In this document: positions 1 to 64,000 of the stretch, one piece after another
Position numbering within the stretch: the first letter of the stretch is position 1
Layout of the letters: each line of letters starts with the position of its first letter
Assembly (NCBI GenBank): GCA_963662755.1
Contig: OY759725.1
Location: 941,781 to 1,005,780 of the forward strand
From: an uncultured Sulfurimonas sp.
Lineage (GTDB): Bacteria > Campylobacterota > Campylobacteria > Campylobacterales > Sulfurimonadaceae
Length of the DNA: 64,000 nucleotides
Reading direction: 5' to 3'
Program-made: the position numbers and the translations under genes
Notes under the pieces: generated by a model
What the model was told of the DNA's origin: nothing
What the model saw: only the letters and a program-made list of their open reading frames with translations
The model's database searches: none

Positions 1-909
1 ATTATGGGGCTTTCTGGTTTCGCGGTTGTTCTTGCAAAAGCTTATCATCTTTTTAGTTTTCCTTATTGGTTTTATGCGACTATACTATTTATAGATACTG
101 TATTATTTTTACTAATATTTACAACATATATGTTTAAAGTGCTTTTACATACAGATGCTGTAAAAAAAGAGTTTTATCATCCTATAAAAAGTTCCTTTAT
201 GGCTACTATTTCTATTAGTTTTTTGCTTCTTTCTATAGCTCACTATGATTTTGCTCCTACTATTTCTGTACTTCTTTGGTACATTGGCGCACCTTTGCAA
301 CTTCTCTTTACACTCATAGTAATTCGCTATTGGATACACAATGAGTTAAATATAGTTCACAGTAATCCTGCATGGTTTATACCTATAGTTGGAAATGTTT
401 TAGTTCCTATTATCGGTGTTGAAGCTGCACCTGTTTATGTGTCGTTATTTTTCTTTTCTATAGGAATGTTTTTTTGGATAGTTCTTTTTACTATTATGAT
501 GAACAGAGTTATTTTTCATCATCCACTCGCACAAAAACTTGTGCCTACTTTTTTCATATTTATAGCACCACCAGCTGTTGGTTTTATAAGCTACCTTAGA
601 ATTACTGATGGTTCTATAGATATATTTGCAATATTCTTGTACTCCATAGCTGTATTTATTTTACTATTACTTTTATTTATGTTAAAAATGTATGACACTA
701 AGGTTTTTTACATCTCATGGTGGGCATATACATTTCCATTAACTGCCGTAACAATTGCTACACTAATGATGCATATGATATTTCACAACACTTTAACATA
801 TCTTGCATCTCTACTTCTTATAGCTCTATCATCTATGGTTGTAGGTTTCGTAGCATTTAGAACTATTAAAGCTTCTAGAGCTCAACAAATTTGTATTTCA
901 GAGGAATAA
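1..909 (+). CDS. TDT/SLAC1 family anion channel (tellurite-resistance/dicarboxylate transporter), probably 5'-truncated by the window edge
   Basis: Multi-pass hydrophobic protein with SNPAWFIPIVGN, PTFFIFIAPPAVG and SWWAYTFPL motifs typical of TDT proteins; the frame is open from base 1. Confidence 0.85.
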   Translation: MMGLSGFAVVLAKAYHLFSFPYWFYATILFIDTVLFLLIFTTYMFKVLLHTDAVKKEFYHPIKSSFMATISISFLLLSIAHYDFAPTISVLLWYIGAPLQLLFTLIVIRYWIHNELNIVHSNPAWFIPIVGNVLVPIIGVEAAPVYVSLFFFSIGMFFWIVLFTIMMNRVIFHHPLAQKLVPTFFIFIAPPAVGFISYLRITDGSIDIFAIFLYSIAVFILLLLLFMLKMYDTKVFYISWWAYTFPLTAVTIATLMMHMIFHNTLTYLASLLLIALSSMVVGFVAFRTIKASRAQQICISEE

Positions 910-911
910 AA

Positions 912-1418
912 ATGAATAAATTATCAATCTTAGTAGGTGCCGCTATCGGTGTAGTTTTTAGTGTCTTTTTAATGGGTTTTGCTTTTCAAGTAGCGGCTCC
1001 AACTATGCTTTTAAAAGAGGTAAAATCTTCTTATGAGTTTGAAAAAACAGTAGATTTGATTAAAACTAGAATCAACAATCAAAAGGGTTGGCATGTAACT
1101 GAGATTTTAGATCAACAACAAGAGATTATCTCTCACGGTGGTGCAGATATTGGTAAAGTAAAAATTATCAAGTTTTGTAATGCTAAATACTCAGCAGAGA
1201 TGCTAAGTCATGATGATAGCAAATTGATGGCTACAAAGATGCCACTTAGCATCTCTGTTTTTGAAAAAAGTGATGGTGAAGTTATTATTGGACTAAGCAA
1301 TGGATTTGTAATGGCAAGACTTTTTTCACAAAGAAGAGAGGGTGAGATTATGCAAAAAGTTGTAAAAGAGATAGAAGAAGTTTTAAGTTTTGCCCACTTT
1401 AGATTTACACTATTTTAG
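912..1418 (+). CDS. DUF302 domain protein with N-terminal membrane anchor
   Basis: ATG at 912 after gaggaataaa; KIIKFCNAKYS...MPLSISVFEK pattern typical of DUF302. Confidence 0.7.
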   Translation: MNKLSILVGAAIGVVFSVFLMGFAFQVAAPTMLLKEVKSSYEFEKTVDLIKTRINNQKGWHVTEILDQQQEIISHGGADIGKVKIIKFCNAKYSAEMLSHDDSKLMATKMPLSISVFEKSDGEVIIGLSNGFVMARLFSQRREGEIMQKVVKEIEEVLSFAHFRFTLF

Positions 1419-3356
1419 AGGAAGCTTTATACAAAAACAAGCTCCCTCTTCTTTATTGAAAACATTTAAATTACCTTGCATATTTTTCTCTATAATGATT
1501 TTTGCCATATAGAGACCTATGCCTGTTCCTTGTGATTTGAACTTTGTACTAAAGTATGGATCAAAGATTTTATTTTTTATATTTTCTGCTACTCCACCTG
1601 CATTATCAACTATATTTACATAAGCAAATTCATTATCACAAAAGACTTCTAAAACTATTTTTTTATCTTCTATTTCATTTATAATAAGTGCATCTTTTGC
1701 GTTATTTATAATAATAAGAAATACCTGCTGTAACTCATGTTTTAAACTATCTATATAAATATTTTCTTCTAATTTTAGAACTACTTTAATTTTTGCATAT
1801 TCAAGAGTAGTTCCAACAATGCTTAAGATATCTGTAATAGACTCATCAAGAGCAAAAGTTTCTTTTTCTTTATCACTTTTATAATAATTTCTAAAATCAT
1901 CTATTGTGTTTGACATATATTGAATGTTACTATCTATATTGTCGTGAATTTTATCAAAATCATCATCTGTAAGATTACCAAGTTTCTTTTTAAAGTATAA
2001 ATCTTGATTTAACAATCCTAACTCATTTAGAGGTTGTCTCCATTGATGAGCAATCTGTTCTATCATTTCACCCATAGATGCTAGTCTTGATTGAGATATA
2101 AGAATCTCATCTTTTTCTCTCTCTTGTTTAAGAATTTTGCTTACCGCCATATGAAGATTTTTATTGTGATTTTTTAGCTTTGTAGTGTACTCATCTTGTA
2201 AGCGGTTAAACCTTTCTGCAAGTGCAGCAGACAACAAAATCATCTCTATTGCTGAAGCAATTTGTTGAGCATATTTCATAGCTACATAACCAGATATAAG
2301 ATTAAATTTACTAAGTGCAAAAAGAATAGTTCCTATCAAAAAAATACCCCAACCAAGAACATAAAGACGTATAGAATAATAATCTTTTTTAATTACCATC
2401 AAACCTGCACTAAATAGGATTGTTGGAGTAATTACAGATAACAATGCCCCTGCTATAATCGTGTACTTATACGGTAAAAACATAGATGCTATTATCCCCA
2501 TAATTGATATATAGACTAAAGGTTGGATAACATTTTTATCATATTTTGGAATATTTTGCTTTGATTTTAAAAGATTTTGGCTAAATAAAAGTTGCACAAA
2601 AATACTTGTATATATAAAAAAGACAGTACCTTTGTCTCGCATCCAGTAGCTATCTGGCCACAAATACAAAGAACCTATACCATCAAAAGAGAGTTGCCAT
2701 AAAGAGTAAGAAAAAACGAACATTACATAAAGTAAATATATTTTTTCTTTAGTATATAAAAAAGTTATAGCATTATAAAAAAGTAAAACCAACAAGATGC
2801 CATAATATATTCCAGCTAAAGTTTGGTGTAAATGAGTGTTTTTTATAAGAGATTCATTAGAAGCTATTCGCATAGGAACAAGCATAGAACTGCTTGTTTG
2901 AACTTTTATATAAACCGTATAAATCTCTAAAGACTCAGAAGGAAGCAAAAAGAGTAAATGACTCTGCTTTATATCTATTAGAGACTTTTCTTCTAAATCT
3001 CCACTTTTTTTATGTAAAATAAGATTATCATTTTTGTCATAAATATAGATATTTACATGATCTAACAAAGGATAATCTATACATAACCACCACTTATTAT
3101 CTTGCATATTTTTATCATATTTATATTGTAATTTAAACCAATGTGGAGAAGCTAAAAAACCAAAACTAGGGATATCGTACTGATGTTTTGAAAATGTCTG
3201 TTTTTTTATCTCATCTACTGAAAGATTATTTTTTGCATCTATACAGTAATCAAGATAAGAACCAAGTACATACGGAGTTTCGTTTTGTTTAATACTAAGA
3301 ACTTCATGTGAAAATAAAAATGTAGTAAAAAATATCATTAAAAAAAGATGTTTCAT
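1410..3356 (-). CDS. 7TM-DISM sensor histidine kinase (extracellular DISM domain, 7 TM, HisKA, HATPase)
   Basis: DYPLLDHV and SSSMLVP extracellular motifs, seven hydrophobic segments, H-box EQIAHQWRQPL, N-box NNAKDA, G-boxes DNAGG and GTGIGL. Confidence 0.9.
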   Translation of the reverse strand: MKHLFLMIFFTTFLFSHEVLSIKQNETPYVLGSYLDYCIDAKNNLSVDEIKKQTFSKHQYDIPSFGFLASPHWFKLQYKYDKNMQDNKWWLCIDYPLLDHVNIYIYDKNDNLILHKKSGDLEEKSLIDIKQSHLLFLLPSESLEIYTVYIKVQTSSSMLVPMRIASNESLIKNTHLHQTLAGIYYGILLVLLFYNAITFLYTKEKIYLLYVMFVFSYSLWQLSFDGIGSLYLWPDSYWMRDKGTVFFIYTSIFVQLLFSQNLLKSKQNIPKYDKNVIQPLVYISIMGIIASMFLPYKYTIIAGALLSVITPTILFSAGLMVIKKDYYSIRLYVLGWGIFLIGTILFALSKFNLISGYVAMKYAQQIASAIEMILLSAALAERFNRLQDEYTTKLKNHNKNLHMAVSKILKQEREKDEILISQSRLASMGEMIEQIAHQWRQPLNELGLLNQDLYFKKKLGNLTDDDFDKIHDNIDSNIQYMSNTIDDFRNYYKSDKEKETFALDESITDILSIVGTTLEYAKIKVVLKLEENIYIDSLKHELQQVFLIIINNAKDALIINEIEDKKIVLEVFCDNEFAYVNIVDNAGGVAENIKNKIFDPYFSTKFKSQGTGIGLYMAKIIIEKNMQGNLNVFNKEEGACFCIKLPLK

Positions 3357-3441
3357 TCGCTCTCCGGTGTAAATTTATTATACATTAATATTATTAAATT
3401 ATATCTAATTATTGACATCTTATTTCAAAGATGATATATTG

Positions 3442-3465
3442 CGTTATATATTTTCATACATAATG
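3442..3465 (+). promoter_or_regulatory. ModE-type operator upstream of modA
   Basis: CGTTATATA-TTTTCA-TACATAATG contains TATAT-N7-TACAT (3445-3461), matching the established ModE consensus, about 55 bp before modA. Confidence 0.8.
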
Positions 3466-3518
3466 AAATATTACCAAAATATAGGATTAAACCTACTTTT
3501 AAAAACAAGGAAAGTGCT

Positions 3519-4256
3519 ATGAAAAACATATTTTTTTTACTAAGTTTTACTATCTCTATCTTAAATGCCGGCACTATAAATATAGCCTTAGCAGCAAATG
3601 TAAGCTACGCAATAGATGACTTAAAAAAAGAGTTCAACAAAATTCATCCAAACACAAAACTTGTAGTAACACTAGGAAGTAGTGGAAAACTAACAGCACA
3701 GATAAAACATGGCGCTCCTTATGACTTGTTTATGTCGGCAAATATGAAATATCCAGAATCACTCTATGATGAAAAGATAGCCATAAACAAACCTGTAATT
3801 TATGCTTTTGGTTCTTTGGCTCTTTTTTCTAGCAAAAAAAGAGATTTTAGCAAGGGTATTTACCTTCTAAAAAACAGTGAAATCTCAAAAATAGCCATAG
3901 CAAATCCAAAAACAGCTCCCTATGGTACAGCAGCGATGGAAGCTTTTGAAAATGCAAATATAAAAAATGATATAAAAAATAAACTTGTCTATGCTGAGTC
4001 GATTTCTCAAACAGTATCTTATGCTGTTAGTGCGACCGATATCGGACTAATCGCAAAATCATCACTTTTCTCACCAAAAATGACAAAGTACAAAGAAAAC
4101 ATCAACTATGCAGAAGTTGATATAAAGCTATATACACCGATAAAACAAGGTATAGTTATGTTAAAAAAAGATGAAGAAGTAAAAGCTTTTTATGACTTTA
4201 TTCTCTCATCAGATGCAAAGAAAATATTTAAAGAGTATGGATATATAGTCCCATGA
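3519..4256 (+). CDS. modA: Molybdate ABC transporter substrate-binding protein
   Basis: Signal peptide; ALAANV, GSSGKLTAQIKHGAPYDLFMSAN and IANPKTAPYG motifs. Confidence 0.95.
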   Translation: MKNIFFLLSFTISILNAGTINIALAANVSYAIDDLKKEFNKIHPNTKLVVTLGSSGKLTAQIKHGAPYDLFMSANMKYPESLYDEKIAINKPVIYAFGSLALFSSKKRDFSKGIYLLKNSEISKIAIANPKTAPYGTAAMEAFENANIKNDIKNKLVYAESISQTVSYAVSATDIGLIAKSSLFSPKMTKYKENINYAEVDIKLYTPIKQGIVMLKKDEEVKAFYDFILSSDAKKIFKEYGYIVP

Positions 4257-4654
4257 ATGAGTTTAAAGCGACAATAACAAATATACAAAATGTTGAAAAT
4301 CTAAATATTGTTAAGTTTGATTTTAATGGTATAAAGTTAAGCATGATGAGTCTTGAACTGAGTGATAAAATAACTATAAATAGCAAAGTTATATTAAGTA
4401 CAAAACCTACTCATATAGCCTTAGCAAAAAATTTTAGTGGAGACATTAGCCATTCAAATCAACTAGATGCTAAGATAGTTGAGATAAACAGTGCAGAACT
4501 TTTATGTAGTGTAAAACTAAGCATAGCAGATGCAATGTTTGAGTCTATCATAACTAAAAACTCGGCTTTAAGGATGAACTTACAAGTAGGCGAAAAAGTA
4601 ACTCTTTTTATAAAAGCAAGTGAGTTGTCAATCAAGGAGATTTTAAAGTGTTAG
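4253..4654 (+). CDS. Tandem TOBE-domain molybdate-binding protein (molbindin-like)
   Basis: Two TOBE-like repeats; C-terminal SIITKNSALRMNLQVGEKVTLFIKASEL; lies between modA and modB. Confidence 0.8.
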   Translation: MNEFKATITNIQNVENLNIVKFDFNGIKLSMMSLELSDKITINSKVILSTKPTHIALAKNFSGDISHSNQLDAKIVEINSAELLCSVKLSIADAMFESIITKNSALRMNLQVGEKVTLFIKASELSIKEILKC

Positions 4655-5340
4655 AGTCAATAGAATTTGCTCCCTTTTTACTATCTTTTAAACTAGCAGG
4701 AATTACAACGCTTATCTTGTTTGTACTATGTTTGCCTCTAGCATGGTGGCTCTCTCAAACCAACTCAAAAAGCAAACCTTTCATAGAAGCCATAACCGCT
4801 TTACCAATAGTTTTGCCTCCTTCTGTTTTAGGTTTTTACATTCTAATAGCTCTTTCTCAAAACTCTCCCATAGGTGCTTTTTTTGATGAATATTTTGGAG
4901 TAAAGTTAGTTTTTAACTTTAGCGGACTCGTTGTTGCTAGTGCTTTTTACTCTTTGCCATTTATGGTTCAACCTCTACAAAGTGGTTTTAAATCTATAAA
5001 TAAAAATATGTTAGAAGCTTCATACATCAGCGGAAAAAGTAAATATGAAACTATCATAAAAGTAGCACTTCCAAATATGAAACCAGCACTTATAACCGCT
5101 ATTATAGTTACATTTGCTCATACAGTTGGAGAGTTTGGAGTGGTTCTTATGGTTGGTGGAAGTATTCCAAATGAGACAAAAGTAGCATCTGTAGCAATTT
5201 ATGAGATGGTAGAGATTATGGACTATACCTCAGCTCATATCTACAGTGCTATCATGCTTATTATAAGTTTTTTAGTTCTTCTGTGTGTATATATCTTCAA
5301 CCAAAACAACAGCAATAAATTTGGCGAGTTTCATAAATGA
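4648..5340 (+). CDS. modB: Molybdate ABC transporter permease
   Basis: GTG start; LPIVLPPSVLGFY and FAHTVGEFGVVLMVGGSIP motifs. Confidence 0.95.
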   Translation: MLESIEFAPFLLSFKLAGITTLILFVLCLPLAWWLSQTNSKSKPFIEAITALPIVLPPSVLGFYILIALSQNSPIGAFFDEYFGVKLVFNFSGLVVASAFYSLPFMVQPLQSGFKSINKNMLEASYISGKSKYETIIKVALPNMKPALITAIIVTFAHTVGEFGVVLMVGGSIPNETKVASVAIYEMVEIMDYTSAHIYSAIMLIISFLVLLCVYIFNQNNSNKFGEFHK

Positions 5341-6191
5341 TAAACATAAACATAAATAAAAAACTTCACGGCGCGCAAAAAGAGATGAACTTAGATATAA
5401 ATCTTGAGATAAAAGATGGAGAGTTTTTAGCTCTAAGTGGACAGAGTGGAAGCGGAAAAACTACTCTTCTTAGAATCTTAGCAGGTCTTGAAGATGCACA
5501 AGGCGAAATAAGTGTAGACAATGAAAGTTGGCTAAACTCTAAAACAAAATTATCACCTCAAAAAAGAGCCATTGGTTTTGTTTTTCAAGACTACGCACTT
5601 TTTGAAAATATGAGTGTTTTAGACAATCTTTTATATGTAAAAAAAGAGATTGAACTAGCTGAGCATCTCCTTAGCATCACAGAACTACAAGAACTAAAAG
5701 ACAGACTTCCAAACACTCTAAGCGGAGGTCAAAAACAAAGAGTAGCACTTTGTCGTGCAATGATGAGACGTCCAAAACTTCTACTTATGGATGAACCATT
5801 ATCTGCTCTTGATCCAAAGATGCGAACAAAACTACAACATGAAATTCTAACTTTACATAAAGAGTTTAACACAACAACCATTATGGTAAGTCACGACCCA
5901 AGCGAGATTTACAGACTAGCATCTAGGGTAGTAGTTTTACAAAATGGAAAAATCACAAATGATGCAAATCCAAAAGAGATTTTACTTCGTACGCAAGGAA
6001 GTCAAAAATTTTCATTTAGTGGAGAACTTTTAGATATAAAAAAAGTGGATGTAATCTACATAGCCATCATAGCCATAGGTCAGCAACTTGTAGAAGTAGT
6101 AGTAAGTGAGCAGGAAGCTAAAAACTTACAAATAGGAAACACCGTAGAAGTAAGCACTAAAGCCTTTGCTCCCATGATTAGTAGTATATAG
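5337..6191 (+). CDS. modC: Molybdate ABC transporter ATPase with C-terminal TOBE
   Basis: Walker A GQSGSGKT, signature LSGGQKQR, Walker B LLLMDE; operon position. Confidence 0.9.
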   Translation: MINININKKLHGAQKEMNLDINLEIKDGEFLALSGQSGSGKTTLLRILAGLEDAQGEISVDNESWLNSKTKLSPQKRAIGFVFQDYALFENMSVLDNLLYVKKEIELAEHLLSITELQELKDRLPNTLSGGQKQRVALCRAMMRRPKLLLMDEPLSALDPKMRTKLQHEILTLHKEFNTTTIMVSHDPSEIYRLASRVVVLQNGKITNDANPKEILLRTQGSQKFSFSGELLDIKKVDVIYIAIIAIGQQLVEVVVSEQEAKNLQIGNTVEVSTKAFAPMISSI

Positions 6192-6495
6192 CTAACCAAA
6201 CACTCTCTTCATCTGGCTTTGTCCATGTAACTCTATGTTTTTTATGAGCGAGAATATTTATATAATCCCCCTCTTTTAATATTATATTTTCATCATTTTC
6301 AAACTCTAAAATTGCTTCACCTTTTAGCAAAACAACCCATTCATTATCTTCTTGGTCATACCATTCAAACTCTGTTGTTTTGTGTCCTTTTGAGACTATT
6401 CGCTCTATTTTGAGTCCATTTTTTGAGACAATCTCTTCAAAAAGTTCTTCTTTTAACTCTAGTGGTATGTTTGAAAATATATTTAATTTTTTCAT
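6178..6495 (-). CDS. Cupin domain protein
   Basis: WYDQEDNEWVVLLKGEA...HKKHRVTWT cupin motifs; overlaps amrB stop. Confidence 0.8.
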   Translation of the reverse strand: MKKLNIFSNIPLELKEELFEEIVSKNGLKIERIVSKGHKTTEFEWYDQEDNEWVVLLKGEAILEFENDENIILKEGDYINILAHKKHRVTWTKPDEESVWLAIYY

Positions 6496-7277
6496 AAAAA
6501 ATATGCACTCATATAGCCAACTACTCTACTTGTGTCTCCACTTGCATCTGCGCTGGTTCTATAATCAAGTAGATGCGAAGAAAGAGAGAGTTTTTCTGCA
6601 CTAAGCATCATCGCATTAACTCCCTTTATGCCACAAGCCTCACAACCACTATGAAGTAAATTTAGGTCTAAGTTTTTTACAGCTTCAAGACAGATAGCAT
6701 CTAGTTTATTTGCATCTTCTTCTTTGTAAAAATGACTCAAATCCGTACTTATGATAACTCCACAATCATCTTTAGCTAAAACAAAATCAATAATCTCAGA
6801 GATATCCTGCACATCTGCATCGCTATAAACCAACTCAACTATCTTTGCATCTGGTATATAGTGTTTTATAAATGGAAACTGAACTTCTGTACTGTGTTCT
6901 TGGTGAGCTTCACTTATGCATCTAAGTTCAAACTTTTCTCTTAATTTTTTTGACAAATCACTCTCAGACTCCAACTCTCCAAAAGGAGTTTCATAAGAGT
7001 TAAAATCACAAAGACTTATGCCTTTAAATCCAACACGATGAGAAGGTCCTATGACTACAAACTTTTTTACACCGCTTATTTGCAAAATTCTATATGCAAT
7101 ATTTGCACTATATCCTGAGTAAATATATCCAGCATGAGGAACTATTACAGCTCTACTTTTTACATTTGGGAGTGTAAAATTTTCTTCATAAACCTTGTTA
7201 AAATGCTCAAAATATCTCTCAAGTTCAACATCTCTTGCAGGGTAAAAACTACCTACAACATTCATACTTCGTTTCAT
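6492..7277 (-). CDS. amrB: AmmeMemoRadiSam system protein B (Memo/MEMO1 family)
   Basis: GSFYP, IVPHAGYIYSG, IGPSH, EHSTEVQFPF, ISTDLSHF and VVGY motifs. Confidence 0.92.
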   Translation of the reverse strand: MKRSMNVVGSFYPARDVELERYFEHFNKVYEENFTLPNVKSRAVIVPHAGYIYSGYSANIAYRILQISGVKKFVVIGPSHRVGFKGISLCDFNSYETPFGELESESDLSKKLREKFELRCISEAHQEHSTEVQFPFIKHYIPDAKIVELVYSDADVQDISEIIDFVLAKDDCGVIISTDLSHFYKEEDANKLDAICLEAVKNLDLNLLHSGCEACGIKGVNAMMLSAEKLSLSSHLLDYRTSADASGDTSRVVGYMSAYFL

Positions 7278-7289
7278 GATTTTTTCCTC

Positions 7290-7862
7290 CTAAAGTGTTT
7301 CAACCTTATCGAACTTATCTTTTATGTGTTCAACTTCATATCTGTAAAGAGTTGGATGCTCACTATACACAGACATAGAAGTTCCAGCTTTCATACTAAG
7401 ATGCTCTAAAAATAGTTTTGGAGTTGGAAGTTGCTCCCAAACTTGTGGTAAAAAAGTACCTTGATAGATGCCATGCTTTAAGATAAGCCCATCAACATTT
7501 GGTCTCACTTTTTTTTGCAAATCTTCATAATCATCATACTCTAAAATCTTAGGCTCACTTAAAACTGAGACTTCAAGACTTAGATGCTTTAGTTCATCTT
7601 CACTCAAAGCTTTAAATCTCGGATCACTAAATCCAGCTGAGATAGCATTATGAACTATATCATCTATAAGTCTTCTATGAGGAACTATAGAACCTATGCA
7701 TCCACGCAACTCTTTATCATACTTTAATGTCACAAAAGCAGCCCCATCTTCACCTAAAAAGGGATAACTCTTTACAAGAGCTTCTGTATCTATTCTCTCT
7801 TTAGCATCTAGCTTTTGAAGTATCGCACTCTTTGCTATGCGAAGCAAAATAGCATCTAACAT
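7290..7862 (-). CDS. amrA: AmmeMemoRadiSam system protein A (AMMECR1 family)
   Basis: AAFVTL..LRGCIGS, DPRF, LEVSVLS and GTFLPQVWEQ motifs. Confidence 0.92.
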   Translation of the reverse strand: MLDAILLRIAKSAILQKLDAKERIDTEALVKSYPFLGEDGAAFVTLKYDKELRGCIGSIVPHRRLIDDIVHNAISAGFSDPRFKALSEDELKHLSLEVSVLSEPKILEYDDYEDLQKKVRPNVDGLILKHGIYQGTFLPQVWEQLPTPKLFLEHLSMKAGTSMSVYSEHPTLYRYEVEHIKDKFDKVETL

Positions 7863-7863
7863 A

Positions 7864-8736
7864 TCAGCGCACTATCTCTTTTAGAGCATCTTCAAAGTAT
7901 GGATATCTAAACTCAAACCCAGCTTCTAAAAGTTTCCTCGGATATACATCTTTGGAGTCTAGCATCACGCTTGAGCCCTCTCCAAAGATAAGTTTTATAA
8001 CAAACTCAGGAACTCCAAAAAATGTAGGACGATGAAGTACTTCTCCCATGATTTTTGTTTGCTCTATATTTGAGAGAGAGTGTGCAGTTGTGAAGTTTAT
8101 AGCTCCATTTAACTCTGGTGTTTTTATGATAAACTCATAAGCACTTAGCAAGTCATCTATATGTATCCATGAGATTATTTGATGACCCTCTCCTAGTTTT
8201 CCACCGACACCCATCTTAAACGGTGGTAGAATCTTCTCCATTGCCCCACCCTCTTTTGCGTAGATAACTCCAAATCTTGTCTGAACGCTTCTAACTCCAT
8301 AGTCTTCAGCACGTCTTGCCTGGTCTTCCCAATCTTTACATATATGAGAGAGATAATCATCTGCAAACTCTTGTGAGTATTCATCATGTTTAGCCTCTGA
8401 GTCATAGATGCCAACCGCAGATGCAGATATAAAAAGTTTTGGTTTTTCTACGCATTGAGCCATAGCATCTACGAGTTTTTTAGTAGTATCTACTCTTGAA
8501 CTATAGAGTGTTTTTTTATACTCTTGGCTCCATCTAGCTATAATACTTGTTCCACTTAGATTTATCAAAACATCACAATCTTCTATCTCTTTTGCAATCT
8601 CTTGTATCTTTGTGTTTTCTCTGATTTTTACACCCACGACATCATTATGTTTAGATGCAAACATCTCTTGAAGTTTTGAGCCTACAAGCCCACTTATACC
8701 ACAAATAACTATCTTCATTCTAAATTTATTTGACAT
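7864..8736 (-). CDS. TIGR01777 family NAD(P)-dependent oxidoreductase/epimerase
   Basis: GISGLVG Rossmann motif, INLSG, SASAVGIY, RFGVI, SWIHIDD and VYPRKL. Confidence 0.88.
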   Translation of the reverse strand: MSNKFRMKIVICGISGLVGSKLQEMFASKHNDVVGVKIRENTKIQEIAKEIEDCDVLINLSGTSIIARWSQEYKKTLYSSRVDTTKKLVDAMAQCVEKPKLFISASAVGIYDSEAKHDEYSQEFADDYLSHICKDWEDQARRAEDYGVRSVQTRFGVIYAKEGGAMEKILPPFKMGVGGKLGEGHQIISWIHIDDLLSAYEFIIKTPELNGAINFTTAHSLSNIEQTKIMGEVLHRPTFFGVPEFVIKLIFGEGSSVMLDSKDVYPRKLLEAGFEFRYPYFEDALKEIVR

Positions 8737-8759
8737 TTTAAAATTCCTTATAGATATAA

Positions 8760-11700
8760 TTAGAGCATTTTTTTTCTTTTAGATTCAAATTTTTTAAAAC
8801 TTTTTATCATGTTATTGCTTAGCTCTTTTATCTCTTTTTTAAGAGTAGCCAAATCCTCTTTTTTACCATCTTGATGATTATTTATAATAACATTTATTCT
8901 CTTATGCATAAGCAAATGTGATTTTTCAAGTTCTTGAAATTCAACAACATCTTCATAACTCTTTTGAGTGCTCTCATAAAGCCACTCACCAAAACGACAT
9001 TCACAATGATTCAAATTTGGCGATATTCTAATCTTATCTTCAAGATATAATAAAACACTTTTTATCCAAGCTTTGTGCTCAGTAAGAGCATAAACTAGAG
9101 GTAAATCATCACTACTTATCGCAAGAGTATTTTTCCATATCTCATCTGTTTTATAACTTTTAATCCAATCAAAAATATACTCAGGAGCCATTGGACGAGC
9201 TATAGCGTATCCTTGAGCTTTTTCACACCCAAGCTTAAGTAACAACTCTCCATGTTCTATAGTTTCAACACCCTCAGCAATAACTTCACGTCTAAAAGCA
9301 CGAGAGAGTCCAAGAACACCATCTAAAATAGCTAAATCATCAGAATCTTCTAACATACCTCGTACAAAACTTTGGTCTATTTTTAACTCTTTTGCAGGAA
9401 GACGTTTTAGATATGTAAGTGATGAATAACCTGTTCCAAAGTCATCAAGTGAAAAGGAGATGCCCATCTCTCTACAAGTTTGCATAATTTGTGAGATATG
9501 GACAATATCCTCTAAAGCACTTGTTTCTAAAATCTCAAGCACAACATCCGTAGGCTTTACAGTTGGATATTTTACAAGAAGATTTTTTAATTGTTCTATA
9601 AAATTGTTTTGTTGAAGTTGCATAGCATCTACATTTATACTAATTGGAATATTAATTCCCTTAGATTTAAACTCTTGTATCTGCTTCATCGCTCTATCTA
9701 AAACCCACTCTCCAAGTTTTACACAAAGAATATTTCCCTCTATCACAGGTAAAAATAGTGCTGGTGCAAGGATCCCTCGTTTTGGATGATTCCATCTTAT
9801 GAGGGCTTCTGCACCTATGACTTCATCTGTTTTCATATTTACTTTTGGTTGGTAGTAAAGCAAAAACTCATCATTTAACAAAGCCATTTCTATCTCTTTT
9901 AGGCTCTCATGATGCGTTCTTATCTTTTTATCTTTTAAAGAATCAAAAATATGATAACGATTTTTACCTAGAAGTTTTGCTTGGTACATTGCCTGATCTG
10001 CTTGACGAAGCAGTTGGTCTGCATCTAGTTTATCATCTTTATCAAAAAAGGTAACACCCAAACTAGCTGTTACTTGCATCTCGATATCGTCTATTGTTAC
10101 CTTTTTAGAACTTGCTTCTAAAAGACGGTTTAGCATTGGTACACTATCTTCATGTGTTTTTAAGTCAAGAAGAACTACTACAAATTCATCTCCACCTAAA
10201 CGAGCAATAGTATCACCCTCTCGAAGAGACTTTTTCATATACTCAGATATTAAGCTTAAAAATTTATCTCCATATTCATGTCCATAACTATCATTGATAT
10301 CTTTAAATCCATCAAGGTCGATATAAACTACACCAAAAGACAACTTATGTCTGCGAGATTGAGCCAATGCTTGATTCATTCTATCTGAAAAAAGCACACG
10401 ATTTGCAAGACCTGTAAGAGCATCATAGTGTGCGATGTATTCTAAATGCTTTTGTTGCAGTTGCCTTTGAGTTATATCTGTAGCTAAACCAACTATACAA
10501 ACCTCATCTTCTGCAACTTCTACTTTTACTTTTTTTATTTCTAAGATATGATCTTGACCATCCGTAAAAGGAATCACCTCTTGTGAAATATGCACTCCAG
10601 ATTCAAGTAACACACACTCAGCATCAGATTTTAAACAATTAGGCGACACATCTTCAGGAAGCAAGTTTGCGTATTTTGTAGATAAAAATTCTTCTTCACT
10701 TATACCTGTTGCTTCACAAAAAGTATTGTTTACAAACTTCATTTGACCATCAGATGAACTCATCCAGATGCCAATTGGCGCATTATCTAAGATTACTTCT
10801 AGCATTAAGCGTTCATTTTTAAGAGCATTTGAAATATTTCTATACTCTGTTATATCACGCGATACCCCAAGAACACCTATGAGATTTCCATCGCTATCTC
10901 TCATAGCAGTTCTTGTAGTTTGGAGAATCTCTTTATGTCCATCAACTACAAAACTAATTTCTTCTTCATTTACCTGTAACTTATCACTTTGTATCGCTTC
11001 ATTATCGTTTTTACGAAAAAAATCAGCTAGTTCTTTATCTACAAAATCATAATCACTCTTACCAACTATATCTTCTTCTTTTGCACCAAAAAAACCTTCA
11101 AAACGTTTGTTGCAAGTAAGATAATGTCCATCCATATCTTTAAGCCAAATCAAGTCTGGCGCGGTTTGTATTAGTGTTTTAAGAAGATTTTTTTCATAAG
11201 AGAGTGCCTCTTGCATTTTTTTTCTGTTGTTAATATTGGCAATCAACTTTGCAAATAAATCAAGTAACTCTATCTCATCTTGAAAAAATTCATGTTTTTC
11301 TTTTACAGCATCAAAACCCACAAAACCGGTACAAACATCATCTTGCATCAAAGGTATTGTTAATAAACTTTTTATATCTTGAGGTAATAAAAGATTTTTA
11401 ATATTACCCTCAGGCATACTTAAAACATCCTCTATAAGTACATATTTTCTTTTACTATGAACTTCATACCATTCAAGCATTATATTTATGGAAAGATTTT
11501 GAAGTTTATCTTTTTTAGGTGCAATTTTATCCGCACACCACTCATAAGTATTTGAAGTTGTTTTATTTTTGATATCGTAATCAAAAATATAAGCTCTATC
11601 AACTCCAACAAAAGTAGCCATGCTCTCAAGTGAGTTTTTTATGGCTTCATCAACTTGTTCTGTTGTCACATTTATAAATGATGTTGAGAGTTTTAAAAGT

Positions 11701-12308
11701 AATTTTTTATATGAATCTTGATAATTTGCTTTTTTTTCAAAAAGTCTATGTGCTTTTAACTCACGCATTAAACTTAAAGCATTTGGAGACAAGGTGCTGT
11801 ATATGGATAAAATTATATCCATTAAAATACGGTTTGAACCGCCCATTTTATCACAAGCATAAGACTTTGCTTCTTCTATGCTTAGTCCATCTTGCAAAGC
11901 AAAAACAATATATGCCATATTGCGGTCTGCATCTAAGATATGAGAAGCAAGCCATTTTGCTAAAAAACTAAGAACTTCATCTGCTAATTTTGCAATAGGT
12001 TTATGATCTTCTTGGCTTTTTAGATAAGCTACCCTATCTATAAATTTTTGATGTACTTCTTCATGTTCTTTAAACATCTTTGTATCTGGGAGATATTTAT
12101 TCCAGATAGCCTCTTCTGTTTGAAAATGATACAATGCATATTTACTTAGCTCATCAAAAATTTCACTCAAGTCATTTTCACTTGATTCATAAGCTATATT
12201 TGTTGCTAATTTATTTAATATTCCGACTAATTTTCGATGCTGAGCATCTACTACATCAAGTCCTATACTAAAGTGTTCATTCCATGGGAATATATCTACT
12301 GATTGCAT
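8760..12308 (-). CDS. Hemerythrin-GAF-PAS-PAS-GGDEF-EAL-CZB cyclic-di-GMP signalling protein
   Basis: Hemerythrin ligands QHRKL, HFQTEE, HEEVH, WLASHILDAD; GGDEF intact; AEALIRW and DDFGTGYSSL; C-terminal HKAW..HCECRFGEWL..SHLLMH. Confidence 0.9.
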   Translation of the reverse strand: MQSVDIFPWNEHFSIGLDVVDAQHRKLVGILNKLATNIAYESSENDLSEIFDELSKYALYHFQTEEAIWNKYLPDTKMFKEHEEVHQKFIDRVAYLKSQEDHKPIAKLADEVLSFLAKWLASHILDADRNMAYIVFALQDGLSIEEAKSYACDKMGGSNRILMDIILSIYSTLSPNALSLMRELKAHRLFEKKANYQDSYKKLLLKLSTSFINVTTEQVDEAIKNSLESMATFVGVDRAYIFDYDIKNKTTSNTYEWCADKIAPKKDKLQNLSINIMLEWYEVHSKRKYVLIEDVLSMPEGNIKNLLLPQDIKSLLTIPLMQDDVCTGFVGFDAVKEKHEFFQDEIELLDLFAKLIANINNRKKMQEALSYEKNLLKTLIQTAPDLIWLKDMDGHYLTCNKRFEGFFGAKEEDIVGKSDYDFVDKELADFFRKNDNEAIQSDKLQVNEEEISFVVDGHKEILQTTRTAMRDSDGNLIGVLGVSRDITEYRNISNALKNERLMLEVILDNAPIGIWMSSSDGQMKFVNNTFCEATGISEEEFLSTKYANLLPEDVSPNCLKSDAECVLLESGVHISQEVIPFTDGQDHILEIKKVKVEVAEDEVCIVGLATDITQRQLQQKHLEYIAHYDALTGLANRVLFSDRMNQALAQSRRHKLSFGVVYIDLDGFKDINDSYGHEYGDKFLSLISEYMKKSLREGDTIARLGGDEFVVVLLDLKTHEDSVPMLNRLLEASSKKVTIDDIEMQVTASLGVTFFDKDDKLDADQLLRQADQAMYQAKLLGKNRYHIFDSLKDKKIRTHHESLKEIEMALLNDEFLLYYQPKVNMKTDEVIGAEALIRWNHPKRGILAPALFLPVIEGNILCVKLGEWVLDRAMKQIQEFKSKGINIPISINVDAMQLQQNNFIEQLKNLLVKYPTVKPTDVVLEILETSALEDIVHISQIMQTCREMGISFSLDDFGTGYSSLTYLKRLPAKELKIDQSFVRGMLEDSDDLAILDGVLGLSRAFRREVIAEGVETIEHGELLLKLGCEKAQGYAIARPMAPEYIFDWIKSYKTDEIWKNTLAISSDDLPLVYALTEHKAWIKSVLLYLEDKIRISPNLNHCECRFGEWLYESTQKSYEDVVEFQELEKSHLLMHKRINVIINNHQDGKKEDLATLKKEIKELSNNMIKSFKKFESKRKKML

Positions 12309-12371
12309 AATATTACTTTTTTTAAAAATATAAACAAGTTAGATATTAACACATTTAAATAAAATCATAGC

Positions 12372-14609
12372 TTACAGCTCTAAAAGAACAGTATCTCGCC
12401 TTGTTATTTCAAACTTTTTACAAGCACTCTCAAAAGCACCGCTCTCACCTATGAGTATACACTTATGTTTTGCTCTTGTAATTGCTGTATAGATTAGTTT
12501 AGTATTGTGCATAATGAAGTGAGAAAAACTCATAGGAATAACTACGATATCATACTCCATACCTTGAACTTTATGAATAGTTAAAGCGTAAGATAACATC
12601 AGATGCGACTTTATCTCTTCATACTCATAAACTACTACAACATCTTCATTTGGATAAAATACGAACACTTGCTCATCGTCTTCTTCTATCTTAAAAAGAA
12701 GTCCGCTCATACCGTTAAAGATGCGTCTTTGGTTTGAGTCTTCACCCATCTTAAATCCATCACCACTCCATGAAGTCATGTTTTCATTTTTAGTGTGAAC
12801 TACCTTATCCATAAGTCTAAATTCACTACCGCCTTTTTTAACGCACTTTTTAGGATTTGGGTTGAAGTACTCTTGTAAAACTGTGTTAAGATTGTTTGAA
12901 CCAAGTGTTCCGCCCTTCATAGGTGTGATGACTTGAAAGTAGTTTAGATACTCTTTTATCTGCTTATTTTTAAGTCTATATCTTGCTTTTTCAACTGACT
13001 CTACAACTTTATGAACTATCTCTGTAACTATCTCATGAGCATTTTTTTCTCTTAAATTTTGTTGTTCTTGCGTAGAGAGTTGATTTTTTATAGCATAGTA
13101 GTTCTGGATGCTAATATCTATAAACTCAAAATCCTCGTAAGGGAGTTTATATTCAGGAACTTCTCCCTTGCGGATATCATTTGCTATTAAAGTTATAGCT
13201 TGGTCTTCGCTTTGTCTATAAATCTTTGTAAGTTTAACTATGGGAGCTAACTCCAAAGTAAGAACATCACTTAAAACATTTCCCGCACCAATAGGAGGAA
13301 GCTGTGCATCATCTCCAACAACTATAACGATAGCATCTCTATGAACCTTAGCCATAAGTCTTGCAAAAAGCGAAGAGTTAATCATAGATGCTTCATCTAT
13401 CAAAACAACTTTAAAAGGAAAATCATCTCTATCTTCATACTTAACTAAAAGAGACTGTATAGTCGCACTCTCATAACCGGTTGTATCTGCTATGCGCTGA
13501 GATGCGATGCCACTTAAGGCACAAGTCATTATCTCTTTTTCATCATATCTTGTATTTAAAAGTTCTAAAATTGTCTTTGAAGTTGTACTCTTACCCGTTC
13601 CTGCGTAACCAACTAAAAATAGTATAGATGCACCCTCGTTTATCTTAGCAACTGCTTCTCTTTGTTGCTCTCCAAGTTTTAACTCTTTTGTTGCCAAAAA
13701 TTCATCTAAGTTCTTAACAAATCCACCACTATCTTTTTTAGCTCTTGTGCTAAATGTATCGTGCAAATACTTCTCTGCATCATAGAGTCTTGCGGGAGAA
13801 ACTCTATCGTTTTTCATTATAACTATGCTTTGCTCACTAACTCTTTCTATAAGTGCTGCTTCATAAAGATTTTGTTTGTCGTTAAAACCTAGAAGTTCAT
13901 TTAGTCCTGAGAAAAGTATATCTTTTGCAACACAGCTATTTCCTTGCTGTTCACAGTAGTTCATAAGAACATAATCCATTGCTGAGCTGATGCGGTTTTC
14001 ATCTTCTGGAGTTACCCCCATTTTAAGTGCAAGTTCATCTGCTCGCTTAAAGCCTATGGAGTTTATGGAAGTTAAAATGTAAGGATTTTCTTTTATTTTA
14101 GTACATGGTTCATCTACATCTTTCATAGCAGATGCTATGGTTGTTAAAAGTGCTTGAGAGACATCATAAGGGCTTAAAAACTCACCTAGTTTTCTCATGG
14201 AGCGAAACTTCTTCCATGAAGTTTGAATCTTTTTAAGACGCTTTTCTTTGATACCTTTAAACTCTAAAAGTCGCTCTATATCATTGTCTAAAATATCTAT
14301 GAGTTTTTCATTACCAAAATGCTCTATAAGTTCGCTTGAGAGTTTTTTTGTAAAACCTTTTACGATTTTATTTAAAAAGAAAAATAGTTGATTTTGATTT
14401 ACTTTGATGGAGTCAAATTTAAAAGTCTTACCATACTTTTTATGTTCTTCCCAAAAGCCACTAAGAGTTATGGCAGAACCTTTTATATGAGAGACTTCAC
14501 TCTCTAAGTAAGTACCACTTATCTTTTCACCTGTTTTTAAAACAGCAATGAAAAACCCCTCATCTTCAAATAAAATTCGATCTATTTGACCAATGAGAGT
14601 TGTACTCAA
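12372..14609 (-). CDS. recD2: ATP-dependent RecD2-like DNA helicase (SF1B)
   Basis: TTG start; N-terminal OB/HhH region, Walker A GYAGTGKST, IDEASM, GDDAQLPPIG and YALTIHKVQGMEY. Confidence 0.92.
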   Translation of the reverse strand: MSTTLIGQIDRILFEDEGFFIAVLKTGEKISGTYLESEVSHIKGSAITLSGFWEEHKKYGKTFKFDSIKVNQNQLFFFLNKIVKGFTKKLSSELIEHFGNEKLIDILDNDIERLLEFKGIKEKRLKKIQTSWKKFRSMRKLGEFLSPYDVSQALLTTIASAMKDVDEPCTKIKENPYILTSINSIGFKRADELALKMGVTPEDENRISSAMDYVLMNYCEQQGNSCVAKDILFSGLNELLGFNDKQNLYEAALIERVSEQSIVIMKNDRVSPARLYDAEKYLHDTFSTRAKKDSGGFVKNLDEFLATKELKLGEQQREAVAKINEGASILFLVGYAGTGKSTTSKTILELLNTRYDEKEIMTCALSGIASQRIADTTGYESATIQSLLVKYEDRDDFPFKVVLIDEASMINSSLFARLMAKVHRDAIVIVVGDDAQLPPIGAGNVLSDVLTLELAPIVKLTKIYRQSEDQAITLIANDIRKGEVPEYKLPYEDFEFIDISIQNYYAIKNQLSTQEQQNLREKNAHEIVTEIVHKVVESVEKARYRLKNKQIKEYLNYFQVITPMKGGTLGSNNLNTVLQEYFNPNPKKCVKKGGSEFRLMDKVVHTKNENMTSWSGDGFKMGEDSNQRRIFNGMSGLLFKIEEDDEQVFVFYPNEDVVVVYEYEEIKSHLMLSYALTIHKVQGMEYDIVVIPMSFSHFIMHNTKLIYTAITRAKHKCILIGESGAFESACKKFEITRRDTVLLEL

Positions 14610-15497
14610 CTACTCAATCTCCAAAGCTTTATCAACACAAGCTTTTAGAGAAGTATTCTCTGCTATAAAAGGTTTTATATACTCTGGAAAATACTTTGCT
14701 GTTGTTTTTCCTATGGAAATAGCCTTATAGGAGTTATCCCATGAATAAACTTTAAAAAAGTATTTTATTGTTGATGGTGATGAGAAAATAATTTTAGAGT
14801 TTTTTGGTAAAACTTTTTTTTCATCTTGTTCTTTAAAATTATTTTCATAAACAATAACATCATCACACTCAATGCCATTGCTATTTAAAATATTTATCAA
14901 ATCCGAAACTACTTCTCTAGCTCTTATATATAAAACTCTTTTTCCTTTAAGCTCTGGCAAAATTTCATAAGCAAACTCATCTCCATGCCTTTTTTTACTA
15001 GAAAACTCAAGTTTTCCATTAAAGTCCTTAATGAGTTTTGCAGTTTGTTCTGAAATAGCATAAGAAGGGATTTTTCTCCACTCTTTATTTATAGACTCAA
15101 CTGCTAAAACACCATTTTTTGAGCTAAAAATAAGTGCATCATATTTTGAAAAATCTATATACTGTTTTATATATTTTATTTCAAAAAGAGGTATATTTTT
15201 TGCAAATTTTACTTTTTCATCGTTTAATAAGTAGATGTTTTGTTTTTTATATTCCATATATTTTAAAAGTTTTTGAAAGTTTTTTCTTAAAGAGAATTTT
15301 TGTTTTGCAAAGGCTATAGACTTATCTTTTAAAACTTTAAATTGAATATTTTGTTTTGTTAAATGGTAAGTGATTTTAAAAAACTCAAGTTCTATAAATC
15401 TGTTTGAATACTTTGTATCATAAAAGAGAGTCTTTGTTTTTTTGTCGTATTCGTAGTATATTAAGTTTAACGGATTGATTATTTTTTGTATATTCAC
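14610..15497 (-). CDS. hemD: Uroporphyrinogen-III synthase with an N-terminal extension of about 85 aa
   Basis: LIFSSKNGV, IVYEN, IIFSSPSTIKYF and ISIGKTTA HemD motifs; GTG start after ggagag. Confidence 0.8.
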   Translation of the reverse strand: MNIQKIINPLNLIYYEYDKKTKTLFYDTKYSNRFIELEFFKITYHLTKQNIQFKVLKDKSIAFAKQKFSLRKNFQKLLKYMEYKKQNIYLLNDEKVKFAKNIPLFEIKYIKQYIDFSKYDALIFSSKNGVLAVESINKEWRKIPSYAISEQTAKLIKDFNGKLEFSSKKRHGDEFAYEILPELKGKRVLYIRAREVVSDLINILNSNGIECDDVIVYENNFKEQDEKKVLPKNSKIIFSSPSTIKYFFKVYSWDNSYKAISIGKTTAKYFPEYIKPFIAENTSLKACVDKALEIE

Positions 15498-15513
15498 AAC
15501 TCTCTCCCAAATA

Positions 15514-15534
15514 AAGTGTTACATTATAACACTT
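15514..15534 (-). promoter_or_regulatory. hemD promoter -10 (TATAAT at 15529-15524) embedded in an inverted repeat (possible operator)
   Basis: AAGTGTTA-catta-TAACACTT, a perfect 8-bp inverted repeat overlapping TATAAT. Confidence 0.5.
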
Positions 15535-15584
15535 CATTAGTAATCAATTCTAACTAAAAATTTTGAATATACAAATCAATATGC

Positions 15585-15590
15585 TATAAT
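15585..15590 (+). promoter_or_regulatory. Extended -10 promoter (tgcTATAAT) for the putative antisense RNA
   Basis: Perfect TGnTATAAT with no plus-strand gene downstream; points across the small minus-strand ORF. Confidence 0.6.
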
Positions 15591-15596
15591 TTTGGC

Positions 15597-15740
15597 AGTT
15601 GGGACAATTGAGGAGCGCTAACTCCCCAAAAGCTTTTAATATAATCTTAATTCTATGAGAACTAAAATTATAACAATTACGAATGCTAGTCGCATTGTTA
15701 CATCCTTTAGTTAAAGGCTGACCCTGTCCCACCTTCCACC
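15597..15740 (+). ncRNA. Putative cis-antisense antitoxin RNA (Sib/IsoA-like); ends approximate
   Basis: Would start about 6 nt after TATAAT and cover the toxin ORF and its SD; gggaca (15601-06) can pair with tgtccc (15725-30). Confidence 0.45.
15636..15695 (-). CDS. Putative type I toxin, 19-aa Ibs-like hydrophobic peptide MRLAFVIVIILVLIELRLY (missing from the ORF track)
   Basis: AAAGGA SD 7 nt upstream of ATG at 15695; TAA at 15638-15636; hydrophobic core; length and composition resemble E. coli Ibs peptides. Confidence 0.65.
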   Translation of the reverse strand: MRLAFVIVIILVLIELRLY

Positions 15741-15781
15741 TTACAATGCCAAAATCATCATAACCGCCAACTGACAATATG

Positions 15782-15787
15782 ATTCTA
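15782..15787 (-). promoter_or_regulatory. -10 element (TAGAAT) for the putative toxin mRNA
   Basis: TAGAAT lies 6 nt before G15775, where the terminal inverted repeat begins, and downstream of the glyQ terminator. Confidence 0.5.
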
Positions 15788-15811
15788 GTACAATTTTTAT
15801 AGATTATCTAA

Positions 15812-15834
15812 ATATATGACAAATTGTCATATAT
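15812..15834 (-). terminator. Hairpin after glyQ, probable terminator
   Basis: atatatgacaa-a-ttgtcatatat inverted repeat immediately after the glyQ stop. Confidence 0.55.
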
Positions 15835-16716
15835 CTAAGCTTTTACCCTCTTGATTCTATCGGCTTCTTGAGCTTTATAAAGCTCTGCACACCCTTTTGA
15901 GAGGTCACGGATTTTAAGAATGTAGTTTTGTCTCTCAGTTTGTGAGATGGCTTTTCTAGCATCTAGGACATTAAATGTGTTAGATGCTAACATACAAAGG
16001 TCATAAGCAGGAAGAGGAAGTTCAGCCTCCAATGCTCTTTGACACTCTTGAGCTTTTGCATTAAAATCAGCAAAAAGCATATCTGTATCTGCTACTTCAA
16101 AGTTGTACTTTGAAAACTCTATCTCGCTCTCTTTATGGACATCTTTGTAAAGTGTTTTTCCATGTTCGTTCTCACCCCACACAATATCAAAAACATTATC
16201 AACACCTTGAAGATACATCGCAAGTCTCTCAGTTCCATAAGTAATCTCAACAGCTACAGGGTTACACTCGATGCCACCAACTTGTTGAAAGTAAGTAAAC
16301 TGAGTAACTTCCATACCATTTAACCATACTTCCCAGCCAAGACCCCAAGCACCCAAAGTTGGAGATTCCCAATTGTCCTCTACAAAACGAATATCGTGCT
16401 GTGAAACATCAAGACCTAAATACTCTAATGATTTTAAGTAGAGCTCTTGAATGTTATCTGGAGATGGTTTGATAAGTGCTTGAAATTGATAGTATGAACC
16501 AAGTCTATTTGGGTTTTCACCATACCTTCCATCCGTTGGACGACGTGATGGTGCTACATAAGCAACTGACCAAGGTTGTGAATCTAGTGAACGTAAAAAA
16601 GTAGCTGGATGAAATGTTCCTGCACCTGCTGGGATATCGTAAGGCTGAACTATATTACACCCTTGTTTCATCCAAAATTCTTGAAGTTTTAGTAGCATCT
16701 CGCTAAATGTTATCAT
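15835..16716 (-). CDS. glyQ: Glycine-tRNA ligase alpha subunit
   Basis: [42 protein letters not shown] and [12 protein letters not shown]; start moved to MITFSE at 16716. Confidence 0.97.
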
Positions 16717-16751
16717 ATCAAAAGTACCTTTTCTTATTTGTTTATTTTTCT

Positions 16752-16856
16752 CTCGTTCCATCCTCTCCTGAGGTGGAATGCATACCAGAAGCAAGCTCAT
16801 AGATGCTAACCTCGTCACACCTCAGAAGAGGTGTGACGAGGTTATATGGCGAGGTT
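16752..16856. repeat. REP-doublet-like palindromic cluster
   Basis: Perfect 16-bp inverted repeat 16808-16823/16828-16843 plus a related imperfect hairpin 16752-16786. Confidence 0.55.
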
Positions 16857-16872
16857 AAAAAACTGTTTGCAA

Positions 16873-17730
16873 TTATACCATTTTACAAACTATATCGCCC
16901 ACTTCTTTATTTAAAGAGTTTGCAACAACATCGCATTTTACTTTAAGTAAAAAACAGATATTTTTTTTATGAGATTCACTCATACACTCATAGTTTCCCA
17001 TACCTTTAGATATAACTAAATCAACCGAGTCAAAAAGTTTTTTTGATTTTTCATTTGCTCTTGTATATGCAAAGCCAGGAGTATTTACTCCACTATCTAC
17101 TAAAGAGCAAAGTTTATCAAAGCCAGCTTCTTTTGCCTCTTTCATAGTCACATCGTTTATGATTGGATTGCCTCTGACCATGTAAGAGTATGAAGCATCT
17201 GGATACAACTCTTTTAAAGTCTCTATAAAAAGATAATCAAAAATATGTTCACCAACATTATCACCTATGATTAAAACAGTTTTTGCAGATGCCAAATTTT
17301 CTTTAAATTTTTCAAAATCACTATCTGCAAATTCAGTGTAAAATACTTTTGATAACTCCTCTTCTAAGTCAAACTCAACTGCGGCGGCCAAGTCTATAAC
17401 ATTTCCTGCAACAGCAGTCTTTGTAGCAGTTAAAAGTTTATCTTCAGAGTTAAAAATAGTTTCTTTTACAAGAGGAATAAACGAGAGTGCTTTTTTAGTT
17501 GATAGAGCTTTTACTTCATCATAAAGATCAGTTTTATTGGCTATTTCAGCCATTTTTTCATAAACATTAGATGCTATTTCAGGTGGAGTTTCATCATAAG
17601 AGAAAGCTAAACTCATCTCTTTAACTCTAGAAGTAATTTTGTCTTTTAAAGAGTCGTTTGCGTTTATGGCTTCTGATACTTTAACACTTTGATTTATGAT
17701 GCAATCAACACAGGTTTCATTTATTTTCAT
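16873..17730 (-). CDS. Damage-control phosphatase, ARMT1/DUF89 family
   Basis: CVDC, AVAGNVID, IGDNVGEHIFD, PIINDVT, SKGMGNYE and KVKC motifs. Confidence 0.9.
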   Translation of the reverse strand: MKINETCVDCIINQSVKVSEAINANDSLKDKITSRVKEMSLAFSYDETPPEIASNVYEKMAEIANKTDLYDEVKALSTKKALSFIPLVKETIFNSEDKLLTATKTAVAGNVIDLAAAVEFDLEEELSKVFYTEFADSDFEKFKENLASAKTVLIIGDNVGEHIFDYLFIETLKELYPDASYSYMVRGNPIINDVTMKEAKEAGFDKLCSLVDSGVNTPGFAYTRANEKSKKLFDSVDLVISKGMGNYECMSESHKKNICFLLKVKCDVVANSLNKEVGDIVCKMV

Positions 17731-18200
17731 CAGGAAGTGTGTTCGTCAATAGCTTTGTTCCACATAAGCTTATATTTTCTACGCATAAATTCAACTTCTT
17801 GTTGAGAAAGTTTTAATTGCTCTTGAAGTGTGTGAATAGTTTTTCTATCTTCATCATAAAGCTCTTGAAGAGAGGCTAAAGCTTCTCTTAAAAATTCATT
17901 TTCATTTTTTACAGAGACGATTGTTTCATCTTTGGCATCTAGAACTTTTTCATGAAGATTGATGATAGTACCTATTGTTTTTTCAACAAATTCAGGTTGT
18001 ACCAACATCTCTTTTGTATTACGAAGTGAGAGCTCTTTTAATTGAGCAGGAACTACTTGGTCTGAGCCTTTAGATGGGTCAATCATTCTAACACCATTTT
18101 CTACTTTTACAGTTAGTTTTTCACGTTCGCATAAATCATCAATCGCGTTAATATCTAAACCTGTAAGTTCCATATACTCATCATCACTCATCCACGTCAT
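17730..18200 (-). CDS. DUF3972 domain protein
   Basis: TIINLHEKVLDAKDETI..KNENEFLREAL..QELYDEDRKTI coiled-coil motif; position between purE and glyQ; ATG at 18200 has the better SD spacing. Confidence 0.75.
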   Translation of the reverse strand: MTWMSDDEYMELTGLDINAIDDLCEREKLTVKVENGVRMIDPSKGSDQVVPAQLKELSLRNTKEMLVQPEFVEKTIGTIINLHEKVLDAKDETIVSVKNENEFLREALASLQELYDEDRKTIHTLQEQLKLSQQEVEFMRRKYKLMWNKAIDEHTS

Positions 18201-18206
18201 AGCCAT

Positions 18207-18316
18207 TCCTTAATTTATTTCATAAATTTAAGGGAACCTTTGCATTTTGTATATTACGATAAAGAAACGACTCCCTTTATCTACGCTAACGCTTGGTTTC
18301 CCTCGGCGGGAAGCCC
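18207..18316 (-). repeat. Dispersed structured element, copy A (MITE-like or RNA motif)
   Basis: Aligns with 25328-25440; includes 31 identical nt (aaggttcccttaaatttatgaaataaattaa). Confidence 0.75.
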
Positions 18317-18346
18317 ACGGTATTAATACCGTCTAAAATTTAAAAT

Positions 18347-18847
18347 TTATATCTTTATAATTGTCTCTATTTCTAAAGAATCCATTTCAACTTTTTTAGC
18401 TTTAGAAATTCTATCTTCTCTTAGTTTTACTGTTAATTCTTCATTATCAAGTGCTAGCATCTGCATAGCTAAATAAGCAGAATTTATAGCTCCTGCTTTT
18501 CCTATAGCCACAGTAGCAACTGGCATTCCAGCTGGCATCTGAACAGTTGAGAGTAGTGCATCTATACCACTTAAAGCAGAAGCAGACATAGGAACACCAA
18601 TAATAGGTTTAACAGTTTTAGAAGACAAGACACCCGCTAAATGTGCAGCCATTCCTGCAGCAGCTATAAAGACTTGAGCCCCTTTTTTCTCAGCTTCTAA
18701 AATATACGTCGCTGTTCTCTCTGGTGAGCGGTGAGCTGAAGATATAATCATCTCATAGTTAACACCAAAAGCCTCTAGTGTGTCAGAACAAGACTTCATT
18801 ATTTCATAGTCACTTTTTGAACCCATTACAATTGATACAAATTTCAT
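18347..18847 (-). CDS. purE: N5-CAIR mutase
   Basis: MGSKSD, SAHRSPE, AGMAAHLAG, STVQMPAGMPVATV. Confidence 0.97.
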   Translation of the reverse strand: MKFVSIVMGSKSDYEIMKSCSDTLEAFGVNYEMIISSAHRSPERTATYILEAEKKGAQVFIAAAGMAAHLAGVLSSKTVKPIIGVPMSASALSGIDALLSTVQMPAGMPVATVAIGKAGAINSAYLAMQMLALDNEELTVKLREDRISKAKKVEMDSLEIETIIKI

Positions 18848-18886
18848 ATTATTTTCTCCTAAAATTTTTTAGATTATACACTTTTT

Positions 18887-20179
18887 TTATTTCTTTGGAA
18901 ATGTTCCCATATCTGGATGCGAAGGAATTCTAAAAAAAGTATAAGATGGAAAGAGTGTAGGCAAGGCTATAGGGTTTACATTTCCACTATGAACTTCTTC
19001 CCAAATTTTTCCATTTTGAGCTTTTAATTGTTTTAATTTTAAATAAAATTTTCCATCTCTTTCATAAGTAGAACCAATCTCATTATCTACTATTTCGACT
19101 TGTGAGCCAAGAGGAAAGACTACTTCCATCTCATCATTTGGCAAAGTTTTATACTTACATAAAAAATGAGTACCCTCTTCATTTACTTGACCTGTTACTT
19201 GATGCGTTCCTAGTTGCATTGTAAAATCCAAACTTTGAGTATCATGTTTTTCAAAAGGTCTTGAAATCAGATAAGCATCTGTATATCCGCGATTTTGTAA
19301 TGATTGTAGTTCATATTGATATTTATCAGCGTCATCTAAGCCTGCATAATAATCATCTATAGCCATTCTATAAGCTTTTGCAGTTGTTGCGGCATAATAA
19401 GCTGTTTTTGTACGACCTTCAATTTTTACAGAATCTATAACTCCGCTATCAAGTATCTCTTTCATATGAGATGCAAGATTTAAATCTTTTGAGTTCATGA
19501 TGTAAGTTCCAACGCCCTCATCTTCTTCAAGCTTGAAGAGTGTACCCGTCTCAGGATTTGCAGCATACATTTCATAAGGAAACCTACAATCATTTGCACA
19601 AGATCCACGATTTGGTACACGACCGCTTTGAAGAGTAGAAATAAGGCATCTTCCACTATAAGCAAAACACATAGAGCCATGTACAAATACTTCAAGTTCC
19701 AAATCTGGAAGTTCAGTTTTTATAGCAATCAAATCCTTGAGTGAAATTTCACGTGCTGTGATGATTCTTACAGCACCCATATCATAAAATATTTTTGCAT
19801 CTAGTACGTTCATAACATTTGCTTGAGTTGATAGATGCAAAGGAATCTGAGGAGCTAAATCGTGACATAGTTTTAAAACACCTGGAGTAGCTACAATGAA
19901 AGCATCTGGTTCTAACTCTGCCATAGCTAAAATATGTTTTTTTAAAAGTGAGAGTTGAGAGTTAAATGGAAAACCATTTATAGTTGCATAGACTTTTTTA
20001 CCACGAGCATGAGCATAATCAATACCCTCTTTAAACTCTTCCATACTAAACTCTTTACCAGAGCGAATACGAAGAGAGAAGTGACTAACACCACCATAAA
20101 CAGCATCTGCACCAAAATCAAGCGCGATTTTTAATTTCTCTAATGTTCCAGCAGGAGAGAGTAGTTCTACTTTACTCAT
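18887..20179 (-). CDS. Peptidase U32 family protein (TrhP-like tRNA hydroxylation candidate)
   Basis: ELLSPAG, GADAVY, HLSTQAN, EVFVHGSMCFAYSGRCLIS, NRGSCANDCR and KIEGR. Confidence 0.88.
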   Translation of the reverse strand: MSKVELLSPAGTLEKLKIALDFGADAVYGGVSHFSLRIRSGKEFSMEEFKEGIDYAHARGKKVYATINGFPFNSQLSLLKKHILAMAELEPDAFIVATPGVLKLCHDLAPQIPLHLSTQANVMNVLDAKIFYDMGAVRIITAREISLKDLIAIKTELPDLELEVFVHGSMCFAYSGRCLISTLQSGRVPNRGSCANDCRFPYEMYAANPETGTLFKLEEDEGVGTYIMNSKDLNLASHMKEILDSGVIDSVKIEGRTKTAYYAATTAKAYRMAIDDYYAGLDDADKYQYELQSLQNRGYTDAYLISRPFEKHDTQSLDFTMQLGTHQVTGQVNEEGTHFLCKYKTLPNDEMEVVFPLGSQVEIVDNEIGSTYERDGKFYLKLKQLKAQNGKIWEEVHSGNVNPIALPTLFPSYTFFRIPSHPDMGTFPKK

Positions 20180-20877
20180 CAGTTTCCAAACTGCTCTAAA
20201 AGTGCTTCTATATCATCTGTAGATGCTATATCATTATGTGTATCACCAACAATATGTTGCGCTGATGAAACTCTTTTTTCATCGTCTATTTTGCCTTCAA
20301 ATAGAGTGTTCATGTATTTTGAAAGTGCTCGCATTACATTAATAACACGTTCAATTTTTTGGCGATGAATATCTTGATATTGCATAATATCCATAACACT
20401 CATAATCGAATCACCACTACTTTGAATAACTTCTAAAGTTTCATTAATATCATTCAGTGCGGCTTCATTTTTTTCTAGTTGTGTTTTAAAAGCTGCTACA
20501 TCAGGAAATTTTTTACTTAGAGTAGTAAATAGCTCAACATTTGAGTTCATTACCTCAAGAACATTACTAGCGTTTTGCTCTTTTTCCATTAAATCGTTAC
20601 TAATATTTTCAATGATGTCAAAAATTTCACTTGCTTTTTCTTCACTCTCTTTTGTTACATCATCAAGTTGGTGAACCATTTTGTTTTCATCTGTAGCAGG
20701 AAGTGGCCAGTGGTGAGAAGTATCTTCACTATAACCAGCAGGAAGACCAGTCTCTTTTTCATTATCCTTAGAAGCTGATTTTTCTACAACAGCTTCTTCT
20801 TCAACGACCTCATCTTCTAACACATCAAAGTCGTCTATATCCCCATTCATCATAGCATCTAATTCTTCTTGAGTCAT
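20179..20877 (-). CDS. cheZ: CheZ-like chemotaxis phosphatase (HP0170/Cj0700 type)
   Basis: QYQDIHRQKIERV carries the CheZ DxxxQ signature; C-terminal DDIEALLEQFG resembles the CheY-binding peptide; located next to the U32 gene. Confidence 0.75.
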   Translation of the reverse strand: MTQEELDAMMNGDIDDFDVLEDEVVEEEAVVEKSASKDNEKETGLPAGYSEDTSHHWPLPATDENKMVHQLDDVTKESEEKASEIFDIIENISNDLMEKEQNASNVLEVMNSNVELFTTLSKKFPDVAAFKTQLEKNEAALNDINETLEVIQSSGDSIMSVMDIMQYQDIHRQKIERVINVMRALSKYMNTLFEGKIDDEKRVSSAQHIVGDTHNDIASTDDIEALLEQFGN

Positions 20878-20955
20878 TTTAATTCCCTAGCCAAATTTAT
20901 TTATTGTCACTATAATAGCATAAAAATCCGTAAGTTTTATTTTAGAGGCCAAGAA

Positions 20956-21735
20956 ATGATAGTAGATTTACATAACCATACTCCACTTTGCAATCATGCT
21001 GAGGGAGAAATTTTTGAGTACATAGAAAAAGCGATAGCATCTGGCACAAAATACTTTGGCTTTTCAGATCATGCACCTATGAATTTTGATCCAAAATATC
21101 GTATGCGTTTTGAAGAAATGCAAGGCTATGAGAAAGCAGTTTTAGATGCTAAAGAAAAGTACAAAGATAAGATAGAAATACTACTAGCGTATGAAGTTGA
21201 TTATCTTAAAGGTCATATGGATGAGAGAGTTTTAAATGCTAATGTTGATTATCTTATAGGCTCTGTTCATTTTATAGATGAGTGGGGATTTGATAATCCT
21301 GAGTTTATAGGTCATTATAAGCATGAAGATATTGATGTTATATGGCAAAAATATTTCAATACTATTACAGAAATGGCGAATAGTGGATACTTTGATATTG
21401 TTGGACATCTTGATTTGATAAAACTTTTTAAATATATGCCAAAAAAAGATATTAATGAGATTGCAAAAGATGCACTCAAAGCCATAAAAGAAGCAGATAT
21501 GGTTTTAGAATTAAATATGGCTGGATATAGAAAACCTGTAGCAGAAGCCTATCCATCTCCATCACTTTTAAAAGAGGCTTTTAATTTAGGTATTCCTATA
21601 ACATTTAGTTCAGATGCACACAAACCCGAACAAGTTTCTCTTTTTGGAGATGAACTAATTACAATGGCAAGAGATGCTGGCTATACAGAGTGTGCTTTTT
21701 TTAGAAAAAGGAAACGAACAATGATTAGTTTTTAA
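20956..21735 (+). CDS. hisJ: Histidinol-phosphatase, PHP/HisJ family
   Basis: DLHNHT..CNHA, FSDHAP, IGSVHF, GHLDL and FSSDAHKP; start moved to ATG at 20956. Confidence 0.88.
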   Translation: MIVDLHNHTPLCNHAEGEIFEYIEKAIASGTKYFGFSDHAPMNFDPKYRMRFEEMQGYEKAVLDAKEKYKDKIEILLAYEVDYLKGHMDERVLNANVDYLIGSVHFIDEWGFDNPEFIGHYKHEDIDVIWQKYFNTITEMANSGYFDIVGHLDLIKLFKYMPKKDINEIAKDALKAIKEADMVLELNMAGYRKPVAEAYPSPSLLKEAFNLGIPITFSSDAHKPEQVSLFGDELITMARDAGYTECAFFRKRKRTMISF

Positions 21736-22175
21736 CTTTTTGTGTTTACAAGCCACATAGAAAAAACATCTAAATAATCCCAAAAACTTTGAATATATTC
21801 TTCACTTATTCCCTCTTCAATGAGAGCTTCTAAAAGTGGAGCGTAAAGAGCAAGCCATACTTTACGACCCTCTTCATCTATGCGAAATGGAGCGTGTCTT
21901 CCAACCATTCTAGGTTCTCCACGACTCTGCTCAAAATATCTAGGTCCACCAGAGATTTGAATAAGAAAATCAAAAGCGTGTCGCTTAGCATCATCAAAAT
22001 CCTCTTCATCATGAATGGGAAATAAAAATGCTATATCACTATTTTCTATTAAATCATAGTGATCGTAAACTAATTTTTTAAATCTCTCTTCACCAACTTC
22101 ATGTAAAAATCCAGGATGTGGTTTCGTAACAGGTGGTCTTACACCAATTTCTCCGTCTGTTATTTTTAATTTCAT
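21732..22175 (-). CDS. Truncated hemoglobin (group II-like globin)
   Basis: FLIQISGGPRYF..RGEPRMVGRHAPFRID...VWL. Confidence 0.82.
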   Translation of the reverse strand: MKLKITDGEIGVRPPVTKPHPGFLHEVGEERFKKLVYDHYDLIENSDIAFLFPIHDEEDFDDAKRHAFDFLIQISGGPRYFEQSRGEPRMVGRHAPFRIDEEGRKVWLALYAPLLEALIEEGISEEYIQSFWDYLDVFSMWLVNTKS

Positions 22176-22230
22176 AAAAAACCTTTAAAACTTTGTTAGA
22201 ATTATACAAAATTATTATTAAGAATTTTAA

Positions 22231-23463
22231 ATGAATGTATCACCTGATTTTTCACCTTCCATAAAAATTATGAAGCCCTATTTTATATTATCTGGATTTT
22301 TCTATCTACTTAGTATGGCTTGGTTATTTTTTATAAATCCTCAAAATTCACTTGATAATTTTTCGATTATAGCTTGGGTTCACATCTATATGCTTGGCTT
22401 TGTCATGATGTCAATTTTTTCAGCTATGGCTCAACTCGGACCTGTTGTCGTTGAGACAAAACACTACAATGTAAATGTTTTTAAATATATATGGATATTT
22501 CTAAGTCTTGGTCTTATTGTTATGACATTAGGTTTTTACATAAATATAAAATTTCTGATTTTTGGTGGTTTTTTAGTCCTCATAGCTATAAGCATCTACT
22601 CTATAGAGTTCTTTTTAACTTTAAAAAACGCAAGAAGAAAAACAAGCATCACAAATGCAATGAAGATGAGTAATTTTTTTTTACTTCTTGGCATCATAAG
22701 TGGTTTAGTTATGGCATTTGGTTTTAATGGCTACATAGATATAAATCCTCACTCTATCTTAAAAACTCATACTTTTGGTCTTGTTGTAGGCTTTGTTATA
22801 CTTCTTATTATGGGGATTTCCATTATTTTAGTACCTATGTTTGGTTCATCAAAACGCATTAGCGACAATGAATTTTCAAAAAGTTTCAACACTCTTAGTG
22901 TCGCTGTTGTAACTATGCTTTTAACTCCCTTTTTTTTAACAACATATTTAGAAAATTTGGCTTATAGTTTTACTATTATTGCTATATTGCTTTACTTTTA
23001 TCAGCTATTTAAAATGACTGCATCTAGAAAAAAAGTAGTTCATGATATCTGGGCAAAATCAATCTATGTTGGATTTAGCTCTTTTATTGTTTCTTTTTTA
23101 CTTTTAGTTTTATATCTATTTTCAAACGATGCTTTAATACTAAAACTTTCTATGTGGATTATGCTTGTTGGATTTTTTGGTTTTTTAATAATTGGTAACT
23201 TTTACAAAATAATTCCATTTTTGATTTGGTTTCAAATTTACTCACCTCTAATAGAAGAACAGTCCGTTCCTATGATGCATGAGCTTTTACCTGAAAAATT
23301 AACAAATATGCAATTCACTTTTTCATCATTAGGATTTGCTATATCCTCTCTTGGCATCTACATAAGCACATATAGTATCTTTTATACTGGGGTAGTGTTT
23401 TTATTTATAGGAGCTTGTTTATTCTTTATTTCTATATATAAAATGTTGAGTAAAAATTTATAA
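22231..23463 (+). CDS. Multi-pass membrane protein with intramembrane His (NnrS/heme-copper subunit I-like, tentative)
   Basis: About 12 hydrophobic segments; WVHIYMLGF and KTHTFGLVVGF in two similar halves; GNFYKIIPFLIW. Confidence 0.5.
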   Translation: MNVSPDFSPSIKIMKPYFILSGFFYLLSMAWLFFINPQNSLDNFSIIAWVHIYMLGFVMMSIFSAMAQLGPVVVETKHYNVNVFKYIWIFLSLGLIVMTLGFYINIKFLIFGGFLVLIAISIYSIEFFLTLKNARRKTSITNAMKMSNFFLLLGIISGLVMAFGFNGYIDINPHSILKTHTFGLVVGFVILLIMGISIILVPMFGSSKRISDNEFSKSFNTLSVAVVTMLLTPFFLTTYLENLAYSFTIIAILLYFYQLFKMTASRKKVVHDIWAKSIYVGFSSFIVSFLLLVLYLFSNDALILKLSMWIMLVGFFGFLIIGNFYKIIPFLIWFQIYSPLIEEQSVPMMHELLPEKLTNMQFTFSSLGFAISSLGIYISTYSIFYTGVVFLFIGACLFFISIYKMLSKNL

Positions 23464-23524
23464 AGCGATTTTAAAGATTAGCTTTGTATAATACCTCCAT
23501 ATTAATTTTTAAAAGGAAATTGTA

Positions 23525-23845
23525 ATGGGTAAATATATAGAATTAACTGGTGCAGATTTTGAAGCAACTTTAAGTGAAGGTGTATCTCTTGTAGATTTTT
23601 GGGCACCTTGGTGTGGACCTTGTCGTATGATTGCTCCAGTAATTGAAGAGCTAGCTGAAGACTTTGATGGTAAAGCTAAAATTTGTAAAGTAAATACAGA
23701 TGAAGAGCAAGATATTGCTGTTAAGTTTGGTATCCGTTCTATTCCTACTATCATGTTTTTCAAAAATGGAGAAATGGTAGATCAAGTTGTTGGAGCACAA
23801 TCAAAACAAGCTCTAGCTGAAAAAATCAACGCTCTTTTAGCGTAA
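23525..23845 (+). CDS. trxA: Thioredoxin
   Basis: WAPWCGPC active site. Confidence 0.97.
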
Positions 23846-23863
23846 TCTTTTAAGAGTTATAAG

Positions 23864-24352
23864 ATGCAAAAGAAGAGAGGCAAAAGCCTCTTTTCTCTTT
23901 CTACTCTCTTAGCTTCGTTCTTCGGTGCAGCTATGATTGCTGCTGCTTTTGCGTATTTCAACTATAAATTTTCTGAATATAAATTCATAGACTTCAAAGA
24001 GTGGGTCTTTTATGAAAAAAGTGATATCTTCTCTCCAACTGCCGATAAGTATATTGTAGTTTTTTACAGTTCTAAAGAAAAAGACACTATGGAGCTTCTA
24101 TCTAAAACTAAACTTAAGCTTCCAATTTTAGCTATTGACTACTACAATGAAGTTATACAAAACACCCAAAGCACGACTTTTTTAAGGGCTGGGACAAAGA
24201 CTTCACTTAACTTTATTCAACGCTTTAATATCTATGAATCCCCATCTGTTTTTTTTATAAAAAAATCAAAAGACGAGATTTATAAACAAGATAGTATGAT
24301 ACGCAAACTAGATAATTTAAAAGAATTAGCTTCACAGGTAGAAGCTCTGTAA
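23864..24352 (+). CDS. Hypothetical membrane-anchored protein, possible thioredoxin-like fold without CxxC
   Basis: One N-terminal TM segment; lies between trxA and trxB. Confidence 0.55.
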
Positions 24353-24365
24353 AGGAATAAACATT

Positions 24366-25307
24366 ATGATATTAGATTGTGCAATTATAGGTGGTGGACC
24401 AGCTGGTCTAACAGCGGGACTATATACAACTCGTGGTGGATTAGAAAATGTTACTATGTTTGAAAAAGGTATGCCTGGTGGTCAAATCACTCAAAGCTCT
24501 GAAATAGAAAATTATCCTGGTGTTACTGGTGAAATTACAGGAATGGATTTAATGATGCCATGGCCTCAGCAGTGCCAAAAATTTGGTTTAAAACATGAAA
24601 TGGTAGAAGTTACTCGCGTTAGTAAGAGTGGTGATATTTTTACAATTCATAAAGGTGATGGTACTACACAAGATGCTCATAGCGTTATCATCGGAACTGG
24701 TTCATCTCCACGTCGTGCAGGTTTTGCAGGAGAAGATGAATTTTTCGGTCGTGGAGTAAGCACTTGTGCTACTTGCGACGGCTTTTTTTACAAAGGAAAA
24801 GAAGTTGTAGTTATTGGTGGTGGAGACACAGCTTTGGAAGAAGCACTTTATTTGGCTAAAATATGTTCTAAAGTTTATCTTATTCACAGAAGAGATACAT
24901 TTCGTTCAGCTCCTAACACAGTTGAGAGACTAAAAAGAACTGAAAATATTGAACTTGTTTTAAACTCTGTACCAGATGAAGTTTATGGCGATAAGATGGG
25001 TGTAACTGGAATCCGTGTTAAAAACAACAATGGAGAACTTAGAGATATTGAAGTTCCAGGTGTATTTACATTTGTTGGAAATGATGTAAATAATCAAACA
25101 CTTATTCAAGAAGATGGTAGTTTTTTATGTGATATGAATGAATCAGGTGAAGTTATAGTAGATATTAGTATGAAAACTTCTGTAAAAGGTTTATACGCTA
25201 CTGGTGACATGAGAATAGCCGCTCCAAAACAAGTTGTAAGTGCAGCTGGTGATGGTGCTGTAGCAGCACTTCAAGCTATCTCATATGTAGATGAACTTTT
25301 AAATTAG
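24366..25307 (+). CDS. trxB: Thioredoxin reductase
   Basis: [30 protein letters not shown] and TGD. Confidence 0.96.
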
Positions 25308-25327
25308 TACGCAAAAAAACTTTTTCT

Positions 25328-25440
25328 TGGGCTTCTTGCCGAAGGAATCCAAGAGATAGCGTAGGCAAAGGAATTACTTCCTTTACCGTGATAGATGAAT
25401 GGGATAAGGTTCCCTTAAATTTATGAAATAAATTAAAGGA
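25328..25440 (+). repeat. Dispersed structured element, copy B
   Basis: Homologous to 18207-18316 (reverse strand); ends in the dapB SD. Confidence 0.75.
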
Positions 25441-25448
25441 AAAATAAT

Positions 25449-26216
25449 ATGGTAAGAGTTGGTGTTTTTGGTGCAAATGGTAGAGTTGGAAAACTTATTA
25501 TTGATGATTTAAAAGAGAGTGAAAATATAAGTTTAAGTTCTGTATATGTTAGAAATGAGCTTAACTTTTCGATAGACCCTTCTGTTTTAGTGAGTACAGA
25601 TATTAAGTCATTTTTAAATGCTTGTGATATTGTTATAGATTTTTCACTTCCTGAAGCTTGTGAAGCACTCTTAGAAGCAGCTATTAAAACTCCAAAGCCT
25701 CTTGTTATTGGTACAACTGGTTTAAATACACATCAATTAAATCTTTTAAAACAAGCTAGTGAACTTATGCCTGTACTATACGCTACAAATATGTCTTTGG
25801 GTGTAGCTCTTTTAAACAAACTCGTATATCAAGCAGCATCTGCACTCGATGGTTTTGATATAGAAATAGTTGAAATGCATCACAAGCATAAAAAAGATGC
25901 ACCAAGTGGTACAGCACTTACTTTAGGAGAATCTGCAGCACGTGGTCGTGGACTTGAGTTAGATAAAGTAAGAGTAAGTGGTAGAGATGGTAATATTGGC
26001 GAGAGAAGTGATGATGAAATTGCCGTAATGGCTCTTCGTGGCGGAGATATTGTCGGTCGTCATACTGTAGGCTTTTACAATGATGGAGAGTTTATAGAAC
26101 TAAACCACACAGCTACTTCTAGAAATACATTTTCTAAAGGTGCTATAAGAGCTGGAGCATGGTTAGCGGACAAAGAGGCTGGTTTATATTCTATAAGTGA
26201 TTGTTTAGAGTTATAA
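25449..26216 (+). CDS. dapB: 4-hydroxy-tetrahydrodipicolinate reductase
   Basis: [34 protein letters not shown]. Confidence 0.97.
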
Positions 26217-26291
26217 ACATTATAAATATTTTAGGACAAATCAAGTATAATCCGCGAATAATATTTTATGAAGAAATAACAAGGAAAAAAT

Positions 26292-27647
26292 TTGCTAGAA
26301 GATGTTAATGAAAAATGTGCTGTTGTAGGAATTTATGGTCATCAAGAGGCTTCTAAGCTAGCTTACTTTTCACTTCATGCACTTCAACATCGTGGACAAG
26401 AAGCAGCTGGAATCAGCTCTTCAAATGGAGAAAAACTTCAAACAATTAAAAAACGTGGTTTGGTTATGCGTGTTTTTGATGAAGCTAAGTTAAAAACTTT
26501 AAGTGGTTCTAGTGCCATAGGTCACACACGATACTCAACAGCTGGAAACGACTCTATATTAGATGCTCAACCGGTATTTGCTAGATATGACTTAGGTGAA
26601 ATGGCTATAGTCCACAATGGTAATTTTACAAATGCAGAAGAAGTTCGCGATAAGCTAATCGAAAAAGGTGCAATTTTTCAAACCTTTATGGATACAGAAA
26701 ACCTTATACATCTTATAGCAAAAAGTGAACAAAAAAAACTTCTTGCTAGAATAATAGATGCTGTTCAAAGAATAGAAGGTGCCTTTTCTCTTGTATTTTT
26801 AAGCAGAACAAAAATGTTTGCTATGCGTGATCGTCATGGTTTTCGTCCTCTAAGTTTGGGAAGACTTTCAAATGGTGGATATATTGTTGCATCTGAGACA
26901 TGTGCATTTGATCTAGTTGGTGCTGAGTTTATAAGAGATGTAGAACCTGGTGAACTTCTAATATTTGAAGAAGGTAAAGAGCCTAAAAGTATAAAAGTAT
27001 TTGAACCAACTCCAAAACACTGTATATTTGAATATGTTTATTTTGCAAGACCTGACTCAAAAGTTTTTGGTCAGTCAGTTTACCAAACTAGAAAAAATAT
27101 GGGTAGAGAACTAGCTAACATTAAACCCGTTGAAGCTGATATTGTTATACCTGTTCCTGATGGTGGTGTTCCCTCAGCTATCGGTTATGCCCAAGAAAGT
27201 GGCATCCCTTATGAAATGGGAATTATGAGAAATCACTACATTGGTCGTACATTTATAGAACCTACTCAAGAGATGCGAGATCTAAAAGTTAAAATGAAAC
27301 TATCTCCAATGACAGAAATTATCAAAGGAAAAAGAGTTATCGTGGTGGATGATTCAATAGTTCGTGGAACAACTTCAAAAAGAATAGTAAGAATGTTAAA
27401 AGAAGCAGGTGCTAGTGAAGTTCATATGCGAATTTCTTCTCCTCCTACAACAGATCCTTGCTACTATGGTGTTGATACACCTAATAAAGATAAATTAATA
27501 GCATCAAATATGTCAACAGATGAAATATGTAAGTTCATTGAAGCTGACTCTTTAGCATACCTAGATGAAGCTTCACTTCTTAGAAGTGTAAATACTAAAG
27601 AAGACAACTACTGTACTGCATGTTTTACAGGAAAATACATAGTTTAA
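26292..27647 (+). CDS. purF: Amidophosphoribosyltransferase
   Basis: TTG start; EKCAVVG, LQHRGQE, GHTRYST, VDDSIVRGTT. Confidence 0.97.
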   Translation: MLEDVNEKCAVVGIYGHQEASKLAYFSLHALQHRGQEAAGISSSNGEKLQTIKKRGLVMRVFDEAKLKTLSGSSAIGHTRYSTAGNDSILDAQPVFARYDLGEMAIVHNGNFTNAEEVRDKLIEKGAIFQTFMDTENLIHLIAKSEQKKLLARIIDAVQRIEGAFSLVFLSRTKMFAMRDRHGFRPLSLGRLSNGGYIVASETCAFDLVGAEFIRDVEPGELLIFEEGKEPKSIKVFEPTPKHCIFEYVYFARPDSKVFGQSVYQTRKNMGRELANIKPVEADIVIPVPDGGVPSAIGYAQESGIPYEMGIMRNHYIGRTFIEPTQEMRDLKVKMKLSPMTEIIKGKRVIVVDDSIVRGTTSKRIVRMLKEAGASEVHMRISSPPTTDPCYYGVDTPNKDKLIASNMSTDEICKFIEADSLAYLDEASLLRSVNTKEDNYCTACFTGKYIV

Positions 27648-28606
27648 TGAAACAGATATATACTTTTGGCAACTACTTAAAATCCAAGTTTGCTTGTAAA
27701 GTTTACAAAGTTGGGATTAACATCTCCGGCTTTACTTGTCCAAATATAGATGGAACAGTTGCTAAAGGTGGCTGTACCTTTTGTGAAAATGATTCCTTTA
27801 GTGCAAGCACTGGCGAAACTCAAGAATTAAAAGGTTTTCATCTAAATTTAGACTCTAAATCAAATCCAAACCTTCAAAAACAGCTTGATCAACTTGAGAT
27901 GCAATTTCGTGCCATTAGCAAAAGACAAATTGATGAATATGGCGCTCAAAAATTTTTAGTTTATTTTCAATCTTTTACAAATACATATGCTCCTTTTGAA
28001 ACCTTAAAAGCTCTTTATGATAAAGCTCTATCATTTGACAATGTAGTAGGTTTGAGCATAGGTACTCGCTCAGACTCCATTACAGACGAGACGCTTGATT
28101 ATTTAGCAAAACTAAATGAAGATAAAGAGATATGGATAGAGTTTGGAATCCAATCTGTTTATGATAAAACATTAGAAAAAATAAATCGTGGACACTCTAG
28201 CGATAATGTCAAAGAATGGATATTAAAGTCAAAAGAAAAGGGCTTAAATGTTTGTGGTCACCTTATTTTTGGTTTACCAGATGAAACTAAAGAAATGATG
28301 CTTGAGACTTCCAAAGAAGCTTATTTATGGGGAATAGATTCAGTAAAATATCATCCACTTTATGTTGTAAAAAAAACAGCATTAGCAAATGATTTTATAA
28401 GAGGAAATTTTACTCCTATAAGTGAAAAAGAATATCTTGATGTTTTAACTAAATCTATTATGATGAAGCCTGAGCACGTATCTGTTCAAAGAGTTACAGC
28501 TGGGATAAACGATCCTTCACTACTTTCTCCAGAGTGGTGTAGAGACAAAAATATGGGAATTAAAAATATAAATAAAGCACTAAAGCCCTTAGGACTCAAG
28601 TATTAA
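27647..28606 (+). CDS. TIGR01212 family radical SAM protein (YhcC-like)
   Basis: FTCPNIDGTVAKGGCTFC, YFQSFTNTY and IGTRSD; ATG overlaps the purF stop. Confidence 0.88.
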   Translation: MKQIYTFGNYLKSKFACKVYKVGINISGFTCPNIDGTVAKGGCTFCENDSFSASTGETQELKGFHLNLDSKSNPNLQKQLDQLEMQFRAISKRQIDEYGAQKFLVYFQSFTNTYAPFETLKALYDKALSFDNVVGLSIGTRSDSITDETLDYLAKLNEDKEIWIEFGIQSVYDKTLEKINRGHSSDNVKEWILKSKEKGLNVCGHLIFGLPDETKEMMLETSKEAYLWGIDSVKYHPLYVVKKTALANDFIRGNFTPISEKEYLDVLTKSIMMKPEHVSVQRVTAGINDPSLLSPEWCRDKNMGIKNINKALKPLGLKY

Positions 28607-28619
28607 CTAAACTATTTTT

Positions 28620-29174
28620 TTAATGTCCAGTTACTTTTACAAACTGTGCAACGCTCCTAAAATACGGTGGCCATCCAAAGTGAACTCTAAAAGCTTTCGC
28701 CTCTCCAGGTTTTAAGTTCTTTGCTATTACAAACTCTTTTACAATAGTTTGTGGTTTATAAAGTATTTCTGCGCCACCACTAAAAAAATCTAAAAAGCCA
28801 CTTGGTCTATAAAAATTTCCACCTTTAACATTTCCTGTGGCATGACCTTTATTTACAAGTTTTATCTCTATTGCTACTGTTCCTATTTCGTGATTACCTT
28901 CATTTTTTACAATTCCCGTATATACTATTTTTTCTATACTAAGCAATCTTTTATTTTCTAACTTATAAATTTTTGGAATTTTTGTATATTTGTCAATAAC
29001 CACAATGGAAAAACCAGCAAGCAAAGCACTTATCAAAAAAACTGATATCAACATAGGAAATATAAGTTTTTTGTTTGTTTGTTTAAAAGCAGAAACTACA
29101 CCACCTATAAATATAAAAAGAATTATAGCTAGTACAACATAGTGCCAATAGTTAAATAAAGTACTCATCTGCAT
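28620..29174 (-). CDS. DUF2393 family protein
   Basis: Two N-terminal TM segments followed by a beta-rich domain; tandem with the next gene. Confidence 0.65.
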   Translation of the reverse strand: MQMSTLFNYWHYVVLAIILFIFIGGVVSAFKQTNKKLIFPMLISVFLISALLAGFSIVVIDKYTKIPKIYKLENKRLLSIEKIVYTGIVKNEGNHEIGTVAIEIKLVNKGHATGNVKGGNFYRPSGFLDFFSGGAEILYKPQTIVKEFVIAKNLKPGEAKAFRVHFGWPPYFRSVAQFVKVTGH

Positions 29175-29677
29175 TTTGATCCAATCGAAATATTATAGTC
29201 TTTAGAGTAAGTAAAAGGCTCTATAAATAATTTAAAATCTCTAGTCTCACCTATTTTAATATCCTCTTCTAGAATCGACATTTTTGCCAATGGCTTAAAT
29301 GAATATATATAAGTTTTAAACTCATTTTTACTAACTTTTAATGCAGATGCACTAATAGTACAACTCTTAAAATTAAACTTTGAATCATTTTTAACACTCC
29401 CTTTTACAACAATTGCATTTGTATAGTTGAGTTTTTTTTGACTTGTAAGTTGTGTAGTATTTTTAAAAAGATATTCATGCATCTTAATATAACCAAGAGT
29501 AGGACCAAGAAAAAGAATAGAAAACGATATTATTATAAGAATTATAGCTAGTAAAGTTTTTTTTCTAAGAAGAATACCTAACACAATAAATAAAATAAAA
29601 AGTCCAAAAACAGCACCAAAAAGGATGTAATCATAAGTGATTAGTCCATTTATAAAGGCTGTAATTTTTGATTTCAT
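29165..29677 (-). CDS. DUF2393 family protein
   Basis: Two TM segments; GSVKNDSK..FKSCTI..; paralog of the adjacent gene. Confidence 0.65.
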   Translation of the reverse strand: MKSKITAFINGLITYDYILFGAVFGLFILFIVLGILLRKKTLLAIILIIISFSILFLGPTLGYIKMHEYLFKNTTQLTSQKKLNYTNAIVVKGSVKNDSKFNFKSCTISASALKVSKNEFKTYIYSFKPLAKMSILEEDIKIGETRDFKLFIEPFTYSKDYNISIGSKCR

Positions 29678-29681
29678 CTAT

Positions 29682-30362
29682 CTACTTATTTCTTGAATTT
29701 TTCTCAGCTATTCCACTCATATCAAATCTACGAGCTAGCTCTTGTTTGATTCTATCTGGAGATATATTTTTTACAGCTAAAGCAACAAGCATATGGTATG
29801 TTAAATCTGCGGCTTCATATATCATCTCATGCTCATCATCATCTTTATATGCAAAGCTAAATTCTCCAGCTTCTTCTACAACTTTTTTAAGTATTGTATT
29901 ATCGCCTTTGCTTATTAGTTTTGCTGTCCATGAAGACTCAGGATCTGCATATTTACGTTCTTGTATTGTATGATAGAGAGTATCAATTACTCCATATAGA
30001 GCATTTGAGCTAACTTCAACTTCAGAGTTAATCTCTCCACTTTCTAATTCTGTAAAAAAACATGAACGACGACCTGTATGACAAGCTACACCCTCTTGAG
30101 TCACTTTTATCAAAAGAGTGTCGTTATCACAGTCAATATTAAAAGAGTGGATTTTTTGAATATGCCCACTACTTTCACCTTTTTTCCAAATACGCTGTTT
30201 ACTTCTAGAGTAATAATGAGCTATTTTAGTGGATAATGAGAGTTCTAATGCTTCTTTATCCATATAAGCCATCATTAAAACTTCACTATTTGCATTATCT
30301 TGAACAATTACTGGCAAGAGATTACTCTTTTGCCAATCTACTCTATTTAATATTTCTTGCAT
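29682..30362 (-). CDS. hisIE: Bifunctional phosphoribosyl-AMP cyclohydrolase/phosphoribosyl-ATP pyrophosphatase
   Basis: SRSKQRIWKKGESSG, DCDNDTLL, ACHTGRRSCF and KKVVEEAGE. Confidence 0.97.
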   Translation of the reverse strand: MQEILNRVDWQKSNLLPVIVQDNANSEVLMMAYMDKEALELSLSTKIAHYYSRSKQRIWKKGESSGHIQKIHSFNIDCDNDTLLIKVTQEGVACHTGRRSCFFTELESGEINSEVEVSSNALYGVIDTLYHTIQERKYADPESSWTAKLISKGDNTILKKVVEEAGEFSFAYKDDDEHEMIYEAADLTYHMLVALAVKNISPDRIKQELARRFDMSGIAEKNSRNK

Positions 30363-30370
30363 AATTTCTC

Positions 30371-31474
30371 TTAGTTAGCTGTAGTTCTTTTTTTAACATC
30401 TTTAGTATCAACCCAAATATTTGGAGTTGAACCACCAGGTGTTAAAAATATTTTTGCATCTGTGTTTGTTTTAAGAGCTTCATTGAACTGACCTTGAACT
30501 TTTAACTGTTCTAACTCTAAAAGTTTTGATGTTAATGATTTAGCAATTAAAATATTTGCTTTTGCTTTTGCATCTGCTTCAATAGTCACAGCATCTGCAA
30601 TACCTTGAGCTTCAATACGAGCTTTTTGAGCTACACCTTCTGCTTCAGCAGCTCTTTTTAAAGCTTCTTGTTTTGCACGTTGAACATCTTGTTCTGCTTT
30701 TTGAACTTCTTGTTTTGCAACTTGAACTCTCTCAATTTGATCTTTTACTTTTTGAGGTAGTCCAATTTCACGAAGTTGAACTGATTGTAAATCTGCTGGA
30801 GAATTTTTAAGACCTGTTACACTATCTCTTACGCCTTTATCTATCTCTGCTGCTATTTTATTTCTAAGTTGTGGCAAAGATTCTGCATCGTATTTACCTA
30901 CAACGTTACGAACAACATCTCTTACAACAGGATTGATAATTTTATCTTCCCAACTAAATCCCCAGTTTGAAATAGTTTGAGCTGCAAACTGAGAATTAAG
31001 TCTGTATTGAACTGTAAGCTCAATAGAAACAGGAAGACCACGCTTATCAAGAACTGTAATAGCAGGTTTTGCACCAATACCTGAAGTACTTCCACCAGTA
31101 GCTTCTATGCGAGATGCATAGTTAATAATACGAACTTTAGTATCAACTACATAAACTTTTTGTATTACAGGAATGATAAAATGAAGTCCAGGAAGTAGAG
31201 CTTGATCTTGATACTTACCATTTGTACTTAAAATACCGCGTTCACCCTCTTGGATGATTGTAAAAGGTTTTGCTAAAACTAGCATAATAACAACAGCCAC
31301 CAAAAAGTAAACTATCCCTGCTTTACCACCACCAAAATTCATATCTATCTTTGGCATCTGTGGTCCACCGCCAGAACCTCCGCTAGATTTTTTTCCAAAT
31401 CCACCACTTTCACTTTTTTTCTTATTAAAATAGTCATTCATATCTGATGCCATAAGTATATTATCCCCATTCAT
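30371..31474 (-). CDS. SPFH/prohibitin (band 7) family protein
   Basis: Gly-rich N-terminus, TM segment, PGLHFIIP, SPFH core and EA-rich coiled coil. Confidence 0.88.
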   Translation of the reverse strand: MNGDNILMASDMNDYFNKKKSESGGFGKKSSGGSGGGPQMPKIDMNFGGGKAGIVYFLVAVVIMLVLAKPFTIIQEGERGILSTNGKYQDQALLPGLHFIIPVIQKVYVVDTKVRIINYASRIEATGGSTSGIGAKPAITVLDKRGLPVSIELTVQYRLNSQFAAQTISNWGFSWEDKIINPVVRDVVRNVVGKYDAESLPQLRNKIAAEIDKGVRDSVTGLKNSPADLQSVQLREIGLPQKVKDQIERVQVAKQEVQKAEQDVQRAKQEALKRAAEAEGVAQKARIEAQGIADAVTIEADAKAKANILIAKSLTSKLLELEQLKVQGQFNEALKTNTDAKIFLTPGGSTPNIWVDTKDVKKRTTAN

Positions 31475-31499
31475 GCTAAAATTTCCTTTTGTCTCTTTA

Positions 31500-31555
31500 G
31501 GATGTGAGGCTTTAACCTCACCTGTTATCTTTAGTACGACTAATGTCGTACATCC
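31500..31555. repeat. Inverted pair of GGATGT-footed hairpins (REP-doublet-like)
   Basis: ggatGTGAGG-ctttaa-CCTCAC on + (31500-31521) and ggatGTACGAC-atta-GTCGTAC on - (31555-31534). Confidence 0.55.
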
Positions 31556-31558
31556 GAA

Positions 31559-32479
31559 CTAGTCTATATAAGTTAAATAGTGCTCATATTTTTTATTGCG
31601 ACCAAAAACTATATCAAAGTATGTACTTTGTAGTTTTTCTGTTATTACTCCGCGAGAACCAGCACCAATTTCTCTTGCATCTACAATTCTTACAGGTGTT
31701 ATTTCAGCTGCAGTTCCTGTTAAAAATGCTTCATCTGCGATATAAACTTCTTCTCTTGAGATGCGACGACGCTCAACTTCTATGCCCATATCTTCAGCAA
31801 TTTCTATAACTGTCTTTTGAGTAATAGAAACAAGAGCATTGTCGCTCGGTGGAGTTACAAGTTTTCCATTAACTACCATAAAAAAACTAGCTCCAGATGC
31901 TTCAGCCACATAGCCTTGATCATCTAAAAGCAATGCTTCATCATAACCACAATCAATAGCTTCATATTTAGCCATTTGAGAGTTTAGGTAATTTGCAGTT
32001 GCTTTTGCTTTACCCATATTTGAAGTGTTTGCTGGTCTGCTCATTGAAGCAATTTTTAGCTTAATACCTTTTTGAAGTCCTTCTTCACCAAGGTATGCAC
32101 CCCACTCCCAAGCTGACATAACAGTCTCAACAGGAGCATTTTTATGATAAACACCCATAACACCATAGCCTAAAAAAGCAAAAGGACGAAGATATACATT
32201 ATCTCCTGTAAACTCATTTTTTCTGATTAAATCAATTTGTGCTTGATTCATCTCTTCTACTGAGTAAGGAATGTTAAGAAGAGTCATTTTAGCAGACTCT
32301 TTTAATCTTGTAGTATGATCATTTAAGCGAAAAATCGCATAACCTTTGTCAGTTTTGTAAGCTTTAGTACCTTCTATTACACCATTTCCATAATGTATAG
32401 TATGCGAAAGTACATGCACTTTAGCATCATCCCAAGCTACAAATTTTCCATTCATCCAAATATATTTGGCTGCGTCCAT
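31559..32479 (-). CDS. ilvE: Branched-chain amino acid aminotransferase
   Basis: HYGNGVIEG, KATANYLNS, EASGASFF, FLTGTAAEITP; start moved to MDAAKY at 32479 (ggag SD). Confidence 0.96.
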   Translation of the reverse strand: MDAAKYIWMNGKFVAWDDAKVHVLSHTIHYGNGVIEGTKAYKTDKGYAIFRLNDHTTRLKESAKMTLLNIPYSVEEMNQAQIDLIRKNEFTGDNVYLRPFAFLGYGVMGVYHKNAPVETVMSAWEWGAYLGEEGLQKGIKLKIASMSRPANTSNMGKAKATANYLNSQMAKYEAIDCGYDEALLLDDQGYVAEASGASFFMVVNGKLVTPPSDNALVSITQKTVIEIAEDMGIEVERRRISREEVYIADEAFLTGTAAEITPVRIVDAREIGAGSRGVITEKLQSTYFDIVFGRNKKYEHYLTYID

Positions 32480-32577
32480 TAAAATCTCCAATAATTTTGA
32501 CTTTATAAATTGTTGATATTTTATCCAAAATGCTGTTTATTATGTGTTAAAGGGAGTAATGCAATAAAATGAGAGAG

Positions 32578-32603
32578 AAAAGCCCATGTCTCAAGTGGGC
32601 TTT
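32578..32603 (-). terminator. Rho-independent terminator after the porin gene
   Basis: aaagccca/tgggcttt stem followed by a T-run on the minus strand. Confidence 0.65.
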
Positions 32604-32640
32604 AAAAAAACAGGTAATAGAGTGTTTTTATATTAAATTT

Positions 32641-33879
32641 TTACCAATGAACCTCAGCTGTAATCATCCCTGCATCCCAATCTTGAGTAGCATCACCTTT
32701 ATAATTCCTATTATCAGATGCTCTAAATGATTGACCTGATAGTAACCATTTTACATTTTTGTTTTGTTGCCATGCTAGAGCGTAAATTGCGTTATTTGTA
32801 GTTTGATCAACATCTGTAGTTTGATTTTCACAAGTCCATACATCATAACGACCAATTATTGAAAACTCTTTTTTAGAACCAAAACGTCCAGTTACATTTA
32901 CTGAATAACCTTTACCGTTATACTTACTTGTACCTTTGTTCTCATTGTCTGCTTGTATGTATTGCGCAGCTATTAAAAAATTTGGAATGTTATAAACAGC
33001 ATGCAAACCATAAAAAGCATAAGTTTGCGCTTTACCTTTAGCATCTTCGTTAGAAGAATTATCCATATTGTACTGACCAAAAAATGAAGCATCTAAATAA
33101 CTATCTTTAGTTGCTTTTCTTTTCTTTTTACCATTTCCAAGAAATGCACCTGTAAGTCTCCACTCAGCAGAATTTCCAGAACCAATTTCATCATTTGTTC
33201 CATTAGAACCATGATAACCTTCACCATTAAAGATACCAAGCTCAGATGTAAAATAATCAGTTTTAGTTTTTAAATTAAAACCTAAATCTGCTGAGTTTGT
33301 AAGATGCCCAGCTTCATCAGCTTCTGCAAAAACTTTAGATATTGAGCGCATCCACCAACCCTGATGCTCTTCATAATCAATCCAAGGACGGTGCGCCATA
33401 CCCATTTCTACACCTGTAAATGGTAAAACATCATCTAAATAAAGATACGCATATTTAGCAAAAATATCTGCATAACCATCTTTAGCAGAACTATATACAG
33501 TATCTAAAGTAACACGTAAGTAAGACTTGGGATCTTCTAGTAAATAAGCCTTAACTTGAAGGTAGTTTCTTCTAAGTTCAAAGTTTCCAGTTGCTGTTTG
33601 AGGCATAGCAGCACTTCCAGCTTTTGCAGCATTAGCATCTGTAGCACTTAAATTTTTCTTATCTTGGTAAGTATAACCTAGGTAATGAGTACCACTAAAT
33701 TGAAGTTTAGACGATTTAGAAAAAACACTTGTTTTGTCAGATTGAATCTCTGTACGACCTTCACCAGCAGTTGTGAATACTTGACCTTTGCTATCTGTAT
33801 ATAATTTTAGCTCATCCGCAGATGCTCCAACCGTACTAATTGTTAATGCAACTAAAGCTGATAAAACGATTTTTTTCAT
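32641..33879 (-). CDS. Outer-membrane porin, probably phosphate-starvation induced
   Basis: Signal peptide, amphipathic beta pattern, FELRRNYLQVK, C-terminal aromatic residue (EVHW); next to pstS with a Pho-like box. Confidence 0.7.
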   Translation of the reverse strand: MKKIVLSALVALTISTVGASADELKLYTDSKGQVFTTAGEGRTEIQSDKTSVFSKSSKLQFSGTHYLGYTYQDKKNLSATDANAAKAGSAAMPQTATGNFELRRNYLQVKAYLLEDPKSYLRVTLDTVYSSAKDGYADIFAKYAYLYLDDVLPFTGVEMGMAHRPWIDYEEHQGWWMRSISKVFAEADEAGHLTNSADLGFNLKTKTDYFTSELGIFNGEGYHGSNGTNDEIGSGNSAEWRLTGAFLGNGKKKRKATKDSYLDASFFGQYNMDNSSNEDAKGKAQTYAFYGLHAVYNIPNFLIAAQYIQADNENKGTSKYNGKGYSVNVTGRFGSKKEFSIIGRYDVWTCENQTTDVDQTTNNAIYALAWQQNKNVKWLLSGQSFRASDNRNYKGDATQDWDAGMITAEVHW

Positions 33880-33923
33880 TATGTTAAATTCCTTTTTTGT
33901 TTGTAAAAGTATAAAATTTTTTG

Positions 33924-33940
33924 ATTACATTTAGATTACA
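33924..33940 (-). promoter_or_regulatory. Pho-box-like direct repeat for the porin gene
   Basis: TGTAAT-ctaaa-TGTAAT, 10 nt before TATACT (33913-33908). Confidence 0.7.
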
Positions 33941-33948
33941 CTTAAAAT

Positions 33949-34953
33949 CTATTGAAGATTTGCTTTCCAATACTCTCTAACCATTTTTTTAGTAGCTTCA
34001 GGAAGGGGTATGTATCCTAATTTTTTACATGCTAAGTCACCATTATTAAATGCATAGTTATAAAACTCGGCTACCTTAGTGTTCATTTGAGATTTCTCTT
34101 TTGGCAACAATATAAATGTAGCAGCAACAATAGGATAAGAAGTATCTCCAGGCTGTAGAGCTAACATGGCATAAAAATTATCTTCTTTAGTCCAACTTGC
34201 ATACTTGGCAGCGGCTTTAAAGGTTTCTTCATTTGCAACAACCCATTTGCCACTAGCAGTTTTTAGTATAGCTGCACTTAAGTTATTTTTTTCCTTATAA
34301 GCATTTTCTATATAACCGATTGAATTTGGAGTCTGCTTAACTAAATTAGCAACGCCCTCATTACCTTTTCCTCCAATGCCAACCGCCCAAGCAACTGTTT
34401 TACCTATACCAAAATTTTCTTTCCAATTTTGTGAGCTTTTAGATAGATAGTATGTAAAATTATATGTCGTTCCAGACCCATCAGATCTATGAACCACAAT
34501 AATTTTTTCATTTGGAAGATTCACTCCACTATTATTAGAAACAATTTTCTCATCATTCCATTTTGTAATTTTACCTGCAAATATATCTGCTACAACATCA
34601 TTTGGTAACTTTAAAGTTTCATCAGAAATACCATCAATATTAAACGCTACAACGATTGAGCCAATTGCTGCAGGAAACTGCAATAGTTTCTCTTCATTTA
34701 ACTTCTTAGAATCTAATGGTTTATCAGATGCACCAAAATCTACAATTCGTTTGCTAATTTGCTTAATTCCTCCACCCGAACCTATTGATTGGTAATTAAC
34801 ACGATTTTTAGTATCTTTTTTATAACTAAATGCCCAGTCATAATATAGAGGAGCAGGAAAGGATGCACCAGCACCATTAATTTTATCAGCAGCTACTGAT
34901 GAACTAACAAGAACAGATGCAACTAATGCAGTGCCAAGTATCTTTTTTAACAT
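33949..34953 (-). CDS. pstS: Phosphate ABC transporter substrate-binding protein
   Basis: GAGASFPAPLY, YQSIGSGGG, FGASD, RSDGSGTT, GKGNEGV and YPIV. Confidence 0.96.
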   Translation of the reverse strand: MLKKILGTALVASVLVSSSVAADKINGAGASFPAPLYYDWAFSYKKDTKNRVNYQSIGSGGGIKQISKRIVDFGASDKPLDSKKLNEEKLLQFPAAIGSIVVAFNIDGISDETLKLPNDVVADIFAGKITKWNDEKIVSNNSGVNLPNEKIIVVHRSDGSGTTYNFTYYLSKSSQNWKENFGIGKTVAWAVGIGGKGNEGVANLVKQTPNSIGYIENAYKEKNNLSAAILKTASGKWVVANEETFKAAAKYASWTKEDNFYAMLALQPGDTSYPIVAATFILLPKEKSQMNTKVAEFYNYAFNNGDLACKKLGYIPLPEATKKMVREYWKANLQ

Positions 34954-34996
34954 TTTCGTACCTTTTATTTAAGATACGAAATTGTAAATCTACAAT

Positions 34997-35013
34997 GTTA
35001 CAATGTAATTACA
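34997..35013 (-). promoter_or_regulatory. Pho-box-like direct repeat for pstS
   Basis: TGTAAT-tacat-TGTAAC, 10 nt before TACAAT (34986-34981). Confidence 0.7.
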
Positions 35014-35028
35014 AAAGCTTCTATTTTT

Positions 35029-35045
35029 AGTAATCCTTTTGTAAT
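35029..35045 (+). promoter_or_regulatory. Inverted auxiliary Pho-box-like repeat upstream of pstS
   Basis: AGTAAT-ccttt-TGTAAT; no -10 hexamer at 10 nt. Confidence 0.5.
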
Positions 35046-35052
35046 CTAATAC

Positions 35053-35955
35053 TTACTTTTTAAGTGAAAATTTAAATGATTTTTCCATAGCTATGGCTTC
35101 ATCGCGACCATATACTATAATATCATCATCCACTTTTACATCATTAGAAGAAATCTTATCTGGATAATCTACAAAATTTAATATATGTTTAATGCAGTTA
35201 ATTCTCGCTTTTTTCTTATCATCGCTTTTAACTATTGTCCACGGTGCTATATCCGTATGAGTAGAACTTAACATCATATATTTCGCGAGTGAATACTCGT
35301 TCCATAATTTTTGTGACTCTTTATCAACAGGCGATAGTTTGTACTGTTTTAAAGGGTCTGTTTCCCTAGCTTTAAATCTTTTTGCTTGCTCATCTTTAGA
35401 TACTGAAAAGTAAAACTTAAAAATCTGCATCTCATCTTCTGCAATCATCGCCTCAAATTTCGGTGCATCTTTTAAAAACTTATGATGTTCTCGCTCAGTA
35501 CAAAAACCCATAACAGGTTCAACCATAGATCTGTTATACCAGCTTCTATCAAACAAAACTATTTCACCAGCACTTGGCAGATGCTTTACATATCTTTGAA
35601 AATACCATTGTGTTTTTTCTATATCGCTTGGTTTTTCTAAGGCTACAACTCTTGCACCCCTTGGATTTAGATGTTCAGTGATTCTTTTTATAGTTCCACC
35701 TTTACCAGCTGCATCTCGACCTTCAAATATCATAAGCACTTTTAAGCCATTTTCTTTTACATGATTTTGAAATTTTAGTAGTTCAACTTGGAGTTTTTCT
35801 AACTCTTCTTCATATAAAAGTTTTTCTTCTTTAACCCAAATTCTAACCTTACCATCTTTTTTTTTCTCTCTTCTATCTCTATCTAAATGTCTTCTGTCTT
35901 CTTCTCTTCTTAATTCTTTTTTCAACTCTTTTTTTGTTAACTTTTCTTCTTTCAC
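35053..35955 (-). CDS. ppk2: Polyphosphate kinase 2
   Basis: GTG start; FEGRDAAGKGG, WYFQRY, FDRSWYNR and SPVD. Confidence 0.95.
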   Translation of the reverse strand: MKEEKLTKKELKKELRREEDRRHLDRDRREKKKDGKVRIWVKEEKLLYEEELEKLQVELLKFQNHVKENGLKVLMIFEGRDAAGKGGTIKRITEHLNPRGARVVALEKPSDIEKTQWYFQRYVKHLPSAGEIVLFDRSWYNRSMVEPVMGFCTEREHHKFLKDAPKFEAMIAEDEMQIFKFYFSVSKDEQAKRFKARETDPLKQYKLSPVDKESQKLWNEYSLAKYMMLSSTHTDIAPWTIVKSDDKKKARINCIKHILNFVDYPDKISSNDVKVDDDIIVYGRDEAIAMEKSFKFSLKK

Positions 35956-35966
35956 GTGAATCCTTT

Positions 35967-36863
35967 TTATCCTATAAACTTACCTGTGCTTGTTACTTGT
36001 GCATCCATTATCTCTATCTCTCTAGCTCCTGAAATAACAACTTCTGGATTTAAAGAGTAGTTTAGATGCTCATCTCGTCCCTCATAATCAACAGTATTTA
36101 GTATAACTTTCATAGATTCAAGTCTTGCTAATTGTTTATCTTTTGATCTAATAATTGTCCATGGTGCATTGTGTGAATGAGTTTGTTTTATCATATTGTA
36201 TTTTGTAATAGTAAAATCATCCCATCTGTCTTGTGCTTGAAGATCTATCTCGCTAAGTTTCCATTGTCTTAGAGGATCATTTTTACGTCTTGCAAATCTT
36301 CTTGCTTGCTCATCTTTTGTAACACTATAATAAAGTTTTACAAGAATTATACCTTGACGAACTAGGTCATTTTCAAACCCCTTTACACCATTCATAAAGT
36401 CCTCGTACTCTTTTTGAGTACAAAAATCAAATACAGATTCAACCATAGCTCTGTTATACCAGCTTCTATCAAAGAGTACTATCTCTCCTGAATGAGGAAA
36501 ATGTTGTACATATTTTTGATAAAACCATTGAGTTTTTTGTTCTTCTTTGGGCTTTCCAAGTGCTACTACACGATAATGTTTTTCATCCATATATCTTGTA
36601 ACTCTTCTTATTGTACCGCCTTTTCCAGCAGCATCTCGACCCTCAAAAAGAATAATCATCTTTTGATTTGTGTTTTCAAGATATTGTTGAAGTTTGATAA
36701 GTTCAGCTTGATAAGGCTTCAATTTTTGTTCATTATTTCTCTTTATCTCTGCTTTGCTTCTTATATTTTTTTGAGAACTAGATTTTTTGTACACTTTGAT
36801 TAACTCTTCGAGTGTTATCTGTTTTCCATCTATATTAAATACATCTTTTTCTTTTGTTGTCAT
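35967..36863 (-). CDS. ppk2: Polyphosphate kinase 2 (second paralog)
   Basis: FEGRDAAGKGG, WFYQKY, FDRSWYNR and WKLSEID. Confidence 0.95.
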   Translation of the reverse strand: MTTKEKDVFNIDGKQITLEELIKVYKKSSSQKNIRSKAEIKRNNEQKLKPYQAELIKLQQYLENTNQKMIILFEGRDAAGKGGTIRRVTRYMDEKHYRVVALGKPKEEQKTQWFYQKYVQHFPHSGEIVLFDRSWYNRAMVESVFDFCTQKEYEDFMNGVKGFENDLVRQGIILVKLYYSVTKDEQARRFARRKNDPLRQWKLSEIDLQAQDRWDDFTITKYNMIKQTHSHNAPWTIIRSKDKQLARLESMKVILNTVDYEGRDEHLNYSLNPEVVISGAREIEIMDAQVTSTGKFIG

Positions 36864-36972
36864 AAATACCCTTATATAGTTTTATAAATTTCAAATTTGT
36901 AAAATAGGATTAAAAACCCTTCTTCAAAAAGTATACTCCTACTTTTCTTGATAATATCTTCAAGCATAAAAG

Positions 36973-36989
36973 ATTACAAAATAGTTACA
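36973..36989 (-). promoter_or_regulatory. Pho-box-like repeat oriented toward ppk2
   Basis: TGTAAC-tattt-TGTAAT on the minus strand; no -10 hexamer at 10 nt. Confidence 0.55.
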
Positions 36990-37014
36990 AAGTCATGCAT
37001 TTTTTTACTACTTT

Positions 37015-37031
37015 AGTAACCTTGATGTAAT
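37015..37031 (+). promoter_or_regulatory. Pho-box-like direct repeat for pstC
   Basis: AGTAAC-cttga-TGTAAT, 10 nt before TAAAAT (37042-37047). Confidence 0.7.
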
Positions 37032-37075
37032 CATACTTTTTTAAAATTTCATACTTCAAAAAGAGGAGACAATTT

Positions 37076-37933
37076 ATGAAAACAATAGTAGATAAAACTT
37101 TTGCAAATCTAACAAAACTAATAGCTATTTCAACACTTTTGCTTGTTGCATGGATTTTTGTAGTTTTATTTCAGCACTCTTTAGAGTCCATAAAAGCTTT
37201 TGGTTTTGACTTTATTAGTGAGATTGAATGGGCACCAAACTTAGAAAAATTTGGCGCACTTCCTGCTATTTATGGTTCAATTGTATCAACTTTTTTAGCG
37301 ATGCTTTTAGCAGTTCCTGTAGCAATTGGAATTGCTATATTTTTAAGTGAACTAGCTCCTGCAAAGCTTAAGTCTCCTGTTGGTGTTAGTATAGAGTTGC
37401 TTGCTGCTATTCCTTCAGTAATTTACGGTATGTGGGGACTTTTTTATTTTGTTCCTATAGTTCGTGATATTTTTGGAGGGATAGGAATAAGTATGCTAAG
37501 CGCTGGTATTGTGTTAAGTATTATGATTCTTCCATTTATGGCTGCGGTAACTCGTGATTCCATGAATACAACACCAGACATACTAAAAGAGTCTGCTTAT
37601 GCACTTGGTGGTACAAAATGGGATGTTATAAAAGATATTGTTATTCCTTACGCTAAAGCAGGAATCATAGGCTCTTTTATCTTAGCTCTTGGTCGTGCAA
37701 TCGGTGAGACTATGGCTGTTACATTTGTTATGGGTAATGTACATAAAATATCATCTGACCTTACTCAACCTGCTACATCTATACCTGTTACATTGGCAAA
37801 TGAGTTTACAGAAGCAGATACAGGTCTTTACTACTCATCTTTGTTTGAGTTATCACTTTTACTTCTTGTAATTAGTTTTACAATCATCTCAATTGCTAAG
37901 TTCTACTTCCTTAGAAGAAAAAGGATAGCGTAA
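37076..37933 (+). CDS. pstC: Phosphate ABC transporter permease
   Basis: ELLAAIPSVIYGMWG and ALGRAIGETMAV. Confidence 0.95.
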   Translation: MKTIVDKTFANLTKLIAISTLLLVAWIFVVLFQHSLESIKAFGFDFISEIEWAPNLEKFGALPAIYGSIVSTFLAMLLAVPVAIGIAIFLSELAPAKLKSPVGVSIELLAAIPSVIYGMWGLFYFVPIVRDIFGGIGISMLSAGIVLSIMILPFMAAVTRDSMNTTPDILKESAYALGGTKWDVIKDIVIPYAKAGIIGSFILALGRAIGETMAVTFVMGNVHKISSDLTQPATSIPVTLANEFTEADTGLYYSSLFELSLLLLVISFTIISIAKFYFLRRKRIA

Positions 37934-38775
37934 TGACACACACTCAAAAAAGAATTTTAATAAACAAAGCAGTAATGATACTCTCTACAATGTCTGCACT
38001 AATTGGCATAGGATTTTTATTTTGGATACTAAGCATATTAGTTATTAATGGTATAGATGCCCTAAGTATGAACATCTTTACCCAAGAGGGAGCACCTCCT
38101 GGTTATGCTATGAGTGGTTTAAAACATGCTCTTATTGGTCAGCTTATGATTGTTGGAGTTGCAACTATAGTTGGTGTTCCTCTTGGCATCTTAGCTGGAA
38201 CATATCTTAGTGAATATGGACAAAAATCAAAACTTGCAGAGACTATTCGAGATATCTCAGACATTATGATGTCAGCTCCTAGTATTGTTATAGGTGCGTT
38301 TGTCTACGCTATTATTGTTGCTCCTATGGGACATTTTAGTGGCTGGGCAGGTTCAATTGCACTAACAATAATTATGCTTCCAATCATTTTAAGAACTACA
38401 GATGATATGTTACAGCTTGTGCCATCAACACTTCGTGAAGCTGCTTTTGCTCTTGGTGCTCCAAAGTATAAAGTTATTACTCAAGTAGTTTATCGCGGTG
38501 CAAAAGCTGGAATACTTACAGGCATATTACTTGGTGTTGCTCGTGTGGCTGGAGAGACTGCTCCACTACTCTTTACATCATTTAATGACAACTTTTTAAA
38601 TACTGATATGAGTGAACCCATGGCATCTCTTACAGTAACAATGTACAACTATGCTACTTCACCTTATGAAGACTGGCAACAAATAGGTTGGGCAGCAGCA
38701 TTTATTCTTAGTATGTTTATTTTATTACTCAACATATTAGGAAGACTATTTATTATGAAAAAAAGAGGAAGATAA
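37933..38775 (+). CDS. pstA: Phosphate ABC transporter permease
   Basis: [19 protein letters not shown] and [13 protein letters not shown]. Confidence 0.95.
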
Positions 38776-39560
38776 TGGCTACTATTGTAGATATAACCAA
38801 AGAAAAAGCACTCGAAGTTAGAGACTTTGAATTTACTTATGCATCTGCTGATGCTCCGAGTATAAAAAACTTAAATATGCCTGTTGCTAAAAATGCAATC
38901 ACTGCACTCATAGGACCATCAGGTTGTGGTAAAACTACTCTGCTTAGAAGTTTTAACCGTATTCATGACTTATATCCTGGTAACAAATATAATGGTGAAA
39001 TTCTTTTTAAAAATAAAAATATTTTATCAAAACAAGAGGATTTAATAAATCTTAGAATTCAAATAGGTATGATTTTTCAAAAACCTACAGCATTTCCTAT
39101 GAGCATCTATGACAATGTAGCTTATGGTTTAAGACTTCAAGGTATTAAAAACAAAACAGAGCTAGATGCTCGTGTAGAAAAAGCACTTAAAGATGCCGCA
39201 ATATTTAATGAAGTAAAAGATAGATTAAAGCACGATGCCAATGGTCTCTCAGGAGGTCAGCAACAACGTCTTTGTATTGCTCGTGCTATCGCAGTTGAAC
39301 CAGAGGTTTTGCTATTTGATGAGCCTACTTCTGCATTAGACCCAATTTCAACTTCAGGGATTGAAGAGTTGATAGTAGAACTTAAAGAGCGTGTTTCTAT
39401 CATAATAGTCACACATAATATGCAACAAGCTGCACGTGTAAGTGACTATACAGGCTTTATGTATTTAGGTGAGCTTATAGAACTAGGTCGAACAGAAGAA
39501 CTTTTTGTAACACCAAAAGAGAAACTTACAGAAGAGTACATTACAGGTAAGTTTGGCTGA
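38775..39560 (+). CDS. pstB: Phosphate ABC transporter ATPase
   Basis: [39 protein letters not shown] and YITGKFG. Confidence 0.97.
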
Positions 39561-39600
39561 TACAAAATTGCGTTTATAAAATAAAATTAAAGGACATAAG

Positions 39601-40272
39601 GTGTCAACAAAATACAATAACAAAATACAGGACTTAAGAGAGATGATGGCTACTTTGTTAACAAGCATTGTAGATGCAAATACTATATCTTTGGATGCTT
39701 ACAAAAGTAGTGATGATGAAAAGTATAAAGAAGTACAAAACAAACTTAGCAATATAGCTCTTCAGGGCGATATAATCGACAATGAGATTATAAAAACTTT
39801 TGCACTTTTTGGTCCTGAAGCAACAGAACTTCGCTCTTTAGTCGCTTACTTAAAAATGACAAATGAAATAGTTCGCATCGGTGAGGGCATAAAAAAATAT
39901 ACAAGTCGCATGAGAGAGCACTCATCAAGCATGTGCAACTTAGAACCTCTAAACGCAACTATAATTCAACTGCACAAAAGCACAGTAACTGCACTTGAGT
40001 ATATTTTAGAGTGTTTTAAACAACTTGATGATTGTAATATTGAAGATATTTTTACTAAAGTAATGGTTGAAGAGAGTAAAAATGATGATTTATTTTCTAT
40101 TTTAGAAAAAGAGATTTTAACAATAATCATAGATGCAAAAGAGCTCTCTAGTGAGTATGTGAAAGTTTTAGGAACCCTTCGCAAACTTGAGCGTTCTTGC
40201 GATAGAAGCGTAAATATTGCAAACTTAATGATGTTTGCATCTCAAGGCGGAGAGATTCGCCAATATAGCTAA
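39601..40272 (+). CDS. phoU: PhoU family phosphate signalling protein
   Basis: GTG start; LRSLVAYLKMTNEIVRIGE and LERSCDRSVNIA repeats; follows pstB. Confidence 0.88.
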   Translation: MSTKYNNKIQDLREMMATLLTSIVDANTISLDAYKSSDDEKYKEVQNKLSNIALQGDIIDNEIIKTFALFGPEATELRSLVAYLKMTNEIVRIGEGIKKYTSRMREHSSSMCNLEPLNATIIQLHKSTVTALEYILECFKQLDDCNIEDIFTKVMVEESKNDDLFSILEKEILTIIIDAKELSSEYVKVLGTLRKLERSCDRSVNIANLMMFASQGGEIRQYS

Positions 40273-40281
40273 ATAAGCAAA

Positions 40282-40311
40282 AACTAAAGAGCTTTATACT
40301 TCTCTTTAGTT
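40282..40311. terminator. Hairpin between convergent phoU and the nucleotidyltransferase-like gene
   Basis: aactaaagag/ctctttagtt, 10-bp inverted repeat. Confidence 0.6.
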
Positions 40312-41049
40312 ACTAGCAATATCTTTTTGTTCATCAATATAGTCTGCAATAGCTTCTTTAATATTACTAAGTTTATTTGGATTACCCTGTAAATTTTTAA
40401 AATGCACAGATATATCTTTATCTTTTTCCACTTTAAGTTCAGCAATACTTGAACATACTTGAAGAAAAACTTCATAAGGGACATCATCTCCTCGTTTTAA
40501 AAAGTAAATAGCCCGTTGCAGGGATACAAAAGGATTTACACTAACTCTTGTAAGATGATTGATTCTAGTATTTATATAGTTTATAAACTCCATTCTAATA
40601 TCACACTTTAAAATAGTGAAGAGTCTCTTTTTGATATTGTAGTTACACTCAAATGCTATTTTTGTTGAGTCAAAATCAAACCCATCCACAAGTTCTTTTA
40701 AACTTGCACCCTCAAATCTTTCTCTATATACAAGTTGATAAATATCATTTTTATATTTATATGTATAAGAGTTATTCTCATACTCAAAAAAATCTTGATT
40801 CATTGCCTTGTTTAGAAGTTCTCTATCACTACTAGATGGAAAAAACATATCTAAATCTCTAAATGAATCAGCCTTTAAGCAAGACCCTGCAAGAAAAAAT
40901 CTAATATCTCTTTTTTTTATATTTGTAACTATTAGTCTTTGAAAAAACTCATTTAATTTGATGGCAATACTATCCAATCTATAATCCAAAAGAGAAGCTT
41001 GTTCATAAGAAATTTCTTCTTCATAATCTTTCCAAAAGTCATAAACCAT
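40306..41049 (-). CDS. Hypothetical protein with a nucleotidyltransferase (Pol-beta superfamily)-like head
   Basis: FFLAGSCL..DSFRDLDMFF (hGS..DhD) and VDGFDFDSTKIAF. Confidence 0.55.
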   Translation of the reverse strand: MVYDFWKDYEEEISYEQASLLDYRLDSIAIKLNEFFQRLIVTNIKKRDIRFFLAGSCLKADSFRDLDMFFPSSSDRELLNKAMNQDFFEYENNSYTYKYKNDIYQLVYRERFEGASLKELVDGFDFDSTKIAFECNYNIKKRLFTILKCDIRMEFINYINTRINHLTRVSVNPFVSLQRAIYFLKRGDDVPYEVFLQVCSSIAELKVEKDKDISVHFKNLQGNPNKLSNIKEAIADYIDEQKDIASN

Positions 41050-41227
41050 ACACTCTCCAAAAACTTTAAATTTATTAAATTATATCTTAAGATTTAACAA
41101 TAATATTTAAAAATTTTAACTAAGCAAAGGAAATTTTAGCAATTGATTAATATTTAAGCACCTTTATAACCATCCATAGATTTAAATTTAGATATACTTG
41201 TAACAAATTAAATTCAGGAGAAAATGA

Positions 41228-42658
41228 ATGGGAAAATTTGTTAATAATACAGAAGAATTTTTTACTTTTTGTAAAGAGAATGATGTTGGATTTGTAGATT
41301 TTAGATTTACTGACATTAAAGGTGCATGGCATCATATTAGTTATAGAATGAGTGCTGTTACTACTAGTCAATTAGAGAATGGTTTACCATTTGATGGTTC
41401 TTCTATTGAAGCATGGCAACCAATTAACAAGTCTGATATGTTATTAAAAGTAGATATAGAGACTGCTTTTTTAGATCCATTTACTGCTGATCCTACCGTT
41501 ATAGTATTTTGTGATGTTTATGATATCTATAAAAAACAAGCATACGAAAGATGTCCTCGTTCAATTGCTAAAGCTACTCTTAAACATGCAGAAGAATTGG
41601 GTATAGCTGATACTGCATACTTCGGTCCTGAAAATGAATTTTTTATGTTCGACAGCGTAACATTTGTTGATAATATCAATGAAGCTGGTTACAAAGTTGA
41701 TACTGAAGAGGGTGAATGGAATTCAAACAATCCTTACCCAGATATGTACAACACAGGTCACAGACCAGGAACAAAGGGTGGTTACTTCCCAGTAGCACCA
41801 ACAGATTCTGCTGTAGATATTCGTGCTGAGATGATGCAAGTTTTAGAGCAAGTTGGTCTTGAAGTTGTTCTTGGTCACCACGAAGTTGCTCAAGCTCAAC
41901 ATGAAATCGGTATAGTTTTCTCTGATATCATCGGTGCAGCTGACAATGTTCAAAAATACAAATATGTTATCAAAATGGTAGCACACCTAAATGGTAAAAC
42001 TGCTACATTTATGCCAAAACCAATGTTTGGTGACAATGGTAATGGTATGCACGTTCACCAATCACTATGGAAAGATGGTAAAAATCTTTTCTATAAAGAA
42101 GGCGCTTATGCTAACCTTTCAGAAATGGCACTTAACTATACAGCTGGTATATTTAAACATGCTCGTGCAGTTGCTGCGTTTACTAACCCAACAACAAACT
42201 CATACAAAAGACTATTACCAGGATTTGAAGCTCCAAGTATCTTAACTTACTCTTCTCAAAACCGTTCAGCAGCTTGTCGTATTCCTTATGGTGCTGGGGA
42301 AATGGCTACTCGTGTTGAGATGAGATTCCCAGATAGTTCTGCTTGTCCTTACCTTGCATTTGCTGTAATGATGATGGCTGGTCTTGATGGTATACAAAAC
42401 AAAGACATTCCTATTGGTCCAATGGATGAGGATTTATACGAATTATCACTAGATGAGATTCGTGAGAAAAAAATCCCTCAAATGCCTCATACACTTCGTG
42501 GTTCATTAGAAGCACTTATTCGTGATAATGATTTCTTAAAACCTGTGTTTACTACAGAATTTATTAAAGCATATCAACACTACAGATTTGAGCGTGATGT
42601 ATGGCCAGATGAAGGTCGTCCAACTGCTTATGAGTTTAAAACTACTTACCAATGCTAG
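41228..42658 (+). CDS. glnA: Glutamine synthetase type I
   Basis: [36 protein letters not shown] and RVEMRFPD. Confidence 0.98.
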
Positions 42659-42663
42659 TCACA

Positions 42664-42690
42664 ATGTTCTCGCTTTTTTTGCGAGAACAT
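42664..42690 (+). terminator. glnA terminator hairpin
   Basis: atgttctcgc-ttttttt-gcgagaacat. Confidence 0.75.
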
Positions 42691-42736
42691 CTTCATTTTT
42701 GCTATAATAAATAAAAATTATTTTTATCGGTAAAAT

Positions 42737-43651
42737 ATGTCAAACAGAATCACTCAAATATTACTTCAAGAAATTGTAAATTTATCCAAAAAATCAGATG
42801 AAAAATTAGCAAAAAAAATTCAAACTGTTTTAGATTTTTATGTAAGTGAACAAATAGAAAATCAAAAAACCATAAAACAAAATGAGTATTTTTTAAAACA
42901 ATGGGATAAAAGAAATATAATAGCTCACGAAAGATCTTTACAAAAAGATGAGATGCTAGAACAGCAATCTAGACTTGCAGCAATGGGTGAAATGATAGAT
43001 TCAATAGCTCACCAATGGAAACAGCCATTAAATTCCATTAGTATGATTAGCGATATGCTCAGAGAAGACTTTGAAAATGGAACTGTAAACTCACAATACA
43101 TCCAAGAACTAGATACTACTGTACATTTACAGATAGATCATATGGTAAGCACTCTGCATGAATTTCGTACTTTTTTTAGACCATCTACAAAAAATGAAGA
43201 ATTTACTATTATAGATGCTATGCATAGTGTTGAAATTTTGATGAAAGATGAGCTTATCTCTCAAAATATTCTTTTGAATATAGAAATAGATGAACACATA
43301 AAACTCTTTGGTAATAAAAATGAGTTTAAACACCTCTTTATAAATCTTATAAACAACTCCATAGATGCATATAATGATAAAAATATAAATCATAGAAACA
43401 TAAATATAAGATGTTACAAAGAAGATATAAATATTTATATAGAAGTTGAAGATGATGCTGGTGGTATAAAAAGTGAAGTTATCAAAGATATCTTTAAAGC
43501 AAATATTACCACAAAAGCCGAAGGTAAAGGTACTGGTATAGGTCTCTATATGAGTGAGCAACTTGTACGAAAAAACCATGGAACTATAAATGTTCACAAC
43601 ACAAAAAATGGTGCATTATTTACAATAACCTTACGACAAACCACTATATAA
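42737..43651 (+). CDS. Cytoplasmic sensor histidine kinase lacking an obvious input domain
   Basis: DSIAHQWKQPL, NNSIDA, DDAGG and GTGIGL; no TM segment. Confidence 0.88.
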   Translation: MSNRITQILLQEIVNLSKKSDEKLAKKIQTVLDFYVSEQIENQKTIKQNEYFLKQWDKRNIIAHERSLQKDEMLEQQSRLAAMGEMIDSIAHQWKQPLNSISMISDMLREDFENGTVNSQYIQELDTTVHLQIDHMVSTLHEFRTFFRPSTKNEEFTIIDAMHSVEILMKDELISQNILLNIEIDEHIKLFGNKNEFKHLFINLINNSIDAYNDKNINHRNINIRCYKEDINIYIEVEDDAGGIKSEVIKDIFKANITTKAEGKGTGIGLYMSEQLVRKNHGTINVHNTKNGALFTITLRQTTI

Positions 43652-43751
43652 AACTTTCCTTTATAATCCTAATCCTAATTTTGATATAATTCCAAAATTA
43701 ATAACTATATGTAAGAGTGTGTTATTAAAATTTTCAAGTTAAGGATTCAAA

Positions 43752-45410
43752 ATGAATCAAGTAAGAATGGGCAAATATCGCCCTTATCCACAAATAGATT
43801 TGCCAAATAGACAGTGGCCAACAAAAACAATAACAAAAGCTCCTAAGTGGTGTAGTGTAGATTTACGTGATGGTAACCAAGCACTTATTAACCCTATGGA
43901 TATGAACAAAAAACTTGAACTTTTTACACTCTTACTAAAACTTGGTTTCAAAGAAATTGAAGTTGGTTTTCCATCTGCATCTAAGGTTGAGTTTGACTTT
44001 TTACGTCGTTTAGTTGATGATAAACTAATTCCTGATGATGTAACTATTCAAGTCTTAGTTCAAGCTAGAGAACACTTAATAAAAAGAAGTTTTGAAGCAC
44101 TAAAAGGTGTAAAAAAAGCAACCGTGCATCTATACAATTCTACTTCTACTGCTCAAAGAAAAATAGTTTTCAAAAAGAGCAAAGAAGAGATTATAGCATT
44201 AGCATTAGAAGGTGTGGACTTAGTTAAAAAGTATGAAAAAAAACATGATGGTCAGATTTTTTTAGAGTATTCTCCTGAGAGTTTTACGGGCACTGAACTA
44301 GAGTTTGCATGCGAAATTTCAAATGCTGTAACCGCTAGATGGGGAATCTCTGATAGTAGAAAAGTTATCATAAATCTTCCTGCAACCGTAGAGATGTCAA
44401 CGCCAAATGTTTACGCTGATCAAATAGAATGGATGTCAACTCACTTAGACAATCGTGAAAATGTCATCATATCAACTCATACTCATAACGATAGAGGGAC
44501 TTCTGTAGCTGCTACTGAGTTAGCACTTTTAGCAGGAGCTGATAGAGTTGAGGGAACACTTTTAAGCAATGGAGAGAGAACCGGTAATGTTGATATTATA
44601 ACTCTTGCTTTAAATATGTTAACTCAAGGTATAAATCCAAATTTAGATTTTTCAAACATAACTGAGGTTCTAGATGTTGTTGAGAGATGTACAGAGATGT
44701 CAACACATGCTCGCCATCCTTATGTAGGAGAATTAGTTTATACAGCATTTTCAGGCTCACACCAAGATGCTATAAATAAAGGTCTTGCTTATCAAAAAAG
44801 TAGTGAAGATAGCTTTTGGGAAGTACCTTATTTACCAATAGACCCACAAGATGTTGGTAGAACATATGAGAGTATTATCCGTATAAATTCACAATCTGGA
44901 AAAGGTGGAGTAGCTTTTATATTAGAGAAAAATTTTGGTTATCAACTTCCAAAAGCGATGCATCCTGAGATTGGAAAGATAGTCCAAGCTGTAACTGATG
45001 AAAAAGGTAGAGAATTAAGTGCTGATGAAATTTTAAAGATATTTAAAAAGACTTATTTCAAAACTCCAGAGCATCTAACTTTTATAGATTTTACAGTTGA
45101 ATCAGTTAAAAAAATATCTACTTGCACTTTAACTTACAACTATAAAGGCAAAGAGATAGTATCTTCAGGACAAGGAAACGGTCCTATAGATGCTTGTAAA
45201 CATGCTTTAATGAAAAACTATAAAAATAAGTTTACTATAAACTCTTACTCTGAACACTCTTGTGGCGACAAAAGCTCAGCAAAAGCTGTAGCTTATATAG
45301 AAATTCAGACTAAAGATACACTATCTTGCTATGGTGTTGGAGTTGATAACGACATAGCTACCGCATCTATAAAAGCAATGTTTTGTGCACTAAATAGAGC
45401 ATTTAATTAA
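43752..45410 (+). CDS. leuA: 2-isopropylmalate synthase (LeuA type 2, yeast/actinobacterial-like)
   Basis: SVDLRDGNQAL, YSPESF, HTHNDRG, GERTGNVD, FSGSHQDAI and NSQSGKGG. Confidence 0.95.
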   Translation: MNQVRMGKYRPYPQIDLPNRQWPTKTITKAPKWCSVDLRDGNQALINPMDMNKKLELFTLLLKLGFKEIEVGFPSASKVEFDFLRRLVDDKLIPDDVTIQVLVQAREHLIKRSFEALKGVKKATVHLYNSTSTAQRKIVFKKSKEEIIALALEGVDLVKKYEKKHDGQIFLEYSPESFTGTELEFACEISNAVTARWGISDSRKVIINLPATVEMSTPNVYADQIEWMSTHLDNRENVIISTHTHNDRGTSVAATELALLAGADRVEGTLLSNGERTGNVDIITLALNMLTQGINPNLDFSNITEVLDVVERCTEMSTHARHPYVGELVYTAFSGSHQDAINKGLAYQKSSEDSFWEVPYLPIDPQDVGRTYESIIRINSQSGKGGVAFILEKNFGYQLPKAMHPEIGKIVQAVTDEKGRELSADEILKIFKKTYFKTPEHLTFIDFTVESVKKISTCTLTYNYKGKEIVSSGQGNGPIDACKHALMKNYKNKFTINSYSEHSCGDKSSAKAVAYIEIQTKDTLSCYGVGVDNDIATASIKAMFCALNRAFN

Positions 45411-45420
45411 ATCAAAAACT

Positions 45421-45450
45421 AAAACACATACTTAAAATAGTATGTGTTTT
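45421..45450. terminator. Bidirectional terminator hairpin
   Basis: aaaacacatact-taaaat-agtatgtgtttt, perfect 12-bp stem between convergent genes. Confidence 0.75.
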
Positions 45451-45670
45451 AATCTAATTTATTTAAAAACCCATTCAAAACATCTAGCTGTTTTTTAAGT
45501 GCTGATTTTTCATCGGCATCTTTTGTTTTTTTAATCTTTTTTTTCGTAGAAACTATTTTTTTCTCTAAAGAATCTTTTAGTTTTTTCATCTTTTTTTCTT
45601 TTTTTTCTTCTTCACTTTGAATTAACACAAAAAACTTTTCTGCTTTTTTAAGCAACTTATCTATATTCAT
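45449..45670 (-). CDS. Small Lys-rich hypothetical protein
   Basis: ATG overlaps the stop of the Na/Pi gene; very Lys-rich coiled coil. Confidence 0.6.
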   Translation of the reverse strand: MNIDKLLKKAEKFFVLIQSEEEKKEKKMKKLKDSLEKKIVSTKKKIKKTKDADEKSALKKQLDVLNGFLNKLD

Positions 45671-47421
45671 GAACTCTCCCTTAAATCTTGTATATCACTA
45701 TCTTTTATCCATAAAGTTGAAGCTGTTGTAATTAGTTTTTTTGATATTTCATACGCAAAAGCACTATCATTAATCAAAGATGTAGCCATTTTTGTTTTAA
45801 TTTGATTTGTTCTAATTAAATTATCTATATTTCCATTTTCAATGACATCTATTTTTTCAATTTCTTTTCTTAAGAGTTCCATATTTGAGAGTATGTCAAG
45901 GTCATCTTCCATATTTCGTATAGTATTTAAAGTATCTATACTCTCAGCTATTTCAGTTCTTATATTATTGTACTCATTTTTCATAATTTCATTATTTGAG
46001 TATAGATATATTTTTATATTTTTTTGTATTTCTCTAACGAGTTTTATGGACTCTACTATGTCTCTGCACGAAACTTTTAGTTCATAAACTTTACTCTTTT
46101 GTATTTCATTCATATTTTCTTGGGCAATGGTTGCATAGTAAAGAATTTGACCATAAATTTCTTTTATATTTGTATCATAAAAGGTGTTTATATCAGTATT
46201 CATTTTTTCATCTGAGTGTTTAATAACATTGGATAAATCTTTACAACCAAAATACTGATGTCTATGAAGAGAGAGTGCATGAGATATCACTTCAACTGCA
46301 TTGTCATAAAGATGTTCAACCTCTTTTCGTATGGCTAGTAAAGCAGCCTCAGGAACATTTACAACAACATTATCAAGATATTTTGGTTTATCAACATTCT
46401 CTTCTACTACAAAAATGGACTCTAAAAATTTCACAAGATATGATGTAAATGGAGCTACAATCAAAATACCTAAAATATTAAATATAGTATGAAAAAGTGC
46501 TAATTGCATGGCATAGTCTTTTGCATCTATGCCTATCAAAGCAGATAAATATGTTACAAAATTTGCAAGTTGATACAAAAAAACAATAGCCACCAAGGCA
46601 GTAACGACATTAAATATCAAGTGTGCAACTGCAAGTCTTTTTCCATTTGCGTTTGAGTTTAAAGAACCTAAAATAGCAGTAATAGTAGTACCAATATTTG
46701 CACCAATAGCAAGTTGAAGAGCATTAAAATACTCAATCTGTCCAATTGCAAGAGCAGTAATAACAAGAGCCATTGTTGCAGCACTCGATTGTATAAGAAT
46801 AGTTACTATCGCACCTATTAAAACATAAACAAGCACACCTAAATAGCCTTCCATTGCATAAGATGCCAAGTCAATGCCATTACTCAAAACATCAAAGCCA
46901 TCTTTCATATAAGCAATGCCCAAAAAGACAAATCCAAGACCAATCAAAACAGTACCAAAGCCTTGATATGATTTAGAATCTCTAAATCTAAAAACGACAC
47001 CAAAAATAATCATAGGCATTGCAAACTGAGCAATTTTTATCTTAACACCAAAAGATGAAACAATCCAAGCAGTAGTCGTACTTCCTATATTTGAGCCAAA
47101 GATAATTCCTATTGCTCCACTCAAAGAAATAAGTTCAGCACTCAAAAAAGATATAACTATAATAGTAAGCAAAGATGAACTTTGAACAATTGCAGTAGCT
47201 ATGAAACCCGCACCTATCGCTTTAGGTACGTTAGAAGTGGCTTTTTTTAAAACACTCTCCATTAAACCACCACTGAAGATTTTAAAACCATCTTCCATAA
47301 AAACCATACCAATTAAAAATATAGTTATACCAGCAATAATTGTTTGTGCATCTTCACTTTTAAAAATCACAAAGCCTAATAAAAGCAAAAAAAGTGGAAA
47401 TAAATACCTCTTAAAATTCAT
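45667..47421 (-). CDS. Na/Pi cotransporter family protein
   Basis: VQSSSLLT..FGSNIGSTTT and IQSSAAT..GANIGTT repeats; soluble C-terminal domain. Confidence 0.9.
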   Translation of the reverse strand: MNFKRYLFPLFLLLLGFVIFKSEDAQTIIAGITIFLIGMVFMEDGFKIFSGGLMESVLKKATSNVPKAIGAGFIATAIVQSSSLLTIIVISFLSAELISLSGAIGIIFGSNIGSTTTAWIVSSFGVKIKIAQFAMPMIIFGVVFRFRDSKSYQGFGTVLIGLGFVFLGIAYMKDGFDVLSNGIDLASYAMEGYLGVLVYVLIGAIVTILIQSSAATMALVITALAIGQIEYFNALQLAIGANIGTTITAILGSLNSNANGKRLAVAHLIFNVVTALVAIVFLYQLANFVTYLSALIGIDAKDYAMQLALFHTIFNILGILIVAPFTSYLVKFLESIFVVEENVDKPKYLDNVVVNVPEAALLAIRKEVEHLYDNAVEVISHALSLHRHQYFGCKDLSNVIKHSDEKMNTDINTFYDTNIKEIYGQILYYATIAQENMNEIQKSKVYELKVSCRDIVESIKLVREIQKNIKIYLYSNNEIMKNEYNNIRTEIAESIDTLNTIRNMEDDLDILSNMELLRKEIEKIDVIENGNIDNLIRTNQIKTKMATSLINDSAFAYEISKKLITTASTLWIKDSDIQDLRESS

Positions 47422-47445
47422 ACATTAACCTAGTTTTTTACCTTA

Positions 47446-48471
47446 TTATACCACTAAATCTAACTCTTGTAGTGTTCCAACTTCACCACTCTCTTTTAGA
47501 TAGATAGAACTCTCTCTCATAAGCGCATTAACAGCTCCATCACCACTTCTAAACTCAAATTTTGTACTCACTCTATCTAGATGCAAGGCTCCTACATTTT
47601 TATCTTTTAAAGCAAAGAGATGCTCTTTTTCATTAGCATCTTTACTCCAAATAACTAACTGCTCAAACACCTCATCATTTTCATCTATCCATCCATTTTT
47701 ATCATCATCATAAGCAGATAACTCCTCAAAACCATTTCCAAGCGTAGGTCCAAAGAGTTCACTTCCATCATTTATGATGCCATCTTTGTTTTTATCAAGT
47801 GCTAAAAAACCGCTTCCACTTCCAACAAAAGAAAACTCTTCACTCCTACCATCCAAGTTCAAATCAAACTTATGTTTAACATCACTTATAGTCACTACAT
47901 CCGTACCAAAGTTAAGCACAAGCGGATCAATAAGCGCATCTCCAGCTTTAAAACTCAAACTCTCATGAGTTTGTGACTCTTGTTTTAAACTAAAAGCTAA
48001 CGAAAAATCTATATTTCTTCCATCAGCAGTTTTCACATTTCCAGATGCTGAGAAGTCTAATGCTTCTTTTCTTATCTCTGTTTTTTCATAACTGTAATCT
48101 ATGCCCCACCCTAAGCGCTCAGGTTCAGCATTTTCAGATTTTACTGCATCTGCATTTGATTTTGTAGCTTTTAATTCACTCATAAAAGAGATATTTATCT
48201 TTCTTCCCATTAAAGACTCTAATGCCCTGACTATTGCCATTAATTTAGAATCCAATACCTCTTCTTGCATCTCATCTTCTGCTTTTGCTACTCCACCACT
48301 AGCATTATGAAACTTTTTAAAATCATCAGTAAGTTCCAACCTATCCCCACGTTGAAACCTTTGTGGTGCATCTTCTTCTTTGTCCCATTTCTCTAAACTC
48401 TCACTTTCATAAATCTTATGACTCTTTTGATGAGAACTTAAAAAGGAAACTTCTGATTCTTGAATTTTCAT
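47446..48471 (-). CDS. Hypothetical protein with EF-hand-like Ca-binding motifs
   Basis: DPLVLNFG, LALDKNKDGIINDGSELFG and YDDDKNGWIDEND. Confidence 0.6.
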   Translation of the reverse strand: MKIQESEVSFLSSHQKSHKIYESESLEKWDKEEDAPQRFQRGDRLELTDDFKKFHNASGGVAKAEDEMQEEVLDSKLMAIVRALESLMGRKINISFMSELKATKSNADAVKSENAEPERLGWGIDYSYEKTEIRKEALDFSASGNVKTADGRNIDFSLAFSLKQESQTHESLSFKAGDALIDPLVLNFGTDVVTISDVKHKFDLNLDGRSEEFSFVGSGSGFLALDKNKDGIINDGSELFGPTLGNGFEELSAYDDDKNGWIDENDEVFEQLVIWSKDANEKEHLFALKDKNVGALHLDRVSTKFEFRSGDGAVNALMRESSIYLKESGEVGTLQELDLVV

Positions 48472-48578
48472 ATCAAACCTCCATGTTTATACAAGATATA
48501 TATCGTCCAAAAAGATAAATAGTATGTAAATTTAGTTGAAAATAGTTATAATTGAAAATCATAAATCAAGGAGTTGGT

Positions 48579-50312
48579 ATGCAAAATCTCCCGCCCAAAG
48601 AGATTCGATTTGGAGATTACACAAGAGATGTTCAAGCAAACTATACTCAGATAAGTTACAATGATATTTCATCTCTTCCTAGCAAACCAAAAGCAAAAAT
48701 ACAACTTCGCTCGCTTGATATCTACCGACTTATAAAACCTTATGTAAGTGTTCGTTTTATGGAACAAGTCTATGGTTTAATGCCATTAGCTCTCTACCTT
48801 GTTATATTTCAAATTTTTATGCTCAGACAATCAGTCACAGATGCATCTACTATATCAGCTGGACTTTTTGCGGTTATACTTGGTTTGATGTTTTTTATGG
48901 AAGGTATCAAACAAGGGTTAATGCCATTTGGAGAAGTCATAGGAAACACCCTTCCAAAAAAAGTCTCTTTAAGCCTTGTTCTTCTTATAGCGTTTTTACT
49001 TGGCATCGGAGTTACATTTGCTGAACCGGCCATTGGTGCATTAAAAGCTGCAGGCTCACTTGTAGAAGTTCAAAAAGCCCCTTACCTCTACGCCATGCTA
49101 AATGACTACTCAAACTCTTTAGTTCTTATAGTTGGCATCGGAGTGGGATTTGCGGCGGTTCTTGGGACTATGCGTTTTATATATGGTTGGAGTTTAAAAC
49201 CCTATATCTATATATCTCTTATTCCTACTATTTTACTAACTATCTATGTTATGTTTAATGCAGACTTAGCATCTATACTTGGTCTTGCATGGGATAGTGG
49301 AGCGGTAACAACAGGGCCTGTAACTGTTCCTTTGGTTTTAGCTCTTGGTATAGGAATAGCGGCTGCATCTTCAAAAGGAGATAGCTCACTCTCAGGTTTT
49401 GGGATAGTTACTCTTGCATCTATCTTCCCTATCATAGGAGTTATGAGTCTTGGCATCTATCTCTCTTTTGTTATCACTCCTGCTGAGATTATCTCTTTAT
49501 CTTTGGCAAACAGTGGAGTTACACAGAGTTTAGCTTGGTATGAAACAACTCCAGGAGAAGAGATAGTCCTTGGCATCCGAGCTATAGTCCCTCTAGTTTT
49601 ATTTTTACTTTTTGTACTAAAAATAGTTTTAAAAGTAAAAATTGCTAATTCTGGAACTATTATTTATGGAATCATATTAGCAGTTCTTGGCATGATTATC
49701 TTTAATCTTGGTCTAACTTATGGCTTAGCAAAACTTGGCTCCCAATCAGGTAGTTTAATCCCAGCGGCATTTAACACCATAACAGCATCTGATGGAACTA
49801 TCATAGATGCACTATACCCTTACGCTATTGGTCTTAGTGTAGCTATATTGTTTGCTTGGATACTCGGATTTGGAGCGACTTTGGCAGAACCTGCTCTAAA
49901 TGCTCTTGGAATGACAGTTGAAAATCTCACTCAAGGCGTATTTAAAAAGCGTACTTTGATGTACGCAGTATCTCTAGGAGTTGGTTCTGGCATCGCTCTT
50001 GGCATTGTTAAAATCATCTTTAACATTCCACTTGGATATCTCATCATTCCACTCTACTCTGTTGCAGTTTTACTTACTTATATGTCTAATGAAGCTTATG
50101 TAAATATCGCATGGGACAGTGCAGGTGTTACAACCGGACCTATTACAGTTCCTTTAGTCTTAGCTATGGGACTCGGGTTTGGAGATGCGGTTGGTTCTAT
50201 TGAGGGATTTGGGATACTCTCTATGGCATCTATTGGACCTATTATCTCCGTACTTATTACAGGTTTATGGGTAGGACAAAAACAAAAAAAAGCGATTAAG
50301 GAAAATGCATGA
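48579..50312 (+). CDS. DUF1538 domain membrane protein (two fused repeats)
   Basis: Repeated AEPA and AWDSGAVTTGPVTVP / AWDSAGVTTGPITVP motifs; start moved to ATG at 48579 after aaggag. Confidence 0.85.
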   Translation: MQNLPPKEIRFGDYTRDVQANYTQISYNDISSLPSKPKAKIQLRSLDIYRLIKPYVSVRFMEQVYGLMPLALYLVIFQIFMLRQSVTDASTISAGLFAVILGLMFFMEGIKQGLMPFGEVIGNTLPKKVSLSLVLLIAFLLGIGVTFAEPAIGALKAAGSLVEVQKAPYLYAMLNDYSNSLVLIVGIGVGFAAVLGTMRFIYGWSLKPYIYISLIPTILLTIYVMFNADLASILGLAWDSGAVTTGPVTVPLVLALGIGIAAASSKGDSSLSGFGIVTLASIFPIIGVMSLGIYLSFVITPAEIISLSLANSGVTQSLAWYETTPGEEIVLGIRAIVPLVLFLLFVLKIVLKVKIANSGTIIYGIILAVLGMIIFNLGLTYGLAKLGSQSGSLIPAAFNTITASDGTIIDALYPYAIGLSVAILFAWILGFGATLAEPALNALGMTVENLTQGVFKKRTLMYAVSLGVGSGIALGIVKIIFNIPLGYLIIPLYSVAVLLTYMSNEAYVNIAWDSAGVTTGPITVPLVLAMGLGFGDAVGSIEGFGILSMASIGPIISVLITGLWVGQKQKKAIKENA

Positions 50313-50674
50313 ACAGAAATATAACAATTTTAACAGATGTAGAACTCATAACGTGTATCTTGCAAAAAGGTTTAGCAGATAAGATAACAAAAGTAGCCAT
50401 AGAAGCTGGAGCGCAAGGTGCTACCATTCATTATGCTCAAGGAAGTGGCGTTCGTGAGAGACTAGGGATTTTAGGAGTAGCAGTTGAGGCAGAAAAAGAA
50501 GTACTACAAATCATAGTATCAACTGAACAAGTTGACCGCATCTTTGATGCTATCTACTTAGCAGCAGAGTTAGACACTCCTGGAATGGGTTTTATGTATG
50601 TAACAAGACTTGAAAAAGCGGGAACTTACATACCTCAAGAAGTTTTACAAAAGATAGAATCGAGAATTACATGA
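50309..50674 (+). CDS. P-II family protein
   Basis: AGAQGAT..QGSG, EKEVLQIIV and PGMGFMYV; overlaps the DUF1538 stop. Confidence 0.82.
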   Translation: MNRNITILTDVELITCILQKGLADKITKVAIEAGAQGATIHYAQGSGVRERLGILGVAVEAEKEVLQIIVSTEQVDRIFDAIYLAAELDTPGMGFMYVTRLEKAGTYIPQEVLQKIESRIT

Positions 50675-50985
50675 ACCAATACAAACTAATAACTTGCATC
50701 CTAACAAAACCTATAGCCATAGAGATGCTAACAAGACTAAAAGAGGAAAAAGGCATTATAACTGCAAATACTACACACGCTAGAGGAACAAGTAGCAAAT
50801 CAGACTATTTGATGAAAGCTGAGGAGATTTTAACCGTCTTAGTAGATGCATCCAAAGCAGATGATATTTTTTACTTTTTATTTAATGAGTTGGAGTTAGA
50901 TAAAGCACACCAAGGCATGATATACCAAGAGGCTGTATCTAAATCTACTAAATACTCTTTACCAGACTTATCTTCTTCTACTTGA
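50671..50985 (+). CDS. P-II-like protein (divergent)
   Basis: KLITCI, HARGT, EILTVLV..ADDIF and HQGMIY; coupled to the preceding gene. Confidence 0.7.
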
Positions 50986-52236
50986 AGAGTTTCTTGATGA
51001 GTTTGCGCCTTGAGTAGGCTTGTTTCTAGGTCTATTTCGAGAGTTTCCTCCGCGAGCTTTTCCTCCGCCACCTTGATTTATAGGTTCTGCTTTTATGGAT
51101 GGGTCAGGTTTAAAACCTTTTAACCACACTTTAGGAATATCTTTTTTTATAAGTTTTTCAATATTTGCTAAATACTCATTTTCATCTACACAAACAAGAG
51201 AGATAGCTTCTCCTTCATTTCCTGCACGACCTGTTCTACCAATACGATGAACATAATCTTCACTTACATTTGGAAGTTCGTAGTTTACAACATGAGGAAG
51301 TTGGTCTATATCTATACCACGAGCTGCTATATCCGTAGCAACAAGAACTCTAACTTCACCTTTTTTAAAGTCACTTAAAGCTTTTGTTCTAGCATTTTGA
51401 CTTTTATTTCCATGAATTGCAACAGCACTAATACCATCTTTATATAACTGATCGCACAAACGATTTGCACCATGTTTTGTTCTTGTAAATACAAGCACTT
51501 GTTTCCATTTTCCCTCTTGAATAAGGTGCGTTAAAAGTTCACGCTTGCGAACTTTATCTACATGATAAACAGCTTGTTTTACAATCTCTGAAGAGGTATT
51601 TGCTCGAGCTACTTCTATAAGTGTCGGAGAGTTTAAAAGCCTATCTGATAGTTTTTTAATCGCATCTGAGTAAGTAGCTGAAAAAAGCAAGTTTTGTCTT
51701 TGAGAAGGAAGTATGGCTAAAACTTTTTTAATATCATTTATAAAGCCCATATCAAGCATTCTATCTGCTTCATCAAGAATAAGAAAATCAACTTTTGATA
51801 AGTCTATAGTTCTTTGACTTACATGATCAAGAAGTCTTCCAGGTGTTGCTATAACTATATCTACACCTTTTCTTAGTTGCACTATTTGAGGATTTATTTT
51901 TACACCACCAAAAATTACACATGATTTGTATGGTAGGTGCTTACCATAAATGGCAACACTCTCCCCAACTTGTGCTGCTAACTCCCTAGTAGGTGTAAGT
52001 ATCAATACTTTTATATGCTTTTTAGCGTTTGTAGATTTAGCACGACTTAAAAGCTCTAACATTGGAAGTGTAAAACCAGCTGTCTTTCCTGTCCCAGTTT
52101 GCGCACCTGCAAGTATATCTTTTCTATCCAGAATTACAGGGATAGCCTGTTTTTGAATCGGGGTTGGCTCACTATAACCTTGCTCTTTTATAGCTTTTAA
52201 TAGTGGGGCTGATAACCCTAAGTTGTTAAACGACAT
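50968..52236 (-). CDS. rhlE: DEAD-box RNA helicase
   Basis: Q motif [36 protein letters not shown] and [10 protein letters not shown]. Confidence 0.92.
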
Positions 52237-52334
52237 AAAACTCCTAGTCTTAATATTTTTCTATAATAGCATAATTTATGCTAATGTAAGATATAATTCG
52301 CACAATTATTAAAACCACCTACTTAGGACTATTT

Positions 52335-53138
52335 ATGTCATCTACACAACCAGCCATCAAACCAAACAATCACCGCGTTCATCCATGTCCTAATGATAAG
52401 AAATTATCTTTATTAAATAAACTCATATCGGATAATATAGAGAGTAAGATTATAGTAGTAACTGCATTTGAAACTCAACTAATTATAGATTTCTTACAAA
52501 GTGAAAATTCTCAAATCTTAGAAAATGTACAAATTGTAGATGATAGAACTCTTATCAAAGATGAAAATTTAATATGTGACTTGCTTATCAGCATGGATGT
52601 TCCAGCAAAAGCTGTTATTTACATAGCAAGATTGTCACACACAAACAACAGAGCCGTTCTTCTTTTAAATGAGAGTGAGCAAAAACTTCTCTACCCAATA
52701 GAGACTCTCTTAGGTCGTGTTATAAAACAAGATCTTATTGAAGGTTTTGCTTATGAAGCTAAAGCAAAACAAAAAAAAGATACAAAAACAGCTCCTAAAA
52801 AAATGACCAAAAGCCAAATAACAGATGTAGCTAAAAAAAGATATGATGAAAAAGTTTCAGAACCTAAGCCAAAGCGTGAATACAAAAAAGAGTTTAACAA
52901 AGATGATAAAAAAGATTTTAAAAAATCTGATAAATCTGATAAATGGGCTAAAAAGAAAAAATCACCTAACAAGTATTTAGGCAAAGATGAAAATGGTAAA
53001 GCTATCTTTTCTGGAAAAAGCGGAGAAAGAAATCACAACTATGATGGAACTCCAAAAGACAAATACGATGCTCCTAAAAAAACAGGAAGAAAAATCAGTA
53101 TCAAGTCTCTAAAAAAACCAACAGATAAAAAAGACTAA
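52335..53138 (+). CDS. Degenerate DEAD-box C-terminal (RecA2)-like domain plus Lys-rich tail
   Basis: Segments align by eye with the C-terminal half of adjacent RhlE, but motifs V and VI are lost. Confidence 0.55.
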   Translation: MSSTQPAIKPNNHRVHPCPNDKKLSLLNKLISDNIESKIIVVTAFETQLIIDFLQSENSQILENVQIVDDRTLIKDENLICDLLISMDVPAKAVIYIARLSHTNNRAVLLLNESEQKLLYPIETLLGRVIKQDLIEGFAYEAKAKQKKDTKTAPKKMTKSQITDVAKKRYDEKVSEPKPKREYKKEFNKDDKKDFKKSDKSDKWAKKKKSPNKYLGKDENGKAIFSGKSGERNHNYDGTPKDKYDAPKKTGRKISIKSLKKPTDKKD

Positions 53139-55135
53139 AACAGCAACTCTTCATTTGGATTTGCATCATTTTCTGCTCTTGGTGGTTTTGAGATATCGCT
53201 AAAATACTCTTTTTTACCACCAACATCTACTTCTACAATCCCCTCAGGTGCTACAAACTCTCTTTGGATTTGTGGATATAACTTAATAATATTTTGATAA
53301 TACTGTGAAAAAGCAGGACCAGCTATCTTCCCTCCAGTCTCCCATCTATGCATTGGAGTGTTATCATCATTTCCAAACCATACAACAGTCTCTATAGTAG
53401 GTGAATAACCAGCGAACCAACCATCTATATTGTTGTTAGTAGTCCCTGTTTTTCCAGCCAATTCTATTCCCCTAGCTCTTGCCCTTCTACCTGTACCTCT
53501 ATTTACAACATCTCTTAAAATACTCGTCATAATAAAAGCTTGCGTAGGTTCAGTTATAAAATGAGTCTTTTGCGTTTTTTCATAAATAGTATTTGAATTT
53601 TTGTCTATGTAATTTATAAGATGCGGCTCCACTTGCAGACCATTATTTGCAAAAGAAGTATAGTATTTTGCAAGTTCAAGAGGAGAAAGAGAAATAGTTC
53701 CAAGAGAAATAGAGAGATCATGAGGTAGATTTTCAATACCAAATTTTTCTAATTCACTGAGTAATTGTTGCAATCCTATGTCATTTACAAGGTTGATAGT
53801 GGCTAAGTTTCTTGAGTGTATAAGCGCTTCTCTAAGACTTATCAAACCTTTGTAATTTTTTTCATAATTTTTAGGTTGCCATTTTAATTCTTCGCCATCT
53901 TTTTCATACTTATAAGTTCTAGCAATATCTACAAGTTCAGTAGCACCTGAATAACCAAGATCAACTGCCACTTGATAAATAAATGGTTTAAATGCGGAAC
54001 CTGGGAGTCTTTTACCTTGAGTAGCACGATTGTAAGATGAAGTTTTATAATCAACACTACCAACAAGCGCTAAAATATCCCCTGTAGCTGAGTCAAGTGA
54101 TACCAAAGCACCATTTAAAAGAGATGTATTTACATCAGGAGAGACTTCGTAGGTTGGTGTTTTTTCAAGCATCTTTGCTTCTCTTACTTTATAAGATTCT
54201 ATTCTTTGTAACGACTTATCATAAGCACTCTTTAGAGCTTCTCTTGCAACTTCTTGTAGAGTGATGTTTATAGTTGTATGTATTTCGTAGCCACCTGTTT
54301 TCATATCATCTATACCAAAATCGCTCATTCTTCTTGCAACTTCATCAACTACAAATGGTGCTTTATTTTGAGTTAGAGTGTCGTTATAAACTTCAGGATT
54401 TTCTTCTAAAGCATCTTTATATGTTGATTCATCAATCCAGCCAAGAGTAAACATTCGAGAAATTACACGATTGGCTCTTCCCATAGATATTTCATAATTT
54501 TTTGTTGGGGCATAAGTACTTGGTGCTTTTGGAAGTCCAACCAAAATCGCCATCTCTTTTAAACTAAGATCTGAGAGTTTTTTGTGAAAATATCCATCTG
54601 CAGCTGTTTTTATACCATAATATCCATGTCCATAATAAATTTCATTCAAATATCTCTCTAAAATCTGCTCTTTGCTCAAAGCTCGTTCAAGCTTTAAAGA
54701 GTATATAGCCTCTTTTATCTTACGAGATAGTTTTTTCTCACGAGTCAAAAGTACATTTTTAACAAGTTGTTGAGTTATAGTACTTGCACCCTCAACTGCT
54801 TTTCCAGCCTTTATAACTTTTATAGCTGCACGAAATATAGCATCTACATTTATACCAGGATGCTCAAAAAAAGTAGTATCTTCTATAGCCACTAATGCCT
54901 CTATAACTCTTGGCGGTATCTCACTAAAAGATGCATAGTATCTATGTTTTTCATCAAATATATTTGCAATTTTATCACCATTTTTATCGTAAATTCTAGT
55001 TGTTAAATCTGGTTTATAATCCGTAAGTTCTGATATATCATAATCGTATGTAATTAAAAAATATCCTAAAAGTATAAAGGGAGATAAAAATCCCAATAAT
55101 AATATGCTTAAGAATACATTTTTAATTTTATTCAT
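53135..55135 (-). CDS. Penicillin-binding protein 1A (transglycosylase-transpeptidase)
   Basis: IEDTTF, GASTITQQLVKN, RKIKE, YLNEIYYG, GSAFKP, SRN and KTGT. Confidence 0.95.
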   Translation of the reverse strand: MNKIKNVFLSILLLGFLSPFILLGYFLITYDYDISELTDYKPDLTTRIYDKNGDKIANIFDEKHRYYASFSEIPPRVIEALVAIEDTTFFEHPGINVDAIFRAAIKVIKAGKAVEGASTITQQLVKNVLLTREKKLSRKIKEAIYSLKLERALSKEQILERYLNEIYYGHGYYGIKTAADGYFHKKLSDLSLKEMAILVGLPKAPSTYAPTKNYEISMGRANRVISRMFTLGWIDESTYKDALEENPEVYNDTLTQNKAPFVVDEVARRMSDFGIDDMKTGGYEIHTTINITLQEVAREALKSAYDKSLQRIESYKVREAKMLEKTPTYEVSPDVNTSLLNGALVSLDSATGDILALVGSVDYKTSSYNRATQGKRLPGSAFKPFIYQVAVDLGYSGATELVDIARTYKYEKDGEELKWQPKNYEKNYKGLISLREALIHSRNLATINLVNDIGLQQLLSELEKFGIENLPHDLSISLGTISLSPLELAKYYTSFANNGLQVEPHLINYIDKNSNTIYEKTQKTHFITEPTQAFIMTSILRDVVNRGTGRRARARGIELAGKTGTTNNNIDGWFAGYSPTIETVVWFGNDDNTPMHRWETGGKIAGPAFSQYYQNIIKLYPQIQREFVAPEGIVEVDVGGKKEYFSDISKPPRAENDANPNEELLF

Positions 55136-55821
55136 AGTCTAAATTCCCTATTTGCAAAGTTTGCATCTATTAGTATTTGTGTATATTTTTCTTTAGGAGA
55201 TTGTAAAATACTTTGCATATTTCCACTCTCTACTATTTTTCCATCTTTTATAACACATATCTCATCGCAAATCAATTTTGCAGAATTCATGTCGTGTGTT
55301 ACAAATAACATCTTAAAATCATGTTTTTTTTGCAACTCTCTCAATAAATCTAAAATTATTATTCTAGTTTCAGGATCAAGTGCAGTTGTTGGTTCATCTA
55401 GTAAAATTAGTTTAGGCTCTTGTTCTAAAGCCATAGCAATAACTACTCTTTGAAGTTGTCCACCTGATAACTCTGGAGCAAATCTATCTGCTAAGTCTAT
55501 ATCTAAATCAACTTGATTAAAAAGTTCTTTAATTTTTTTATCATCTACAAAAAATTGTTTTCTTATTTTTGTAAGTGGAGACAAGGCTGTAAATGGATTT
55601 TGGGGGACAAAAGAGATATCTCGACCAACTTTTAAATCAAACTTTGCATCCACATCCAACTCAAGTTTCATGCTACTTGGCAACATTGACAAAAGTGCTT
55701 TAAGAGTTAAACTTTTTCCGCTTCCGCTTTGACCTACTAATGCCAATGATGATTTAATCTCGAAGTTTATATCAACTAATATTTTATCTGCTAAATCTAT
55801 TTTTAGTTTATTGATTTTCAT
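55132..55821 (-). CDS. Peptide/nickel-type ABC transporter ATP-binding protein
   Basis: GQSGSGKS, PQNPFTALSP, LSGGQLQR and DEPTTALD; start moved to MKINKL. Confidence 0.85.
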   Translation of the reverse strand: MKINKLKIDLADKILVDINFEIKSSLALVGQSGSGKSLTLKALLSMLPSSMKLELDVDAKFDLKVGRDISFVPQNPFTALSPLTKIRKQFFVDDKKIKELFNQVDLDIDLADRFAPELSGGQLQRVVIAMALEQEPKLILLDEPTTALDPETRIIILDLLRELQKKHDFKMLFVTHDMNSAKLICDEICVIKDGKIVESGNMQSILQSPKEKYTQILIDANFANREFRL

Positions 55822-55847
55822 TAAAGATATTTTATCCAAATTTTGAG

Positions 55848-56732
55848 TTAATAGTTAGTTATTAAAATCTCTTTAGTGCTATTTATATCTTTATTTTTTA
55901 TTTGATAATTGCAGTTGTGATAACTATAATCCAAGCTATGAATATTATATTTTTGACTCCATTTTAACAAAAGATTATTTTTATTTCCCTTGTTCTCAAA
56001 AACATTTGAGAGTGCAAACTTTACCCCTTTGGCATCTAGAGCATCCATGTAATCTAAAAGTTCTTGCTCTTTTTTTTCATTCCAACCACCGTTTTCGTTA
56101 TAAGCCGCGAGTGTTGCCAAATAAGGTGGGTCTATATAAACAAATGAATCTTTTGAGATTGTTATTTCTTTAAAATCTTTACTACTAAAAGAGATGTTTA
56201 AAGTGTTAAGTCTATCTATAAAAAGTTCTAAATTCTTTTTCATATTTTTGTTAAAATCTCTTTTATTTACAGGTGTGTTAAACTCACCTTTTGAGTTAAA
56301 ACGGATTTGGTTGTTAAAGGCAAAAACTAAAGTTGTGTAAAACATGATAGAAGATGGATTTTTGTTGTAGTCGGCTCTTAGTTTTTCATAGGCTTTTTTG
56401 TTGAACGCACCAACTCCCTTTGAAGAGTTAGTTTTGTATTTCTCATAACCATACTTTGTAGTGTTTGATAGTTTATATACGTCTATTATCTCTTCTATTT
56501 GAGCTATAACATCACTAGATGCACTACTTTGAAAAAACTTGTAAAGTTCTATAATGTCGGTGTTAATATCATTTGCGATAATCTTCTTAGCATCTACATT
56601 TACAGCCACATTACACCCACCAGCAAACAAATCCACAAAAGTGTCTATTTTAGCTGGAAACAATGGTGTTATTTGCTTTAGAAGCTTGTGCTTTCCACCT
56701 GTGTAGTTTAGGGGGGATTTTATTGTTTGCAT
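55848..56732 (-). CDS. DNA adenine methyltransferase, D12/Dam class
   Basis: SPLNYTGGK, FVDLFAGG (motif I) and YIDPPY (motif IV). Confidence 0.92.
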   Translation of the reverse strand: MQTIKSPLNYTGGKHKLLKQITPLFPAKIDTFVDLFAGGCNVAVNVDAKKIIANDINTDIIELYKFFQSSASSDVIAQIEEIIDVYKLSNTTKYGYEKYKTNSSKGVGAFNKKAYEKLRADYNKNPSSIMFYTTLVFAFNNQIRFNSKGEFNTPVNKRDFNKNMKKNLELFIDRLNTLNISFSSKDFKEITISKDSFVYIDPPYLATLAAYNENGGWNEKKEQELLDYMDALDAKGVKFALSNVFENKGNKNNLLLKWSQKYNIHSLDYSYHNCNYQIKNKDINSTKEILITNY

Positions 56733-57482
56733 CTAAGTTTTTTTAAACACAAACAGATGCTCGTGCATTATTAATAAAAAATTTGCTTCTTTACTTTTCT
56801 TAATCCAAAATCCTGTAGCTTTACAGTTGTGTTGTTGTTTTATGATATCTTCTTTCAATTCAAACCCAACTTTTAAAAATCGCTCCATAACTTTAAACGC
56901 CAATGGTTGATACATTTTATTTCTTCTTGTATCTCCCATCAAAATAGCACAGTATTTATCTTTTTTCAAAACTCTATAAAATTCATTTGCTACTTTTTCT
57001 ATTTCATCACAGAACTTGTCCAAATCGTGTATATTTGATAAATCTTCTTCTATCTGCTTTTCAGAGTATTTTATGATATCAACATAAGGAGGATGATTTA
57101 AAATAAAATCTATTGATTCATCTTTTAGCATTGGTAATTTTCTGCTGTCATTTAGTTCAATTTTAATTTTTGGATTATATTCGCTGTCAAACTCAAGAGC
57201 TTTTTCAGTCAATTCGATAGCATTTGGATTTATATCGAGTGCAAGTAAATTTCTATTTAATAATTTACATTCTATGGCTGTTGTACCGCCACCTATCATT
57301 GGGTCTAGTAAATAATCATCTTCTTGTGTATATCTAATGATAAGATTTCTTACAACATCAGGCGACCAGTTTCCTCTGTATTTTGAGTTATGAGTAGCCC
57401 ATTTCCCGCGTCTAGCAAAACTCCAAACAGTTGAGCACTCTTGTTCAAAATTTTCAGGATTTAATTTCATTATTTTAGACAT
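56733..57482 (-). CDS. Amino-DNA methyltransferase (N4/N6 type) with permuted motif order
   Basis: LLDPMIGGGTT precedes ILNHPPY; stop abuts the next ATG. Confidence 0.85.
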   Translation of the reverse strand: MSKIMKLNPENFEQECSTVWSFARRGKWATHNSKYRGNWSPDVVRNLIIRYTQEDDYLLDPMIGGGTTAIECKLLNRNLLALDINPNAIELTEKALEFDSEYNPKIKIELNDSRKLPMLKDESIDFILNHPPYVDIIKYSEKQIEEDLSNIHDLDKFCDEIEKVANEFYRVLKKDKYCAILMGDTRRNKMYQPLAFKVMERFLKVGFELKEDIIKQQHNCKATGFWIKKSKEANFLLIMHEHLFVFKKT

Positions 57483-57560
57483 TGTTGAATCCTTAGATAA
57501 TTTATTATAAGTTTATCCACTATATGATTCTTGTCTTAATATCATTGCAATTTGCAATAT

Positions 57561-58460
57561 TTATTTTAAACAAATCTCTTCAAGAACACCATTTTTTAAC
57601 ATATCTAAATTTATTACATAGTCATTATTATTTACAGTTTGTTCTAAAGCATTAGTCATTTTCAACCATCCTTTTCCATCTGTAATCCATATAAATTCTA
57701 TATTTTGTTTTTTAAGTAAATCAAATAAATCTGAATATTCTCTTGCTATAGAATTTGGTTTAGAACCTGTGCTACTATAGTAGTTTACTTCAAAAATATA
57801 AAGTTCCTTATTTTCTTCATTAAATAGCACAAAGTCAAATCTTCTGTCGTTTTTCTTTTTTGAATTATCAACATCTTTAGTGTTAACATTTATATCAAAC
57901 TCATTTAGTATATCAACTTTTGTAGCTTCTCTTAGTAATTTAAAGTTTTTGTGATTTGTTACAAAATCAGTGATAAAGTTTTCACAAAGTTCTTCCATAA
58001 TTTTGCCAGTTCTATTTTTTCTCGCATTTGTATCAAATCCAACTTCAACACCAAAGCAATAATCAACGAGATTCTTAATATATTTATTTTCTAATATATC
58101 TTTAATTCCACTTTTTCTAAAAAATATCAACAACTCTTTATATACATTTTCAGATAACTCACCATAAAACACATATAGTTTATTTTCAGGTATTAAAGAG
58201 TCTATATTTGTAATTACAGGTGTTTCTCTTAACTTATTTTTTCTAACAGCTATCAAAAGAGGTAAAGCTTTTCTTATATTTGGGTACTCTTTAATTAATG
58301 ATATAAACTCATTCTCAATATTATCTTTACCTATAAGATAATTTAATATATTTAATTCTATTTCTATTTCAGATACATTGATTTTTACTTTTTCAAAATC
58401 TGTGAAATAATCCCATGTAAAAATTGACTCTTGTAATGTTTTTTTTATATTTTCAATCAT
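57561..58460 (-). CDS. DpnII/MboI family type II restriction endonuclease (GATC expected)
   Basis: GFDTNARKNRTGKIME, RRFDF..FEVNYYSSTGSKP and FIWITDGKGW. Confidence 0.9.
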   Translation of the reverse strand: MIENIKKTLQESIFTWDYFTDFEKVKINVSEIEIELNILNYLIGKDNIENEFISLIKEYPNIRKALPLLIAVRKNKLRETPVITNIDSLIPENKLYVFYGELSENVYKELLIFFRKSGIKDILENKYIKNLVDYCFGVEVGFDTNARKNRTGKIMEELCENFITDFVTNHKNFKLLREATKVDILNEFDINVNTKDVDNSKKKNDRRFDFVLFNEENKELYIFEVNYYSSTGSKPNSIAREYSDLFDLLKKQNIEFIWITDGKGWLKMTNALEQTVNNNDYVINLDMLKNGVLEEICLK

Positions 58461-58463
58461 GTT

Positions 58464-59336
58464 TCATCCATTTCTATTTTTAATCAATACTTCACTTATT
58501 TTCCCACGACCATCACTTTTACTGTTTATAAATCTATTTGCCATAACAAAATTAATATCATAATTTTTATATAGCTTTTTTATAAATTCTGTATCAGAAT
58601 TACTATGTAATACTGAACAACCTTTTGCATCTAGCTTTTCAAATGTATCAAATAGTTCTTTTTGTTTATCATCTAAAAAATCATTCTTGTCATAAGCTGT
58701 AAAACTAGCTGTTTTAGTTAATGGATAATACGGAGGGTCAAAATATACTAAATCATTTTCACTTACATTATTTACTACTTCATTAAATGATTGATTTGTT
58801 ATTGTTGCATTTTGTAATGCTTCACTTGCACTTAATATTACATTTTTATCAGATATATTAGGATTTTTATAATTTCCAATTGGTGTATTATATTGTCCTT
58901 TACTATTTACTCTATAAAGACCATTAAAACATGTTTTATTGAGGTATATAAACCTTGTTGCTCTTTGCAAAGGTGTTAATTTTTTAAAAGTATTTTTTCT
59001 ATCTTGTTCTCTTATTTCATAATAAAATTCTTTATTATGTTTTTCTTTAAAATTTTCAAGTTCTTCAATTAATTCTTTAGGATTACTTTTCACTATGTTG
59101 TATGTAATTATTAATTCTTCATTTATATCAGACAAAAAAATTCTTTTATTCTTCAATAAACCTCGTGAATATAATTCAAAAAAAACTGCCCCTCCACCCA
59201 AAAATGGTTCATGATAATTGTTAAACTCATCAGGAAACAATGGTAACAATTGATTTAACAGACCTCTTTTCCCACCTACCCATTTTATAAAAGGTTGGTA
59301 TTTATTAAAATAAGATGTATTAATCATTACTGTCAT
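58464..59336 (-). CDS. Dam/DpnM-like DNA adenine methyltransferase
   Basis: PFIKWVGGK, EPFLGGGAVFF, NKTCFNGLYRVN and YFDPPY. Confidence 0.93.
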   Translation of the reverse strand: MTVMINTSYFNKYQPFIKWVGGKRGLLNQLLPLFPDEFNNYHEPFLGGGAVFFELYSRGLLKNKRIFLSDINEELIITYNIVKSNPKELIEELENFKEKHNKEFYYEIREQDRKNTFKKLTPLQRATRFIYLNKTCFNGLYRVNSKGQYNTPIGNYKNPNISDKNVILSASEALQNATITNQSFNEVVNNVSENDLVYFDPPYYPLTKTASFTAYDKNDFLDDKQKELFDTFEKLDAKGCSVLHSNSDTEFIKKLYKNYDINFVMANRFINSKSDGRGKISEVLIKNRNG

Positions 59337-59345
59337 TTCAACTTC

Positions 59346-59534
59346 CTATCTATCTCTTATATTTGCTAATAGTAGCTCTAACAAATCTTCTTTTTTATAC
59401 TCTTTAGTATCATCAAGAGTAATCATTCCACCATCAAAATGCTTATATTCTGAATATTCTAATTCTCCGCTTGAATTTATAAATCCAATAAGTACAGTAT
59501 CATTATGAACTAAAACAACATCATCTTTATCCAT
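59346..59534 (-). CDS. Small acidic hypothetical protein
   Basis: aaggaa SD 7 nt upstream; TAAAAT promoter-like hexamer upstream; first gene of the DpnII-like cassette. Confidence 0.5.
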   Translation of the reverse strand: MDKDDVVLVHNDTVLIGFINSSGELEYSEYKHFDGGMITLDDTKEYKKEDLLELLLANIRDR

Positions 59535-59599
59535 TAATACATTCCTTCAAAAAATCAATAAATTTTACCTAAAAAGTATTAAGCTTCATGTTAAACAGA

Positions 59600-60610
59600 C
59601 TATACAACTTCCACATAATAAACCATCTCTTTATTATCAGCATGTTCACTTTTTCCAGTTGTAAAGGCTTTATACTCTTTTTCAAAAATCTTTACTTTAC
59701 CGCGCTTTGACATAGATTTTATGATGTCTTCATCACTTATTTTTGCATTGCTTCTGTCATTTCCGCGTTTAGCCATGTTGTTGTACGAGAGGAGCATATA
59801 TTTGCATTTTGCATTTACTACTAAGTCGTCAAAACTCTCGGCTGCACTTTTTAGTGAGTAGTCACTTTTTATTTTGCTTCTGTCAAATTTTTTAGCCACT
59901 CCAAAGACCTCTGGTTTTTGCCAAAGTGAAAGGTTTTCAAGTAGATGGTACGCGTCGCAGTATTGTCTGGAATTGTATGGCGGATCCATGTAAAGCACAT
60001 CACACTCTATGTCGCGGATTAACATATTTGCATCTGTGTTGTGGACTTCATTGTTTAGATTTTTTTCGCTATCAATCCAAAGCATTTTCATCTCAAACTT
60101 TTGCTCTTTTATCTCTTTTTTTATGTATGCATCGTAGTGTCCAACAGTGTTTGCGATGCGGTCTATTGCGTAGTTTAGTGAAGTTAGGAGTATATGCTTT
60201 TCTTTTAGATTTATAGCATCTTTTATAAAGAGTTGTTTTATCTCTTGGCGTATATGACCTATCTTTTTTGCTACCTCATCACTAAAATAACGATTTCCAA
60301 AATTTTTAGAAAAATAGTTCGCTTTTGAAGTAGTAGATGCATTAAACTCAGCTATGTAGTTTAAGAGTTTTTTCTCATCATACTCTTCATCATTTAAAAA
60401 AGCATTTAGTGAGATGAAGTTTTGGTAGAGTAAATCGTTTGAGATGATTTTTTTATCTTTTGCATTGAAGTATTCTCCGACAACACCTGTTCCTGAAAAT
60501 ATATCACAAAAAGAGTCAAAGCTACCAACCTCATTTTGGATTATCTCATCTATAAAAGGCAATATTGAATTTTTATTGCCAAGGTATCTTCTTTGCGATA
60601 TTTTATACAA
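59600..60610 (-). CDS. DNA adenine methyltransferase, D12 class (M.FokI/M.NlaIII-like)
   Basis: TTG start; RRYLGNK, FCDIFSGTGVV and YMDPPYNSRQY. Confidence 0.92.
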   Translation of the reverse strand: MYKISQRRYLGNKNSILPFIDEIIQNEVGSFDSFCDIFSGTGVVGEYFNAKDKKIISNDLLYQNFISLNAFLNDEEYDEKKLLNYIAEFNASTTSKANYFSKNFGNRYFSDEVAKKIGHIRQEIKQLFIKDAINLKEKHILLTSLNYAIDRIANTVGHYDAYIKKEIKEQKFEMKMLWIDSEKNLNNEVHNTDANMLIRDIECDVLYMDPPYNSRQYCDAYHLLENLSLWQKPEVFGVAKKFDRSKIKSDYSLKSAAESFDDLVVNAKCKYMLLSYNNMAKRGNDRSNAKISDEDIIKSMSKRGKVKIFEKEYKAFTTGKSEHADNKEMVYYVEVV

Positions 60611-60675
60611 AAGTTACTCCCAAAATTTTATTGGCACAATTGTACAAAAAAACTGCATCTCTCTTGCTAAATATT

Positions 60676-61770
60676 TCAAACTGTCATACTTTTTATAGAT
60701 TTGCAAAGTTCTCTTAGCTCTTCTTCACTCTGCCCAAGTCTTGCTATAAGCCTAATTATGGCACTTTTTACTGTTGGTTGTCTGATGCCACCGACTGCGT
60801 AGCCATTTTCTAAAAGCTTATTTTTAATCTCTATAACTTTAACATTATCGCCTATAAGTATCGGGACTATTAAACCTTCTATTTTTATGTTTAGTTCTTC
60901 ATAAATCACTCTTTGGCGGAGTTTTATTTGCTCTTTTAAATCTTTTGTATTTGAGAGTATAAATTTTAAAGAGTTATGAGCAAGCAGAGTATCATAAAGA
61001 GACAATGAAGTCGCGTAGATGATTGGCTTAGCACGATTTACAAGGTACTCAACTATGTGCTCAGATGCCAAGATATAAGCACCAAAACTTCCATAAGCTT
61101 TTCCCAATGTTCCCATTTTTATATGGTTAGGTTTTGCTTTTATATTGTAAAGGTCAAAAACTCCCATAAGCTTGTCCCCAACAACTCCGCTACTATGAGC
61201 TTCATCTACTATAAGCAAAGCATCTGCCTCATCACAGATGCTAAAAACCTCAGCATCTACCAAGTCCCCATCCATAGAGTAGATGCCCTCAACTGCTACT
61301 ATTTTTCTCTTGGCATCTGAGGCTTTTAACATCGCAGACAACTCTTGCATATCGTTATGTTTAAAAAACTTTACATTGATGCCATTTAACCCAGATGCAA
61401 GAACTCCAGATGCATGGTAAAGCTCATCCATAAAAAGCTCATCACCACGTCTTACAAGTGCTTCAACAAGAGCTACATTTGCATTAAATCCACTACCTAA
61501 AACAACTGCATCTTCAAAAGAATTTGCTTCTTTTAAAGAGTCTTCAAAATCTTTATGTATCTGATGATAACCATTTACTAAAAGAGAAGCTTTTGAGCTA
61601 TGAAGCGGAAGTTCTGAGAGTGTTTTACAAGTTTTATTGTGAAGCTCTTTGTTATGTGAGAGTCCCAAATAGTCATTAGATGCAAAGTCTAAAACAGTGT
61701 TATCTACTACTTCTCTTGTTCTATATCTTCCTGAACGCTTCAGCGCTTTTAATTCATTTTCGTAATACAT
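60676..61770 (-). CDS. bioF: 8-amino-7-oxononanoate synthase
   Basis: FASNDYLGL, SGFNAN, EGIYSMDGD, DEAHSSG and GTLGKAYG. Confidence 0.9.
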   Translation of the reverse strand: MYYENELKALKRSGRYRTREVVDNTVLDFASNDYLGLSHNKELHNKTCKTLSELPLHSSKASLLVNGYHQIHKDFEDSLKEANSFEDAVVLGSGFNANVALVEALVRRGDELFMDELYHASGVLASGLNGINVKFFKHNDMQELSAMLKASDAKRKIVAVEGIYSMDGDLVDAEVFSICDEADALLIVDEAHSSGVVGDKLMGVFDLYNIKAKPNHIKMGTLGKAYGSFGAYILASEHIVEYLVNRAKPIIYATSLSLYDTLLAHNSLKFILSNTKDLKEQIKLRQRVIYEELNIKIEGLIVPILIGDNVKVIEIKNKLLENGYAVGGIRQPTVKSAIIRLIARLGQSEEELRELCKSIKSMTV

Positions 61771-61772
61771 AT

Positions 61773-63581
61773 TTACCCAACAACAACCATATTTCTTCCA
61801 CTTTCTTTAGCTTTATAAAGGGCGTCATCGACTCTCTTAAAGATAAACTCCATATCTTCTCCCTCTACATACTCCACAACACCAAAACTCATAGTAATTG
61901 GAATAACTTTTTTATACTCTTGTATATTTTTTCTAAGTTTCTCGGCAATTTTTTTAGCATCAGATAGCGTAGTATGAGGCACTATAAGCATAAATTCTTC
62001 TCCACCAACTCTACAAAAAACATCTCCATTACGCAAAAAAGAATTTATAAATTTAGTATATTTTATAAGAACTTCATCTCCTACGCTGTGCCCATGTTTA
62101 TCATTTACTTGTTTGAAATAGTCAATATCAAACATAATGAGTGATAATGGATGCTGATACCTTTTTGCACGTTCCATTTCTTCTTTCATTTTTTGTTGAA
62201 AGTGTCTTCTGTTTCCTATGTTTGTTAAACTATCAGTAATATTTAAATGTTCCAACTCTTTTTTATACTTTTCTTGTTCTGTAATATCCGTTAGTATCAC
62301 AGAATAGTGATCTTTTTCTTTTAATATCTTAGATGCACTTGCGGTAAAATAATAAATCTTACCAAAAATATCTACTTTTATTTTGTGAAATATTAATTCA
62401 CTTTGAATTAAATACTCAACCCATGTTTTATCATTCATCATCGCTTCAAGATAGCCATCTTCTATTACAAAAAAATCACAGATGCAGTTATGTTTTTCTT
62501 TAAATTCTTCAACATTGCTATACATATCAAAGTATTTAAAAAATATATTATTAACATTTAATAAAGAATTTTTTTTATTTACAAGTACAATATTTGTAGA
62601 AGAGTTTATGATATTTTGAAAATACTCTTTTTGTCTTTTGTTTGCATAGTACAATACTGTACTTACAAACATTGCTATACCCATTATAAACACAACTCCA
62701 AGTGTTAACCACCTAAACATAAAAAATTCCAAATCCATATTTGAGATAGCATCGATTTTTTTAAACATTATAAAGTAGCCTATTGCTTCTTTATTTTTGT
62801 TCTTTAGTTCATAAGAACTTATAAGAAAATTATTTTCTATTTTGTATGAATTTGTAAAATAATTTTCTATTTTATTGTCTTTTAGATATTTTCTAAGTTC
62901 TTTTGGAGCGTCAAAATTTGCTACATAATAGTCGTCTATAAACAAATTTGTAAAAGGAAATTCTAACTGTTTCTTAAACTCTTTTTTAAGAACAACAACG
63001 GAGTTTATATCTGATTTTTGCAATTGTTTGGAGATGGAGTTAAAGTGTGAGATGATTTCTATCATTCCTATAAACTTCTCATTATCAAAAAGTGGAACTA
63101 TAGCTTTTATAGAGATATCAAACCTTCCAACACCCACTGAATATGTTACTTTTTTTGTAGAAGCAACCTCAACAAGATCAAGTCTTATATTTTTGAGATT
63201 ATCGTCTCTTTCGCGACTCCAGCTTCTATATAGTGAATTAAAATCATTATCTATTATCTGTATCCATATATTTTTATATAGAGTGTGTTTTTTGAATTTT
63301 TTGATTAAATCTTCAAAATAGTCTTGTTCAATATTTTTATTTCTTATATGTTTTATAAGTTTTTTATCATTAACTATACTCAACGCCATTGCTGTAGTGG
63401 CTTTTTGCTTTTGCAAAATCATACCCTCAACTTCTTGTTGCATTGACAAAGCTTGAGCTGTATATTTTGAAAGAGCCAAATCATCTCTTTTAGACTTCAA
63501 AAAATCTACATACAACCAACTTCCATATAAAAGAGATACCAATAGCGCTAAAACCAATATATATAACTTACTTGTTTTCAA
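61773..63581 (-). CDS. Diguanylate cyclase with periplasmic Cache-like and PAS-like domains
   Basis: Two TM segments flanking an extracytoplasmic domain; RNGD I-site and RVGGEEF active site. Confidence 0.9.
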   Translation of the reverse strand: MKTSKLYILVLALLVSLLYGSWLYVDFLKSKRDDLALSKYTAQALSMQQEVEGMILQKQKATTAMALSIVNDKKLIKHIRNKNIEQDYFEDLIKKFKKHTLYKNIWIQIIDNDFNSLYRSWSRERDDNLKNIRLDLVEVASTKKVTYSVGVGRFDISIKAIVPLFDNEKFIGMIEIISHFNSISKQLQKSDINSVVVLKKEFKKQLEFPFTNLFIDDYYVANFDAPKELRKYLKDNKIENYFTNSYKIENNFLISSYELKNKNKEAIGYFIMFKKIDAISNMDLEFFMFRWLTLGVVFIMGIAMFVSTVLYYANKRQKEYFQNIINSSTNIVLVNKKNSLLNVNNIFFKYFDMYSNVEEFKEKHNCICDFFVIEDGYLEAMMNDKTWVEYLIQSELIFHKIKVDIFGKIYYFTASASKILKEKDHYSVILTDITEQEKYKKELEHLNITDSLTNIGNRRHFQQKMKEEMERAKRYQHPLSLIMFDIDYFKQVNDKHGHSVGDEVLIKYTKFINSFLRNGDVFCRVGGEEFMLIVPHTTLSDAKKIAEKLRKNIQEYKKVIPITMSFGVVEYVEGEDMEFIFKRVDDALYKAKESGRNMVVVG

Positions 63582-63704
63582 ATCATTAAATCCTTATGAT
63601 ACTTTATCTTATCACTAAATTTTTTGATTTCTCATAAATCTTTAAACTTTATATAGCTGTTTGTATATTTTTAGTAAAATTGACTATTACAACTAGGAGT
63701 TTTT

Positions 63705-64000
63705 TTGAAATTATTTTTTATATTAATATTTTTTTTAACCCTATCATTACATGCCAAAGAAAAAGTTGTTCTACAACTAAAATGGTTACATCAGTTTCAA
63801 TTTGCTGGTTACTATGCAGCAAAAGAGAAAGGCTTTTATGATGAACTTGGTCTTGATGTTGAAATACGCCAAAGAGATATTTCAAAAAACAACATAGAAC
63901 AAGTCATAAATGGAGAAGCAGAGTATGGAGTATCTGACTCTGTGCTTCTTTTATATAAGGCTAAAAAAGAGCCTGTAATTATAGTAACACCTATATTTCA
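63705..64000 (+). CDS. NMT1/THI5-like substrate-binding domain protein, 3'-truncated (missing from the ORF track)
   Basis: TTG after aggag; reads MKLFFILIFFLTLSLHAKEKVVLQLKWLHQFQFAGYYAAKEKGFY, open to the window end. Confidence 0.85.
   Translation, partial: MKLFFILIFFLTLSLHAKEKVVLQLKWLHQFQFAGYYAAKEKGFYDELGLDVEIRQRDISKNNIEQVINGEAEYGVSDSVLLLYKAKKEPVIIVTPIF

Follow-up and report, generated by a model that had tools for sequence, protein, structure and literature searches.

A predicted type I toxin-antitoxin family in Sulfurimonas, Sulfurovum, and Sulfuricurvum

The intergenic region between hemD and glyQ of an uncultured Sulfurimonas sp. appears to hold a chromosomal type I toxin-antitoxin (TA) module, one member of a family that has not been described before and that occurs in Sulfurimonas, Sulfurovum, and Sulfuricurvum. 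On the strength of sequence comparison, we give this reading a probability of about 0.8. The window, by which we mean the whole stretch of 64,000 nucleotides (nt) that was analyzed, has one copy of the element, which is ∼182 nt long and lies at 15594-15775 on the minus strand. A type I module had been proposed here in a first-pass annotation. The open reading frame (ORF), the Shine-Dalgarno (SD) sequence, the facing promoters, and the pairing between the two ends of the predicted mRNA on which that proposal was built are conserved in ∼90 copies, and the fold covaries, which argues for the proposal. Transcription of both strands, toxicity of the peptide, and the mode of action of the antitoxin are what we infer from these patterns.

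The tiny size and poor conservation of their genes make type I TA modules difficult to detect, and most of the known families are from enterobacteria, Firmicutes, and Helicobacter. We searched the literature and found no paper joining type I toxins with Sulfurimonas or Sulfurovum. The element would add a type I family in free-living, chemolithoautotrophic Campylobacterota of vents, seeps, redoxclines, and sediment, and its gene is too short for any curated protein or RNA model to match. The ∼90 natural variants yield a covariation-backed model of how a toxin mRNA is silenced, which for type I systems has rarely been at hand before experiment.

The locus and its reading frame

The hemD-glyQ gap had been given as 337 bp, and the ORF ends yield that size (the glyQ stop is at 15835, and the listed hemD ORF starts at 15497). 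Both genes are on the minus strand, and Pfam backs their identities (tRNA-synt_2e, 7e-141, for glyQ; HEM4, 4e-29, for hemD). The features listed by the first-pass annotation, namely, the ORF, the SD sequence, a palindrome, the −10 boxes, the terminal inverted repeat, and GGGACA at 15730..15725, are all present where it had placed them.

In a BLAST-type search of related genomes, nine from the same genus proved to carry the element, some of them in two copies. Ten copies found in this way were used to build a covariance model, R1, which scored 191.8 bits (E = 2.5e-42) at 15594..15775 in the window. The terminal inverted repeat (CAGTTGG at 15596-15602 and CCAACTG at 15767-15773) is 7 to 9 bp long across copies. 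Because nucleotide conservation ends just outside each −10 box, we take the two boxes to be the edges of the unit. The coordinates of the features are given in Table 1.

Table 1. Features of the element and its surroundings in the window
Feature	Position	Strand	Basis
Structured unit of the predicted toxin mRNA (5′ UTR, ORF, and 3′ UTR)	15594..15775	−	End-to-end match to covariance model R1
Putative toxin ORF, 19 codons plus TAA, peptide MRLAFVIVIILVLIELRLY	15636..15695	−	Present in the sequence; kept among relatives
SD sequence AAAGGA, 7 nt ahead of ATG	15703..15708	−	Sequence; relatives carry an equivalent
Predicted −10 box of the toxin mRNA, TAGAAT	15782..15787	−	Promoter scan; relatives
Predicted antisense promoter, TTGAAT, 16-nt spacer, TG-n-TATAAT	15563..15590	+	10 of 12 positions; extended −10
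Predicted cis-antisense antitoxin RNA	15597..15737	+	Start inferred from the −10 box; the end at 15737 assumes a Sib-like length of ∼140 nt
5′ arm CAGUUGG of the 5′-3′ closing helix; partner CCAACUG at 15602..15596	15767..15773	−	Minimum-free-energy (MFE) fold; covariation
Hairpin within the 3′ half of the ORF	15640..15672	−	MFE fold; 6 of 10 pairs changed on both sides
3′-UTR hairpin, UUGGGGAGU ... GCUCCUCAA	15608..15629	−	MFE fold; 9 of 9 pairs changed on both sides; 98% paired
5′-UTR segment UGGCAUUGU, pairing with ACAAUGCGA (15698..15690) over the start codon	15743..15751	−	MFE fold; covariation
Most conserved 20-mer, GGUGGGACAGGGUCAGCCUU, in the 5′ UTR	15714..15733	−	Near-invariant in alignments A1 and A2
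Palindrome ATATATGACAAATTGTCATATAT directly past the glyQ stop	15812..15834	−	U-rich run after the palindrome on the minus strand

A hydrophobic ORF is intact in all 92 distinct copies, 80 of which encode exactly 19 aa and 6 of which encode 20 aa. ORF length is 19 to 20 codons in 86 of 91 copies, the stop codon is TAA in 89 of 91, and AAGGA or AGGAG is kept 7 to 8 nt 5′ of the ATG among relatives. The peptide consensus is M-[RQHK]-L-x-[IL]-[IV]-I-V-I-[ILV]-L-[LM]-L-L-[AE]-x-[RK]-[LVA]-Y, a design that consists of an N-terminal M-R, a hydrophobic core of 12 to 13 residues, and a C-terminal x-R/K-x-Y. Substitutions in the ORF follow a period-3 pattern: column entropies at codon positions 1, 2, and 3 are 1.00, 0.50, and 1.02, so second positions are half as variable, and a second-position T is essentially fixed across the hydrophobic core. 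The pooled pN/pS ratio of 0.57 indicates only moderate purifying selection, and RNA structure accounts for part of the nucleotide conservation of the ORF.

No curated toxin or antitoxin model (Rfam, Pfam Ibs_toxin, or NCBIfam) recognizes the element, and the 20-aa peptide variants matched nothing relevant in Pfam or NCBIfam. Rfam gave no match over the whole window at the gathering score. When all 4227 Rfam families were searched against 15300-16000 on both strands at E ≤ 10, two chance-level matches were found, neither of them related to Sib. The paired ends had raised the suspicion of 6S, SRP, or another known RNA; no Rfam family matched within the gap at E ≤ 10, and this candidate was dropped.

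On the glyQ side, the palindrome at 15812..15834 precedes the toxin promoter, where it probably serves as an operator, an upstream terminator, or an insulator. In 18 of 92 copies, some of which are away from glyQ, the motif ATGrCAwwTTGyCAT occurs at a fixed distance (∼40 to 55 nt) ahead of the point where the mRNA is predicted to start.

The predicted mRNA fold and the facing promoters

The minus strand of the element folds with −58.3 kcal/mol (z = −5.5; none of 200 shuffles equaled it), and the plus strand folds with −32.4 kcal/mol (z = −2.1). Two alignments were used: A1, with 10 copies, was made with MAFFT and was not fitted to a structure model, and A2 has 96 copies. RNAalifold applied to A1 gave 47 pairs, 11 of which have compensatory changes. 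In A2, the consensus pairing was possible in 96.1% of cells, versus 87.4% in shuffles and 32 to 53% when the partners were slid, and there were 405 double-change cells versus the 106 expected. Because many pairs are invariant G-U pairs, selection is on the minus-strand RNA. Support was strongest for the 5′-3′ closing helix, the hairpin within the ORF, and the 3′-UTR hairpin.

Pairing between the 5′ and 3′ ends of the mRNA, as described in the first-pass annotation, is supported by compensatory changes. The closing helix (helix 1) is 96.7% paired, and CG↔UA changes that compensate each other occur at two of its pairs, in 26 copies for each pair. Of the 89 copies that were folded singly, 81 form this closure. 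Two more long-range helices are formed by the 5′ UTR. The helix that hides the AUG is 92.5% paired, and its closing pair shows GC↔UA covariation; in the other, seen in the single-sequence fold, positions 15766..15756 of the 5′ UTR pair with codons 5 to 8. Jointly these two helices are 91.2% paired, versus 22 to 49% when slid, and they covary even though they are absent from the model. They compete with an invariant local hairpin, GUAACAAU/AUUGUUAU.

In 70 of the 89 single-copy folds the AUG is paired with the upstream UTR, and its unpaired probability over the 89 copies is 0.14. The SD sequence has a mean unpaired probability of 0.72 and is mostly free in 73 of the 89 folds. Because the AUG is paired while the SD sequence is mostly free, the lock is on the AUG and not on the SD sequence. 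Thus, as modeled, the fold of the toxin mRNA keeps translation from starting, mainly by locking the AUG.

The SD hairpin (CCUUU/AAAGG) of the first-pass annotation exists as a palindrome, CCTTTAACTAAAGG, at 15704-15717, but not as the dominant lock. The MFE and consensus folds lack it; it was seen only in a fold 5.5 kcal/mol weaker than the MFE fold, an alternative in which the 3′ tail is paired with GGGACAG. Three motifs fall within the most conserved 20-mer: GAAGGU, which resembles an SD sequence; GGGACAG, complementary to the 3′ tail; and CCUUU, the anti-SD. The alternative pairing of the 3′ tail with GGGACAG is possible in 96.4% of cells and is invariant. Neither it nor the SD/anti-SD hairpin shows covariation; invariance speaks neither for nor against the proposed switch of the 3′ tail. 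Trimming the mRNA 3′ end in silico by 8 to 45 nt left the AUG hidden (unpaired probability, 0.14 to 0.17), and no activation route was evident.

A promoter scan found 9 sites, versus 3.7 ± 1.8 in shuffles. Among them were the two facing −10 boxes of the first-pass annotation, TAGAAT at 15787..15782 and tgcTATAAT at 15582-15590. Across relatives, the sense −10-like hexamer lies mostly 9 to 10 nt ahead of xTTGG and is perfect in 35 of 82 copies, with a 5-of-6 match in another 30 of 82. Of 82 copies, 79 have a perfect TATAAT as the antisense −10 box, which is directed into the element, and 53 have TG at −15/−14; the gap between the −10 box and GTTGGG is 7 to 9 nt. Classically, type I systems have a strong antitoxin promoter that faces a weaker toxin promoter, and the predicted antisense and sense −10 boxes fit this pattern in their degrees of conservation. 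Terminator prediction on both strands found none.

These data suggest the following mechanism. The TAGAAT promoter, which is moderately strong and weaker than the antisense promoter, would drive an mRNA of ∼180 nt from the minus strand. The mRNA would fold during transcription, with the AUG captured by a 5′-UTR segment that is already present. The finished mRNA would be closed by end pairing, the 5′-UTR segments would hold the start codon and codons 5 to 8, and translation would be silent. Once made, the 19-aa peptide would presumably insert into the inner membrane and be toxic. From just past the mRNA 3′ end, the extended −10 consensus promoter on the opposite strand would fire into the module. 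The antisense RNA would open with AGUUGGGACA, a complement of the mRNA 3′ tail; the first 10 to 11 nt of the antisense RNA would be single stranded and complementary to CUGUCCCAACU. Next in the antisense RNA would come the complement of the 3′-UTR hairpin, which would be the 5′-proximal hairpin of that RNA and could make a loop-loop contact. Depending on its length, the antisense RNA would reach over the 3′ UTR alone or over the whole ORF and the SD sequence. Presumably it would block ribosomes and translation, or yield a duplex that RNase III cleaves, or both.

Comparison with known type I systems

The peptide had been called Ibs-like in the first-pass annotation. In layout and geometry this description holds when the element is compared with Ibs/Sib of E. 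coli, other Enterobacteriaceae, and Pasteurellaceae, but neither the Pfam model Ibs_toxin nor Rfam recognizes the element. Ibs peptides (IbsC is MMRLVIILIVLLLISFSAY in the E. coli K-12 record) and the element's peptide are alike in length (18 to 19 aa), in starting with M-(M)-R/K, in their hydrophobic core, and in ending with Tyr. In E. coli sib/ibs loci the antisense RNA starts 35 to 39 nt past the toxin stop; in the element, the ORF stop is ∼39 nt downstream of the predicted antisense start, the same spacing as in sibC/ibsC. In both systems the stop is followed by a purine-rich GC hairpin, and ahead of the SD sequence there is a hairpin whose 3′ arm is of the GCCUUU type. The E. coli ibs/sib tandem periods are 335 and 376 nt; relatives of the window's copy have tandem arrays with a period of ∼310 to 490 nt, and the window's genome has no tandem array. 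The two systems differ at the C terminus. The element's family has an invariant R/K at position 17, whereas a review lists IbsC among the toxins without C-terminal positive charges (PMC8309996).

When the Ibs and element peptide profiles were compared with hhalign, residues 3 to 19 aligned in register with a probability of 86.5%. Shuffles of whole columns scored as high in 1 of 200 cases (0.5%), and shuffles of the core only did so in 15.5%. Because core-only shuffles often score as high, the likeness to Ibs is one of layout and overall design, not of residue order. With a hidden Markov model (HMM) of IbsA-E, the window's peptide scored 3.0 bits, which is inside the range of shuffles; the mean scores were 4.4 bits for real peptides and −0.3 for shuffles, and the maximum was near 12 bits for both. 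The best match of R1 in 12 kb of E. coli DNA was to ibsA/sibA, end to end and in the right orientation, with 9.8 bits and E = 0.27. Pfam Ibs_toxin (PF13956) had no match in the window's own genome at E ≤ 10, and the E. coli control passed. In 401 Campylobacterales genomes, nothing scored above the PF13956 cutoff of 27 bits. Four small ORFs under noise-level Ibs_toxin matches in other Campylobacterales genera were not convincingly Ibs-like and were rejected.

By analogy, the element probably works like Ibs/Sib with the addition of a 5′-3′ lock of the hok/aapA type. Homology to Ibs/Sib is unproven, and we do not file the element as a member of that family. The locus is a test case for whether Ibs/Sib-like modules are ancient, horizontally transferred, or convergent. 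A tentative joint reading, which we consider rather unlikely, is that the element is a true, deeply diverged branch of Ibs/Sib in Campylobacterota that carries a hok/aapA-style 5′-3′ lock. The single-stranded 5′ end of the antitoxin (AGUUGGGACA), the mRNA 5′ end (AGUUGG), and an internal mimic (GGUGGGACAG) would then compete for the mRNA 3′ tail, and the antitoxin would act by strand displacement at the 3′ end.

The hok/Sok system of plasmid R1 and the aapA1/IsoA1 system of Helicobacter pylori, whose host belongs to the same phylum as that of the element, share with the element a long-distance 5′-3′ lock and a hidden translation start. In the element, both the lock and the sequestration of the start are supported by covariation. 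There are also differences. The hok/Sok and aapA1/IsoA1 antisense RNAs target the 5′ region of the toxin mRNA (T1TAdb, PMC8594479), whereas the element's antisense promoter is at the mRNA 3′ end. The peptides are of different lengths (50 aa for hok, 30 aa for aapA, and 19 aa for the element), and the activation of hok and aapA by 3′ trimming was not reproduced in silico for the element.

Convergent genes that overlap at the toxin 3′ end are found in TxpA/RatA, BsrG/SR4, Fst/RNAII, and SprA1/SprA1as, as they are predicted to be in the element. This geometry is described as confined to Gram-positive families (PMC8594479); the element differs from these modules in its Gram-negative host and its shorter peptide. 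If the antitoxin does act at the mRNA 3′ end, it would do so with a geometry described so far only in Gram-positive families. Within Campylobacterota, H. pylori AapC1/2-IsoC have been reported as apparent homologues of Ibs (Fozo et al. 2010, PMC2887945; reviewed in PMC13584709). They share with the element a host phylum and the description as Ibs-like.

Distribution of the family and alternative readings

R1 found full-length matches of 130 to 195 bits in 46 of 194 Sulfurimonas species genomes (24%), with 1 to 5 copies each. In Sulfurovaceae, 7 of 201 sampled genomes (3.5%) had matches, with up to 12 copies each. Over 401 Campylobacterales genomes, matches fell in just 4 of 96 genera, and the sampled genera outside the Sulfurimonas and Sulfurovum groups had none. 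An exact-pattern scan with the conserved 20-mer, using one genome per species, gave 87 stretches, almost all in Campylobacterota; the hosts were Sulfurimonas, Sulfurovum, Sulfuricurvum, and unclassified Campylobacterota. Three odd labels of metagenome-assembled genomes among these matches are probably binning errors. The first-pass annotation had suggested a covariance-model search for paralogs; this search gave copies in relatives but no second copy in the window's own genome. A weak R1 match there (G000:C1:1581772-1581959) has no ORF and aligns poorly, and it was rejected as a second copy. Elsewhere, copies occur in settings that include a phage-type integrase, an IS200-like transposase, a RelE toxin gene, and an MNT-type nucleotidyltransferase gene. 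Known type I modules are multicopy, tandem, and patchily distributed, and the distribution of the element resembles theirs.

Instead of a toxin, the ORF could encode a conserved small membrane protein, such as a peptide with a regulatory or accessory role, with its expression tuned by a cis-antisense RNA. We consider this improbable. The ORF, the SD sequence, the fold, and the antisense promoter would suit any tightly repressed small membrane protein, and one lineage of copies has been stable immediately past glyQ in at least 11 species of Sulfurimonas, among which only the window's genome has hemD on the other side. However, the patchiness among Sulfurimonas and Sulfurovaceae genomes fits selfish TA modules better than it fits a housekeeping peptide, as do the 9 to 12 copies in some genomes, the tandem arrays, and the integrase, transposase, and TA neighbors. 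Silencing of translation in several layers is also typical of toxins and argues against a nontoxic peptide.

Still less probable is that the short ORF is incidental and the element is a noncoding structured RNA or a repeat of the MITE type, bounded by terminal inverted repeats. A length of ∼180 nt, terminal inverted repeats of 7 to 9 bp, multiple copies, and varied locations would all be expected of such a repeat, but the retention of an ORF of nearly constant length would not. The second-position T in the core, together with the SD sequence and the TAA stop, amounts to a period-3 constraint beyond what RNA structure by itself would impose. The strand-specific G-U pairs point to selection on RNA rather than on DNA, and no copy was found in plasmid, phage, or viral-contig collections. 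A 75-aa ORF on the minus strand (15550..15777), which a gene caller could call, is open in the window's genome. That it is the real gene is extremely unlikely because its frame is not conserved: a stop-free stretch of at least 75 aa is present on that strand in only 8 of 87 copies, and the median of the longest stop-free stretch is 51 aa. We therefore rejected it as a conserved gene, and a type I TA module remains the preferred reading.

In another species, the copy after glyQ has decayed. What is left of it runs from the palindrome through the toxin promoter region to nt ∼15 of the mRNA, after which comes a DpnI-family gene.

Conserved parts of the element

Across the entire element, conservation is highest in a purine-rich run in the 5′ UTR of the toxin mRNA, where it exceeds that of the ORF itself. 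Many relatives carry GAGGAGGAAGGUGGGA at this place instead of GGUGGAAGGUGGGA. The run may be an anti-anti-SD or a ribosome standby site. R1, the covariance model built from Sulfurimonas copies of the element, aligns end to end and in the correct orientation with E. coli K-12 ibsA/sibA (L138 1306-1491), but the score is only 9.8 bits. Within that 9.8-bit alignment, R1 and the E. coli locus match in register at the 5′ hairpin, SD, ORF, and 3′ hairpin; the start of sibA falls near the R1 position of the predicted antisense start.

Features in and around the element (window coordinates)
Feature	Position	Strand	Description
RecD2-like helicase gene	12372-14609		adjoins hemD
hemD ORF	14610-15497		295 aa, GTG start
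75-aa ORF	15550-15777	minus	TTG start; spans the whole element
5′ UTR run, GGUGGAAGGUGGGA	15714-15745		purine-rich, SD-like; toxin mRNA
Palindrome, ATATATGACAAATTGTCATATAT	15812-15834		perfect, 23 nt; immediately after the glyQ stop

Flanking ORFs and the upstream palindrome

The Pfam HEM4 match in the hemD ORF begins only at residue 102. The real start of hemD may be further downstream, for example, at an internal MEYKK, in which case the noncoding gap would be longer than 337 bp. Gene finders could call the 75-aa ORF as a hypothetical protein; we rejected it as a gene because its frame is not kept in other copies of the module.

On the minus strand, the palindrome that follows glyQ is succeeded by a U-rich run, and it could be an upstream terminator, an insulator, or an operator. 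Its motif, ATGrCAwwTTGyCAT, lies upstream of the toxin promoter at a fixed distance in 18 of the 92 copies, some of them located away from glyQ.

Copy number, neighborhoods, and decay

Some Sulfurovaceae genomes have 9 to 12 copies of the module (12 in G438), and most genomes in this family lack it. Arrays in which two or three modules follow one another in tandem also occur in relatives (G202:C22:1218-3011; L048 871-1682; L092 115-920). In one other Sulfurimonas species (G014; locus L002), the orthologue of the RecD2-like helicase gene directly flanks the toxin module, and the neighborhood there lacks both glyQ and hemD. Downstream of glyQ in another Sulfurimonas species is a decayed copy of the module (L012 1461-1590). 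It retains the palindrome and the promoter region, and its toxin mRNA sequence breaks off after the first ∼15 nt (TTGTCAGTTGGCGATT); a DpnI-family restriction gene (Pfam DpnI, 6.5e-71) comes next, at the place expected for the remainder.

Follow-up and report, generated by a model that had tools for sequence, protein, structure and literature searches.

A dispersed structured element that places its own ribosome-binding site before Sulfurimonas genes

Two copies of a non-coding element, ~135 nt long and made of five hairpins, each place an SD before a gene in a stretch of 64,000 nucleotides from an uncultured Sulfurimonas sp. (the window). Both belong to a family that is spread across the genus and whose complete members lie in sense orientation, abut a start codon, and are gained and lost between related genomes. 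We favor, with a probability of about 0.6, the reading that these are mobile structured leaders, which donate and gate a ribosome-binding site, spread, are lost again, and act in cis as RNA. The preliminary description of this DNA had left a choice between a MITE-like repeat and a cis-regulatory RNA; the data refute neither and support a combination of the two, although not a MITE in the strict sense.

Family size, anatomy, and the two copies in the window

The element had been taken for a two-copy one, which falls far short of its actual number. In its own genome (2.39 Mb, 32% GC, one contig), the BLAST check proposed earlier uncovered many further copies, with 36 matches, and iterated nhmmer searches resolved ~15 complete and ~10 partial copies (~25 together), which are 70–82% identical to one another. 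A covariance model (R1) built from 11 own-genome copies gave matches in 93 of the 101 genomes of the genus, with 1–33 copies each and ~680 in all. In a sample of the order, R1 also detected the 5′ core in 36 of 151 genomes, representing 18 of 69 genera; beyond the family, H0, H1, the mini-hairpin, H2, and the letters joining them (the 5′ part, described below) are kept and the last hairpin is different. The loci taken from relatives were the best-scoring matches, and the relatives returned by a dapB search were all Sulfurimonas. The element matches no Rfam family: a search of Rfam 15 gave zero matches in the whole window at gathering thresholds and only chance-level ones (E-value of at least 0.6) around the two copies at permissive thresholds. 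No published description of it was found in full-text literature searches, one survey of REPs giving no more than palindrome counts for S. gotlandica. We regard this abundant, strongly covarying, and unannotated family as a candidate new RNA family of Sulfurimonas and related Campylobacterales, which are key sulfur-oxidizing bacteria of vents, sediments, and groundwater.

From its 5′ end, the element consists of AAA, a variable palindrome (H0), and GGGC; then of H1, a 5-bp stem with the loop GCYGA, followed by AAC; and of the mini-hairpin GC-GUUA-GC, the loop of which accommodates an extra 25-nt hairpin in some copies. GUAG then leads into H2, a 10-bp stem whose loop is usually UUAC; almost every copy has GCGUAG immediately before this stem. 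The parts of this 5′ domain are joined by conserved single-stranded letters (GGGC, AAC, AGYGUUARCGUAG, and CGU). After H2, an A/U-rich linker ends in (A)UGAAGG or AAAGG, and the last hairpin, H3 (CCUUCAUUUUAU-GAA-AUAAAAUUAAGG, or a CCCUUAAAUUUAU variant), holds the SD, with the start codon 4–12 nt past it. Two further features were considered and rejected: an outer stem closing H1 (CUUGG with CCAAG), which fits copy B and one other copy and fails by hand in most, and a leader peptide, as short ORFs exist (e.g., AUG-AAG-GGU-UUC-CUU-CAU-UUU-AUG-AAA-UAA) whose frame and AUGs are not conserved.

Copy A is a complete element at 18202–18336 on the minus strand (R1 match G000:C1:959982-960116, 129.5 bits), with purE and a DUF3972 gene as neighbors (Pfam), and copy B a complete one at 25309–25444 on the plus strand (G000:C1:967089-967224, 119.9 bits), with a trxB-like gene and dapB (Pfam). 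The two regions align with ~80% identity and have an identical tract of 31 nt in common. Most of the structure read earlier from these copies is indeed there. The loop GCCGA of stem 1, with its differing closing pairs, belongs to GGC plus H1, at 18298–18315 (minus; UUCCC, GCCGA, GGGAA) and 25330–25347 (plus; UUCUU, GCCGA, AGGAA). The 10-bp stem 2 with a 4-nt loop is found in both copies as GUAG plus H2, at 18258–18284 (minus; loop GUCG) and 25361–25387 (plus; GGCAAAGGAA-UUAC-UUCCUUUACC), and the mini-hairpin GC-GUUA-GC of copy A lies at 18285–18292 (minus). The SD-containing terminal hairpin formed by the 31-nt tract is H3, at 18208–18233 in copy A (minus; CCUUAAAUUUAU-GAA-AUAAAUUAAGG, with the anti-SD paired to the SD, −5.2 kcal/mol) and 25413–25439 in copy B (plus; CCUUAAAUUUAU-GAA-AUAAAUUAAAGG). 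The SD is AAGGA in both, at 18207–18211 (minus) and at 25436–25440 (plus), the latter before the dapB start at 25449. The 16-bp palindrome ACGGTATTAATACCGT reported beside copy A is present at 18317–18332, but it does more than abut the element: read on the minus strand (ACGGUAUUAAUACCGU), it is H0, the first module of the family, and nearly all copies have such an H0 with a covarying stem. In copy B, sequence and alignment show H0 to be degenerate (A-run, AAC, T-run; 25313–25325, plus).

The DUF3972 ORF is listed as starting at ATG 18206, directly adjoining the SD of copy A. Because its orthologs begin with MKWMSD and the SD spacing becomes 7 nt, the real start is probably the second ATG, at 18200–18198, which would make the ORF 6 nt shorter than called. 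Consensus scans of copies A and B found neither a promoter nor a terminator inside them, and a −10-like box suspected in the H2–H3 linker was unsupported by the scan. The single-sequence fold of copy A is only modestly better than those of its shuffled versions (z = −1.96), and a fold of similar quality is obtained for the opposite strand.

Covariation and the two folds of the 3′ domain

The compensatory changes noticed between the two copies are real and extend through the family. Across 48 copies, drawn from more than 30 genomes, 96.8% of the cells are paired, against 38–51% when partners are slid by 1–3 columns; 22 of the 33 base pairs change on both sides, and none of 500 shuffles attains the observed values. 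Among the 11 own-genome copies alone, 14 of the 33 pairs change on both sides. Overall, 94–97% of cells are paired against 37–51% in the slid controls, a strong signal relative to slid and shuffled controls, which do not fully remove shared ancestry. In the 48 copies, two-sided changes affect all five pairs of the H0 stem, the pairs of H1 covary, and the mini-hairpin switches from C-G to U-A in 17 copies. In H2, 8 of the 10 pairs change on both sides, and the upper stem of H3 has undergone at least three independent compensatory events, seen in copies other than A.

A mutual-information scan also revealed a stem, S1, which is not nested in the hairpins and pairs the GGC before H1 with the first three letters of the H1 loop (GCC in copy A). 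It is paired in 98.5% of cells and all three of its pairs covary, the key pair being GC in 29 copies, AU in 14, and GU in 2, with no mismatch. As S1 and H1 overlap, S1 must be a very tight pseudoknot or else an alternative fold; strain would arise if both formed jointly, hence S1 may be the latter. Non-Watson–Crick cells comprise 50 G·U/U·G against 11 A·C/C·A, which places the constraint on the sense strand (RNA, or one strand of DNA). Finally, plainly orthologous copies, such as three ppiC copies with a rare GUGAAAC loop region in common, or copy A and its counterparts L115 and L163, differ from each other by compensatory changes in H0 and H2, indicating that the fold was maintained after insertion.

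In most copies, the SD has a rival for the anti-SD in an upstream mimic hairpin, where (A)UGAAGG pairs with CCUUCAU. Separate folding gives mean energies of −7.8 kcal/mol for the mimic hairpin and −4.9 for H3, and −3.2 when the linker of the mimic region is shuffled. Copy B follows this pattern: its competitor hairpin region, GGGAUAAGGUUCCC (25402–25416, plus), has the SD mimic AAGG facing the anti-SD, and the linker plus the 5′ arm of H3 fold at −8.7 kcal/mol against −4.7 for H3. Copy A is an exception, with a competitor at −1.4 kcal/mol and the sequestering hairpin at −5.2. One copy carries a C to U change in the anti-SD together with a G to A change in the mimic. The competitor energies and the paired changes lend support to both 3′ folds. 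The SD is thus predicted to be open by default in most copies, copy A being unusual in favoring sequestration. The occlusion of the SD proposed earlier therefore holds in so far as the hairpin exists and is favored in copy A, but not as the general mode, given the stabler competitor in most copies.

If the family acts as we propose, its 3′ domain would have three working parts, namely, the mimic ((A)UGAAGG or AAAGG), the anti-SD (CCUUCAUUUU or CCCUUAAAUUU), and the real SD (AAAAUUAAGGA), which would form two mutually exclusive hairpins whose balance sets how open the ribosome-binding site is. The 5′ domain (H0, H1 with its overlapping 3-bp stem, the mini-hairpin, and H2) would serve as a conserved folded platform, most likely protecting message ends or binding a shared factor; the functionally mixed set of downstream genes argues against a specific ligand.

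Position, gain, and loss

The orientation of complete copies relative to genes, which the preliminary description had proposed to check, is not random. All 15 complete own-genome copies are in sense orientation, between codirectional genes and 6–11 nt before a start codon, and in all 47 complete copies analyzed from more than 30 genomes, the start codon follows AGG by 4–12 nt and opens an ORF of at least 92 aa. Six partial own-genome copies that lack H3 are antisense and lie just after genes. Orientation tracks the gene and not the replication arm, the neighbors A and B being on opposite strands. The downstream genes recur (luxS, nifU, ilvC, parvulin, dapB, nusB, rplL, rplS, ridA, as well as hypA/B, clpX, thiG, hemE, ribH, and flagellar genes), yet are functionally unrelated. 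No sequence conservation extends upstream of AAA and H0. A −10 box lies 15–25 nt upstream of many copies, so that the element makes up essentially the whole leader there. We infer that an inserted element is transcribed with its gene, as the whole 5′ UTR or as a spacer within an operon, and acts in cis as RNA.

Comparison with relatives disclosed clear empty sites, again a check suggested at the outset. The element was found at only 3 of 80 Sulfurimonas dapB loci, the remainder having a spacer of 10–40 nt, and at 3 of 30 loci upstream of the DUF3972 gene, where the closest relative (94% identical protein) is empty. In a comparison of twelve own-genome loci with their counterparts in the three nearest genomes, the copies at nusB, thiG, luxS, nifU, ridA, clpX, rplL, and two others proved to be absent from the two closest genomes, with clean junctions; presence and absence differ between genomes whose flanks are 85–90% identical. 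In the native state of nusB, the ribH stop overlaps the nusB start (TAATG), therefore the whole of H3 and the SD arrived there with the element. At clpX, ridA, and the gene for a 112-aa membrane protein, the native SD lies at the left junction and the AAGG of the element serves at the right one; these native SDs are partly inside H0, where they pair with CCUU of the element. The element would thus spread to new sites, landing at or beside the SD of a gene, and would often be lost again.

The clearest case is the membrane-protein gene (own 814755–815093; L230–L259), on which the element has landed repeatedly. Much of the genus has a product 93–99% identical to this one, and the gene is preceded by a conserved extended −10 box, TGTATAAT, with a leader of ~30 nt. 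In 25 of 30 species, TGTATAAT is followed by a short leader and CUAAGGUG, and in the other five there are elements with different H3 subtypes and junctions, indicating independent insertions. One relative without an element there keeps only AAUAAAAUUAAGGAUAUG of the element, where 20-odd other species have CUAAGGUG; judged from these sequences, AAUAAAAUUAAGGAUAUG looks like the footprint of a deleted copy. We rejected a native origin of the 3′ arm of H3 as a general rule, as no such native sequence exists at nusB, pgpA, thiG, copy A, or clpX, and because the outgroups indicate that the motif of this relative is probably a footprint. In the own genome, AUAAA(A)UUAAGG precedes a start at ~45 further places, several of them obviously truncated elements, and the bare initiation regions of this kind may be footprints of earlier copies. 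Truncated elements or bare motifs were seen upstream of genes lacking a full element at own 2123945, 924579, 833750, 1781578, and 1019799, and at ~39581 of the window. Upstream of dapB in Sulfurimonas sp. CS5 (L039), a decayed copy consists of an H1-like piece and GUGAUAAUGUAG fused to the SD. At another locus (L083), two elements are in tandem, the second within the H3 loop of the first.

Competing explanations and relation to known systems

The own genome encodes two RAYTs (REP-associated tyrosine transposases; NF047646, 95 and 73 bits), both outside the window. One (own 610459–610992, minus; L032) is flanked by the palindromes CTAGTTCCACC..GGTGGAAC (also given as GTTCCACC..GGTGGAAC), and the other (own 1945170–1945733, plus; L031) by GGATGTACGACTTCAGTCGTACC and GGTGAGGCTAAAGCCACAC (also given as GTACGACTTCAGTCGTAC), so that the genome has at least three further families of hairpin repeats. 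We rejected RAYT as the mobilizer because these other palindromes flank its genes and it does not co-occur with the element in the 101 genomes of the genus: RAYT is present in 48 and the element in 93, and there are complete genomes with copies and no RAYT as well as with RAYT and no copies. An origin akin to TnpB/omega RNA was discarded too, TnpB being absent from the own genome. No gene was seen there between element ends, and a search of the Y1 and TnpB transposase families revealed no partner of the element.

Judged by their defining features, the element does not qualify as a REP-RAYT repeat, a MITE, or a riboswitch. Its H2 palindrome has a GTAG-type head, as in REPs, but its modules occur in a single orientation and fixed order instead of inverted pairs, and near-identical copies are absent (70–82%). 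It varies in presence at orthologous sites as MITEs do, but strict MITE membership is not supported, as inspection of the 48-copy alignment revealed no terminal inverted repeats, AAA plus H0 and the 3′ end AAAAUUAAGGA not being reverse complements; H0 and H3 are subterminal hairpins. Its fold is conserved as in riboswitches, but its downstream gene set is functionally incoherent. As for the junctions, AAGG-like sequences occur at both sides at clpX, the membrane-protein gene, ridA, and thiG, with TAA at nusB, and the common left flank UAAAAUU in relatives does not follow this arrangement. The left junction follows a native AAGG, GAGG, or GCGG at five to six loci, a rule not evident in most copies of relatives. 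A 7-nt target duplication of UAAAAUU was rejected because the 5′ flank is invariant with respect to the H3 subtype.

A purely selfish repeat of the REP/BIME, PATE, or MITE kind, with a transposase reading its hairpins on single-stranded DNA and with survivorship explaining both SD and orientation, would account for the high turnover and empty sites, the repeated insertion at one gene, the antisense partial copies at gene 3′ ends, and the resemblance of GUAG before H2 to a REP head. It would also suit a genome with two RAYT genes and several other palindrome families, and the combination of hairpins near both ends with AAGG at both junctions of some loci recalls IS200/IS605-derived elements. 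We nevertheless consider it unlikely, given that other palindromes flank the RAYT genes, whose distribution over 101 genomes does not match that of the element, and that TnpB is absent. Copies within a genome are merely 70–80% alike with freely covarying stems, unlike recent bursts; the strong excess of G·U over A·C, the preservation of folds by compensatory change after insertion in orthologous copies, and an orientation that tracks the gene instead of the replication arm are at odds with it.

Other points would suit a fixed, non-mobile cis-regulatory RNA, that is, the leader of a regulon. Its conserved loops and small pseudoknot would bind a protein, small RNA, or metabolite common to the regulon, and H3 with its competitor would form the expression platform: conserved unpaired letters stand beside freely covarying stems and the covarying S1, the SD, anti-SD, and mimic are laid out accordingly, and the 5′ core is conserved across the order; having no Rfam match, such an RNA would be new. 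That reading is decidedly improbable, as the downstream genes have no common pathway, presence varies between genomes with 85–90% identical flanks, one gene was hit independently by different subtypes, antisense and truncated copies exist, and another genus has the core in 3′ regions and in the space separating convergent genes. An RNA thermometer, in which an A/U-rich H3 melts with temperature to free the SD and the rest of the element is incidental, is suggested by the CCUU–AAGG pairing of H3, whose A/U-rich stem is weak (typically −4.7 kcal/mol) and resembles fourU-type thermometers. It is very improbable, though, because in most copies the competitor is already stabler at 37 °C and would leave the SD open regardless, the conserved 5′ domain is left unexplained, and the gene set has no heat- or cold-shock flavor. 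A bolder version, which we hold to be quite unlikely, is that of a riboregulator homing to the AAGG of an SD through its own CCUU anti-SD motifs, burying the old SD in its first hairpin and installing a gated one in its last. If it were true, dozens of unrelated housekeeping genes would be joined in one post-transcriptional circuit and, the SD of a decaying element staying in place, many “native” AAUAAAAUUAAGGA initiation regions would be footprints of the element.

Mobile structured leaders, the reading that we prefer, have partial counterparts among known repeats. REP/BIME of Escherichia coli and other Proteobacteria are also dispersed extragenic hairpin repeats, transcribed within operons as composite modular units, with GUAG before the palindrome (H2 here) and a likely effect on the stability of mRNA segments and the expression of neighboring cistrons. 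Unlike them, the element has five hairpins in fixed order and one orientation rather than inverted pairs, a low copy number, freely covarying stems, and no RAYT link, and it always abuts a start codon and carries an SD. Correia (NEMIS; Neisseria) and ERIC/IRU (Enterobacteria, Yersinia) are, like the element, non-autonomous, 100–160 bp long, adjoining genes, and variable in presence between strains; they are co-transcribed, fold in mRNA, and alter expression in an orientation-dependent manner, to which the element may be likened. They have long terminal inverted repeats and one long hairpin, with a TA duplication for Correia, whereas the element lacks terminal inverted repeats, is built of several short hairpins whose loops are conserved, and brings its own SD. 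BOX of Streptococcus pneumoniae (boxA-boxB-boxC) is likewise modular, structured, and dispersed near genes, and can modulate downstream ones, but its sequence is unrelated, the number of its modules varies, and it does not systematically supply a ribosome-binding site. With the IS200/IS605-derived PATEs, the element shares hairpins near both ends, the absence of terminal inverted repeats, and an apparent insertion right behind a short motif (AAGG at several left junctions) that resembles the sequence with which the element ends; it differs in having no TnpA/TnpB linkage that we could find, in an orientation that follows genes and not the replication fork, and in a target rule that applies at some loci only. 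The platforms of riboswitches and thermometers (SD, anti-SD, and anti-anti-SD) show the same three-part 3′ logic with near-equal competing hairpins, but the element has neither a coherent regulon nor a known ligand, matches nothing in Rfam, and is multi-copy and mobile.

The element seems to rewrite translation-initiation regions systematically, for which few cases are documented among dispersed elements; in doing so, the SD of a gene would be swapped for that of the element, an anti-SD and a mimic added, and the SD of the element left behind on deletion. It makes testable the share of mobile DNA in shaping ribosome-binding sites and expression inside operons, and the element itself is a leader module that is compact and portable by nature. 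A model of it would help annotation pipelines, for example, in the choice of start codons, as for the DUF3972 gene.

In one own-genome copy (L012; 117516–117633), a variant 5′ half, CUUUAGUCGCCUCAGCGGCGCAAGCGAAG, replaces H0 and H1 before an H2-like hairpin. The variant also occurs at own 1243104–1243150 and 851221–851280, both alone and, near 1,243,000, nested with ordinary copies, and may represent a second, recombining family of modules. In two genomes of another genus of the order (G184 and G123; L211–L223), an extra conserved hairpin, UCUUGCAAAA-nnnn-UUUUGCAAGA, precedes a related core, which is followed by UAGAGUUCU-GUA-AGAACUCUA. This core is often located just after a co-oriented gene and sometimes between convergent genes; supplying an SD is therefore not general to the superfamily.
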